From contig CM060733.1 of the NCBI GenBank assembly GCA_030704615.1, positions 4,278,001 to 4,342,000 on the forward strand: DNA of 64,000 nucleotides, written 5' to 3'. The notes below the pieces were generated by a model. That model made no database searches, had not been told where the DNA came from, and was given only the letters and a program-made list of their open reading frames with translations. Numbering within the stretch: the stretch's first letter is position 1; each line of letters opens with the position of its first letter. Source of the DNA: Takakia lepidozioides (lineage: Eukaryota > Plantae > Bryophyta). Both the position numbers and the translations under genes were made by a program. This document shows, piece after piece, positions 1-64,000 of the stretch.

Positions 1-29
1 ATCCACAATTTAATAGAACAAAATCCAAA

Positions 30-495
30 AAGTTATATCTTCTAGTGGGTGACCTTGCTCAATTACCTCTAATATGTATACAAAAAAATAAAAGTCATTC
101 GTTAAATTGTATGTGTCATATTTCATGTTCTCCTGTGTATCAATCAGCCCACAAACATATTCATACTTCTGCAATTCGACATTCATCTGATTTAGAATAC
201 TTATATTTTTTAAATATTATGAGAAATAAAAAACCCCTTGAGTCAGAAATACATGATACATTAAATTCTTGCTATATACAACCCGAGACTATAGAGCTTC
301 AAGATTGGTTATACGATTCAAAATGGCATGAAATTTCTGAGATATGCATTGGTGCAAAAGTAATGTTAACTCAAAATATTAATTTATACTGCCAACGGTT
401 CAATTGGAACAGTTACACAAATTCAAGCAACATCAAATCCCCAAACAATTACATCAATATTAGTACTCCTACATAATTCTGGCAATAGTATACCA
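30..495 (+). pseudogene. PIF1-family helicase fragment (central motifs), probably Helitron-derived
   Basis: LLVGDLAQLP and GAKVMLTQNIN; after a frameshift ANGSIGTV. These are PIF1/RecD helicase motifs. AT-rich and truncated. Confidence 0.8.
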
Positions 496-499
496 GTGT

Positions 500-725
500 C
501 TAATTATTATTATTATTATTTTGTGAAACCTGGGAGCGACTGCTCACAATTCAGGCCCATGAGGAGGGGAAAATTTAACCCCCTTCCAGATAAGCCATTA
601 GGCACACAGGTGGGAAACGTCACCACCAGACCAACCGGTCACGAACAATCCACACACCAGGCATGACAATGGGTTTGAACCCCAAACCACTAGGGCGACA
701 CACTGTGCACTTATTTAAATGACAT
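500..725 (-). mobile_element. tRNA-derived SINE-like element
   Basis: Minus strand has B-box-like GGGGTTCAAACCC and ends in an (AAT)n tail. Its 3' segment ggcctgaattgtgagcagtcgctcccagg recurs in opposite orientation at about 985-1013. Confidence 0.55.
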
Positions 726-910
726 CTAGATGTAACTCTTGAAAGACATACGTCCCGGTGAAAATGCTTCTTTTATTGATATCATTACATTTGAAGATAT
801 TGTTGCACCTTGAGACTTGTGACCAGTCATGACATATGCTAATGTCAATGGAAAAGTTGTTTTAGTATATTTAATTCCATTTTGATGTATATATGCATAT
901 AATAAACATT
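726..910 (-). pseudogene. PIF1-family helicase C-terminal fragment, inverted relative to the upstream fragment
   Basis: FPLTLAYVMTGHKSQGATIS...AFSPG, helicase motifs V-VI. Confidence 0.85.
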
Positions 911-1159
911 TATTATCTATTCTCCTCTCACCATCAAAGGGATTGAATAAACCTTTATTATGCACTATCCTCTCACTATCAAATGGCCTGATTTGTGAGC
1001 TGTCGCTCCCAGGTGTTTTCTTTAAATTTTATTATTTAAAAATTAAAACAATTGAAATTATTTTATTATTTATTTAAATTAAATAAATTTAACTTTATTT
1101 TTAAAAAAAAAAAAAAAAAAAACACTTATCTATGTTTTCATTTTTAAGAGACCTTTCGG

Positions 1160-1290
1160 CACTTGAGCAGGTAGCCCAATGGTTGGGTGTTTATGTCTGC
1201 CTGTGCATAGCCTAGGTGATCCAGGGTTCAATCCTTCAACGTGTGCCTTCAGACCTCCTCGATGGCCTGTGTGTTGAGAAGTAGGCTTTG
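1160..1290 (+). mobile_element. tRNA-derived SINE head
   Basis: A-box-like GTAGCCCAATGG and B-box-like GGTTCAATCC; no full cloverleaf. Confidence 0.45.
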
Positions 1291-1949
1291 TAAATTCTCT
1301 GGACGTTAAAGAAACTTTACCTTTATCTTTATCTTTTCCCATAATTATTTTACAGATAATCCTTGTTACAGGTAGGATCCCTTACTCTTACCTGGACCTT
1401 ATCAAGGGAATCTTGTATATTCTTCCCGGACCTAGGCTTTATCCTGGGTTTGGGAATGGTAGCGACAAGCATACGATTTCTAACGGGCCAGGACCCGAGG
1501 TAACCCCCTGGGACTTTCCTCCGGACACTCCCTTGTGGTGCACAATAGTGCCCCCGTTTTGGACCATGGAGACCGGTTTACGGTTTGCTACAACTTCACA
1601 GTTTACCTTTCACACAGTGCCGTGGTTTCCCATGATCTCGTGCTATGGCGTCGGGAGACCTTGAGTATTGGAGATTCATGCCGTTTCGGGCATGCGCGAA
1701 CTGCACTAGTGGGTTGGCCCATCATGAACTTTCATGGCGCAGGTGGTCAATCCGAAAAGGGTCTTCCCATGAAAACGGTTACATTTCACTTCCTGCGGGG
1801 TTGTCCCGGGATGGGAGACCGCGTGATCTAGGCTAGTTGATAGCTCTGTCTGCCGTAAGCTGTCTGTCGCTAGGGTCGTAGTAATTTCCAATTAGGGAAA
1901 GGTAAGAAAAGGGCGCCCCCATTACCAAAGGTCCAAACCGATTGACCAG

Positions 1950-2450
1950 CGATTATTCCGTAACCAGACGGAGTCCCTTAGTAATACAAGCAGCATCCCA
2001 TGCTTGTAGGTCTTTTCCGGATTTCTTAGGCCAGGTGATACATTTTTGTATGTCACTTTGAGCAGCTTTGATGGACACATAAGAGAACCGTCGACAGACT
2101 TCATCAGTGCTTGCATACTGACAAACCTTAGACATGGCATGTGCGAAGCAATTTCTTAATGTGCAGATTTTGCAGCTGCATCGCCATGGCCTGTCCAGCA
2201 GTATGATTTACTTCAAATAAACCAATTGTCACATGCCTAGGTTCCTATTCGGAGGATAGAAAATTAACGACAACAGTAAAAATATCATGTGCACCTTTGG
2301 ACATCCATAAGTCGAAGGTGATTGTTGTTGTGATACATGACGGCAATATTGGAATGACATACTTTTCTCTAGTTTTGTCAACAACACTGATCATCTTGGA
2401 AACACAACGCTTGGACACAAGCCCAATGCCAACCTTTGCAGCCACACTGA
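1950..2450 (-). mobile_element. hAT-family transposase remnant
   Basis: TITFDLWMSKGAHDIFTVVVNFL..EPRHVTIGLFE (first catalytic Asp region) and CQYASTDEVC..YVSIKAAQSDIQKCITWPKKSGK; stops and an internal deletion. Confidence 0.75.
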
Positions 2451-2774
2451 TTATACTGTCCTCAACGGCAAGTATTGTTTAATCACAAACAAAAGAAGAT
2501 TATGAAGGAAAGACTTCTGTGTGGGTGCATCATTTTTGAAAAGGTCTATTGGAGTTGGGACGGGACTAGGACCTGCCACATTGAGGATTAGTGGGCGATG
2601 GGGAGTTGTGGAACCTAATCAAAGCCTAAAAGAATCATGGTTGATTGGGTTTCATGAGGGTTCATATCCCTTAGAATTTTATTTCCCGATAATAGGATTG
2701 TCAAAGCGAAATTAGAGTGGTGCAACAAATCCACTTGTGAGGATGTCCCAATATAAAAAATGAAAGAATCATGT

Positions 2775-4140
2775 TTTGTTCGCTTCCGGAATAAAGGACG
2801 GCCACACCCCTCCCTCCCGCTAGGATTTATTCATGACTAAAAAAGGCGTCCGTGTCGTAAATCAACTAACTAAGGGCGGGGGGCCCCACGAACCCTACCA
2901 TCCGGGCGAGGGGGGACATCCTTCATGAAGAATTGGCGGTCCATACTTTCTAAGTTTGGGGTGGTCCCATTGTGAATCTGGTCCCTGACTATCCAGATTT
3001 TATATTGTGGTTGCAAATGCTCCGAATGATTTCCTTAGTCAGCCAGACGATCTGACTCTTCGGGGATATTGAGCGAAGTACTTTTTAAAAGTAATACGGG
3101 ACAGCCCCTATTACGCCAAAAATTAATGCCACAAAAGAAACCTTGACATCCGGCACGCCCTCCATCAGCTCCATCACCAATTGACCATATTTGTCTGTTT
3201 TGTCCCGTCCCGAGCCCCAAATCTTTGTGTCCATTACCGCTGATATCTCCCATACATAAAGTTCGCGATCAAGCCCCATCTTGAACTCGAACATGATATC
3301 CGGTTCCCTTGTCCCGATAATCTCAGGGTGGAGTCTGAAGTTATTGGCAATCTCTCCCCATGAATTCTTTGGGATCTACATTTTGAACTCTTTCAGTTCG
3401 CCTCTCCCCGCCTTGAGCTGCAGCCATGTCCCGATTTCGCGTACCACCTTGTCATGCCTTTTGGTTCCGAGCCCTGTTAGAAGAGGATGTTTGCATGAGC
3501 AAATTAAATGCTTTCCCATTTCCCTGCATCATCTCCGACTGATAGGCGGGAGGCAAAGTTGGCACACCGGGCTCTCAAGTTCGTGATCCTCCGAATTCCT
3601 AAGAACTATCACCATCCTGGATTTGGTGGGCAACGTGTTGAATGCAATTTCCAACATGGTAGTGTATTCTGGGATTGAAAGCATGGGTATACGCATCCAA
3701 CTCCGACTGCCCGGGGCATGGAATCTCTCATAATACCAAATGTTGGCAGCCTTGATATTCATGAGGGCTAATTCGTCTAGCCTCTGCCTAGCTTCGACAA
3801 TGTGCCATTTTAGGTCTGCTTTTGTCTTGATGAGGTGGAGATTATTGGGTCCATTCTGCAGGGACCCAAAAATTTCTGCTGCATTTGTGATCCTCACCCC
3901 CAACTCCCTGCAGGCCCCCGCCACATCGGCAATGTAGGTCCTCCCCGTTTTCCTTCCGGTTCCCTCAAGTTTGTATCGCCTCTTGTCAGTCACTCCGAAG
4001 CTCCAATCTCCTATCGTGGGCTCCCTCCCTCGTGGCTCATCATCCTCGTCATTGTACTCCCCACCCCAATTTAGGAAGAGTTTGCCTCTTGTGTCCGTTA
4101 TGCCTTTGTCATCGAGCGCGAGAGTGAACCTGGGTGAAAG
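2775..4140 (-). mobile_element. 5'-truncated non-LTR retrotransposon with CCHC knuckle and restriction-like endonuclease (R2/R4/NeSL/CRE group), degenerate
   Basis: One minus frame with two internal stops: SWMRIPMLSIPEYTTMLEIAFNTLPTKSR - CQLC...KHLICSC...TKRHDKVV - REPDIMFEFK..VWEIS..KTDKY..L...VALIFGVIGAVP. AATAAA lies downstream at about 2824-2829 (minus). Confidence 0.8.
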
Positions 4141-4824
4141 GTAAAATATTAGCATTTACCCAATCCTTAGGGCATGTCATGATTTTTTTGTTGGGTGATG
4201 GAATCCAAGTCAATAGCTTGTTGACTGTCATTATGATTTTCTACCCACAATAACATTCATTCCCTTGCTCATTGAATTGTACTTTAAGCAAATCTCAAAG
4301 TAATAAATAATGGAGGTGCTATTGCGGTTTACTAGGTGCTACCTTGCACATGTGCCTATATTTTGTTCTTACATTTTTGGGATTGAATATCAGTTTTTAA
4401 GCATTGATTATTATGCTCAAGTCATATTTTGAAATATATTAATTTTTTTATTTTTTATTATTAAGATCTGTTTGGGTTAATGGGTATGTTACCAATTTAT
4501 CTGAAACCCTTACATACATTTCTATTTATTTTACCCTTATCCTATCTAAACCTAGTTAATTAACCATTGAAGGTCAATTCCCTTGAATTCACTTCCAGAG
4601 GAGCTACCAAATATATTACTTAATTTTGGTTGAAATATTTGGCACCAATAGAATGACTGTCAATTCAATAAAGAATGGATTTAGCAACTTGCTTCGCGTT
4701 ACAAGAATGGAACCTGAGATGGCTGCAGAGCAGGGAAGAAGAGACAGGCCAGGTGCATTGAACATTGGCAGCGCCCACGTGCACGGATGTCCGCGGCCCT
4801 GCACGAGTACCGGTTGTTCCCGCA

Positions 4825-4965
4825 TGCCAATGACAGCCCCCCTCACCACTTACCACTCACTACTTACCACTCACTAGTCAGTACCCGGGCACAGCCATGA
4901 CAGACCCCCTCACCACTCACTAGTTACCAATCACTACCCCAGCCTAGTATGGCCATGACAGCCTG
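4825..4965. repeat. short imperfect tandem repeat (ccatgacagccccctcaccactcactagttacc-like units)
   Basis: Three partial units, each starting atgacag. Confidence 0.6.
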
Positions 4966-5276
4966 ACTATACCTCAAATATCAGGTATTGTTAGGGGCCA
5001 ATCAAAGGAGTAGTCTGGCTACATCTCACATACTAGGCATGAACTTGAATTAACACGTAACATACCCAAAAGATTGACCGTCCTAAACTATTAAGTACCT
5101 TTTTGGATATATTTATTTTTTATATCTTCCATCGAGATATATTGCTTTGCATATGCACTAACCATTCAAAATAATAATCAAATGTAATTCATCCATAAGA
5201 ATGATGTCTTCATTCATATACATAGTTTGTCATTTGTATGAAATACTTTAAAGTAAATCAAGTATAATCAGAAGTC

Positions 5277-6778
5277 CTATTTATCATCCTCATCACCTGA
5301 TGTGTACCACCATGGTTCATTTTTTGAAGAGTATTTTAAAGCAACTTTCCTATTCACGATATTTCTAGTTCTAGTCAACACTTGCTTTTTGTTTAGTAAA
5401 GCAACCCCTAATTTGAAACTAGAGCATGTAACACTCGCACTCTCTAATGTACCATATGCAAGTTTTTTTTATCGAATGAATATAGAAGATGCGTCTGTTG
5501 TCTCAAACTTGTACATCAATTGATTCACCAAAAAATCTCCCTCTCTGGGTGATCCCCGCTTTGTCCAATAAATAATTGAGAACTCATCATCAGCAGTATC
5601 CACATGCGTTGGAATCTCAGTTGATTTCGTCATATGCAATTGGTGCACAGGAACTTTGCACCCTGGTAAACCAATCCTAATAAATTTTGCAGATTGTATT
5701 TGAGCTTCAAACAATTTGGGAATAAATAATGGATATTTCTTTTGAAATCCCCTCCAAATATTACTTGCAATTGCACCGCCCAAATCACAAAAATGACACT
5801 TCTTCTGCGTTTGTAACTTGACCGCTTGTATACCTATCCGTGTTTTCAGCTGTATTTGTAGAATATGTGTACCCATGGCTTTTTGACTCACCATGTCCCC
5901 GTCTTGTGTCTGTTCCACTCCGTCCTCTGTAAGGTGCTAAAAGAAAATAAGAGTGCATTTCCAGATCGTAAAACACGAACATCTGTCGTTCCCAACAAAT
6001 TCCGTAAGTACATTAAATGTACCTCATCTTCTCCAAAATCTCCAAACTCCTTCACATGGGAATCTTCACACCATATATCATTTCCATCAAATACCACAAT
6101 AGATGACGTGGTGGTCGGATATGCTTTTGAGATAAGAGCCTTCCACGTATCCTTTGACTCTGTATGTGACCAGTATAGAGAAACGCATTTCCCATATTTA
6201 GGAATAGTATTGTATACTCATATCTTGTTTGGTAATCCTAGCTTCCTGATTAACTCAACTAAACCAATAGATCCTCTAGTAACTATACATTTCACTACTA
6301 TGTGATCTACATCTGTATGAAGAGATTTCTGAAAAAACATTTGGGAATTCACTTGTACTGCTAACGGGTATATCACTAACTAATAAACATCTACAAAAAA
6401 CTCTTCTGAAGGAATCAAATGAAGATGGCCATGGAGAGGGTAAACAACTTAGACATCTGTTCTTAACAGAGAAACACATCTCTTGCATAATTTATGGCTT
6501 CTAATCCATAATAGTACACGTTCCAAAAACACTGTTCCTTCTGAGTTTTTATTGAAAAGCTTGTAAATGGTTTTATCACTCAATGTTTTTGGACAAGGTA
6601 AAATATTTTATATGCAATGTTTCCCACGACAGCTTGGATTACAACACCCAGCAATTCCCGGAAATTCATATTCTAGCCTGATAGTACCCAATTCTTCATC
6701 GTATTGACCGCTCAAAAGTGTAATGTAACGTTTACGAATTCGTTTTCTTTTGCTAGATGTACTTGTTATATCTTCCAT
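5277..6778 (-). pseudogene. TET/JBP-like 2OG-Fe(II) dioxygenase pseudogene with Cys-rich N-terminus
   Basis: ATG at 6778, long frame with scattered stops and a frameshift near 5900. C-terminal QLHMTKSTEIPTHVDTADDEFSIIYW..GDF..YKF..SIFIR*KKLAYGT..KLGVAL gives HxD, degenerate HxT (CAT>TAT) and a basic 2OG-binding strand. Confidence 0.65.
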
Positions 6779-7818
6779 AGTTTTCACATGCCCTCTTCAC
6801 CTACAATCTCAAAAACATGACACTAACAAGAATAAGATAGATTTAAAAAACAATGCTCTATATTCACATGTCCTACATTTATAAAAATTTATTAGTTTAT
6901 CATTTATATTTTAATCATCTTTTTAGTTATTTTTAGTTACCATCTTTTTAATCATCACCTAAATTAAAATTATTAAAAGTTAAGTTATCAAAGTTATATA
7001 TTTTATGAACTAAATTAGTACATGTTTACTATTCAAAATAATAATAAAATATTCTAAATTTAACCGTTACTTTATTGCTACATGCAACCAAACATAGGCT
7101 TGTTATTCCACTTAAGTTTAGAAGTGGTCTGGCATCTTTCTATGTTATGGCATTTTTTTTACTTTAAAGTAATTTTTTCTATCTGTTTATTTTTTTTCTT
7201 TTGTGTAGGGTAGGGGACTTGGACTGGCCCATACCCAGAACAACGAGACGATAGCCAGGTGTCGTGCGCAAATTTTGGGGACGGCCCGGTCCGAGTGCCT
7301 AAACCCGACCGGATGCAAAGAAACAACAAAACATTCTTTTGCGCTCAAATTGAATGTGATGGACGGTTCAGATTGGAATCAATTTTTTTTATTGGCAATT
7401 TTCGCCAGTTTTCGACCTCAAAAAATAAAATGGAATATTATGTCAAAATCCCATTTTTTCACGGATGAAATTTCTAATTTTCTCCAAATAAAAAGTAAAT
7501 TATGGATGAATTTACCAAATATTGATGATATATATGGATTATGCTACAAAGGTGGATGACTTTCAGTGGATGAAGAGAATGTACTGCTATTTTCTGCAAA
7601 ACTCTGTTGCCACTCGTGCTGTTTTCCAAATTTCTTAGAAAAAACATTGATTGGAATTGAGAAAAAGAAAAAGATGACATACAGGTGACTTTGGAAAGAG
7701 AATTTTGATCGAAACCTTACAAACCGTAAAGTGCATGGAGAGCTTACGCGTAAGAGCCGTCCACATAAACTAAGAAATTTTTGCCATGTATGGTGTCCAT
7801 TTGCACCTTGATAAAAAC

Positions 7819-8485
7819 CAGTGTTGGACCTATATATAGGTCCAGCCCAGGTATCAATACTGATAGACCATACCCGGCTGGTAGGTAGGGTGGCCAATAC
7901 CCAGGCAATACATATCTTGCTCTATACTATGGTATATACCATACCTGTCTGCATTGGACAAGATTGGTATTGATACCAATATTGCTGCTATGTGAGCCTC
8001 CAAAGACACAGTAGGTGTATGTGTGGAGTCAGGGCAAGGGAATGCAAGGGCATTCATGGCATTTATGGCATCTGCTTTATACTCAATGTGCAATGTGCAA
8101 AAATACAGGTATGGTGTGGTGTATTTTTACAATGTGCAATGTGTGTGTGAGCAATGTATTTTTGTATGTGCATTGTGCTGTAATTGTGATCCATTGTGAA
8201 GGTCAATTCTTTTTCTCAGGTTATTGAATATTTTCTTGAATATACTAAATATCTCATATATATATACCCGGGCAATATTCATACTCCCCCAATATGAGAT
8301 GGAAAAAAATAAATATTGATACCCTACTGATATACATCCACAATTTTACGTTATTGATACCCCTCCTATACCCTACACAGCCCCTTTACCCTAATACCAG
8401 GACCATACCAGTATTAGGAAATGTGGGCCCTTGTGATACCAGGACCAGTCTGGTATCATATTTTTGTGATACCAGTCCAACATTG
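7819..8485. mobile_element. non-autonomous hAT element (MITE)
   Basis: TIRs cagtgttggac / gtccaacattg; 8-bp TSD ataaaaac (7811-7818) / gtaaaaac (8486-8493); many gatacc/ggtatc subterminal repeats. Confidence 0.85.
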
Positions 8486-10068
8486 GTAAAAACCAATCGT
8501 CCATTTTTCTTTCTTCCATGAGATTCGTATGTGAGAACTTGGAAATCCAAATAGTGAAAACTGAGGCTGGTGGATGGTCTGCATTTTCTCATTTTCTTTG
8601 AAACCTATTTATGACCTGATTTTTCCAGCCATAATCCCAAAGACTTAGTAGTGACAAACAATTTTCTTTTAGAGCTTGAACAATTGTTTTTCTTAAAAAA
8701 TGTCAAATTTGACAAAAAAAAAATTACGGAAGTAGCTTTGTGGTGGACAGTGCAATAGCAGTCTCATATCCATCATGCCATGAAAGGGTATGAATGTAAC
8801 CAGTGTTGGCAAAGTTATCACATCATGTTTATAGTACAAACAGGTCTGAGTACTTCAAAGTTATTGGATTAAAGTTATTGGTGGTTATAGGTTATAAGGA
8901 CATGTGCATTGCTAAGGGAGGTTGGGTAGCATGTGCGCAGGCTCAAGCTTCCGTGAGTAGCTCATGCGAGGATATACCAAAAATTCCAAGAATATTCTTA
9001 GAAGATACTTAGGCGAAACTAAAATGTGCTCATGCCATATGAAATACGATTTTTTTAAAAATGTGTGCTTACGTGAGCACAAGCCATAGAGGTAGGGGCT
9101 TAGGGAATTTTTTTGTCAAGGTCAATTTCCTTGAACCAGGCCTTGTGATTAGTTGTTGTGTTTTTACTTGCTTACCATCACCAGCACTATGATCATCGAC
9201 TTTTCTAAGCTCTTCCACGTCGTCAAACTTCATCAGCAACTCCCTGTGATGACAAATACAAGATATTAACAATAGTCTGAAGTACGATGCCTGAAATACA
9301 ATGTGCTATACAAGCAGCTCAATTACCACAAGTTGCAGCAATTCATGTTTTTTTCGACAAGTACGTCTCTATGAACTTAAGTACGCTATTCAAAAGCTTC
9401 TTTGTTAAAACTTAGGTTCCACACTAATGGACCATTTGTGTGCACTTTCTCCATGATAAAAGAACCCATGACACATTCTAAGAAAGCATGGCAATACTCT
9501 TCATCTCTATCGCATAGTTTGTAACCCTCATAGTAGTCGTCATCACTAGAATTACAACAAAACTGCCACTCAGTCAGTAGAAAAAGCTGTAGACTGTACA
9601 ACAACCTACTCGTGACAAACAAAATAGTAGTCACTTCAGAATCACATCATCATATATAATAATGGACAATTGAATGAGAGGAATATTCACTTCAGATCCA
9701 TGTTGGTACATGTTGTCATGTCTTTCGTCACATTTGTCATCTATCTATTCAACCACAAAGTTATAAATAATTCGTCACACATCTTACACTAGGTTAAGAA
9801 TCCTCCAATTGAAATCTATTGATTTTATTCATTTATCTATACTGAAAAGATTGTCTAAAATAGATGAATATGTTGTTACTTGTAGACCTATGAGTAACTT
9901 ACAAGTGTTTGCTCTCTCATAGCCGCTTTTGAATCTGAACCCTGATTACAAGAGTCTTCTGATTGGCGTGCCTTTAAAAGCTTAGTTGTAGGCACAATTT
10001 TATTTTCTGCAATATAGAGAACACAATTACGTGAGTAACAAGTGAGTGCATGGAACAATTAGAAATGA

Positions 10069-10252
10069 AATATATATATATATATATGACGCCTCCTGAA
10101 GGGAGCGTAACTTATAGTGTCACTTCACCACAAGGGCTACTGCCTTCCAGCTAAAAGGTGGACACCTTCATGACACACCAGACCGTTGTTTGAACCCACA
10201 ACCATATCCAATGTGATATGTGCCCATTATCACTTGGCTACATGCTGGTTGT
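10069..10252 (-). mobile_element. tRNA-derived SINE with (TA)n tail
   Basis: Minus strand: A-box GTAGCCAAGTG, B-box GGGTTCAAAC, shared gaaggtgtccacctt...ggaagg core, then (AT)n. Confidence 0.65.
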
Positions 10253-11298
10253 CTTAGAAATGAATTATTAACATTGACCTTAGTGCAAGACCGATTTTTA
10301 TTCAATCCTTAAATCCAATGTGACTTTTATGTTTCATTTCAAAATTGGAATCACTAGAACTACTAGATTTTAAATTATCTATCATATTGAAGAGAGTTCA
10401 TAAAAGTACTCCACATCCGGTTGTAATTTTCTTTTCGCTTTGCCTATTCAAAGGTAACTTCCTCATTGTTTGGCACAAGGCCATTAACACCATATTGTTC
10501 CACCCAAAATTAAATCAGGATGATATTCATGTCTTATCTCAATATGAACATTAAAATAAAATAAAATAAAAAATAGCACTCCACTTAGGAGGACAGTTTT
10601 ATTATCACTGACTATGCCTTCATGGTGTAACTCTGGGGTTTTAATTTTTTTCCTCTAAAATAAACTTAATAGATTTTCATGGCCACTGTCCTCTGATTGT
10701 TTTTTTTTTAAACATTAGATAATAATTATCAAACAAAAATCTATCACAAATTAGTAAATGATCATAATTTACATTAATTTATAAATTAGCATATTATACT
10801 CACAAATCATGAAGCAAATACTTAGATCCCAGCTTGACCAGTGTGTTGAATATAACATTCATCGGGATGTGAATGCCTGTTTCTTGCAGAAATCTTTTGA
10901 AACTCAGTAGTGCGCCTCCGATCTAAAATCGATCGCCACAATTTCTCCAACATATTTCTTGGTTTTTGGACCATTTTGTGTGTGAGGTCATAGCGGTGAC
11001 ATCGTAATATACTAAACATATATTTTTCTGCATATCTCACAAACCACTCACTACCGGAATCCTTCCTCATCACGGACACATGTCATGGATAACATTATGA
11101 TCTTGGTGGTTGAAGCTTTTGATCAGATCCAATCTTTTATAACCAAACGCTTTAAATGGATACGAAATCGCTTCTCTCCATTCTCCAAAGTAATGTCATC
11201 GACGCAAAACAATTTTCACAAAAATGGATGAGGGTGAAAGGGCTTCGTTGGTGCGGTCGTTGGCTTTGTTTTCTGCATTAGAAATAATTATAGTACCT

Positions 11299-11510
11299 TC
11301 AACCAGCCCTGTCTACTACAACTATCAAATCAACAGTAGAAAGAACGTTGATAGCTCCGGTTATCACAGCTAAGTAGAGGGAGACATCTGATTTAAAGCC
11401 CAAGGTTTGGAAGAGCACAGGTGCATAAAACATGATAGCATTGATGCATGTAAACTGCTGGAAGAAGTACTGGAGTAGGATAGAAATGATCAATTGAGGT
11501 CGGGTTCATC
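11299..11510 (-). pseudogene. isolated sugar transport protein (STP/MST, MFS) gene fragment
   Basis: [50 protein letters not shown] (STP TM7-8 signature); no other exons nearby. Confidence 0.85.
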
Positions 11511-11859
11511 TCTTTTCAAATGTTTATTGCATAGTAATTCACATGATCAATTACGAGTTAATCCTTCTCATGTACTTGGTCATGTTCCCAGTACTTCAGC
11601 TCTCATGGAATGGGACATACTCTGAAGTTGAGATTGATTGACCGCATAGCAGAATTGACCAGTGAACATTCAGTGTGAATAGTTTTTGGATTTCAATTGA
11701 GGAGTAACACCAGTTCATAGATCATATTTTTTTTTGTATCTAGAAAATGATGGTACCATAGGACACTTAAGCTGCTCCAAATTTCACTGTCATAACTGTC
11801 TCTCATAGATCTGAATTGGCATATGTTGTATATGTGGCCATTGCCGGTGTCTTTGCTTT

Positions 11860-14410
11860 CTACCAAGGTCCGGGTATGCTTGGCCGGATATTGAAGTGAT
11901 ATCCGGCGGTTTTGGATGGGTATTTATCCCGTTTAATGAATGTTCTAAAACAAGTCGTATCCATGGATGAGGGTAAAGTTTGAGTGCTTCAAAAAGTTTC
12001 ATTCCGAGTTTGCATAGATTGACACCCACCAACCCTCGATATAACCTATCATGTCATAACATAGAACATCTACCTTATGTTACGTAAAATATAGCACACA
12101 TATACATCTGACATGGTCACATCCAGATGCAAATCTGTCATTCATATATATGCTGTCGAGGTTAGGTACAATTGTTAGGAATTGTTGACTGTAATCCATT
12201 TGCGAAGAAGTTTGCAACAATTTTTTTTGTGGTATGCCCTCATGAATAGACAAAAGTCATTTATGCAGCTTTATAGAATCCATCAACCTACAAAATCGTC
12301 TGGTGATGTTAATAATTGAATGAGATGCAAGCATGCAATAAAAAAAAATGATGCCTCTCGAAAGAAATTAACATAATTTGTGGTGTTCCTTCATCCCTAG
12401 GGATTACGGCCTTTCATTGGACAGTGGACACATCAAACATTCCAACAATTGTGTCGCACCATTTACACTATATCATTGAGTTGAGAGATGTCGTTTTTTT
12501 GAAATACATTGTTTCGCCTGAAATCAAATGCCGAGCAATAACGAACGCATATAAATGAGATTTTCCAATACCTGGTGTACCTACATCCCACGAATCCGAA
12601 GAGTTATGAACACAAAAAAGTTTAAGAAATTGACCCATCATCTCATCCAAGTAAACCCAAAAGCACGAAAAAATGTAAAACGAGTGCGGGTGTCATTAAA
12701 TTGACATTAACATAATTAGAATACTTTTCTTATCCAAATAAAATCCCCAAATACCTGTGTACACAACTGCCAGGATCTTCGAATTGCGACTAAAATATTC
12801 ATCTTTCGCTTCTAAAAGTTTAGAATAACAAGGTCTTAAGAATAGCTGTCTTGAAAAGGTCCTCGAGTCTCCAAGCCAAACTACATCCTCTGGTAGGTCA
12901 ATCACTGAGCTAGGTTCCCCATTGCGAATTTTTGTTTGAATTTCGGGTTCTCGTACGCATCTAACAAACTTTGGTTTTTACAACGTGACTGTAAAACATC
13001 GAGCTGTTGGAGGTCCGCCAAGCAGCATGACCCCCACATTGAAGCCTCAAGTTATTTTCAAGTCCCTCAAAAGCCCTTTTCTATGCGCGAAAGAAAAGTT
13101 GGGGGTATTTGTATCTTCACACTCCCTTGTTTAACCTTGACGAGTTGGAAATGACATTCAAGAGTTTTCAAAACACTCGACCAAGAATGAAGTGGAAGAG
13201 TGGTATTATGTAGCAGTGGGTATTGCAAGGACTGTCTTGAAGGCTTGCCCACGAAACTGTTGGATAATGACCTAAGTATGCAACAATCACGTCAATTTTC
13301 GTTAGTTAAATAAATCAACCTTAGTGATACCTCGTCAACGAGGATGTTATCCACTTTTCCTTTATACAATCTTGGAAAATCCAGATTCTTGATTTATTTC
13401 GCTTGTGAAACACATGATGTGCTTCACTACATTAAATTATTGAATTGATTATTTGATTAGTTATGTTGTTTGGATGGTGCTGGTATTTGTGACTTTGTTC
13501 TCCCTATTGTGTTATTCTTTTGCAAGATACCAATTTGTAAGTATATGAAACTTAGAACTTGTAGGATACAGTAGAGAGCCTATTCGTGTGTCGGAACCTT
13601 ATATCTGTTCTATTTCCGTAAAAACATGGGTACCCTATTCTGATTTTTGTGCTCACCCCTCCATTTTTCTTCGCTCACGTAAGTTGTGCTCAAAGGTGTC
13701 CTTACATTCTACCAAGGTCCGGGTATGCTTGGCTAGATATTGGGGTGATATCCGGCGGTTTTGGACGGGTATTTACCCGTTTAATGAATGCTCTAAAAAC
13801 AAGTCATATCCATGGATGAGGGTAAAGTTTGAGTACTTCAAAAAAGTTTCATTCCAAGTTTGCATAGATTGACACCCACCAACCCTCGATGTAACCTACC
13901 ATGTCATAACATAGAACATATACCTTATGTTGCGTCAGATTCAACACACATATACACCTGACATGTATTTGAGGGCTTTACGAGTGCTAGAGGTGCAAAA
14001 TGGTTGTTTTTAACGTAGATGCAAATGGGCGAGCCAAAAACTCAATGATATAGTGCAAATGGTGTGATACGATTGTTGTTGGGAATGTTTGATATGTCCA
14101 CTTTCCAATGGAAGGCCGTAATCCCTGGGGATGAAGGAACACCATAAATTATGCTAAGTTCCTTCGAGATGCATTATCCTTTCTTTTTTGCATGCTTGCA
14201 GATTCTCATTCAATTATTAACATCACCCGACAATTTGGTAGGTTGATGGATTCTATAAAGCTACATGAATGACTTTTGCCTATTCATGAGGGCCTACCAC
14301 AAATTTTTTTGTTGCAAACTTCTTCGCAAATGGATTACAGTCAATAGTTCCTAACAATTGTACCTAACCTCGGCAGCATATATGAATGATAGATATGCAT
14401 CTAGATGTAC
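11860..14410. repeat. compound duplication: direct repeat (about 11860-12113 / 13709-13963) plus inverted repeat (about 12120-12470 / 14055-14408)
   Basis: Blocks align by eye at high identity. Confidence 0.85.
12468..13000 (-). pseudogene. Crinkler/RHS-type P-loop NTPase gene fragment
   Basis: IDLPEDVVWLG..QLFLRPCYSKLL..AVVYT, then GT-AG intron 12754-12581, then GTPGIGKSHLYAFVIARHLISGET; truncated by the inverted-repeat block. Confidence 0.7.
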
Positions 14411-14574
14411 AAGCTTCGTTTACTGGGATTCACATGTTCACGACTTATTGCCTAAACCAAGTTTATCCAAGACAAAGGCCTACTACCAAAAATCCCACAG
14501 AGACAATTTACAGATCACTCAACGTTCAACTCAATTCTCAACGAGAACATAAGCCTCTTCTTAATGAAAATAAC

Positions 14575-15020
14575 ATCTAACAAATGGCCAAGTGGTTACG
14601 ACATAAAACCATCTTTTTATAAGTAGTCCTGAGTTCAAAATCACATAGGTGTATGTTGGATGTCATCCATTACAGCTAATTAATCCAACTATAAAAATTA
14701 GGGGTCCCCGATCAACCAGTCACCTAACTGCATATGTTACGATAGGTTCCTGACGTTATGAGAGGTTATGGTCGTGGGTTCAAAGCCACATAAATGTATG
14801 TTGGATTCCATAACCCAATATAGCCAAACCCTTCTAAAAAAAAGGTCTTTGGTCAACCGATTATTTAATGAGTACAAGGTAATCTAGGGACTTTTGAATC
14901 TTGGGGAGGTCTGGGCAACCGCATGGCCCTGGAAACAACTCTAAGAAGGTGTCCAGCTTCCAAATGGAAGGCGGAAGTCCACAGTTGTCCTAGTTACGAT
15001 CGTCAGAAGGTGTCTATAAT
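14575..15020 (+). mobile_element. degenerate tRNA-derived SINE(s), two heads in tandem
   Basis: ATGGCCAAGTGGTT..GAGTTCAAAA and GTGGGTTCAAAGCCACA; body similar to the 18.6-18.8 kb copy. Confidence 0.6.
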
Positions 15021-15064
15021 AGTTACTTCGCTTCAACCAGCTCCAATAGAACCATGGTATAGAC

Positions 15065-15406
15065 CAGTGTTGGGCGGTTATTTGAATTTCTCTCTAATAC
15101 CCGGCGGTTACCTATCCGGTTATATATATATATGACCGGCGGAATGAAGTAACCGGTCCAGTTAGGAACCGGCGGAGGTCACGCATTCAAATAACCGAGC
15201 AAAAAACCTCTTAAAGAACCGCCCAATACCCGCGGTTATTTGATGAAATCATCGGTTATTTGAGGTTTTTGCAAGTAACCGTAACCGCTGAGGTTATATT
15301 TAGCCATAAAAAATTTAATAACCGCAACCCCGGTTAATAGTTTCCTAAAATTCGAAACAACCGGAACCGCCGGTTATGAAAAAAATCAAATAACCGCCAA
15401 ACATTG
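15065..15406. mobile_element. hAT MITE
   Basis: 21-bp TIRs cagtgttgggcggttatttga / tcaaataaccgccaaacattg; perfect 8-bp TSD gtatagac; aaccg/cggtt subterminal repeats. Confidence 0.92.
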
Positions 15407-18075
15407 GTATAGACCCCACCTTTGAGAAGATAGTTGGCTTCGGCTTGAGGATTCTTTCTCAGGCACAAAATCTCCGAAGCAATATGACATGAAAAACATA
15501 CTTTGCGATGACTAAAGGTCGAAGGTCGGAGACTAGTTTTAGTGTAGAGCAGGAATAGGGTGCCCTAGTGACACGTCATGGTCAGCCATTCATCGTCATG
15601 TCATGTCATTGTCACCACGTTATCATCATGCCGCATTATCATCGTGACCTATGAAATCTTTTTGTCAAATCTGCTTTAATCTTATTTTCTTTTGTTTTTT
15701 TACATATTCAATGTAAGTGTTACAACATTGCACTTCTAAATATTTGAGGTGAGCATGTTTCAAATTACTAATATATTACGATAATACATATATAGTATAT
15801 ATGATACTGATAATAACTAATGAAATGTCAAAACCGGTGTTGTACTGGTATGTGCCAATTGACTTGGGTATGTGCTTGAGTCTCTCTAAAGGTATCAAAG
15901 GACCAACCAGTCAATTGACTTGGGGTTTGCACCAACTATGGACCAACCGGTGGGGGGTGTCATTGAGCAAATACCCAGTTGTCTGTAGAACTTAGAGTTT
16001 AGGGAAAATGACCTAACCACCTGCAAACCATACTAGTCGCAGTATGGTTGCCGGCAATGTTGCGATTGAGACCAATACTAGGGGTGAACAGTTGAAGATG
16101 GGAGTTGTAGGCATTATGACATTATGATGATTGTAATTTTTATTTTATATATTGGAACCTATCTTTATGCTCGGTTTTTCTTCCTCTTTTCAGTGTAGTA
16201 TGATGCATGTGGGGCTCAAACATACGCATAAGGTAGTGGCATCTAGAAGTGTGCGCGACCTTATTATGTCCCCTATTTTTGATGAATGAAGTCACCCTTT
16301 TTATCCTAGTACTGTGCACTTTTGTAAAGGAGGCGATTCAAGGTTAATTATTGCTTTGGATTAGGTACGATGTGAGGTGTTTTGGAGTACAAGGGGCTTA
16401 TTTAATGGTACATTAGTGAAGCTAATTACATAGCAGCCTTTTGATTCTTATTTCAAATTCCTAATTTGTTTTTGAAAGTGGAGGCGAGTGTTTTGGGACA
16501 ATGGCCAATTAATACAGCAACCATGGTGCACCTTATATAGTGTTACAATGCACACATTTTTATCATGCTTCCTTTGCCTAGGATGGCGGAAGAATGGGAA
16601 ATGAGGGAGTTGTGGAGTCTTCTAGCTGTGTCCACGGGGTCGGCTAGTTTAGGGTTCTCAGATGGCCATGTATGAGGAGTTGTAGATAAACTCAGGGCAT
16701 ATTTCAGGGTCCTACTTGGAGTTGTATATGGTCAGATTTTGCACAGGTCGTCATCCCTCCAAAGGAAAGTTATGGGTCCTTCCATAAGTAGATGTGCCCA
16801 ATTCCATGTTGGGAGACCTTTACTTTTGGGCCCGCACATGGCCTAGTTTTGTTTAATTTTTGGGATAGGTGTAGGTGCACATCTTGTGCACTTAGGGCAA
16901 CTTAAAGCACATATCAAGGAGGATTATATGGCATTATAGGATGGACCTACTGAGCAGTAGTGGGATAATATGTACTTTGATTTTGATAATTCATATATAA
17001 TACATCCGTGATTGGAAAATTATGTGCTTTGCACAAATGATTGTTGCTTCATTTGCTATTCTGCTCATATAATTTTTGTGACACTACACCCTCTGAGGAG
17101 TTGCACACTGCTTAAAAGAACACTTGAAGATACCACTACATAATACGTACCACCCCAGTAAGTGAATTCCATCTCAGACCTACTCCTACATGGAATCATG
17201 GCAATACTCCTACAAGCCGCGTATCCTACCCATGCCGCTGTGGATCTACACTGGGAACACTTTGAACAAGAGGTTAGGCTGTAGGCTAAACATTGGAACA
17301 TCCCGATCACTGCTGATCCAGATCCTAAGTTCTGTCAAGATGCAGCTGTGCTGCCTTCGTAACAAGTACACCTAGTACAGTCCACCGATGGCACATTGCC
17401 TTGGAACTGTCACTACTATAAAAATACCTAACATTCTGCATGAATAAGGAAACAACTAGTCTCAGAGATAGTGAGGCCTGAGCCAAGTGTAGAATTGAGG
17501 TTCACATTGAGTAAATGAAGAATTTGCAATTTAAAAGTTTGGAAGTAACAATGGTGAAACCCCACAACAAATGACAAATTTCGCCCTTGGGCCTGCTCTC
17601 AGACTGAGTGTCCCTATTCCCACTTCTCAGAGAGTGTGTGCAGAACTCCTGCAAATAATTTGGTAATCCCAATTAATGTTTGCTACATGCCTACAGCAAG
17701 TAATCAACTAATTCCAACCAAGACTTAGTAACACTACCTAACTGATCTAACGGCAATTCAATGTAGGCTGTCCTTCCAGCTCTTTTCATCTACCTTGGGC
17801 ATATGAATGCTAACCTGTCCTCCAGTCTGAATTTGTGGTTGTCGAGTCAGTAGTGTCTCCTGCTTTCTTCCCACCTCCCTTCTGTTCCAGGGTTACACCC
17901 TTGTATGTCGGAAGGATTACATGCCATTTGTGGACAAACTGGTGGCCAGTCACAAGCTTTCCCGGTGGTTTGAACAGGTCAGCACGAAGACTATTCCCTA
18001 CCAAAACGGCAATTGCAGATGAAGACAATAAGAGAGTGGTCCAGGCATGGCTGCTTCCTTGTAAGCCGTGAAAGG

Positions 18076-21000
18076 TCAGGATGAGCCTGTAGTTGAGGGT
18101 CCATCCTTCATTTGGCGCGTGTTGTATGAGTAACAGCTCAAACACTTTTGTGCTATTACATGGAACAGCACCTCACTTTTAACCCCGCAATCATTGCAAA
18201 GAATCCACACCTGCATTCATAAAATGAGAATTTCCTGTTCCTGAGATATTATACATCTTGGTGAAAGGACTTAATTGAAGACAAAATGCAGCAGCAAGCT
18301 GTGTCTGGCAAGAGGATCAATCCAGTCCGGCAGGCAGCTGTCACATATTTGTAACAGTAATATTGTTTCACATCGAAAACCAATTACTGGCAGTTCAGTA
18401 CCAAGGGTGCTGTCACCAGGCTGTGGTTAGGTAACAAGAATGTTATTACTCACTCTACAAGACGGGCTTAATCCATACAAAAGAATGTTTGATGATGCAA
18501 AATGGGCAGCACAACACATGTATCCAATGACGAGGATATTGAAATCCTTGGAAGTCATCTGACTAAAGTCGTCCTGCTCAGAAGAGGGTTCACTCCTGCC
18601 AAAGTATAACTTAAGAGGTCACTTCACACCAAATTTCCATTTGGAAGGTGGACACCTAATGGTCGTAACCGGGGACTCCAAATTCCGGAAGTACCCACAC
18701 ATTAGGTGTCTGGTTGCCCCAACGACCCCTCCTTTTTAATAGCTGGGGTTGGCTATAATGGGTGACTTACACATATGTGGCTTTGAACCCACAACGACTT
18801 GTAAGGCATCCTTCCTAACCACTGGGCCATCTGTTGGACGCTCCATCCTGCTCAAGTTTCTTGACTAGACAGTGGTGCCCAACTTCAAAGCTTTGACAAA
18901 CAGACATCAATTGAATCTGATGTAAAGGCAGCTGACCAGAACAATGCTGAATCATGTCTTCTACACTACTGCTGCACTTGCTATACTTGTACACTTCACA
19001 AAGGGTAATTGGTTGACATTAGACAGAAGTTAGAATTCTTGGCTCTGCAAAACTGGATGGGTATATTATGCTTACCAGCTTGTTTTGATATGGCTCTGGC
19101 ATTGGTGTAGCTGCAACCTGAGCCCATCACAACTTCCGCTAGTGAGGACCAGCCCGACCTCATTAAACCAACCAAGCTTGGACTTTCTTTTGAATTATAA
19201 TTTTTGTTCAAAGATGCGTAACAATACTAGTAAAGTCAAATCATATGGGTAAGACTACTCATCAGACCCCATACACATCACCCACATGCATCCATTCTAA
19301 ATTACCGCGAACCCATAACATAAGTGACTTTATTCAGAGGAGGAAATAGAATGGTAGTATGAGGAACACCTCTTGGTCAATCTGCTCCCAAATTTTCTTC
19401 ATGTCACAGATAGACTTGGAGCATATCGGGCACGAAAATCTACATTCACAGCATATATCCCAACAGTTCCTGTTAGATATCACTGTTCCATCAATCTACC
19501 CCCCGAGAATATTAAAATGGCCTTCACCTTGAACAGCAACCTTCAGTACTAAGTGCTACTATGGCATGGCAACGAACGATGATTTCACCAATCTTTGGAA
19601 CTCATTAGTTTTGAAGTAAACTAGAACGGCATCATGTATTAGGCAATTAATTGGTGGAGGTATGCTGAAAACAGTGTGGAATGGACCGACTCATTGGCAA
19701 CCCAATTAGAACCTCTCAAAATCCAGAAACTTCATACCTATGTCAGAAAAGAAAGAAGGCATCACTAACAACTAGTCGGTCATAAGAGAAGGAAACTCAC
19801 TGAGAGTGCACTTGCATTTCCTTAAGGCAATCCAGGTGCATTGTGTGGCCACATAACATCACACTTATGTCCTTCATTGAATCAAACAGATACTGCACAG
19901 CACCAATGTACCATACCTGAGAAAACTAGCAGCTAGAATGACACCCTCCTGTCTCCTACACTCGTGTATGTCAGTCAACCAACCATGTAACTATGGCCAA
20001 TCAGGGTCCATGCAACATTTGACATGTTCCTTGTCTGTTTATAAGATAGGCAACTTCCATGCCTTTTGTGATAATAACAGGTAAGGATACACCTCAGATA
20101 GAGGATATGCACCTTCAACAATAACAATCAACTGCCCTCCTGATCCAAAACCCCACATTGTGCAACTGCCCTCCTACCATTGCAATGTTCACAATTTACA
20201 AACAACCTGAGAACCATGAGTTGTTGTAGCAGCGAGCATTTTGTGGGCATGTCATACACCATCTGACTGGCCACCTACAGAGCATCGGAACATAGAGCTA
20301 TTTGATCATCGCTTCTGTTTCCATTACTATTTGCAAACCATTTCCAAAAGTACCTGTCAGAGAAGAATTACCTCAAAACACACTGGGCAGTTGTGGTGCA
20401 TTGACTTCTCCACGCATGGGTGTCCTGCTTGTAACACAGTCGCATAGCAACAGCCTGCCACCACACAACATCCATATGAACGCAAATTCAGCAGAGATGT
20501 CAAGAGAAATGAAATTTTTTTACGATCATTAAAGCCTAGCAGGACTCTAGACAGAGTGGTTGGGGAAACCAAGACATCAAAATGTGGATGAATGATGGGA
20601 GAGGAGCATACCACAGCGGTCACAGTGGAAAAAGTTGTCACGTCCTCCAATTCTGAAGCATTAGATGAAGACAGAATATCAGAAAACCATATATCAATGT
20701 GAGAGCCTAGTAGTAAGCTCTTAACTCAACAAACCATACTGCGTTCGTCTACACTTGCTACCAATTCACCTATATATGTTGTCGGTGCAATTAATGGGGG
20801 TAATAAAACGATGGCAACAGTCACCTTGAAGATGACACTTTAGTTCTATACAATTCAGGGTTTAAAGCAGGGTGAATGGCAGGAAAGTAAAGTACCTGCA
20901 AATACCACAAGCGTCGCAATGATACTGCTGCTTGCTAGTCTGCAAAAAGGACAGATTATTTAATCATTTGCCAGCCACATTCTTCACCCAAACATGAGAA

Positions 21001-22483
21001 GAAATGTCTCTACTTGCTCTTACACACCTTTTTTCAACTTCTTCATGTGTCTTGTGCATCTATCTCCTTAAGTGTGCAGCGGATGGACATTAAAGTAAGT
21101 ACGAACATGCAACCAGGCAAGGAAATTGTGCCAACCTCGTCATCAAAGAACTTGCAGGTTGGGCAGAAATACTCGCCCATGCACACCCCACAGTTTTCGC
21201 ACACCTGCTGCACGGCTTGCTCCGTGTTGCAGAGTGAACATATGACCTAAACACAATGATCCACCTTACCCTCAGATAGACTGTAGATAGACCTTCATTC
21301 GTGCAGGAAACATGGGGAAAGAGAATAGCAGCAATTGACAGCCTGATCATGTGGGTTGTCTTTCCCAGAGAAATCCTAAAACAGAAAAATGCAGTGGTCT
21401 ATACTGAGGGTATTAGAGATGCCACACATGGGAATGAGGTATGCTGTACACAAAAGAAGAAGGAAAACAAGTACTGTACCCTTGCGACCTCATGCCGTGG
21501 TAAGTCATGACGCTTTAGGGGATCCTTCTCATTCAGATTCTGTTACCCCATCAGCACAAGCATGTTAGCTTCAGAGAGTTCAGATAGATGAGACCCAAAA
21601 TGAGAGTTCATGACAACACTTCAGCTTCTGGCAGGTGGAGATGGTGTGTGGAACTTAGAGATAGTAAAAGGGTAGGAGGGAGCACAAATGTATCCCACAA
21701 ACACACGGGAAAGCGCGAAGCAGGATATCAGAAAGCTTTGTTGTTCATAGATTTACCTTTGCATCATTGTGGCAATGGCGACAATCGAAGATTTCATTGC
21801 AACATGGGGCTCGAATGCGGCACCTCCGTCTGTAGTGGGCACATCTGCCAATCCCAGAAACAGAAGCAACGAAAGTTCATTCAGGCCCACTCTTCTGCAG
21901 TCAATATACATTCCTACTTGATATATCGCCTCCGTATGGCTGCCTTATTTTGTGTGGCCCCTGGAACACAACCAGCAAAAGTCAAAGGGATTCTGGTCGA
22001 GGACCCATGGAGAGAAAAGGGGAAAGAGATGGTGCAGAATGCCGGGGGAGGGAACTGCCTAGGAAGTAAGGTTGCCATGCTTGTTCCAGTCCATTACTTT
22101 AGGCCCTGTTTCCAACGAGTTAAAAGTACCTTCACTTCAGTTTTAGACCAAAGCTGAACACACTAAAATCTAGTTGTAATTGCACAAACTAGGATGGAAT
22201 CCATGGAGTACACAACTATAATAATATTCTTTGCTGTTATCCAGTGTGAAGAATGCAATATCACTGATTAGAGAAGGACGTCTTTGTAGAAAATCTTCAG
22301 TGCCCTTTATGGTGAAAGTGCATTAGTTACAATAAAGCACAGAATAGAGATCTCATATGCGTACCCATACTCCATAAAACCGGCAGATCGGTCCCTCATG
22401 TCCTCCATGAGATCCGCTGTGAGAGGAGAAATTTTACCACTTCCCAAGTCCAGTACCCTCCGCTCTTCCTCCTGAGCATCCAT
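18076..22483 (-). CDS. CHY-type/CTCHY-type/RING-H2 zinc finger E3 ubiquitin ligase (CHYR1/RZFP34/MIEL1 family), 11 coding exons, 294 aa
   Basis: Exons 22483-22365, 21844-21757, 21539-21480, 21246-21136, 20939-20896, 20652-20612, 20454-20372, 19892-19801, 19439-19370, 19117-19076, 18210-18076. All GT-AG and phase-consistent. [60 protein letters not shown]. Confidence 0.95.
18581..18845 (-). mobile_element. tRNA-derived SINE in the last intron of the CHY-RING gene
   Basis: A-box TGGCCCAGTGG, B-box GGGTTCAAAGCC; TSD tcctgctca at 18572-18580 and 18846-18854. Confidence 0.8.
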
Positions 22484-23099
22484 TCACGTGGCTAACATTA
22501 GATGAATCCAAATCCGTTCGTCTCTGCTGCAAAACTACTAATTTACATTTAAGGAAGACAGAATACCATAGCCACAACCATCGGCAGGCAAAGTTGAGCT
22601 AGAGGAGAAACCCAATAACCATATGGTGTGCTTGCAGTTGATTATCTTCAAATCCAAAATGAAATGGCATATCAGATAAATTGAAAGGATCCCACAAGGG
22701 TGGAAAGAGTATATTGGCATTTAAAGCCTCCCCTTCTGGGACTCATGGGCGGGGGATTGCAGCTAGAATGAGAAGCCACGGAAAAACACATCGCGTGTGG
22801 GAAAAAGCCTTGCTAGATGCACGTGCGAATGAGGGTGAAACAGAGATACAGGAGGGTGAAGCCCGCTGGAGGCTTTGAAGTTATAGCAAGAATACAATGC
22901 TGGCAAGACAATCCAACACCAAAGACCCTCACCACCACTCCAAGCTAAACAATCTCATTGCACAGATCATCCACGCGTAAACTCAACCGACTCGGCAACA
23001 AACGAAATATACTCACCTCTTCAATATGCTGGTGGGCATGCGACGCAACATGGCACGGAGCAGTCCGATACTCCTCCGAGGTCAGAAATGGGGAAGGGA

Positions 23100-24875
23100 A
23101 CCCAACCACGACGGCCATTGCTCAACCTCCGATAACAGCCGCACCGCAGCTAGGTGCACCGCCCCCTTCCCTACTCCCTCCCTTCCGTCTCTTGCCGCAC
23201 TCCAACCCCGGGGGGCCTTAAAGTCACAAAAATCGCACTCTCCCCACTACTCTAACGCCTACCGTACAAGATTTTGCACGCCACAGCCCAAGCACAAAAA
23301 GCCTCGACAACTTCACACCTTTATTATCCCCCCCCCCTCTTACCCCCTCCACTCAAACTCCCCCCGCACTCTGGAAATCAAACAACCTTACAGCCTCCCT
23401 CGCAGCAACCTTTGGGACACAGATCCCACACCGCTAGAAATCTCAACGTTCCAGACAGCAGCGGAGGCAGGCGCTTCAATCCGCGAAGATTGAAATCATC
23501 CACACACACACACACTCGGAGGCGGGGGAAGTGCTCTCCAGCGATTCAATCCAGCTACACGCAAAACAATTTCGCAGATCTCAACTGCGCTCCCGAATCG
23601 GGGCTGCGCAGACTTGAGAATCGGAGAGAAGACCGAGCAACAGTAATCAGTAACAGATTCGTGTTTGGGCGCAAGGGCGGCAAAGATCCGCAGCGACCAC
23701 CAACCAATCCGAACGACCAGTATCACTCGGACCGCAAATCACAGCAGCGGCCTGGGAAGCAACGCGGTGCAGCGGGCAGACGCGCCCGCTTTGGCGCTGC
23801 CCGGCCCTATTCCCGCGCCCGCGCGCAGTTTTTAGCGCTGCCCGCGACCCCAACTTCGAGAACGTCATCCGCGCTTTTCTGCACGCCATCGAAGATCCCT
23901 CCACACCTGCCCCTTCAACTTTGGCTGCGGCCGCTGCCCCGTGCCCGCCCGAAATTAGGTCAGTACCATCTCCTTCCAGCGGCTGCCCGGAAGACTCCGT
24001 ACAGCAAGTGGGCCGCGTCTTTAGTTTGCGCACATGCCCGTATTTTACCCCTTCAGTCAAAGATTCCCCGTTGCCGTTCCGATGCCGGCCCCACTCTCTC
24101 ACTCTCACTTCCCGGCGCTCATGCCTCACCCTCACTCTCGCCGTCGCAGTCAACGGGCAAACCACCCGAGAGATTCCGGCAAGTAGAATCTCGAAATTCT
24201 AACCCCCGATATGTAGATTTTATTGTGTCCAAGATAGGACAAAGAGTCCCACGGTTTTGATCCCGGGTTCAAACCCGGGCGTCGGGTTGTTCTCGTGATC
24301 ATCGCGCATGCAAGTTGCAGAATCAGATTTATTGGGCAGGCAAGTGGGCTTCCCACATTTTGCTTGCCGTCGTGGGACCCACTGGATACTTAAAGAGAGT
24401 AAAAGATGGCGAAAGCTGATACCGTTATGAATAGCTTGCGGGGAACTGCAAGTTATATAGAGTCCCGTGCTGGATCACCGATTGCGTGGGGTATGTATTA
24501 CATTTTCTTGGGACCTGGGGTGTGCGTGAAGGAGGTGTGCGAGGGTTTGAACACAGGACTAGTTGGCGGGGTGTCCAGCCGGCGGTTCCGGTTCCCGCGT
24601 TTGCGACAGCCAACGGCGAGGCAGCAGTTTGGCGCGGCTCGATTCGCGCGGCCACTCTAGTTTCGCCGTGTTTCGCCATTAAATGGAAATTAGTTTTGGA
24701 ATATTTGGAAAAAGAAAACTTGCTGGGGTTTGAGGGTTTTAGTAGGGTTTTCTGTCTGGGCTTGGCGTGAGGGAAGAGGGAGGTAGGTCTGTCTCTGTGA
24801 GATGAGATGTGTGTGAGGGCGGATCGAAGCAGGTAGGAAGGATGGCGTGATTGGAAATTTAGTGGGAGCCTTCCT
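23100..24875. promoter_or_regulatory. GC/CpG-rich bidirectional promoter and 5'-UTR region between divergent genes; telo-box TAGGGTTT at 24743-24750
   Basis: Head-to-head gene orientation, CpG-rich composition, minus-strand 5'-UTR splice donor gag|gtgagt near 23015. Confidence 0.55.
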
Positions 24876-27800
24876 ATGGATGACGAGGTGGATCTGCTGG
24901 ATTACGAGATCTCACTCGATGATGAGTTTCAAGAGGGCCAGCTACAGCATGGCTTGCAGGCCATGGACATCGCAGATACGGTGGAAGAAGGAGAGATTGC
25001 TGAGGAGGGCAAGCAATTGCAGGGTACCACACAATTGGCAGTGGTTGCCGTGACTAGCGACTCGCAGGGATCGATAAATTCGCCTACCTATTTGGCTCTC
25101 GAATCGGGCCTAGCAGGTAAGATGCCAATTTCCGTTCTCTTAGGATAGTTGGCGTAGATCTTCCTGCGAGAGTGCTTACGATTTTGGGTCACGCAGTGTG
25201 GATTACGCATTAGGGAATCCGCCAAGTTGTTGGTGTGTGAGAGTGTGTGGCAGATTCAGATCCATGTCTGTTTGGAGGATGGTGAAACGGAATGCTGGTG
25301 TGGAGGGAGACCTGTAGAGATAGAGGAAATTAAACCACTTCAATTTCATGGATGACATTTCCTTGCATAACCTAAGAGTTTTGTTCTGGATTGCAAAACC
25401 ACTTGTAGACTGGATCCATGGATCAATCTAGTAATCACGGTGCCACCAATTCTGAACTTAGAAGTTCGAAAATATAGACGTGCTCATTAGAGGTTGCTGG
25501 ACCCTAAACTCGTAGAGTTTAGGGTGTGCCAATTACAGGTGTTGGAAACAGAAAGAGAAGTCCCGACAGACGTTGGTCCTCTTTGGCAGTGATGATGTAC
25601 AGTGCTCTGGTATTTTTATACTTGAGCTGTTCTTTTGTTCTGACACAGATGAGAACATCGAGGGGGAGGGGGAGGAGGGCAACTACTTGAGTCACCAGGC
25701 CAATGCAGGGGATAAATTTCATGCAGGGGTCACTGCAAAGAATGAAAAGCACAGAAAGAGGAAAAAAAAGAGGAGGGTTAACCTTAACAGGTAAGATGTT
25801 GTGTCTTCTAAGAGACAAGTGATTCTAACCAGATAGAGTGTTCAGTTCTATTTCATTTGCTGTTATCTACACGCTAGTCATAAAAGGGGGAAACGCCCTT
25901 CTTTCCAACCAAGCCAAATCTTGAGCCAGATGCAGTGGACAGACCTACTCTCTGAGTGCATACAATCCAGGGCAGAGTGATGGGCCTACCTTCTTCTACG
26001 AAATGCAACCACAGCTGAGAGAGAAATGTATTCATAAGACGTTATTTGCCATAGCTTTGTGGCCATAGACCCTGAGCCAACAAATACAACCTTTGTGAGG
26101 GCTCATTCCAGTAGTGGGACTTACCTTGATAAAGACAATTAGTTCGGGCTCTCCAGATATCCTCTAGAAACCCCTTCACACTAGCATCAACTTCCCGTGT
26201 GTGAGCTGCCCAGCAATTAGACCCCAACAGGGCCAGGGCTTTAGGCTCAGCCTTGGGGTTTTATAGTTGGTGAGCAAAGGTGCGGGGACAATGTTCGTGA
26301 TGTTCCTGAAGAGGGTCACTCTCTGGTGAGAATATCCCAGACAAGGTATCAGAAAATGGATATTGTCTTCAGGCTGCCTGCATATTGGGCAATTACAATC
26401 TCCTCGTCCTTTCTGCATCAGTTTATTGTTCAAAGGTTCCCGTTGAATTTCAGTCGAGTGCTGAGGGTAGGTAGGCCGTTGAGATCATCCTTAATGTCAT
26501 CGCCCATGTCACAGACTGGAATCAAGTTCAGGGAAGTTTTATGCCTAACTTCACTACAGGTGAAGAGAGAATGTACTCATAAGTCGTTGTTTGCCGTAGC
26601 GTTGTGGCCATTGACCCCGCGCTCAGTTTTAGCGGAACACAAAGGGACAGAAACTACCTTTGTCAGGGGCTGAGGTTGGCAGTATGACTTACCTTGGAAC
26701 AGGCAATTAACCCGAGTTTTCCAGATATCCTTCACACAAGCATCATCAATCTGCTGGGTGTGGTTTGCCCAATAACAAGGCCCCAAAAGGGCCGGGGCTT
26801 TTGGCTCAGCCTCGAGACTTTCAAAGTTGGTTAACAGAGGTTCAGGCACAATTCCCTTGATGGATTTGAAGACGGTGTCTCTCTCGTGAGAGTAGCCAGG
26901 ACAATGAATCAGAAATATGAATATTGTCTTCAGGTTGCCCACACAACGGGCAATTGCAATCCCTCTTTCCTCTCTGCATCTGTTTGCTGTTCAAAGGTAG
27001 GCTTCCCGCTGAGAGAGAATGTACTTATAAGATGTTGTTTACCGTAGCCTTGCGGCCATTGACCCTGCGCCTGGATTAAGCGGAACACAAAGGGACAGAA
27101 CCTATCTTTGTCAGGGGCTGACGCCGGTAGTAAGACTTACCTAGGAAAAAATAATCCCGCTGAGAGAGAGGATGTCCGTTTGCCGTTGCGTTGTGGCCAT
27201 TGACCCCGCGCCCAGGTTGAGCGGAACACTAAGGGACAGAACCTACTTTTGTCAGGGGCTGACGCGGGTAGTAAGACTTACCTTGGAATAAACAATTGAT
27301 CCGGGTTTTCCAGATATCCTCTAGAAACCCCTTTACACAAGCATCAACCTGCTGTGTGTGGTTTGCTCAATAACTAGGCCCCAAAAGGGCCTGGGCTTCT
27401 GGCTCAGCCTCGAGACTTTCAAAGATGATAAACAGAGGTACAGGCACAATTCCTTTGATAGATTTGAGGAGAGCGTCTCTCTGGTGAGAGAACCCCGGAC
27501 AGTGAATCAGGAAATGAACATTGTCTTCGGGTTGCCCACACAACGGGCAATTGCACTCTCCCTTTCCTCTCTGCTTCTGTTTGCTGTTCAAAGGTAGGCT
27601 TCCCACCCTGAGTTGAAATTTCAGTCTAGTGCTGAGAGTTGGTAGACCCTTGAGGTCATCCATGATGTCCTTCCCCATGTCACAGACTGGAAACAAGTTC
27701 CGGGAAGTTTACACCTAACTTCATTTTCATCAGACAATTTCCTGGCAACAGACATGGCTTTGGACACTACAGCCTCTATGTCAGATTTATCCAGCAGGGT

Positions 27801-30489
27801 CAAGACTAGCGGGCTAAGATTCAGATCCTTGAGAATATCTTCTACTCTCTTCCGCCAGGACTTAGCCTGTTTCACAGGGTGATCCTGCTTCCAAGATATA
27901 GAGTCGATTAACTTAGAGATTGTACTCATAAGACCTTGTTTGCCGTAGCCTCGATTAACTTAGAGAGAGAGAGAGAGGGAGAGAGAAAGGCGGAAGCCAC
28001 AAGATATGACCACCTGGTCTGTATAACAGTCTGCTGTGATGAAAGAGACTATTGACACTTACAACCTATCAACGCCAACAGAGGCAACTGTATATGACCA
28101 GCCGAAACAGTATAGCCAGGAAAACAAGCTGCTTGCTTCTTGAAGTACAGTAATAGCCAGCAGATAAATGAAGATTGTGCCTTGTTTTCCTACTTCCTCT
28201 TAATGGAAGAGAGGAAGCCTTCAGATGCATCCTCCTGTTCGCTCAGGAGAGCTGCAGGTTAGCCCATGCCTTTTGGCAGCATCCTTTAGTTCAAACCAAT
28301 GTCGCTCATGATGGGTCCTGGCATGACCTGCTCACACCAGGCAGCACCTAGCTTTCAGATGTGCCAAAGAGTACAACCCCTTCCAAATCACACTCCCAGC
28401 TATCCTGCTTCCAATTGGGTCTCATTTCAAGGTGTTTTAGGGGTCACACCTTCTCTTGTGAAACTTGAGAGGACGAGTCCAGATTTGTCTCACCCTAGCT
28501 CGTAGGAGAAGGTCAGTCCAATCTTTCTGGCAGCATTGATCCTCATCCTTTTTTCCTAGGTGAGGGCTAGGTATGGAGGTCATACACAAGTTAACATTTG
28601 TCCCTTCCTATGGCCTATTTTGTGCTCTCTTCTTGCTCTGTACAAACTGGTGGTAGCAGTCTACCTTAAAGAGGTGTTGACAGATTTTGGCCCACTGCAT
28701 GCAGGTTTGTCATGGAAACATGCAAGCGGTTGCAAGAACCTAAACGTTCACTGATGTGGGAAGCTGTTCACAAGCTTGGGATGGATGTCATTGTTGACCT
28801 TGTGCATGAGGTGTCTAACGGAACTTACCACTTACATCATCTTGCTACGAAGTGTTGGTAGATGAACTCTTGATGTCAGTCAACTAGCTTTCCACAATGT
28901 GTCTTGCAGCAAGAGACGCAGGTGCCAATTCATACTTTGTCCAAAAGGTTGATCATGAACCTGGAAAGAATTGTAACAGGAAACTCCCTATGCAATGCAC
29001 AAATAGCAAGAGGGGAGGAGTTGTACTTCAGAGCTGAATAGGACAGATGCTGTTACCCCTATCAACATGCTTTAAGAATGTTTGGAGATCGTTGGGTACA
29101 TTTTGGAAGGCAGATACAATGTATTCATGCCAACCAACTTTGTGACCAATTGCCTTGGTGGCGACCAAGCTGATGTGAATAGTATCTCTTATGTTGTACT
29201 CTTATGTTGTAGTCATCCTGTCTTATTGGGTAAAGCTTTCCAGTCTTAGTCAAGTTGGTGGGATTGCATGCGAAGGTGGATGCAATAGAGAAGTGTGGGG
29301 GTCAGATGACAGCTGATGGCAGCCGCCGCCGCAGTCCAGGGGGGGTGCTCTGGAACATACTCCGTAAACGTGTGGGCCCCAATGTTTACAAAGAGATCAT
29401 GACCAAAGGAAATGAACTTATGGTACGTTGTGCTTGGTGCCCTCATTTTCCATGGGCTTCTTTGGTGGGGGGGAGGGTTACATTTATAGATGAAAATGGC
29501 CAAGCTATTTCACAAATAAGATGACAAAACTTACAAAAGCCATTCCTGAAACCCATGTAGTAGGAACCAGGCATTGCTGGCTGGTCATAATGCTCTGGTC
29601 CTATTTGAGAACAGACAGCTGGGGGCATTGCAGGAATTTTTGCTGGGTTGGGACTGACGGGGAGCCACTGTTGTCTGGTAGTGGGACCTATGTTTATACT
29701 AAAGTGGAATCTAGCCTTTCAAAATGCTTAGAGAAAGCTCTTAGCCCTTGCATGTCGTAGCAGCTAAACCCCAGAAGCACTTGAGATGAGAGTTGAATCT
29801 TCCTTGCTTTTCATCTTCATCATATCAGTTCTTTTGGCTGATAGATCTGTTTTCATTTTGGAGAAATTGAGACAGTGATTTCCTCTTTAATGAAGAACTG
29901 ACACCAATTATTTAGCTGCTTTCAGAAGAAGGCTCAGAAACATCACGATAATGGTAAACGGCGGCGGATGCATGTTGATGATGAGCCCAACAATATAGGA
30001 AAGCGTCAGAAAATGGAAATTGATGGCACGAGGAGCCAAATCTCTCACAAGGAGCCAGCATCAACACGAGGCAGCAGGATTTCCTGGTCGATGAGAACCT
30101 CACCTCTGGAGCTGCAGACTGATGGCAAGTTCCATGCGGTTGATGTCTTGGATGTATCTGTACAAGCTCAGAAGGCATGGGCAGAAGGGGTCAGAGTAAG
30201 AGAGAGGGGGGAAGCTTCTACAGAGGCTGTTGCTCAGTTAGGGGTTCAATCCAGGGAAGCCGATATCCCTGTCATGGCCCCCTCTTTAAACACAAAGTTG
30301 CCTGTTGCGGATAGGCTACGTATGCCTGTCAGCTATGGCGACCTGGTAGAAGGTGAGGCGGAAGGCTGTGACAAGGAAAGGCATGACAACAGTCCAATTG
30401 ATAGACTGAGCATTGATGAGGAGGGGGAGATTGTCGAACCCAGCTTTGGAACTGATCAATCTGTGAGACTTCTGCCATCAAGCGTCTAA
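24876..30489 (+). CDS. PHAX: Phosphorylated adaptor for RNA export (PHAX RNA-binding domain protein), 5 exons, 399 aa
   Basis: Exons 24876-25116, 25649-25790, 28705-28810, 29276-29422, 29926-30489. NRFVMETCKRLQEPKRSLMWEAV..VDAIEKCGGQMTADGSRRRSPGGVLWNILR; acidic N-terminus, basic NLS, C-terminal RLRMPVSYGDL. Confidence 0.9.
26012..27985 (-). mobile_element. head-to-tail stack of at least five 5'-truncated non-LTR retrotransposon 3' ends in PHAX intron 2
   Basis: Repeated RLKFQLRVGSLPLN..CPLCGQPEDNVHFLIHCP (CCHC knuckle)..DIWKTR..RGVNGHNATA. 3' termini at about 26015, 26562, 27008, 27158 and 27912, each abutting GAGA tracts. Confidence 0.85.
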
Positions 30490-32659
30490 TCATGAAGAGT
30501 ATGCGAGCAGTTTTCCACCGGTAGGCAGGGCACTTTTTGTGGACCATATACAAGGAGCCTTCTGGTCTTCCTGCACGGTTAGGGACACTGCTTCAACTTT
30601 TGCCAAGGAGCCTGTTCTTGAATGATCTGAAGGGGTGGTGTTATTGGAGGAGGTGGAGTACGATCCCTGGAGCCAAGCCTTACGTGTAGGGACACGGCCC
30701 ATCTACTTAGTTGTGCACACAAAGCACATTCCATGATTGCCATGTGAGGGGTTAGCATCCAATTCTTCCCTAGCAAAGTAAAATCTTTGATTTTAGTGGG
30801 ATGTTTTTCCAAAGCCAGTGCTATACGTCTCGTGCTGGCACTCTTGACCAGGCCAAATTGATCACTGAGGTTGGGTTCCAAATCGATCTGCAGACTCTGG
30901 GACATTGTTCTCGGGTCCGACAGAGATAAGATGTCTGCTGCTTCCAAGTTTTGTGGCTCTTTCACAGATGCCCTTTGGATGCCCTTTTTTGGGGATGCTG
31001 ATTTACTGCTTTTGGTTCATGAAGGGTGCGTTTGACCCCTGAACCTCATCAAGACCTCAATAACATTTAGTTCTTGTAGCCCTGTTTTGTGCTTGGTCTG
31101 CTAAGGCTCTACTCTGGAGAGTGGCAATGGTAAGTTCTTATGCCATTTCTCCATGGTCAGTGGTGTCACGTCATGATGGTATTTTCATTCCTTCTTTAAA
31201 ATGTGTAATAGTTTGAATGGAACAGCCCACCTTTGGGATTAACTTCTTGAAGCTGTGCTGCCCGGCTGCTTTTTGGTGCTGTCCTTCACAAGAGCTGTAC
31301 CTTCATCACATTTGTGGCCACCATAGGCACGCCACCTTTGAGTGAAGACTTGGTCGCTTGGTTTTCTTATTGAATGTTAGCTGGACATTCCTCCAACTTG
31401 GTGCGGATGGGTTTATGAACGAGTCTTGACCCGGTTGGTGACAGGTCATAAGCTTCTGGAGTGCAGAGAATCAGATTCTGGATGAAAACATGACAATGGA
31501 TGACGATGATTATTTATCAGGTAGCATGCATTCAAGCAGATCTGATAAAGTGAAAGTAGATCTCGAGCAGCTATGTATTATTCTTGCATGATACCTTTTA
31601 GCAACTGCTGCGAAGGACTTTTGTCAGGTGGGTATTTGAAGTTGCTGACTGTGGGCTGCTGCTGCCCATCCTTTTTGATTTGTGGTCTCGTGGCTCTCTC
31701 TCCCAAGTCCTGTCGTGGCCGCCCTGCAATTTTGACACCCGGAAGAGTGTCAGTTCTGACAATGCCAGAAGCCGAGCAGTGGAGACAAGATAGACCGAGT
31801 TAACTCAACGTGCCGCAAAAGTGTCTCCTCTCCTCTCTTATAGCCACATTGAGGTTCCAAGTTGGAAAGATCTCCTGGACTGGGCATTCGAAAACAACGT
31901 AGGAAGGGCTCACGGGTGTAAGCTGTAAGCCTTTGAGCATCCTTGTTAGATTATAAAGTGTTTGTAACTTGGCAACTGGTTTCGGAACTTCGGATGCAGG
32001 GATGAAGGAGACAACACAGGATAAAGCGAAACAGAACCTAGAGAGGCAAGTAGGCTAACACAATGACTAAGTTAAAACCCATCAAACTCGAGTGTCTCTT
32101 GAGCACTCTTTTCATTCGAACATCCGTGAACCTTGTCGTTATCTATTGTATTGTTGCGAGTCATTGAGATTCACAAGGACAATTATGTTTACGTCCTTTT
32201 ACTTTTGGCATTCAAAGCTGCACAGCAGACTAAAGGCCTGTCCAAATCTCAGAGTCTCTCCACACAAGTGAGCCCTCCCTCCTCCAACCTCAAATCAAGG
32301 AAACCCACCCAATCAATCCACTCCACCCTCCTTCCCCTCCTTTGCAAAGACATTCACTTGTGACATTGAATTGCCAACTCGCCACGGAGGCCTTGACACT
32401 GCGTAAATGTTGAGAGTGTGACAACAGCACTACTTACGAGCAGCTTTGATGCCTCCTTCAGGCCTTAACACTGCCAAACCCAAAAATAAACGCTCCTTGT
32501 CTTCACACTTCTCCAATGCAAAGGCACTCTGTCAATACAGATTTCAATTGCGCGATCTTTTTCAAAATTAGTCTCAATTTTAGACTCGGGATTCTTATTA
32601 CATACATACTTTTGTCCAAAAGGAAGACACACACACACATCGGACAAGCGCTTCTGTAG

Positions 32660-35450
32660 CGACTGACATGCCACACTCACTAGTAAACTCACTAGTTACT
32701 ACTCCTGTCTCATCACTGACACTCCACTTAATTTCCACTTAACTCCCTGTCTTAACACCTTTTATTACCACTAATCATACCCCAATTATTACTCTGCTAA
32801 TTCACACAAAACTACTCTAGTTCACATATGTGCGCTGTCAGCGTCCCCAATCATACGGCGACGGAAGTCGACGGAAACGAGGGACGACATGTGGACGGAC
32901 GCCGACAGACTGACACGCGTAGGCCCGTGGGACCCAATCCTCTGCGGCGTCCTCGAGCTTCGGGCACCTGCCCCTCGTTCCTGCCAACGCCGACGGACGA
33001 CGTCGTCCGTCTGATACTTTAGGTCGTTGGTGTCAGGAGAAGTGTGTGGGGAAAAGCTGGCAACCCGCATTCAAAAATTGAAGCGAGGGATCTTCCAGGA
33101 AGCGGGCCCCGCTAACTAATACTGATTAATTACCTACCTGCATCCGGTTAGGGCGCGCCAGTACCTACCCTTCGCACTTGAATGTAATCATTGGTAACTC
33201 GCAGTTGTACAACTTACTACTGTTCGCACATTCCCAACGGAAAATCGTGGATGGAACGGGGTGGCCGGATGGACATCCGTCCACCTTCTGTAAGACTAAT
33301 CATTCCAACTGCCCTCCAGTTCGTTACTGTACTCCCTCACATACTACTGCGGCCAGCGTTCCCTTAGTTATGACGTCGTCACGGGTCGTTAAACCATTTT
33401 TAAACTAATATTATATTTTGGCGAAACTTCAACCGACTCAGTCGCCGGGCAGCGCGCCGCACGGAATGGCGATCCTGGCCGTGGATCCGACAATCGACGG
33501 CGACGTACCGTTCGCAGAGCAACGAATGGACGGCGTCCATCTGGTCATTAGTTATTACCCAAATAAGCTACTCGCCTGAAAATAGCCCCACGCGTGCGAC
33601 CACTAATACTCGGATATTTCCGCGACTACGTGGCCTGACTTGCGGCGCTTAGATTTCCCAATCGACGGCCCGAAATACTTGTCGTTGCAACGTGGACACA
33701 TCTCGATCTCCTGCCAGAACCCTATTCCAGAATCGTGCGGTTGACATACGCGGTTTTAATGTGCGTCAGGCCTGAGAGTTAGTTAGTAACTATTCACTAG
33801 TTACTAGTCGTTTTTGGTATCACTATTTCTACTGGCGTCGTCAGGCTGGCGGCCGACAAGGGTACGGCCTATTATCGCCGACTCTTTTGGCGCGGGCCGG
33901 GCCGGGCGCCGGTCGGCCGCGCCCGCGCCAATCACGACGTACGCGGCAAACCCCACTACCGAGCTAATAGTAGCTACGTACTTAGTGTAGCCCGGAATTA
34001 GGTCGCCTTGGATGAATGATTCACGAATGAAAGACCGAGCTCATCCCATCACCAACCAGGAAATATTGGGGAGGACGATAATCATCATCCATGGAGACTG
34101 GGAAGTTGATGGATGAGATGGACGTGCATGCAGACGTAAAAAGAAATGCATGTCGACGGAAGAGGCATCCGGCCGGTAACCGCCTGCTGCACCTGCCGGA
34201 TCAGGATTCCGATCCGGCTCCGACAGGCGGGCCCCGCCGGCGGGGCCCTGCCGCGGGTACCTGAGCCCGGGCTGCAGCTGGCCGAGCGGGCCCCACGGGC
34301 GGCCGTAGCCGTACCCGGGTGGTACTCGCACACGTACACCTGTCAATACGGCGTATTGACACCTACCTGTAGGTGTGCGTAGTAGTAAGTTACTAAAGAG
34401 CGAGTAATAGTGAGTAGGGCCCCCTTGGGAATCGGATAAATAGAGGGGGGCAATAAGGGGGCGGGGTTAGGTCATGAATGGGGATCTGGGTGCGCGCAGC
34501 AAGAGTCCAAAAGGGGTGGGGGTGGCCCACAACAGCGACCTGGGGATTGACAGACCTAATAATTCATGTGCCGCGCCACCTGCTACGTGCTTTATTATTG
34601 GGGTGTCGAGAATAAATGTCCGTCTATAACATGGGCGGGGTAACTTTTTCTCACCTGTACGAGTAAGTTACTGTCGTAGGTGCGGCCGAAGGATGAATGT
34701 AGTGTCGTCGACAGAGGGGCAGGCGCTGCCGCGCAGAAGGATTAGCCGGAGCAAATCATTGAGCGAGCAGGAGCTTTAAATGGGCGTCAGGACTGTCGCC
34801 ACAGTATAGCCCTGCTCTGTCCATCCATCGGCCTCGCACCTTTTCATTTCATCCATCAGGACCGCAATGAATTCGCAATTAATTGAATGGATGTGGCGAT
34901 ATGTTCACGAGATCCTTCTGCAGCAGGGCGGAACAGAGGGCCGGGTGTGGCGGCCCGGCCCGGGCTGCATGTGGCAGGCCCTGTCAGGCTCCGGGTAGGG
35001 TGTGGGGTGGGCAACATGGTTTCAGTACAGGTAGCACTGTGGATGATCATCGGTGATTCATTCATCCTCCACCTCTGTAGCCGGATCGGCGCGGAGGACA
35101 CCTTAGTTTGGATGGGTGGGAATTGATAAAATATAAGTGGTGATATCTCAGTTAGGGTTGGAAATCCAGGGAGCGGATTTTAGGGCACAACACGAGGACG
35201 ACCGGAGTCGCCGTAGGCGTATATCGGTAGAGTAAGAAGTAGTTAATAGCGCACGAAGGATAAAGTTTCTTTAGTTGGTCATCTTTTGGCACAAGTTAGT
35301 AGGCACGTCCGAGAGCATGAAGTAGAGTCTACCTGGTCAAGACAGTAAGACCCGAGTAGCAGTAAAAACAATGAGCGACTAACGGAGGTGAGACAAAACC
35401 TGATAACCGGGGTCAGATCTAGGGTTGACCCACAACAATAGAAGGTTGAC
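32660..35450. other. CpG-rich non-coding tract dense in micro-palindromes and micro-duplications
   Basis: Examples: gggccccgccggcggggccc (34229-34248) and tgtcaatacg-g-cgtattgaca (34341-34361); no credible ORF. Confidence 0.6.
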
Positions 35451-35548
35451 TACGTTTGAAGTAAGCGTGAACTACGATGGTGTCCTTCAGTCTCCCCCAA
35501 AGTGCCCTAAGATTAGGAATAATAATCAGGGAAAGAGTAGAATTTGTA

Positions 35549-35550
<2 letters not shown>

Positions 35551-35578
<28 letters not shown>
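35551..35578. repeat. (TA)n microsatellite
   Basis: Direct reading. Confidence 0.95.
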
Positions 35579-35583
<5 letters not shown>

Positions 35584-35814
35584 GAAAGGGGACTCATAAA
35601 GGGTGCTCGATAAAAGCTTTATACAGGATTATAGAATTTATCATCACTAGTTCTGGTTATTGACTGGAAATAAGGAGCTGAAAAAAAAGAAAAGGGAGCT
35701 GCGGAGTGTGTAAGCTGCATGCCATGTAATCAAACTCATGGTTTCAGAAAGGTTGTTGCGCAAAACGGACTCTAAGGAGCATGCCGTTCCCTTCGTCCTC
35801 TTGATTCAAATTTA

Positions 35815-36000
35815 GGCTATGACCCAAGTATGCGCCATCTATAGTGAATGAATTGAATGAATTAATACCTATCCGAGGTTAACACAACCAGGCGGTTATG
35901 TGGATCTGTGAAGGTGTCCACCTTCCTACCGGAAGGCAGTAGTAGCCCTTCGGGGTCAAGAGATACCATAAATTTACGCTTCTGTGGGCTTGTTTGATAA
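35815..36000 (+). mobile_element. degenerate SINE-family copy
   Basis: Shares gaaggtgtccaccttcc..ggaaggcagtag..ccctt..ataa.tttacgct with the 10.1 kb copy. Confidence 0.5.
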
Positions 36001-37718
36001 CCGGACACTGAACCAGACCGTCAATGGCCATCCAGATATTTGTTCATATAATTTGTTGCGACAATATATTAGAAATGAAAGTTCCAAAACCCCAGCACCG
36101 AAGGATCTCAACACAAGGTTGAAGTTAGACAGCCGTAAGCGGCTGATATCAAAAACATCAAATATCCGCGCAACACCGGTTTATTTTCCCCTCAAGCCTG
36201 CCCAGTTTTGCGGTGGGGTGGTGTTGTTTCATTTTTTATTTCTTAAAAAAAGGAGCGTTTCCTTGGAAACCAAAAAACAAAAAAACAATTAACAATTATT
36301 GAGCAAACCGTTTTTAAAAAATACTAAAGTTCTTTTTTTTCTTTTTTTTCTTTTCTTAAAAAACAAATGAACAGGGGGATTGACGGTAGCCCTGGAAAGT
36401 TATCAATAACGTGTAAGGGACTGTAGAGCAATGTAATTAATAATGAATAAAAGTTAGAAAATGGAGTTCCCCCGACCGACAAAAACGCAGGTGACCCGCC
36501 GCAACAGCGGGGATCGCCGACGAACGGCGTCGGATAAAACGCCGAGCTCGCACCGGCCTCCCCGGGAAATCCCACAGTCGGGTAACTCCTGGCGGTTGGT
36601 GGCGATACCTTTGCCTTCCCGGCAGCTTGCCGTCGAGAGCGAGGGCCGGTGTGGCGCCGTCCGTCCGCTGGTTCGTTCGTCCGTCCGTCCACGGCGGTGG
36701 TAATGGGCCCCAACCAAGGCACTGCAGTGTGTGCGCGACGAGCGAGAGAGGGAGGGAGAGATGGTGAATGAGCTTTTGAAGCTTTGATAGTAGGCTGCAA
36801 AGCTTCGCTGCGTCACTCATTGTGTCGGTGACAGTGGACAGAGAGAGTCGTCCTGCCTTGTTAGCAACTGAATGTGGTTCTTTTTTGCTCGGGAGGGACT
36901 GGTTATGGCGCTGTAGGCGCAGAGATAGAAAGAAACTGGTTCTCTGAGTGGTTGGGTGAGTGGTAGCTGTTGGGAGTCTTGATCTGTGTGTGGACGTAAC
37001 TGGGTTTGTCCAGAGGCGAGGAGGAAGGTGCTGCAGTGTGAGTGTGTTGTAGTGTAGAGACGCTGGAGAGGGAGTGAGGGTGGAGGGAGGGCTGGAGGCA
37101 GACTGCGGAGCTGGATGCAAGAGAAAGGAAGACAAGGGGGTTCTTGTGTATTTGCCTGGAATCGTTTTTACCTCTCATTCTGTTTGGGAGTCTGCGGAGG
37201 GGTTTAAAGAAAGAGAGGAAGAGAGGCGAGTGGTCTTCGATGGACGGGAGGGCAGCGTTATTGGGGAGCTTCAGTGTATGGAACGCCAGTGTGGGTCTTG
37301 GTTCCCATGTGTGTGCGTCTGAGATCATGCCGGCCTCGTGCTTAATGTAACTACATTATCTTCCTAGGTCTGTCTTCTCCTCATAATGTCAGCCTCGTTC
37401 TGCCTGGGAGGTGGTAGCTACTGATTTGGTATCCCGAGCATCCGCGTACCTGTCTTGGTATGCTGGTAGAGGTTGTAAGAGAGCTCACAGTGCGAAGTAA
37501 TTTGTGTTTGGTAGAGAAAGTAAGCTGTGTAATATTGAGAGGGCGCTTTGTACGACAGCCTTTCTCATATTTGAGTTTGTTTTAACTGCATTTGAGCCTT
37601 TTACGTAATAGAGTGGAGGGGCCGAGAGAGAGAGAGAGATTCACTGAAGAAAAACTAAGCCGTCACGTAGATTAGAGTGTCCGGGAGAGAAGGGGAGCTT
37701 CGACAGCCGGCAAGCAAG

Positions 37719-40393
37719 ATGTCAAGGTATGGAAAAATGCGAGCTTCCTTTGACTCAGATGGGAGTCTGGGACCTTCCCCTCCAATGTCACCTCCCCGCC
37801 ATGGGCATCCTGTCTACTTCGTTCAAAGCCCGTCCAGAGATTCAACGCACGACATGGACTCTTTGAGCCAAAGTTTTTCCCGGGCGACCCCGCGGGAAAG
37901 CCCGTTAGCATCTCCCATGCACAAGCATTTTAAACATAGTTCGGACTCTGCATCCTTCAACATGACAGCAACCCCCAAGCCCGGATCACGGCGAGTACTT
38001 CCCCAGCCAAGCTACGGCGGTGTGGCAGCATACCCAAACCAGAAAAAGGGTTACCGCCCCTGGGCTCCGGGAACTATTTTGGAGGAGGAGGAAGGCATTG
38101 AGGGAGACAAGAAGAAAGTTCTGTCACGTTGCTGTATCGTCTGGCTGGCAGTGCTGTTCAGTTTGGTGTTGTTCTTCTTTGGGGCTTTGATTTTCTGGCT
38201 TGTAACAATGCCCCATTCTCCCCACGTTGCTATTCAGGTACTTCCACACTCGTTGTTGGGTTGTCTTTATAAGGTCTTTGTCAGGAAGCCAGCTTCTTGG
38301 CGGGTGGATGAAAATGAGTGTTTCGGGATTTAGGAGTCTCATACTTACCCGAGCAGTACAGGCGTCGGTCGAAGACAGTGTGTGGGGCCAGAACGCTTTA
38401 GTTTGGCATGATGGCTTAAACCGGTTGGAGTTTATCCTTTCAGGCAAGATTTTATGGAAAGAAGCTTTCATAATACGTGTTCAAAGGCTCTGTATGATTG
38501 ACAGACCGTGGTTAATGCCCAAATGTAAACCTCTGTAGGAAGCTTAAATCATAGCTGTTCCTGGTTGAGGGCCATTGTAGCTTTCCTGAGGAGTAGTCTT
38601 GTCTCCCCGATGAGGAAGCTGATGGAGACCAGGTATCTGGAAATATCGCAGTTTCAACTTAAACAGCGTGGGATATCTTACGATATCTTAATTATCGTTG
38701 TAGGAGAGTCCAGAAGGCACCATCCTGCGTCCATGACAATTTGGGCTTAAGTGGTTTCCACAGTTACCTACACCCCTCCAATACTACATATGGAATCTTG
38801 CCCATCATTCCATGATGAAGAATGTGGAAAGATCCCATCATCCCACATTTCCTCTTGATTATATTGTGTCCTTTTGAGTAAACTCAATAGCAAGGCTGTG
38901 AGGGCATGTGACAATTGAACGTCTAAATGAGTTTCCATCACTTCAAATATTTTTGATCCAGTAATTATGACTGCTTTTGTTTTTGAAGAAGCGCTCTTAT
39001 AAAATTGCTCCAGTGTACAAGAAGGCCAGTGTAGTCACTCAGCTCAGAGAAATGACATCACTTTTGGTTCTTGAGGTTAATTGATTTGAGAGACAGCAGG
39101 TGTGCTGGACTGTGAAGCTAAGGCCCACCACACCTTGGGTTTTTGTAAGTTCAGTTGTCTTGGGTCTTATTTTCGTTGAAGATGTTTTTCCTAGTCAGAG
39201 GCTTGGTTGCTTCCCCAAGGTTCTGTTACTTATTGGCTTGAAGCTCATTGACTGTCTTAGTGAGGTCTTAGTGCAGTAAGTCTCACAGACTATCAGGCGC
39301 CCTCATTCAGCAGCAACCATAGTATCAATCCTAGTGATACCTCTGTCCTGTTTTGTGCAATGTGGGCCTGGCATGCATCACGGAGAACAAAATCAACTCA
39401 TCTTTGTTACAAGCTTTTGCACAGTAGCTGTGCTCTGTGAACGTGAAGACTTGTCCTTCTCATCTTGTGTTCTGTGAGAAGATATGATTAGATGCCTTCA
39501 CTCCCAGCAAATTTTCTGGTCCTGAATGAGAAGACTGAATTTTCCTTTCTCTGCTCCATGAGCAGAGGTGGTCCTCCCAACCCGAAACAACAAAATTGAA
39601 GGTCAAATCAATGTAAGACAGTCTCATGAATTTGGGTGGGATGTGTGCAGAGCGTTACCTTCCAGTACTTCGACTTAGAGGATGGACAAGATAATTCTGG
39701 TGTGCCTACCTCTATTGTCACTCTGAATGCTACAGTCACTCTGGAGTTATTTAATCCATCTCATTTCTTTGGGTATCACGTAACTCCCTCGCCGGTCAAC
39801 TTTGCCTATCTGGACCTGACCATGGCTGGAGGCCAGGTATGAGTCGCCTCTTTAGTGTGGCATATCCGTCCTTGTTTTTCTTAGTATGCTGGTCTGGAGA
39901 ATTTTGTTGATTTGATGTGATTTTTGAGTTATTTCGAAAGAGGCTATGGCCTGTATGTTTGTCATCACCTGGGGCAGGCTTCTTCTAGTCATGGATTTCT
40001 TGGTCCTGTATGATATAGGTAGAACTAGTTCCCTCTTCCAGTTTATGCTGTGCAATCTCTGCAAGAGCTCCATAACAGAAATTTCCCCCTTTTTCCCTCT
40101 ATTTTTTGCAGGCTGGCCCTTTTTATCTGGAGAAAAGACGGCTGGAGAAGCTAGAAGTAAATATTGCTGCTGACAGGCAGTTTCTTCACGGGGCAGGCCC
40201 CAGTTTCAATCAAATATACCAGGCAGGTGGTGGGGTTCCACTTAAGTTATATGGATCTGTCAACTCACGGGCGCGTGTCATGTCAAAGATGATTAAAAGG
40301 AGGTTTAGCAGTGGTTTTGACTGTATGTTCTTATTTGATACAAATGGTGCAGATCACTGGAAAGTGCAGCAATTAGCCTGTGTGTACCCATGA
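37719..40393 (+). CDS. Companion of Cellulose synthase (CC)-like / LEA_2 (NHL) single-pass membrane protein, 3 exons, 328 aa
   Basis: Exons 37719-38237, 39651-39836, 40112-40393. PVYFVQSPSRDSTHD motif, TM helix, GQDNSGVPT..LNATV..FNPSHFFGYHVT, GGGVPLKL..SRARVM. Confidence 0.9.
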
Positions 40394-42242
40394 GAGTTAC
40401 TAATAGTGAGGTAGGCCCCTATATAGCTGCTCCCCAGCAAATGGGGGGTGCCCTATGTGAGGCTGCACTTTTGCCACGACCAGACTACCGTTTATGGCCA
40501 GCTAACTTGCTTTTAGGTGAGCACGATGGAAGTTGGAAGTCCGTAGCTGGTAAAGCTGTCCCATCTATCCAGCATGTACTTATATTAGGCCTACTTGACG
40601 CACTGCGAGTGCAGTCAGATTTCAACCTCCTACTAGTGTAACTTTTTTGCCATGTTATGTGGCACCTTTCATTTGAATAAACCATGAGGAACTGTAGATA
40701 TTTGAACTGTAGATATGCCTTACACCTGTGGGTGAAAGTTTGTATTTCACAAATGTCTGAGAGTGTCTCTGTTGTGGAGCATGTGGAGTGTGTGATATGG
40801 CCATATGTAGTTTTGAATCCTTCTTAACTCAGTGGTATCCTGTAGTGTTGATCATTTTATTCTATGGATTATGTTAATGTGATAGATATTATTTTGAAGA
40901 GGTTATGTCATGGGGGATTCAGAGCTCGCCGGGCTTCAGAGCTTCTAGGATTATGGCGCTAATGACCCTAGGGCAATCAATTGACCTCAACACATGGCCT
41001 CAGTATGGTAAGAAATGTGTTTCTTGAACCCGAACTTCGATGAACTTTTATGGAGCTAGTGAAGATTGATAAAAAGTTATGTGTTGTATTCAGGTCCTTG
41101 GAAATTGTATACAAACAATCATTTTCTTTTAGTCTACTTTGGTGTCTTGATAAATGTAATGTGCAGCTCACAGCATGCCTTAGCCAATTCATATGATGAG
41201 TGAAAGTCTGGAACAGCTGCATTAAGCAAGTAACCACAACTAAAAGATGATCTATCTTCAATGTGTGATTGCAAAATAACTGCAACCTTTTCTTAAGATG
41301 ATTGTAATTTGCAGTTACAGGTCAGTATACTTCCTGTGGCAACTGCAATTGGTAGTGTCTTGTAAAGGAAATATAGGTGGGATAACTTGTCCTCAAATTT
41401 AAGACTCAATACATCTTACATAAAAGTCAATCCAAGTGTCACTGTTGCTTGTGCCTTTCCCATTTATGCATTTCCACTGACATTCCAGTGCCAGTAAACC
41501 TAATACTTGTAATGCAGAATGGCCAAATAATTACTACTTAACTGTCATCTTGAGATGAGTTCCAATCGAAATTACTAAACCACCAGAACCTAGAAGATGA
41601 AATTCCAAAGTTTTTCTAATGTGGGTCTCCAACTAAGACAAAATGCTGACACACTGGAGAAAGTGTCAGGAGCTTGTCTAGTGGAGCTCACCTTCCATAA
41701 AAATTGTGGGAATGGGAGGTAAGCAGGGGGAGGATAGTCAGACTAGGACAATCGATAAACATCAGTGGGAAGCACTACAGATCGTGTCTCAGGATTTCTG
41801 GGAATTTGAGATGAACCTAGCCAGGCATATAGTGCATGGCCCCGATATAGAAACTGCAAACAGCAGCACATGTTACTTCTCAGTTACACAACAGACAAAA
41901 GACATCATATCATTATTCAATCTACTATTCCACAAACTACTGAAAACCTGTCACATCAAGCCACAAAGTAGTGCACTAAATTAGTCCACTTCCAAACAGG
42001 ACAACTCAATCACAATCCCTAGTACCAATTTGACTCCAACGTCCTTACACATCACAGGACCCTGCTGAGGAGCACATGTAGACAGCTCCTTACCAAGCAA
42101 TTCATGTAGTTGTAGATCCAAACAAAACCAGACAGGGAAGGAGGGGAGCTCAAGTGAAAAGAAATTCATGTTTGTAGAAACTGACAGGCACTCACTAAAA
42201 GCATATTCCCAAGCTTTAGTAAGTTGAAGACATCACTAATAG

Positions 42243-44121
42243 TTAGGAGTTAATTACAGCATGGTTTTTGCCGAGTGTTGAACTTCTCTGGATAACAGCA
42301 ACCACGTCTGGAGAAATGGACCCATTCTGCACAGAACATCAACCCAGAGCACATGAGAGAGAGGGAGACAAAAAGAAAACATCCACATCAGTGACCATTT
42401 CTCCAGTATCCAGTGCTGTAGCTTTACAACAATTGTCCTTCAGTTGGTTGACAATCTCACTATGGAAGTGTCCAGCCAATGGTCTTCCATCTTCATGTCA
42501 AGAATACACTCAAGCTGAGCGAATGCCAGAGGGCAGTGCATAGCATGGATCCATATATTATTATAGTATAGATTATAGGACCATTGCAAATGACAATGGG
42601 TGAAGCAAAAGCAGATGAGAGGCACAGAGAAATGTTCTCATGAACCTGTAAGCTATGACACCTATCCTTGTGGGCACAGTCCCCATTCTGCAGGTTCTCA
42701 GCCCTGAGCTGGTAAGGGTTTTCAAGACGCATGGAATTGAAGCACAGCCAGAGATTAAAATAGCACTTTGCAAACAATCCCCTAATCAACTTGAGGGCTG
42801 GCCTTCACATGACAGATGGGACAGAAGTGGTTGTGATTACACCGCAAGTCCCACACTAATGCAAAAAGGTCAGAGAGGAGATAAAGAGAGACAAGCACGT
42901 ACAGGGCACAAGAGGGGCTCAAGAGTTATGCAGCAGATGGGGCCTAAATGTTGGGAGCCCTTTGTGGAAGATACTGGCAGGCCTGACATAGCTGATGGTA
43001 GCTCTTTTCCGCCTGCTAGGGCTGCCAACACTACTCTCCGTACCTGCAAGAGAAAGTTGAATAAACCACGGTTAACAACCTTACCCTCAAGACACTTTGC
43101 ATGAGTTCTCAACCTCTTCCAGCCATCAGACTCTGCAAGCAACCCTCACAGGCATACAGAATATCCAAGTCAAGTTACACTTCATACTCTCACAGCCGAC
43201 CATGACACCGTACAATTTCACCCAGAAAGCGGACTAATGGAATTACTGTATCAACCAACAAGGCTCTGCACCTTAAGAGAACAAATTAAAACTCACAAAG
43301 ACATTGGGGCCAGGCCAGACAACCCAGCACAATGTTAACTAGTGAGTCAATGCACAAAATAGTAATAGAACAAATGAACACATAGATCCTACTTTGCAGA
43401 ATAGCATGACAACAACCAAGGATCAAAGTGAAATCGGAGGCTGAAGTGTTCTACAATGTCGGGGTTGTTATCTATTTACAAACACTACAACTGGACGTAG
43501 AAGATTGGAAAGAGCAAGAAAACACAGTTCACAAAACTCTTCTTCACTTGTCCCTAATACCCAAGGAATAGACGGTTGAACGGCTAAATGCATCAAAATG
43601 GGGGGAGTGACTAAGCAGCAGCAGCTGCTGAGAGCCCTCCAAATACTTACCGTTGAAGGCATTGCTGCCACATAGACTTGCTCTACGCTGAAACGATGGA
43701 AAAGCAGCTGTGCCACCCTCATCTTCTCATGAGGAACCTGCCAAGAGAAGAGTAACAACAATCCCATAACGAACATGAGTCTTCAATTTTGGAAGCTACA
43801 CTGCATGGTCCATACAACCATGGACAGGGCATTGCCTGACCAAACTGGGTACAAAATAATCCAGCGATATAAGTGACCTTTGGAAAGAGCTAATAAGGTC
43901 AGGTTATGTTCACACTTAAGTTGGTCTGATTCTACATAATTCCTATGTGGGTGCTGGGACGTACCCAGGTTACATACGTCTTTAATGAAACAGTAGCACG
44001 AGGGGGTACCTACTTGCAACAAACTGGATCCTGCTGACTCCACGTCTGTATGGGAGGACTTCATGTTTGAGCCGTCTATTTTTTCACTACCACTGCAGAC
44101 CAGCCCTGCAATTATCTCCAT
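42243..44121 (-). CDS. putative spliced ORF of unknown function (178 aa)
   Basis: Six phase-0 GT-AG exons join without stops: 44121-44014, 43737-43651, 43043-42903, 42708-42646, 42514-42461, 42326-42243. Splice sites were chosen by eye; no family recognised with confidence. Confidence 0.4.
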
Positions 44122-44258
44122 CTGCACCCATGCAATCTCTTTCTTGTCAGTCCCAACTCCTAGATGCTGGATGAAAGCAGCAGTACAGTTGCGCTGCTAC
44201 TGATGTCCTCTGCCGCCCTTTCAAAATTACTTCTGCCAGTTTCTGATTTTAATAACTT

Positions 44259-47200
44259 CTACTGGTCTTTCAGAGAACCCTGAGCCTGATTGGCAGCTGG
44301 AGTGAAGGCAGTTTTAAAAACAGACCACCACCTTGTTTTAGCTGCAGTTGGTAAATGAGCTGGGGCCTATTTACAGCTGTGAAGTCTATACAAACACCGG
44401 TCTCACAAGGTTTATCATTTGCCACAAGGAGATGCCTAAGAGAAAGGTTAAGAGACAGAAAGAAAGAAACTTTATGATGTCAAAGCGAAGCTCAGACAAA
44501 GATGTACCAGATAACCAAACAACAGCCCTGTGTCCTGGTTTGGGCATGCTAGTGCAACAATCCCCCTGCAACCCAGGCCCTTACCCTGTTTCAGAAGACC
44601 CTCCACTTCTATATGAGATCTTCAAAAAACAAAACGTAAACTCGTACGTTTATGACATCCATTGAAAGCCAGAATCATAAGAAACAAAGAGAGAGAGTTC
44701 TTCAATGATTATGACAAACCCAGGAGGGCATTTGAGTGTTCATGAACTTGTATGCTAGAGAGCATATCTTCATTCCATTCCAATACTGCTGCTCTAACCA
44801 CACAGCAAAAAAAGTGATTACCGCATAGAAACACATAAACTCATAAACTGATGCTTCCTTGAACACGGAGTCCCTCATGCAGAAAGAGACTTTGATTTCT
44901 GTAACCTTGTGACCATAGACCCGAAGTATGGGAGAGAGAAAGAAAAAAACATATTATGGACAGATAAAATAACAGACCTCATAACACTAGGATCCAAGGT
45001 GCGTTGCCAAAGAAGTTGATCAAGCGCCCTTGACAGGATTGGCTGCACAATACAAGCACTTACGGTAAGCAAAATGACATCCGAGTTCACAGAAAACATT
45101 TCTAAACTGATTCATTGAATGTATTTGTGTGGATTCTGGGCTTCAGTTCCAAGTCAAACAGAGAGGTCCATTGTCTTACACACAGATGTAACTTCTCATG
45201 CATCCCATCTATTTAGTGGGCCATGCAGCTTCTGTAAGCAACCGATGCTAGCCCAACTCTGTTGTGTTTACACGCAAGGTGGATCCACAACTGTAGGTTT
45301 ATTTGTGCAACAAAGGCTTCAGAGAGAAGAAGGCTAAAAGCACAAATAGGTTTAGCCATGGCAATAGCCAGGACAGAAACGCTGAGAGTACGGCTAGTAC
45401 AGCCCATGTGCAAGACACACAGCTGCCGGGGGGCTGTGCAGAGCGCGCCAGCACACGGATGGGACAGAGGGAAGTCACAGATAAGTGTTTGTAAATATCA
45501 GTAGGCACCAGACATCAACGTTGCCACCCCTTTGCCAACTTCATGAGCTTATCATTTCACAGTGAAGAGAGTCAAAACATATAACCCAACAACATACAAA
45601 TACCCACATAATTGAAACGTTATCTAACAAACATCTATGCAAGAGTGGAAACAGACCTTGAGGCAGGCTTGTTGGCGACTGCTCAACTGTGGGTTCACTA
45701 TCACCTGAAAGTAAACACAAACTGTGAGGGCAAGCCAACATGCCCATGTAACTGATGGAGCAGGAGAAAGAAAAAAGAAAGAAAGCAGTGCTTGTCAAGT
45801 ATACTCATTCGTCTGCCCACGACAGAGTAGGCACTCACACATACTCTGGTTCTAAAGGCATGTGGAAATACACCCTAAGGAAAATTCAGAGAGCTCCAAA
45901 GAGGTCGGAGAAGGAAGGAAAGATAATCCTTAAGGAAACTCCATAATGTCCACGGGATTCTCAAAGACCTTATGGGAAAAAGGAAAGTAGAAAACAAGAA
46001 AAACGGTACCACCAGCACCAGAAAAGTACAATTCAATTCAAAAGATTCTCTAATGTGGAGAGCCTCAAGATATATGCCACAAGGCATCTCTGATCCGCAT
46101 AATGGAGCAGCTGTGTCAGGGATTGGCTGTCTCTGAAGAGGTAAAAGTGATGGCCCCGGATTACGCAGTCGAGAGGACCGGGAAAGAAAGAAACAAAACA
46201 TCAACATCCACAGGAAGCCCAAAGAGCCCTGTGGGACAGTAGAACGAACAGAGAGAGAGGAAGAGAGAGAGAGGCGCTTGGTCACATACACAGCTTACAA
46301 GAACAGTCTAAGGAAATGGTACGGAACACAAGAAGATAAGGGCGGGCAGGATTACTAACCATTAATTTGAGAAGCCTGTACACCGACCGCCACATTCCCA
46401 GAAATAATGATGTCAGTGACTTTGTCCATGTAGCCTAAAGATTCTAGAAAGATAATCTCTCATGTCCTCAGAGAGAAATTTGACTTCAGGATCGAGTGGC
46501 AGTTTCTAGAGAGGAGGGCTAAGTTTATCTTCTATTATCCATGTAAGGTACTTGTTTACTACGATCAAGTTTGAACTTTGAAGAGAAAGGATTTGACAGA
46601 AACAACCATCAAACAAAATAGTTCCCTAACCCTCAAAAAGATTGAAAAGTGTCAGAAACTCACTTGCGCACCACAAAATCAACACTCCACTGCCGTACCA
46701 TCTTATAAAGCCCACAATAGAAGTCTTCAACCTGCAATTTTCAAATAGAGACATTACTGAGAGGGCCCTATCTCTCCTTCATCTTCCTTCTTATCACCAG
46801 CTGAGTGTAACTGGTTGAGTGTGATGTTGATGCCATCACAACACATCAAGGTTATGGACCTCCTCAATACAGAAACACAATAAAAAGTACTCTGCCACTA
46901 GCCTTTCAAACCAACTACTGAAGCTTGGTAATGGCTGTTTCAGCAGTACCTACTGGCTATCCCCTGGAAGCTTGACTAACACCTGAATCTCTGTGCATCT
47001 CAGTGTGAAGCAGACACCTCTACATCTATGTTCAAGGTCCCAACCTCCATCTCTGAGCCAGGTTCAGTCCACTAGATCTGTGATTGTGGTCGACACTTCT
47101 ACCTTCTTAGGATACTCCGAAATACCTCACCAGCTCTCTTCAAACTGTAGTAGGAAATCTCTCCATCACAATAATCCTATCTTCTTCTCGTGTCACATCA

Positions 47201-48043
47201 CAACCACTTAAAACTGCTTGAGTATGTATGTCATACTTTTATAACTAGTACAAGATTGCTGTCAACTGGCCACAAGCACTTTCACACTTTGAAAATCCCC
47301 TGATCGGCTTGAAATTGTTCTTATACCACAGGAATTTACCTTAAGCATTTTTCTATTTAAAAAACAATTGTGTCCTTACATCAAGGATTTCACTTTTTTT
47401 CTACTACGCCTGGTCACATCATGCCAGTGGTGTCACCAAGAGGGGGACAATGTTCTTACTCCTTTAGAGAGGGTGGAGACCACATACTCGCCCAACCAGA
47501 AAAACGCCACTGTAGCAGGCATATCCCCCCCCCAACAACACAGACATCCACTCCTCTGTCAGAAATCACTAACTGATTTAGCACAAGATCTGTCATACAC
47601 CACTTTGGCAGCTCATAAATAACGAGGGTTGAATTGACCTTAGTCCTGGTCACGACCTCACAAAAGACATGTCATTGGCAGTTGTCAGAAAGAAATCCTC
47701 AGTAACTTCACAAACCATGGTTAGAATCTACTGACACTACTGAAAGGGTCTAGTGTGAGGGTCTAGTGTGAGGGTCTGAGGGGAGTTTCATACATCACAC
47801 TATTCATTCTTCTTTATGTAGCTTCTATGTACTCGAGCTTAGTTACAATCTACACAACAACTACTGAATAGCACTCCTTCCTTGACAATTGCCAGAGATG
47901 CCAGAGATTCTCAGAAGAGACCTCCACTCAAAAAAGTCACAGTTCTCTTTGGCAATAATCAAACCCTCCTATTTGGTTTATTTTTCAGTCTAATCGTAGA
48001 GAATCACCTCCAACTATGGATACTGTACCTGAGTCCCTGCCAT
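44259..48043 (-). CDS. putative upstream spliced small ORF of the same transcript
   Basis: Exons 45704-45657, 45042-44978, 44619-44585 and 44296-44259 are phase-compatible (VIVNPQLSSRQQACLKPILSRALDQLLWQRTLDPSVMRSHIEVEGLLKQAANQAQGSLKDQ*). The start exon is uncertain (MAGTQ at 48043-48029 is one option). Confidence 0.35.
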
Positions 48044-49839
48044 CCCCCCTCCTCAGATAGGAAAAGTGGAGAAGAGGCAGAATAAGGCGGGAAAGCCACA
48101 ACTCTCCTCATCTCATAACTGTAAGTCTCCCAAGAAACTTCACAGTTGACAAGCTGTATGGACATGAATGGCTGAATGTAGCATGATTGGTGGAAAAGTA
48201 AAAGAGAGACATCTGCATGAGAAGAGAACAAGAAGAAACAGCGGGAAGCCCAGAGGAATCCTTTGGGGAGGTTCATAGGGATGTCCATGGGAGGTCCGAG
48301 GCATAAAAGTAGACAGACACACTAGGACCAAAGAACTAAAGAACAACTCAAAACTCGTCGTTGGCACCAAGGACTCAACCGCTAGGCACTTGGCGTAGCA
48401 TAGCTAAGGCCTATGCCAGAAAGAGAGACACAGAGAGAGCCTTACCGTCAGAGGAAATCATGCCAACACGATCCAAATCCATGTCATCCAAATCCGAACG
48501 GAGATCACAAACAATAACCAACGAGCAGCAGTGGCAGCCGGAGCTTAACGCCAGTAATTAGTAAAGTAGTCTTCTCATTTAACCCCAGAGGAGTCTTTGC
48601 CCCCTTGGGAGATTTCTCCTTCGATCTTTCTGGATACAAAACAAGGTGAAATTCTCAATACTTGGCAGAATTAAACCGGTTCTTCAACTACCCTTTGTCT
48701 CAAGCCCCATACGATTATAGTGACGAGCAGCCCGATAGGATGTAATGCCGGAGTTGAGCTCCCCTGTAATAATTCTGCTCGTCTGACTTCCTGTGGTTGG
48801 GCTTCCAAAAATCTCTACAAACACTGAACTCCTTTTCGCATCAATTCATATGCACCGCCGCTGCTGGTAATATGTACTTGTTGGTTACAATGAAGCCGTT
48901 GCAGCTATCCTGCTTCCAGCCAACTCTCTAAACTAAGCTATGGCGACCCCCTGAGACGAATACAAAAAGCCAAATTTTAAATCTTCAGTCTGTTGGGCCA
49001 AATCTCTGAAACGTCCATCCCTGTCGCTTCGTACTGAATATTCCGCCTGGAATAAAGTTGCTCTCGAATGTTGGCATCGAATTGTAAATCCAACTATACG
49101 ACAATTGGGATTGGACAAAATCTGATGTGACGTATTCAGATGCCGAAACGTCGAACAAGAATCCCTGTCGAGATAGATATATTGAAAGAACCTTGGGGAT
49201 GCACCCAGTCTATTCGCCGAATTACACGAGAGATCTCTGCCACAAATACCAAGTGCGTACATGCCCTCCACATAGAATGAGAGCTCTTCAAAGCACAGTG
49301 CAAAATTGCTGTCAGCACGATCTTTCCGGCAGCGTCAAGCAACCGCTACATCCAGCTTCCCGAACTAGGGTAATGCTCGATTGACTGGGTGGCAAATAAT
49401 TGAGTATAAGACTGTGCTCTCAACCCTGATTCCCTGAACATCGTACACCAACGCAGACAAGTCACCTGTAAACTCTCTAATCCTTATCTCCCTCCCCAGA
49501 CTAGCCCAACCCGACACCACCGACACCCCCTTTCCTCAGCAGCAGATTGCCTTCCTTCCTTCCGATTCGCTTACTCTGTCTCCACCACGAATTGTATATA
49601 GCTTGCCTCACCTTCGCAATTCCTCGAGCTAATCAGAATCAGACCAAGGCCTCGTAATTTCATCACCGTGCGACGCCCACGTGCACGACCTCCAAAAACA
49701 CGCAGGCGCGCACTTTTTCTCGCAAAGTACAGAAATCTCAACACCACCGCTTCAAAGCTCCCCTAACTCTCGGAGCCTTGTGACTCACTCAACCATCTCT
49801 CCATCAAAACTGTGTTGACCAACTCCAGTGCTATTGACC

Positions 49840-49842
<3 letters not shown>

Positions 49843-49885
<43 letters not shown>

Positions 49886-49898
49886 CTCCCTCTCTCTC
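49843..49898. repeat. (TC)n/(GA)n microsatellite at the probable 5' end of the minus-strand transcript
   Basis: Direct reading. Confidence 0.95.
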
Positions 49899-50425
49899 GC
49901 GCAACTCCTTTCTCTTTTCTTCCAGATGCACGCAGACAGCAAAGTTATAGATAATAATCCCGTGAGGGGCCACACGCAAAGCAAAACGATACGAGAATGT
50001 GTGTCAGAGTCATCGCGCCAACCATCACTCCCATCGAAACTCTCTCTCCTTCTTTCTTTCTTTCTTTCTCTGTCTCGCAATTCATTGCATTTGTCTCTTG
50101 TCTCGCGCTCGCACATTGTCGCTGCTTCGCCGACACGCCAAAACCTGGCGACGTGGCAGCGCGCACGCGCCGTCCCATGTCCTCTGCACTGCAAATCACG
50201 CGACCTCAGGCGTCATGTCTCGCCCTAAGAGCGGATCACGTGGTACCCCCTCACATGACCCTCATGGGCGCGTTATTACTTTCCGTCCCATGTTTTGCAC
50301 GCTCCGCGACTGAAAATTATTATTTAAACCCCAATTAAATAATTGGTGGCCGGCACGAGAAACACACATGAGGTGACATGACCGCCAGAGATACATGGTA
50401 CATCAGATGGGGGACATGGCCGATA

Positions 50426-51051
50426 CGCCCTTCCAAAAATAAATAGTAAGTGGATAAGTGTAGCGTCCAATCTCGGGCTCGAATCTCGCTGCCCACAATT
50501 CCCGGCTTTGCATTGCCCCGTCTCCTTCTCTGCCAATCCCTGCCGGCGTGACGTGGTCGATGACTCATCGCCAGCCAAGTCATCGCAGTTATCCACTTTT
50601 CTGGCGACGGATTTAGTCGTACGTTCATCCACAACGACGTCGACGAGGGTTGCACCTGGATGATGGCCATTGACAGTACCGGAGGATCCAGGGCTTGAAA
50701 AACGTCCACGTGGCGAGTCCTCAACTTAGATGGGGTTAATGGCCAGTGCGCCCTTCCAAAAATAAATAGTAAGTGGATAAGTGTAGCGTCCAATCTCGGG
50801 CTCGAATCTCGCTGCCCACAATTCCCGACTTTGCAGTGCCCCGTCTGCTTCTCTGCCAATGGCTGCCGGCGATGACTCATAGCCAGCCAAGTCATCGCAG
50901 TTATCCACTTTTGCGACGGATTTAGTCGTACCGTGTTTATCCACAACGACGTCGACGAAGGTTACACGTGGATAATGGCCGTTGGCAGTACGGGAGGATC
51001 GAGGGCTTGAAAGACGACTGTGCACGTCCACGTGTCGAGACCTCAACTTAG
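50426..51051. repeat. tandem duplication of a ~300-bp CpG-rich unit (50426-50729, 50749-51051)
   Basis: Both units start cgcccttccaaaaataaatagtaagtggataag and end cctcaacttag. Confidence 0.9.
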
Positions 51052-54029
51052 CCTGACTCACATCCATTATCCCGACCCCTGCCACGTCACCAATCCCCGT
51101 CCGGAAAGCTGAAAGAAGCTGTCCGGGGTCTCGCCGGGTCTTGTTGGTAGAAGCTTCGAAGTTGGGTAGATATGGCGGTGTGTTTTCTCAAGAAATTTGG
51201 CAGCTGAGAATCTCGTGGTTCCCGTGAACCTTCATGTTGACATTGAATGACCGGATCATATTGTCATGTGAAAGGATGAAGATCATCTCTAGGTTCAGAC
51301 GATTGTGATACGAAGTGCATGAGATCATCGATCTCGGATCGATCGATCAACCCTGGAAGTGAAAATCTGGCGTGGCGGCCTACTGGGATCTACTCCACAA
51401 AGGTAGAGGTTATGCAGTCGTGATAATTCTGTGATTGATGAGGGGCGCTGTCACTGTTAATCTTCTAGAGGTTGTCCAGATCAGGGTTGGGCAGCTTGTG
51501 CCGAATTATTGTCGTGTTATATACACTATATCAAATTCAAGTTCTGAACATGATTTCACTATTTCAACAGATTGCTTGCTCTATTAATCCATGCTTTGCA
51601 TATTGGATCTTGTTCTGTTTAATGACTTGGGTTGTGCTTCTGCTTTCTTTGTGCTTTGGGATTACTTGTTCATGTAGCAAAGGTGCAAGGTCGAATCAGT
51701 GCTGTAACGAAGCGATCAGATCAGAAAGCTCTGCCCGTTCAACGTGCTACCAAAAAAATTTGGGATCAAGAGAGAACAAGTGCGTACAGGTCTTTGGTCC
51801 TTGGAGTCTGGCTGCACCCGTAAGTGAACTCGTTGCAGCAAGGGGAACTCTTGCATGCCATGAAAGATGGATGAGAGACACAACATAGCTTTGTGACCTC
51901 TGGGCTAAATGAGAAGCAGTGCTGGAATGAATCTCCTGCCTGCTGCACATTCAATGCAGACACATCAACACTCCGTTCCTTGCAGCAGAGGGTTTTTGTC
52001 AAGTTTGACAACTTCCTTTGGCCGGTTCTTTCTCACACAAAAATCAACTGGTCAAATACTAATACTAGAGTGAAGCTCTGCAGAATGCGGTCAACAGGTG
52101 CATGCATAACCCTTATCTTTGTGTGGCAGGAACCAATTACTAAGAAGGCAATTCTTGCCCCTGCATGAATGTCGAACTGCATCAAAATTGCGTAATCGAT
52201 GTACAGATGATCTCTGTTATGCTAACAAATGGTTGTAAATTGCTGGTAATAAGCTCATCAAGCTCTCGGGTGAGCCTGACCACGCGCTGGCTCACGTCCT
52301 CCAAGAAAGCAGGACAGCTTTACCATAGGATTCTTTCTGATTGATTCCCACATACCGTCAAACACATAATGCTTGAAGGGTATTGCAAAAGCAGCGGCGA
52401 GACAATATGAAACCCAGTATACAGCTGATTGAATCAGCTAATAATTCTCCAGTCCATTCAGATACTGCACTTTGGCGAATCCCCAAAACATATTAGGGTC
52501 TTCAAATTTCCTTCACCTTCTTATATCTGAGGGTACTATCCACAAGTCGTCGCCAAATCTATCCTTCGGTTCTTTGCGTGAAATTATTCGGCCATCTGGA
52601 GTGCACTCCGTCATACATCATAGCGCTTGGTGTGTCGGAAATCTCACTGTGTACACTAGGATGTAGGTAACCAGGAGATCGATTATAAGAGACGATTAGT
52701 TGACAACATCAAGATCAGCAAATTCAGCAGCCTCTTCTCTGCCCCTGATTTTGATAGCGAAGTAACCATCTGACTTCCCTGAACATAGGATAGGCGATGG
52801 TGCCACCATCGAATCAAATTGTTTATTACTCCACCATCTTCGAGGGTCGCGCGTGACCCCGCAAGCAGAGAGTAAGAATAACTGGAAGAGGTAGACCCAA
52901 GAAAAAGGTTCAAAATTTACACAAACGACTTGACCGATTTGAAAGGAACTGCAGAAACCAGTGTCCAGAAGCAAAAAACATGCTAGATCGTGTATAGAAT
53001 TCAGCACAAACCTGGGGTGTGAGTCGTGCCTGTGCATAGAGAGTAATCCAATAATATATTCACAGATCAGTAGCGAAGCAACTTACCTCCTGACGCATGT
53101 ATTCAAGCGCGGAACCAGTGTGAGAAAGAGCAAAAAGAGGATGACGCCGACGGCATCGAGCAGCCGTGAAGCCAGAACGCGCGCGACGCAACCGTCCTCA
53201 CATACCACGCAAACGTGCTCGTGCCAGGGGAGTTGGCTTGCGTGGCCCCCACACCTACGTGAAGGCCCGGTTCAGCTCCACCGACAGCTCCAACGTCCAC
53301 ACACCTCCACCTGCACCATGGCCTCCGCAAGGATCCACAGCTCCAACGTCGTCAGACACTCCACCATGGCCTCTCTCGGGCTCCACTGACTCTACTCTTT
53401 CTCCAACACCACCTCCAGCTGGCTCGAGCTCCAATATTGCCCCACGACAGCCAAAGGAGATGCCGGCAATCACACTGTAGATGCCGGCAAGCAGCCCAGG
53501 TACACCCGTAGCGATCTATGGGTGTGGCTAAGTCCCTCCAACGATGTGTACTTTCTAGTCTACGGGCCCACTCCAGCCCTTCTCCACCCCGTTCCTGCTG
53601 GATTGCCCTCAAACGACGATACCTCTGTCTTCCTGACCCCTCCCCAATCCAACTTTCTAGATGCGCTCACTACGTCCCACACTTATCACCTCCCCACCTC
53701 GCTCTCATCAACTTGACCTCCCCCCTTTCTCATTTCCGGGAGATCCATCTTACCGACTCCTCCGGTTGTACATACTTCTACATGCTCCAACAGCGCCACC
53801 AGCCCCATCCACTCGAGCATCTCCAATTGATGATCGCATTCCTTGCCATTCGCTTACATCATAGGCCTTGCTCACCATCCGTGCACTTGTTCGACTTTTT
53901 CGATAGTCCCAGTCCCACCTACCCTTCAAGGCGGTTCTTCCCTACCCATCCTTCTGCAATATGCTGTACCCACTCTTCTTACCCACTCTTCTTCCCGCCT
54001 TTGCATGGGTTTGGCTCTCCAATACTTTA

Positions 54030-56875
54030 AGGTAGTTATACCCAAATGTGAGCGTTTAAGCAGATATGCCCATACAATTGGTGCAGTAAGGGGAAAAATT
54101 ATATGACTGGATTAGCAATTGAACAAACAGCTTGTGGTATGAATTGCATGAATTTTGGACGAAGTGGCTAATCGATATATATTATCAAAGTGGCAGGGCA
54201 CAAAAATGCTATGCCTGAGCTATAGAGGGTACCATAACTCACTGAAATATTATCTAATATGAAGCCTACATGTAACCTGATATGCACGAGATGTGCACTT
54301 GAAATGGCCCCCACACACCAACTACTACACCCAATAACTCACCCAACAACTCGGCCCACAAGAGCAAAAGATATCCTATGGTGCAGTAGTGAAATAAAGG
54401 AGATCGGATGCATGAACTCTAGTAAGCCCTTGGAAACCGTGAATGTGTGCCAAATGGTCAATCCTGCATGTAAAGTGGACCCCACTCTCCTAGATTTGGA
54501 TTCTTATTTAAGCACATAGTGATCCAAAGTGTGCCAAACTGCGTGCTTTTCCAGCAGAAACCTCACCTCTCACTGCACTAATTTGGACCATCCAAGTGTC
54601 ACAGGCCACGGCTCTCCACCTATTGTTCTCCCGCCACCACCTTGATTCATCCCACCATCTCTGTCGCCTCCCAGCAACTCCTTCCCACCATGGCCCGCCA
54701 TGACAGCAACTCACTCTACAACAGGTGGTCCCGAACCTGGTTGATGCGCCCATGGCACTCCTACGACCTGCAGATGACTTGTGTCTTCCACTCGGCCTTT
54801 GCCCGACGTTTAGCAATAGCAATTTTTTGATTGTGTTTACAGATTGGTGGAGCCCACCCGCACAATGGGGCGATCCATGCATGCTTGGGGGAGGGGTTGT
54901 TTGCTTTGATTGCTGCATGCAGACGTTCTCCTGCCTCACTGCAAGCTCGTGCCGACCACTTGGCGTCGAAGGCCCTCCTGGCAAGTCGCTCTTGTGTTCG
55001 GGCCTTCTTGAGAGAATCTTTCTCGATCTTCTCGGCTGCCCGCTTTGCTTTACCTTGCAGGGTCTCCTCTTTTTTCTGCTCACGAGCTTGGGTTGCTTCT
55101 TCTTTTAGTCTCACTTTTTGCTCTAGTGCTACCAAGTATACATCAGATGTCATTATAATTGACTTGTTGTGGTCTATAATAGGTTCATCTCCTGATGTTC
55201 TTACCCTTCGATTGACTGCAGGAGCCTCTGGGAGCGTCAAAGAATCGAGAGATTGATGAAGGGACCTCTGGCTGGCTGGGAACCATCTCCCAGTCTGCGT
55301 CATCATCGAGATGCACTAAGGACTCCTGGCTACTGCGAAAGTATGGCTGATTGTCATCTACCCTTTCCTGGTCATTGCGCCCATCCTCATCTGGCTCTTC
55401 GACCACCACAAAGTAGTGGTGGTGATTCTCTTGTATGTTGGGCACATGGTTGCCCAACACCTCTTCCACATGAAGGGCAGAAAGTACGTCTTCTACCTCC
55501 CCCTCAGGTGTATCCTTGTCCATTGATTCTGGCCTGATCTCCTCGGTGTGCAGGTCTGGTGTCCCCGGCCCTGAGAAACATTCTGCCGGCCCCATCTTTC
55601 CTGCCATGGCTTCTGGATTCAGAGGCCAGATCCCAGAGGTCTTGAATCCCTTGGCAATGTTGGTAGGGGTTAGTCTTTTTTTCAATGCAAGGGAGACCCA
55701 TTGGGCCAGATCTTCTTTCAACGCTCCTCTTCCTTTATGTGCCATGGTCAAAACATCTCTATATTTCCTAAAGGCAGTCTTAAAGGGCTTGAACACTGCC
55801 ACATCAAGGGGCTGGAGTGCATGGGATGTGTGGGAAGGAAGTGTAATGACATCAAGTCCTATTGATCTTGCTTGCTTGACAACGTCTAGGGTGACGTGTG
55901 AGTTGTGACCATCCAGAATTAGCAAATGCCTGTTTGTAACGGTAATGTCATTGCCCATTGCCTTTGCTGATTCCAGAAAATGTGATATCCACTTGTGAAA
56001 CAATATTACAGTCATCCATGCTTTTCTTTGCATTGCCATTGTTGCTCCAGATTCACATTTGTGAATATAATTGCGACGGAATCTTTTCCCTTTGAATATG
56101 TAGAAGTTTGGGATGTAACTTCATGCAGCATTCATGCAGGTGAGGACGCTCAGCCACTCCCTCTGATCTGGTGTTATAGAATGAACAGATCTGGATCCGG
56201 TCTTGGCCAGCACAACAGCACCTCCGTTTCGCCTAGCTTGGGCCCCGGACTCGTCACAATTTCATATCCTTGTTGGCCCATAGTTGTGCTTCTCATACAT
56301 CAGTTTCAGGTTAGCATAGAACGTCTTTACGTTCTCTGGACATAGTCCCTTGGCCCTCCCAGTTTCTAGTCCTTGAGCTACTCTCAATGAAAGATGTGGA
56401 TGTTGTGACCTGAACCATCTCACCCACCCCCAGCCCGGGATTCCATTTGTGAAAGGTGTGACTCTCTCTTGTGTAACTTCAGCCACCTTCAGACGTAGTT
56501 GAGTTAGTGTCAAGGGATGCCCGATATCTTGCATTTTTTCAATATACTGGACTAGTTCAGCTTCTTCCTTGGCGTTTAATGTCCCTTTGTTGCCTCTCTT
56601 CCTACTGGTAGTAACACCATAAACGTGGTTTCTCAGACTTGTTGCAGGCACTTCAAACATCCTTGCTGCGGATCTGATGCTGTATCCACGGTCAACGGCA
56701 GCCACGGCACCTCGCAATTCACCTAACAAAGCACCATGGGGCCCACAACGCCCATGAAGGAACCTAAATCAGCCCGTTGGCAGTAAGGTCGCCGTTTAAG
56801 GGCAGGCAAAACCACTTTACACCCCAAAAATAGGGGTCCATTTTGAGACCTGCTCATATTTGGGTGTTTCTACCT
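54030..56875 (-). mobile_element. pogo/Fot1-like (Tc1-mariner superfamily) DNA transposon with frameshifted transposase
   Basis: Imperfect TIRs aggtagttatacccaaatgtgagc / gctcatatttgggtgtttctacct with TA on both sides. HTH-psq plus CENP-B HTH (56262-56729); DDE_1 domain KAWMT..HLLILDGHNSH..LPSHTSHALQPLDVAVFKPFK (55185-56039). Confidence 0.93.
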
Positions 56876-57799
56876 TAGATGTTTTTGGCACTTTTCATCT
56901 TCTACAATATGCTAAGACAAGAGGTCCAACACGCTCTGTGTATGCCTGTCGATCGTCTGGCTCGCGATCCTGCTGATATTCCGGCCTGACATCTTCTTGT
57001 GCTCTTTGCCGGAGATTGGGAGTGTCTTTAAGAGGAGCATTATCTCGGTGCACAATCTTTTGCAATAAAGACTCATCCGGATATTTTGCCACAACCCCAT
57101 TAGGGAAGAATGGGGCATCTCTACGGCCTCCTCCCTTTCGGAGAAAGTAATCATTCGGTCAACTTGAAAAAAACCTCAACGGTCGAGATCGGTTTGATCT
57201 AACGATTTTTAACTTAAATTCAAACATCTGCCCGGTTTGAGCAATTATCACCGTCCTAATCAGCGCTCCGACGTGGATCGCCCATCCCTCCCGCTCAATT
57301 CAGGTGGATCGCTCGTCCCCATCTTGGATCCGCCCCCACCCTCTATCATTCTTGCACAGTTTGAGCTAACGAAAGAGCGTACGATATCACCCGTCCCTGT
57401 TCTATAACTACAAACAGAGCCCGGTGCAACGCATGCTTGATTTTGACTTTCTATGTCGTATGTATGTCGTGAAGTTGTGTTTGGCACAAGTGCATTCGGC
57501 TTAACTCGCAGGAAATCAGTTAGTCTAGTTGCGCTGATTTTCCTGCGTTTGTTTAGAATTTTAGGCGAAATGGATTACCGTTTGCGCGAGGATTGGAGGC
57601 GAAATCGATTTCAGTGTTGCAGATTATAGTTTGTGCTTGAAATTTTGGTGACGCAGCGTTGAGAGAAGATTTCGAGAATTCTATGAGAGCGAACATTGTT
57701 TGAATAGTGCAAATGTTGCATCGGCTACCAATTTATGTCCAGAAAGCGCAAAAATGCAGTATTTTTATTTGCAAAAGGCACCTAACAACCTACGACAAT

Positions 57800-58807
57800 C
57801 ACTGCAAGAGAAACTGATTTTTTTTACACCTTTTTTTACACCTGGTGTAAAAAAAAAACCACCTGCTCACACCCCCCTTGGGTGTAAGGTAAACCGTGTT
57901 GATTCCGCCACCATGTAGAAAAAGTCAGTGGTGTTGAAAAAACCATCTTACACCCATCTACATCCTGACGTGGCGCCCGGCCTGTCTGGGTTTTTTGACA
58001 TGGTTTTTTTTATACCCGTTTTGACTGGCTTTTCTAACATCCGTTTCGACTGGGTTTTTTGACGGCTTATCTTACACCCTGCTTGACAATGTGGCGATTT
58101 CAAAATTCAAAATTCAAATTCAAATTTTAAAATTTAAAATTTGATGGTTCAAAATATGCGTTGACCGTGACCCCACCCCATCCCAGGTCAACGGTTGACC
58201 ACACACCATCCCACACATTACTAGACAATACACACTTGAACCTAAGACCTACTCATTATAATATCAGTAAGTCACTATACACTAACCAACACACCTATTA
58301 TACATACATGCACAGCATAAATGGTTTGATTGTATATAAACATACCAAACTTTGTCCGACCAATGTGGCATAATCCACACTATTGTAAAATAAGCCCAAT
58401 AGCCTTTCTTACACCATGTCTAGTCAGCATGCCACCTCTGAGTCCCTTAATCGACGTGTACTACCAATGTGGCATAATTTACACTAGTGTAAAATAAGCC
58501 CAGTAACCTTTCTCACACCATGTATAGTCAGCATGTCACATTTCCACCCCATTGTGTGGATTAACTTACACTATATGGCTTATTCTCACAGCGGTGTGAG
58601 ATAAGCCTTGTACACTGTTGGACACATTCTCGGTCAACAACCGTTAACCACAGAAAATGTGAGCTTGGTGTAGACTAGTCTACACAAAGCGGCTTACACT
58701 GGCTCATGCTACACCATCGAAATTTTAAAGGGATGTAAAATTTTGTGTAAGAAAAGCCAGGTGTGAACTACCATTGTTGTAAAAAAAAACCAGGATCTCT
58801 CGTAGTG
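57800..58807. mobile_element. non-autonomous CACTA (En/Spm) element
   Basis: Termini cactgcaagaga / tctctcgtagtg, 3-bp TSD aat, many ttacac/gtgtaa subterminal repeats. Confidence 0.9.
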
Positions 58808-59749
58808 AATGTTGTAAGAAACATCTTTTAAAATCTACATTACCAGGGATAGTCTTTATACTTTCAGTGAGGGTAGTTTGTGAAAAAATTTACTCCGTTT
58901 GCATGGACGGATTTAAATTGCATATTTGGACGGATTTAACATCAATTCAGCTGACGCACGTTGGGAACTGCCTCTTTGGGGATGCTTTCATCTTTACTGC
59001 AGGTGTTGCACAGACGGAAGCGACACCCTTGTGTTTATAAATTGAAAGGCATAGTCTCATTTGATGATTGTCAACTGCTTATTCTGTCACATTGTAAATT
59101 CACCAGAATTGTTAGGAGGCGTGGTTTTCTATCTATGTGGACTAACGCAACTGATGTGAACTTCTCTCTTTCTGAAGCAGTGAGCTTTGTGGGCATATGT
59201 CAGGCCATGTAAGAAGTGATTGGAGTTCCTGCAGGAGGCTCCATACACTCATGTTTTATTGATTAACTTTGGAGCGTTCCCGGGGTGAATGAGAAGCGGA
59301 TTATAACTGTGACAATGCAAATGCACATTGAAGCTGATTGATATTCTGCCTGGTGAATTTGCAATCTTTACAGCAGTTACAACTAGTTTATTTAGACTGC
59401 CGAGTATCAAGGGCGTGCCTTTCCTTGCCCTCAAAAGTCCAATTTCGACCAAAAAACATCCCAGTTATTGTGGACACACCTGAAGACCCTCAGACCGGAT
59501 GGAGAAATCTAATTTGTGAGCCTCCACCCATGAGCCTGTGAGTAAACATTGTGAGTCTATGAGCCTGTGCTCACGATTTTGGGAGAATCATCATCCTCTG
59601 CTCATGATTTTCAGGGTGAATCATGAGTTAGAGCTCATGGATTGCATGCTCACTTGCTTATGGGCTCATGAATCCCGCTCATGGGTTAGTTTCTCTAGCA
59701 GCAGATGGTATTATGATGACATCAAACATAAAAAAAAATGAGTCCAATT

Positions 59750-60580
59750 GAGCTTGCAAACCGAGTGGATATCCTAATTACTGTAAGTATACTAGTACAT
59801 CCTTCTGTGATGCCTATCCGCCATGGCACCCTTCAGCAGGCCTCTGTCCCTCACTTCCACTTTCACGACAATGCAATCCACCATGTGATATCGTCCGGAT
59901 GCATTTCCGCAATATACTCTGTCTAGGCAAGCATCCTATGTTTCCCGTCCAGACAAAGAACATCTTCATTTTAATGTTTGCGAATGTGGGATTACTCTTC
60001 AGAGAGGCTTCAAATGAGCATTTACAGTGTGCCAGTGGGGGCTCCAATTCTGAAGCTCATCTGCAGTTCTATGGAAACGTGGAATGCTGCCGACCCCCGT
60101 CTGTACCCCTCTCTGAAATTGTGCTTTGAGTCAGTCAATGTCCCTTGGCACTGCTTGCCTTACAACTAGAAGGCTAACCATGCAGCACAAAGGAACTTTG
60201 AGGTTCTCGGGATACACCATGGAGCCCAAAACGCACCCTATGTTGCTATGTGTCTCTGCCAGCAACATGTTTGCTGCAATGTTCATGTCTCGTGCGTTCA
60301 TGGGCATACCCGCCACGAGTTTCTTACTTTTCTCACCAGCTTGTCTACTGTCCTAGAGCGTTTGTTCCTCAGTAAGCTCCACTAAGTTCTGATCTCCTGG
60401 GAAGTCCTCAAGTCGCACCACGTTGTCGTCCTCACCTTCGGTCAGCTCAATGAGTCGGCCTTGTGCAGATCCAAGTCCGACATTTCCTGCGGCCTCCACC
60501 GCATCGGTGTCTTGGGAAACTCCCTGCAAACCCAGAATCTTGGCTTCGAGTCTCCCAAGGGGTTTGACCGGCGATGCCAT
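59750..60580 (-). pseudogene. degenerate gene with ParB/sulfiredoxin-like DGxHR motif, probably TE cargo
   Basis: Across frameshifts: VRQAVPRDID*LKAQF..ELQNWSPHWHTVNAH|FEASLKSNP..KMFFVW|DGKHRMLA*TEYIAEMHPDD. Confidence 0.5.
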
Positions 60581-62879
60581 GGGCTCCTTCTGCTTCTTGA
60601 GCTTCCGGACTCTAGGTGGGCTTTTCTAGGGTGATTTCTGAGGTGTCATGTGAGGAGTCGTTTGCCTGGATGCAGTTCCTGCTTGCGAACGCAACACATG
60701 GGCAAGAGTCTCCAAAGTTGACTACGTTGCGTCGACCACTTGCGATCCCTCCCCAGCTCTCATGTCAAACAAACAGGAAAACATGGCAGACTGCACACAA
60801 AAAAAAAAGGTGTAAAAGGAAGAGTGCGTATGGGCGCCTTCACATCCGCGAAGCACGAAGCTCTCATTGGTGGACGATCCGAGTCTCCAGAGAACGAGCT
60901 CTGCATCTCCTGCATGAGGTGGAGCCTTAGTCGTGTCGTCGGCGGCTTCCCAAAGTCTCGTGTCCTCCTTCTCTGCGCCGAAGTCGCCTGACCTTCCACA
61001 AACTCAAGGCTATCATTATGCTGCATAAGGAGAGGAACGCAGAAGAATGTCACCGCAGAAGGGGGAAGGAGCGAGAGACCGAAGCGGTGCTTGAAGATAC
61101 TGCACATCATTTCCCAAGGACAGATCCAGGTTGCGTGAGATATACATCAGGTGTTTACAGCAGCCACACATTTGCAGTTACTTTCAAAACAATCCTCAAG
61201 TGCGCCAATCAAGTTTTTATAAGGATTTCAAATATTCTGTAAAAACTTTGCAGCCACTTCTCCTCGATAGACTCTAGTTCTTTGTCCGTCACAGTGGAAT
61301 TAAGGCATGTCTCAAGAGAATCACAAGTTTTTGTCGCTTGATTCAGCCGCCCGTTGATGACAGGATCTGTCATGTCAGGCCAGCTAACGTGCCTACATTG
61401 TGCACATCTGTAGTGGTCTCCACTATAGCATAATTTCACTACAACAGATCGCGGTATATTTGACTGCCGAGCCATGGTAGTCATGGTTTTTCTGACTTTG
61501 ACCATGACTTCCCTGTATTTTTGGACCAAATGGGGCTTCACGTAGTCGTTGAAATGACTACGTGACTACGTAGTCCTCTGGGCGACTACTTTGGTAGACG
61601 TCGTCATGACTGCATGGCTCCGCACTAGAGGGATGGTTGGTCAACAATGGTTGACCAGCGCGAGCTCACCACCAAATAGTTGCCGGAATGACTTCTAGTG
61701 CAAGCCTGGTAGCCAAAAGGTTAAAAAAGTTAAAAAAATTGCTTATAGGGTTGCGCATGAGAGGGTTGGGACTTAGCTTTCTTTTTCTTTTTCTCCTGCG
61801 CGGTTTCTTAGTATCGAGCTGTTGTGTTGGGTCATGGAACGCGATGATTGCAGGATAGGGGCGTGGGATGAAGGCTTTGTAGACCTAGTCTTGAGCTACT
61901 GATGCAGGAAGGGGCGAAGCACAACCTGCACCGCAATGGGCTCTTGCTCCTGTTAGTACCATGATTTGGTATTTTTCCTGATGTTTACAAGGTTATTGGG
62001 AGAGACAGCTTGGTCTTAGCAGTCCGTGTTTCAATCGACGCCCGCTCAGCTGCACCGTGGTGGTTCTCACAGACCAATACGACATTACCTGACTACAGAC
62101 ACAAGCAACACACACAAGAGGTCCTATTGTGTTCATGGTCAGTCAAATCCTCCATGGGTCATGACACAAGGTCGAGGACAATGTGGTGAGGGCACCTTCT
62201 TCTTCAACTTATTTCAGTCTGTTTTGACCTCTCATCAAACTCAGCCCTGAATTTCTTCACGATGGTGGGACAATCACAATCACAAGGTGTGGCTTTTTCT
62301 TAATGTACCATGTAAAGTTCTAAGTTAGTCCATCTTGCAAATGTGGGCTCTTGGCTCCTGTTATGATTTGGTATTCTTCCTAATGTTTACAAGGTTCTTG
62401 GGAGAGTCAGCTTGGTCTTAGCAGGCCGCGTTTCAATCTTTGTCAGTTCAGTTGTGGAAATCGCAGCAGCGGCACAATTGATAAAATCAGGCACTGCTAC
62501 TCAAGGCACCTTCTTCAACACATTTCACCAGGTTTTCTCCTCTTATCAGAATCTGCCCTAAATTGGTGAGGGCACCTTTTCTTCAACCTGTTTCAGTCTG
62601 TTTTGCCCTCTCATCATTAGGGTTGGGGTATTTGCTGGAAGAAGGCCGGATTTCAAGCACAAGATTACCTATGATTCCCTGTGGATCCATTGCTACAAGA
62701 AACCTGCATTGGTAGATGGTGAACTGGAAGCCGCAACACACAATTGATAAATTAGGCACTGCTAATGAAGGCAACCTTCTTCAACACATTTCACCCTGTT
62801 TTCCCATCTTATCAAAATCGGCCCTAAATTTTCAGGTTGAATTTCTGTAAGTTACTGGTTGAGTGAACCTTTGATAGTT

Positions 62880-63550
62880 TGCAGTGTGTGTGCAAGCCTG
62901 GCAGCTCTGGAGAAGGGCAAAGAGGTCCATGGCGACATTGTCAGAGCTGCAATTGTACCACATGTCATTTTGAACAATACCCTCGTGGACATGTATGAAG
63001 GGAGTGTTTGACAATATGGCTGAACAAGATGTGGGTGTCGTGGAGTGCGATGATTGCAGGATATGCACAGCTACAGTGTGGGATAGAGGCTTTTGAGAAC
63101 TATGACCAAATGATGTGCAAAGGGGAGAAGCCCAACCACATCACATTTGTTTGTGTTTGCAATGTGTGTGCGAGCCTGGGAGCTCTGGGAAAAGGGAAAG
63201 AGGTCCATGGTGACATCGTCAAAGCTGGAATTGTACCAGATGTCATCATAAACACTGCCCTGGTGGACATGTTTGTCAAATGTGGGTGCATTCAGGATGC
63301 AAGGGATTTTTCCACACTTTGGTTGAACGAGATGTGATGTCGTGGAACGCCATACTTGCAGGGTATGCACAACAGGGGCACGGGATGGAGGCTTTGGAGA
63401 CCTATGAGCAAATGATTGGGGAAGGGTGAAGCCCGACCACATTAGGTTTGTGTGCGTTTGTAGTGCGTGTGCAAGCCTGGCAGCCCCGGAAAAGGGCAAA
63501 GAGGTGCATGGTTGCATCGCCAAAGCTGGAATTGTACCAGATGTGATTCC
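62880..63550 (+). pseudogene. PLS-class pentatricopeptide repeat gene fragment
   Basis: VSWSAMIAGYAQ..KPNHITFVCV..CASLGALGKGKEVH..NTALVDMFVKCG repeated about 2.5 times; frameshifts and a deletion. Confidence 0.9.
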
Positions 63551-63579
63551 CTATGGATCAATAGCTACAAGAAACATGC

Positions 63580-64000
63580 ATGTTAGATAGTCAACTAAAG
63601 GCTGCAGCTGCAGCGACACAGTTCATGAAACCAGGCACCTCAACCATGACCACATCTTCTGAAAGAGGATCAAGAGAGGGAGTCCACAATGCCTCTTCTG
63701 GCACTTCTGGGCATGTGAAGATGTTTTGCGGCAGACTGACTGACAAAGGCTCTAACAGACTTAAAACCAATGAGGCATTTCAGTAGATTGAGGTACGTAT
63801 GTCTGTCCCTTGCTTACGTGCAACAAGATGGAAGGTCTGGACGCTGGAAAGCAGGTGCACACTTACATTATCCAAAGTAGATGCACGCCAAATATTTTTC
63901 TACTCAACACCCTTGTCTCCATGTATGTTAAGTGCGGGAGCATCATGGATGCTCACCAAGTGTTCAACAGAATGCCTCAACAATCTTTGATCACGTGGAA
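63580..64000 (+). pseudogene. second PLS-class PPR gene 5' part, disrupted, running off the window
   Basis: GISVD*GTYV..GKQVHTYIIQS..NTLVSMYVKCGSIMDAHQVFNRMPQQSLITW; in-frame TGA and a frameshift against the upstream leader. Confidence 0.8.

Follow-up and report, generated by a model that had tools for sequence, protein, structure and literature searches.

In a moss-like land plant, the minus strand of the window (the whole 64-kb stretch of DNA that was analyzed) carries at 5277-6778 what we take, with a probability of about 85% for the full explanation, to be a dead copy of a multicopy, intronless, CMD1-like TET/JBP gene family. CMD1 flips 5-methylcytosine (5mC) from DNA and adds a glyceryl group to it, using ascorbate instead of 2-oxoglutarate. 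By profile and residue comparison the copy belongs to the TET/JBP family, and the sequence evidence supports well its assignment to a CMD1-like land-plant family about which little is known, of which it is a genuine but dead member. The first-pass annotation had proposed a TET/JBP-like dioxygenase pseudogene at this place; this proposal stands, as CMD1 is the sole match among solved structures and aligns on its Fe(II) triad.

The decayed frame and its lesions

A three-frame reading of positions 5200 to 6900 revealed an intronless, decayed frame of about 500 codons on the minus strand, with its ATG at 6776-6778 and its terminal TAG at 5277-5279. The frame lies where it had been placed at first, and every motif quoted from it is present. 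The report of several stops was right in that there are five in-frame stops, but it understated the damage, since at least two frameshifts are also present. From the N-terminal to the C-terminal end, the copy contains the following features.

5277-6778, minus strand: whole decayed coding region, in three reading frames owing to two shifts; runs co-linearly with P0023, an intact relative of 556 aa
6728-6751, minus strand: basic run KRKRIRKR near the N-terminus; P0023 has a similar run, KKKKR
6476-6649, minus strand: Cys/His-rich N-terminal module with, in this order, GCCNPSCRGKHC (6614-6649), LPC and SHKLCKRC (6476-6499); weak co-linear HMM match
6608-6610, minus strand: in-frame stop 1, TAA; the relatives have Leu or Phe in this column
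6449-6451, minus strand: in-frame stop 2, TAA; column unalignable
6380-6382, minus strand: in-frame stop 3, TAG; column unalignable
6218-6220, minus strand: in-frame stop 4, TGA; the relatives have Ile in this column
5938-5992, minus strand: frameshift 1 zone; HLMYLRNLL (5993-6019) is in the frame before the homology switches, APYRGRSG (5914-5937) in the one after
5781-5859, minus strand: frameshift 2 zone; SKSHGYTYS (5860-5886) is in the frame before the homology switches, GGAIASNIW (5754-5780) in the one after
5280-5801, minus strand: putative CMD1-like TET/JBP dioxygenase domain at the C-terminus, interrupted by stop 5 and therefore in two pieces; HMM E-values of 6e-33 and 4e-7
5589-5606, minus strand: HVDTAD; His at 5604-5606 corresponds to CMD1 H345, Asp at 5598-5600 to D347 and Asp at 5589-5591 to D350
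5565-5567, minus strand: Trp corresponding to CMD1 W358, which blocks 2-oxoglutarate in CMD1; nearly invariant across the family
5469-5471, minus strand: in-frame stop 5, TAA; Ser or Pro in the relatives
5454-5456, minus strand: Tyr (TAT) replacing the second iron-binding His (CMD1 H397); the next Gly-Thr is kept (YGT, 5448-5456), and the Thr corresponds to CMD1 T399

The copy can be followed along the intact relative in a first frame to about 5993, in a second over 5937-5860 and in a third from about 5780 to the end. The second-frame stretch APYRGRSG...SKSHGYTYS matches APYIGISG...SKSHGYSTH in P0023. The basic run near the N-terminus looks like a nuclear localization signal. Across the family, the Cys/His-rich module follows the consensus C..NP.HG..C..(C/S)HKxCxxC; relatives have a second CxxC pair that is absent from the window copy. 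The module has no match in Pfam and is probably zinc binding.

In the C-terminal domain the window copy retains H-V-D (5598-5606), the equivalent of Asp350, the Trp and the Thr, and the motif FKLGVALLNKK lies at 5385-5417. The distal iron-binding His has become Tyr, a replacement that had been proposed from the sequence and is confirmed by our reading of the codon. With five stops, two shifts and a Tyr at the second iron ligand, the window copy is unable to encode an enzyme.

Homology of the window copy to a rare protein family

To place the copy we made an HMM from 16 relatives in other organisms, with the window excluded, and used it to scan the complete six-frame set of 2,733 window segments; pieces of the copy were searched separately, and X marks the breaks where they were joined for the tree and the HMM. 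The scan gave four significant matches, all of which lie within 5277-6778 on the minus strand and are co-linear along the model.

5472-5936, minus strand: HMM match, E 6e-33
5280-5468, minus strand: HMM match, E 4e-7
5891-6217, minus strand: HMM match, E 6e-6
5788-6012, minus strand: HMM match, E 9e-5

Two further matches, weak and also co-linear, fall on the Cys-rich part, and there is no second copy of the gene elsewhere in the 64-kb window. A tblastn comparison of the intact P0023 with the window copy gave an E-value of about 1e-23. A contig of 2.3 kb (L001) encodes this 556-aa protein in a single open frame, and the protein aligns with the window copy throughout, from the basic N-terminus over the Cys/His-rich module and the middle domain to the C-terminal domain.

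The family is sparsely represented in the databases. An exhaustive HMMER search with a 155-aa piece of the window copy against 1.84 billion representative proteins recovered 21 relatives (best E-value, 1.1e-10), none of them with a Pfam domain; the cluster members of these relatives and a profile search enlarged the family set. Pfam returned nothing usable for any of the seven stop-free pieces of the window copy, phmmer found no match to the 155-aa piece in the PDB, and a word-indexed protein search found none for this piece or for full-length P0023. With the family profile, the word-indexed search returned only further unnamed family members. Two metagenome locus scans with the family, a tblastn search of phage genomes with the family member P0036 and an Rfam search of the window were likewise without a match.

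Intact family members span 440 to 556 aa. Those of the type found in subfamily A, the AT-rich and mostly decayed set of family members, have 500 to 556 aa and consist of a basic N-terminus, the Cys/His-rich module and middle domain, and a C-terminal domain predicted to be an Fe(II) dioxygenase. In the tree, the window copy falls inside subfamily A on its own branch. A near-intact copy is present on a 356-kb contig (L002) that also bears an auxin-binding-protein gene and hence comes from a plant. Further decayed copies recur with identical sequence in many JGI metagenome samples, as would be expected of host-plant DNA.

Residue-level match to CMD1

A profile of the C-terminal domain, compared with 177,635 distinct PDB sequences at E-values of up to 10, had a single match, CMD1 (7cy4), with an E-value of 1e-7; a second PDB profile search with a larger family alignment again returned CMD1 as the sole match (E 2.5e-8). 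A grouping with AlkB or prolyl hydroxylases, which the first-pass annotation had set against its own reading, was not what we found: at the sequence level, the family profiles matched no AlkB, prolyl hydroxylase or JmjC chain among the 177,635 PDB sequences. Animal TET, NgTet1 and JBP were not matched among the PDB sequences either.

In CMD1, His345, Asp347 and His397 are the three Fe(II) ligands, Asp350 reads N4 of 5mC, and Thr337, Val342, Ile356, Trp358, Phe371 and Thr399 contact vitamin C (PMC7854593). With CMD1 numbering taken from the PDB alignment at an offset of 374 (MBP fusion), the H-x-D and H-G-T motifs of the family are in register with the ligands H345, D347 and H397, and this triad is present in the family. 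The alignment also keeps D350, T337, V342, I356, W358, F371 and T399, which brings to ten the functional CMD1 residues that line up and are conserved across the family, all within only 69 aligned residues; the alignment does not reach R244, F245, H249 or the C-terminal segment R410-R418. Trp358 of CMD1 occupies the site of the 2-oxoglutarate-binding Arg side chain in TET2 and NgTet1 (PMC7854593), and the conservation of the equivalent Trp in the family would point away from canonical 2-oxoglutarate chemistry.

Language-model features (ESM Atlas) led to the same family. For the 155-aa piece, Tet_JBP was assigned to 22 of the 30 nearest clusters with a score of 0.94, and for P0023 the Tet_JBP clusters scored 0.84 to 0.85; the nearest clusters in the Atlas are basidiomycete Tet_JBP proteins. 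Pfam did not lend the same backing to the first assignment, as its Tet_JBP profile (PF12851) matched neither the window pieces nor any of about 40 relatives at E-values of up to 10. As we read it, this missing match shows divergence of the family and is not evidence against homology. The Tet-like profile PF20515 had a single weak match, to the relative P0010 (E 0.053).

Two AlphaFold2 models from shallow alignments (22 and 29 sequences) reached pLDDT values of 40.5 and 47.9. At this low pLDDT, the models have two helices first and six beta-strands after them, and searches with the models by Foldseek against the PDB, by wide VIA-align and by shape in the Atlas returned only noise. The missing Tet_JBP match and these models, which leave the DSBH fold unconfirmed, would also fit a domain from a different family of 2-oxoglutarate-Fe(II) dioxygenases, such as AlkB or the prolyl hydroxylases, or no dioxygenase at all, with the match to CMD1 misleading. 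We consider this highly improbable. Such a reading has to contend with two family profiles that single out CMD1 from PDB sequences including many AlkB, P4H and JmjC proteins, with the ten functional residues in register, with language-model features that independently indicate Tet_JBP clusters and with a relative that weakly matches a Tet-like profile. Hence, we continue with the CMD1-like TET/JBP assignment.

Copy number, flanks and base composition

When DNA contigs of the same organism were aligned to the window at 80% likeness or more, the gene appeared as part of a longer repeated unit.

5147-7140, no strand assigned: approximate repeated unit of about 2 kb, consisting of the gene with about 130 bp after and about 360 bp before it; limits approximate

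Over 5136-7139 the summed contig depth was 100 to 240, about 4 to 8 times single copy, with single-copy flanks at 21 to 39. The 5' flank of the gene (6806-7139) is more repeated than the gene itself, with a summed depth of 350 to 710. The limits of the unit were taken from one paralogue whose match ends at 5147 and from the depth, which is single copy again after about 7140. Several paralogues in the same organism are represented by contigs that are 84 to 90% identical (10 to 16% of positions differ), and together with the contig depth this identity indicates multiple dispersed copies in one genome. A plant-metagenome run contained pieces that are 95 to 99% identical to the unit.

The surroundings are rich in repeats, in line with the initial description of the gene as embedded in transposable-element debris; by contig depth, the locus lies amid repeats. 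Very high-copy repeats occur just past the unit at 7307-7640 and 7808-8475, with a depth in the thousands versus about 30 for single copy, and have short matches in sequencing runs that we guessed to be RNA. Nested repeats are present at 11846-12482 and 13695-14408, with direct repeats of 49 to 125 bp that are 1.85 kb apart. Beside these are inverted arms of 31 to 180 bp that span about 360 bp and are 87 to 92% complementary, perhaps part of a foldback or MITE-like element.

From two small sequencing runs that we guessed to be RNA, of 33 and 48 million letters, no contig falls on 5136-7139, though neighboring repeats were touched. These data weakly support the view that the window copy is silent.

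Decay of the copy through deamination of 5mC, as suggested at first, was not borne out. The change from CAT to TAT that replaced His by Tyr does fit a C>T transition, but an origin of the stops from CAA, CAG and CGA is not supported: instead of Gln or Arg, the alignable stops 1, 4 and 5 face Leu/Phe, Ile and Ser/Pro, although the evidence from these columns is weak because the relatives used are only about 30% identical. The CpG o/e of the window copy is 0.62 versus 0.58 for the whole window, and no particular sign of deamination stands out in the copy. CpG depletion is far stronger in the subfamily A genes of other plants, with a CpG o/e of 0.15 to 0.27, the pattern expected of long-methylated repeats.

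How the copies may have spread

The first-pass annotation went further and had a mobile element carry the gene. What we found of this is the multicopy unit of about 2 kb; the hallmarks of an element are missing. Pfam searches of the 14 longest flanking open segments identified no transposase or other transposable-element protein in the roughly 5 kb to the left and right, the unit is surrounded by no terminal inverted or direct repeats clearly above shuffled controls, and it has no definable Helitron ends. No partner gene common to the related loci was found.

Several other observations concern repeats or possible partners. The gene is flanked by a direct match of 23 bp, identical at 21 positions (5161-5183 and 7028-7050), with its two halves about 1.87 kb apart; it is borderline above shuffled controls in AT-rich DNA and may be due to chance or a trace of the ends of the unit. 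A remnant of a pogo/Tc5-type transposase with matches to DDE_1 (E 1e-18), HTH_Tnp_Tc5 and HTH_psq is present on the minus strand at 55185-56729; it is 49 kb away and has no link to the gene copy. The gene copies on L002 and L018, which are 95% identical and come from one assembly, were considered as transposed copies and rejected as such, being alleles or homeologues with transposable-element indels. A 2.4-kb repeat with 77% identity between L002 (10835-13354) and L003 (2097-4504), both contigs from a single plant assembly, was considered as a shared mobile unit; it is absent from the allelic L018 and is hence a separate insertion beside the gene copy on L002.

The window copy could have been carried by a DNA transposon, be it a Helitron, a Mutator or an element of unknown type, which bore its own 5mC-modifying enzyme against silencing. 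Transposon carriage is plausible by analogy, given the precedents in Chlamydomonas (DNA-1_cRei and Helitron2) and in fungal transposons. It would fit a multicopy unit of about 2 kb with a still more repeated 5' flank at 6806-7139, as a transposon end might be, and the AT-rich subfamily genes on other plant contigs, whose CpG depletion is typical of long-methylated repeats. Against it stand the absence of an element protein within about 5 kb, the pogo-like transposase being so far off, the absence of an inverted terminal repeat above shuffled controls and of a partner gene common to the related loci, and the nature of the 95% identical pair as alleles or homeologues of a single locus; moreover, the copies inside a genome are old and diverged. 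We therefore entertain the cargo reading tentatively, at somewhat less than even odds. It is compatible with our best explanation and adds to it a claim on how the copies spread.

A different route would be that the copies are segmental duplicates of a host CMD1-like gene, or processed retrocopies of it made by LINE machinery, which then decayed. The window copy is intronless, the repeated unit extends little beyond the gene, an A-rich tract lies just past its 3' limit (about 5100-5128) and LINEs have been noted in the window. However, intact or near-intact relatives elsewhere (P0023 in L001 and the copy in L002) are intronless too, so that the absence of introns need not imply retroposition; the A-rich tract, besides being short, has AT-rich surroundings, and the repeated sequence includes about 360 bp upstream of the ATG, which a retrocopy does not need. 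We judge this route unlikely.

GC-rich relatives without H-x-D

The profile search also identified a second set of family members, subfamily B, which comprises GC-rich intact proteins of 440 to 465 aa (P0037 to P0042, P0008 and P0017). In these proteins H-x-D is replaced by Arg-x-Cys or Arg-x-Gly and a 19-residue insertion is present, while the second His is kept. Their genes have a GC content of 55 to 65% and a CpG o/e of 1.0 to 1.3. Two orthologues, on plant contigs from two species (L004:10001-11398 and L005:10001-11374), share 77% DNA identity, keep a neighboring NCA2-like gene and have a dN/dS of 0.17 at a dS of 0.86. Subfamily B looks like a conserved host gene that derived from the family and lost iron binding, and it is possibly a domesticated pseudo-enzyme.

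Discussion

Why would a moss-like plant contain the remains of such a gene? In our explanation, the ancestor of the window copy would have bound Fe(II) through H-x-D...H and would have modified 5mC in nuclear DNA; we infer the substrate, the cofactor and the nuclear location. Its chemistry may have been either of the CMD1 type or ordinary oxidation. The copy has since decayed and is one of several diverged copies of the 2-kb unit, located in a repeat-rich stretch.

A wider picture can be drawn, which we regard as doubtful as a whole. Mosses might keep an undescribed CMD1-like TET/JBP branch with its own zinc-finger-like front end, some intact copies of which could write 5-glyceryl-methylcytosine or oxidized 5mC. 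This branch would spread like a mobile element, and it would also have given rise to a GC-rich host gene without H-x-D (Arg-x-Cys/Gly) under strong purifying selection, a domesticated pseudo-enzyme that maybe still reads modified cytosine. Our literature search found no paper on TET/JBP in mosses, though an older mention is possible. Plants are usually said to lack the TET/JBP family. As the host is a moss, the statement that TET/JBP enzymes are absent from angiosperms is unchallenged.

The locus alone adds little, because the copy is dead. It documents the family as multicopy and decaying in this genome, and it helped to reveal the full-length architecture of the family and how it matches CMD1 residue by residue. 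With a CMD1-like family in a land plant, the question of where oxidized or hypermodified plant cytosines come from would become directly testable, all the more as intact members exist. If true, repeats that carry their own DNA-demethylating enzyme would be a pattern that extends from algae and fungi to land plants.

Comparison with known systems

Animal TET1-3, NgTet1 of Naegleria and the kinetoplastid JBP1/2 would belong to the same superfamily as the family described here by way of CMD1, with an H-x-D...H Fe(II) center that acts on 5-methylpyrimidines in DNA. The family profiles matched CMD1 and none of these enzymes.

Fungal transposons encode TET/JBP proteins (PMC12730594). CMD1 is located on the transposon DNA-1_cRei, and most other TET/JBP genes of Chlamydomonas on Helitron2 families (bioRxiv 10.1101/2022.06.16.496473). 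The transposon-borne genes of fungi (on KDZ, hAT, IS3EU and other elements) and those on Helitron2 likewise occur as many diverged, often decayed copies in repeat-rich DNA. In contrast to them, the window copy and the related loci have no detected transposase, terminal repeat or Helitron end, and the family is not recognized by the Tet_JBP profile of Pfam.

The closest comparison is with CMD1 of Chlamydomonas reinhardtii (PDB 7cy4-7cy8). Its product, 5gmC, has been reported from no organism other than Chlamydomonas (PMC12458080). Unlike CMD1, the window copy is damaged, with Tyr where CMD1 has H397, and the moss-type proteins have an additional Cys/His-rich N-terminal module and a middle domain without a known match. 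CMD1 is itself multicopy and transposon borne, and the 2-kb unit of the window copy is also multicopy. The family shares with CMD1 the iron ligands, the residue that contacts 5mC and six residues of the vitamin C pocket.
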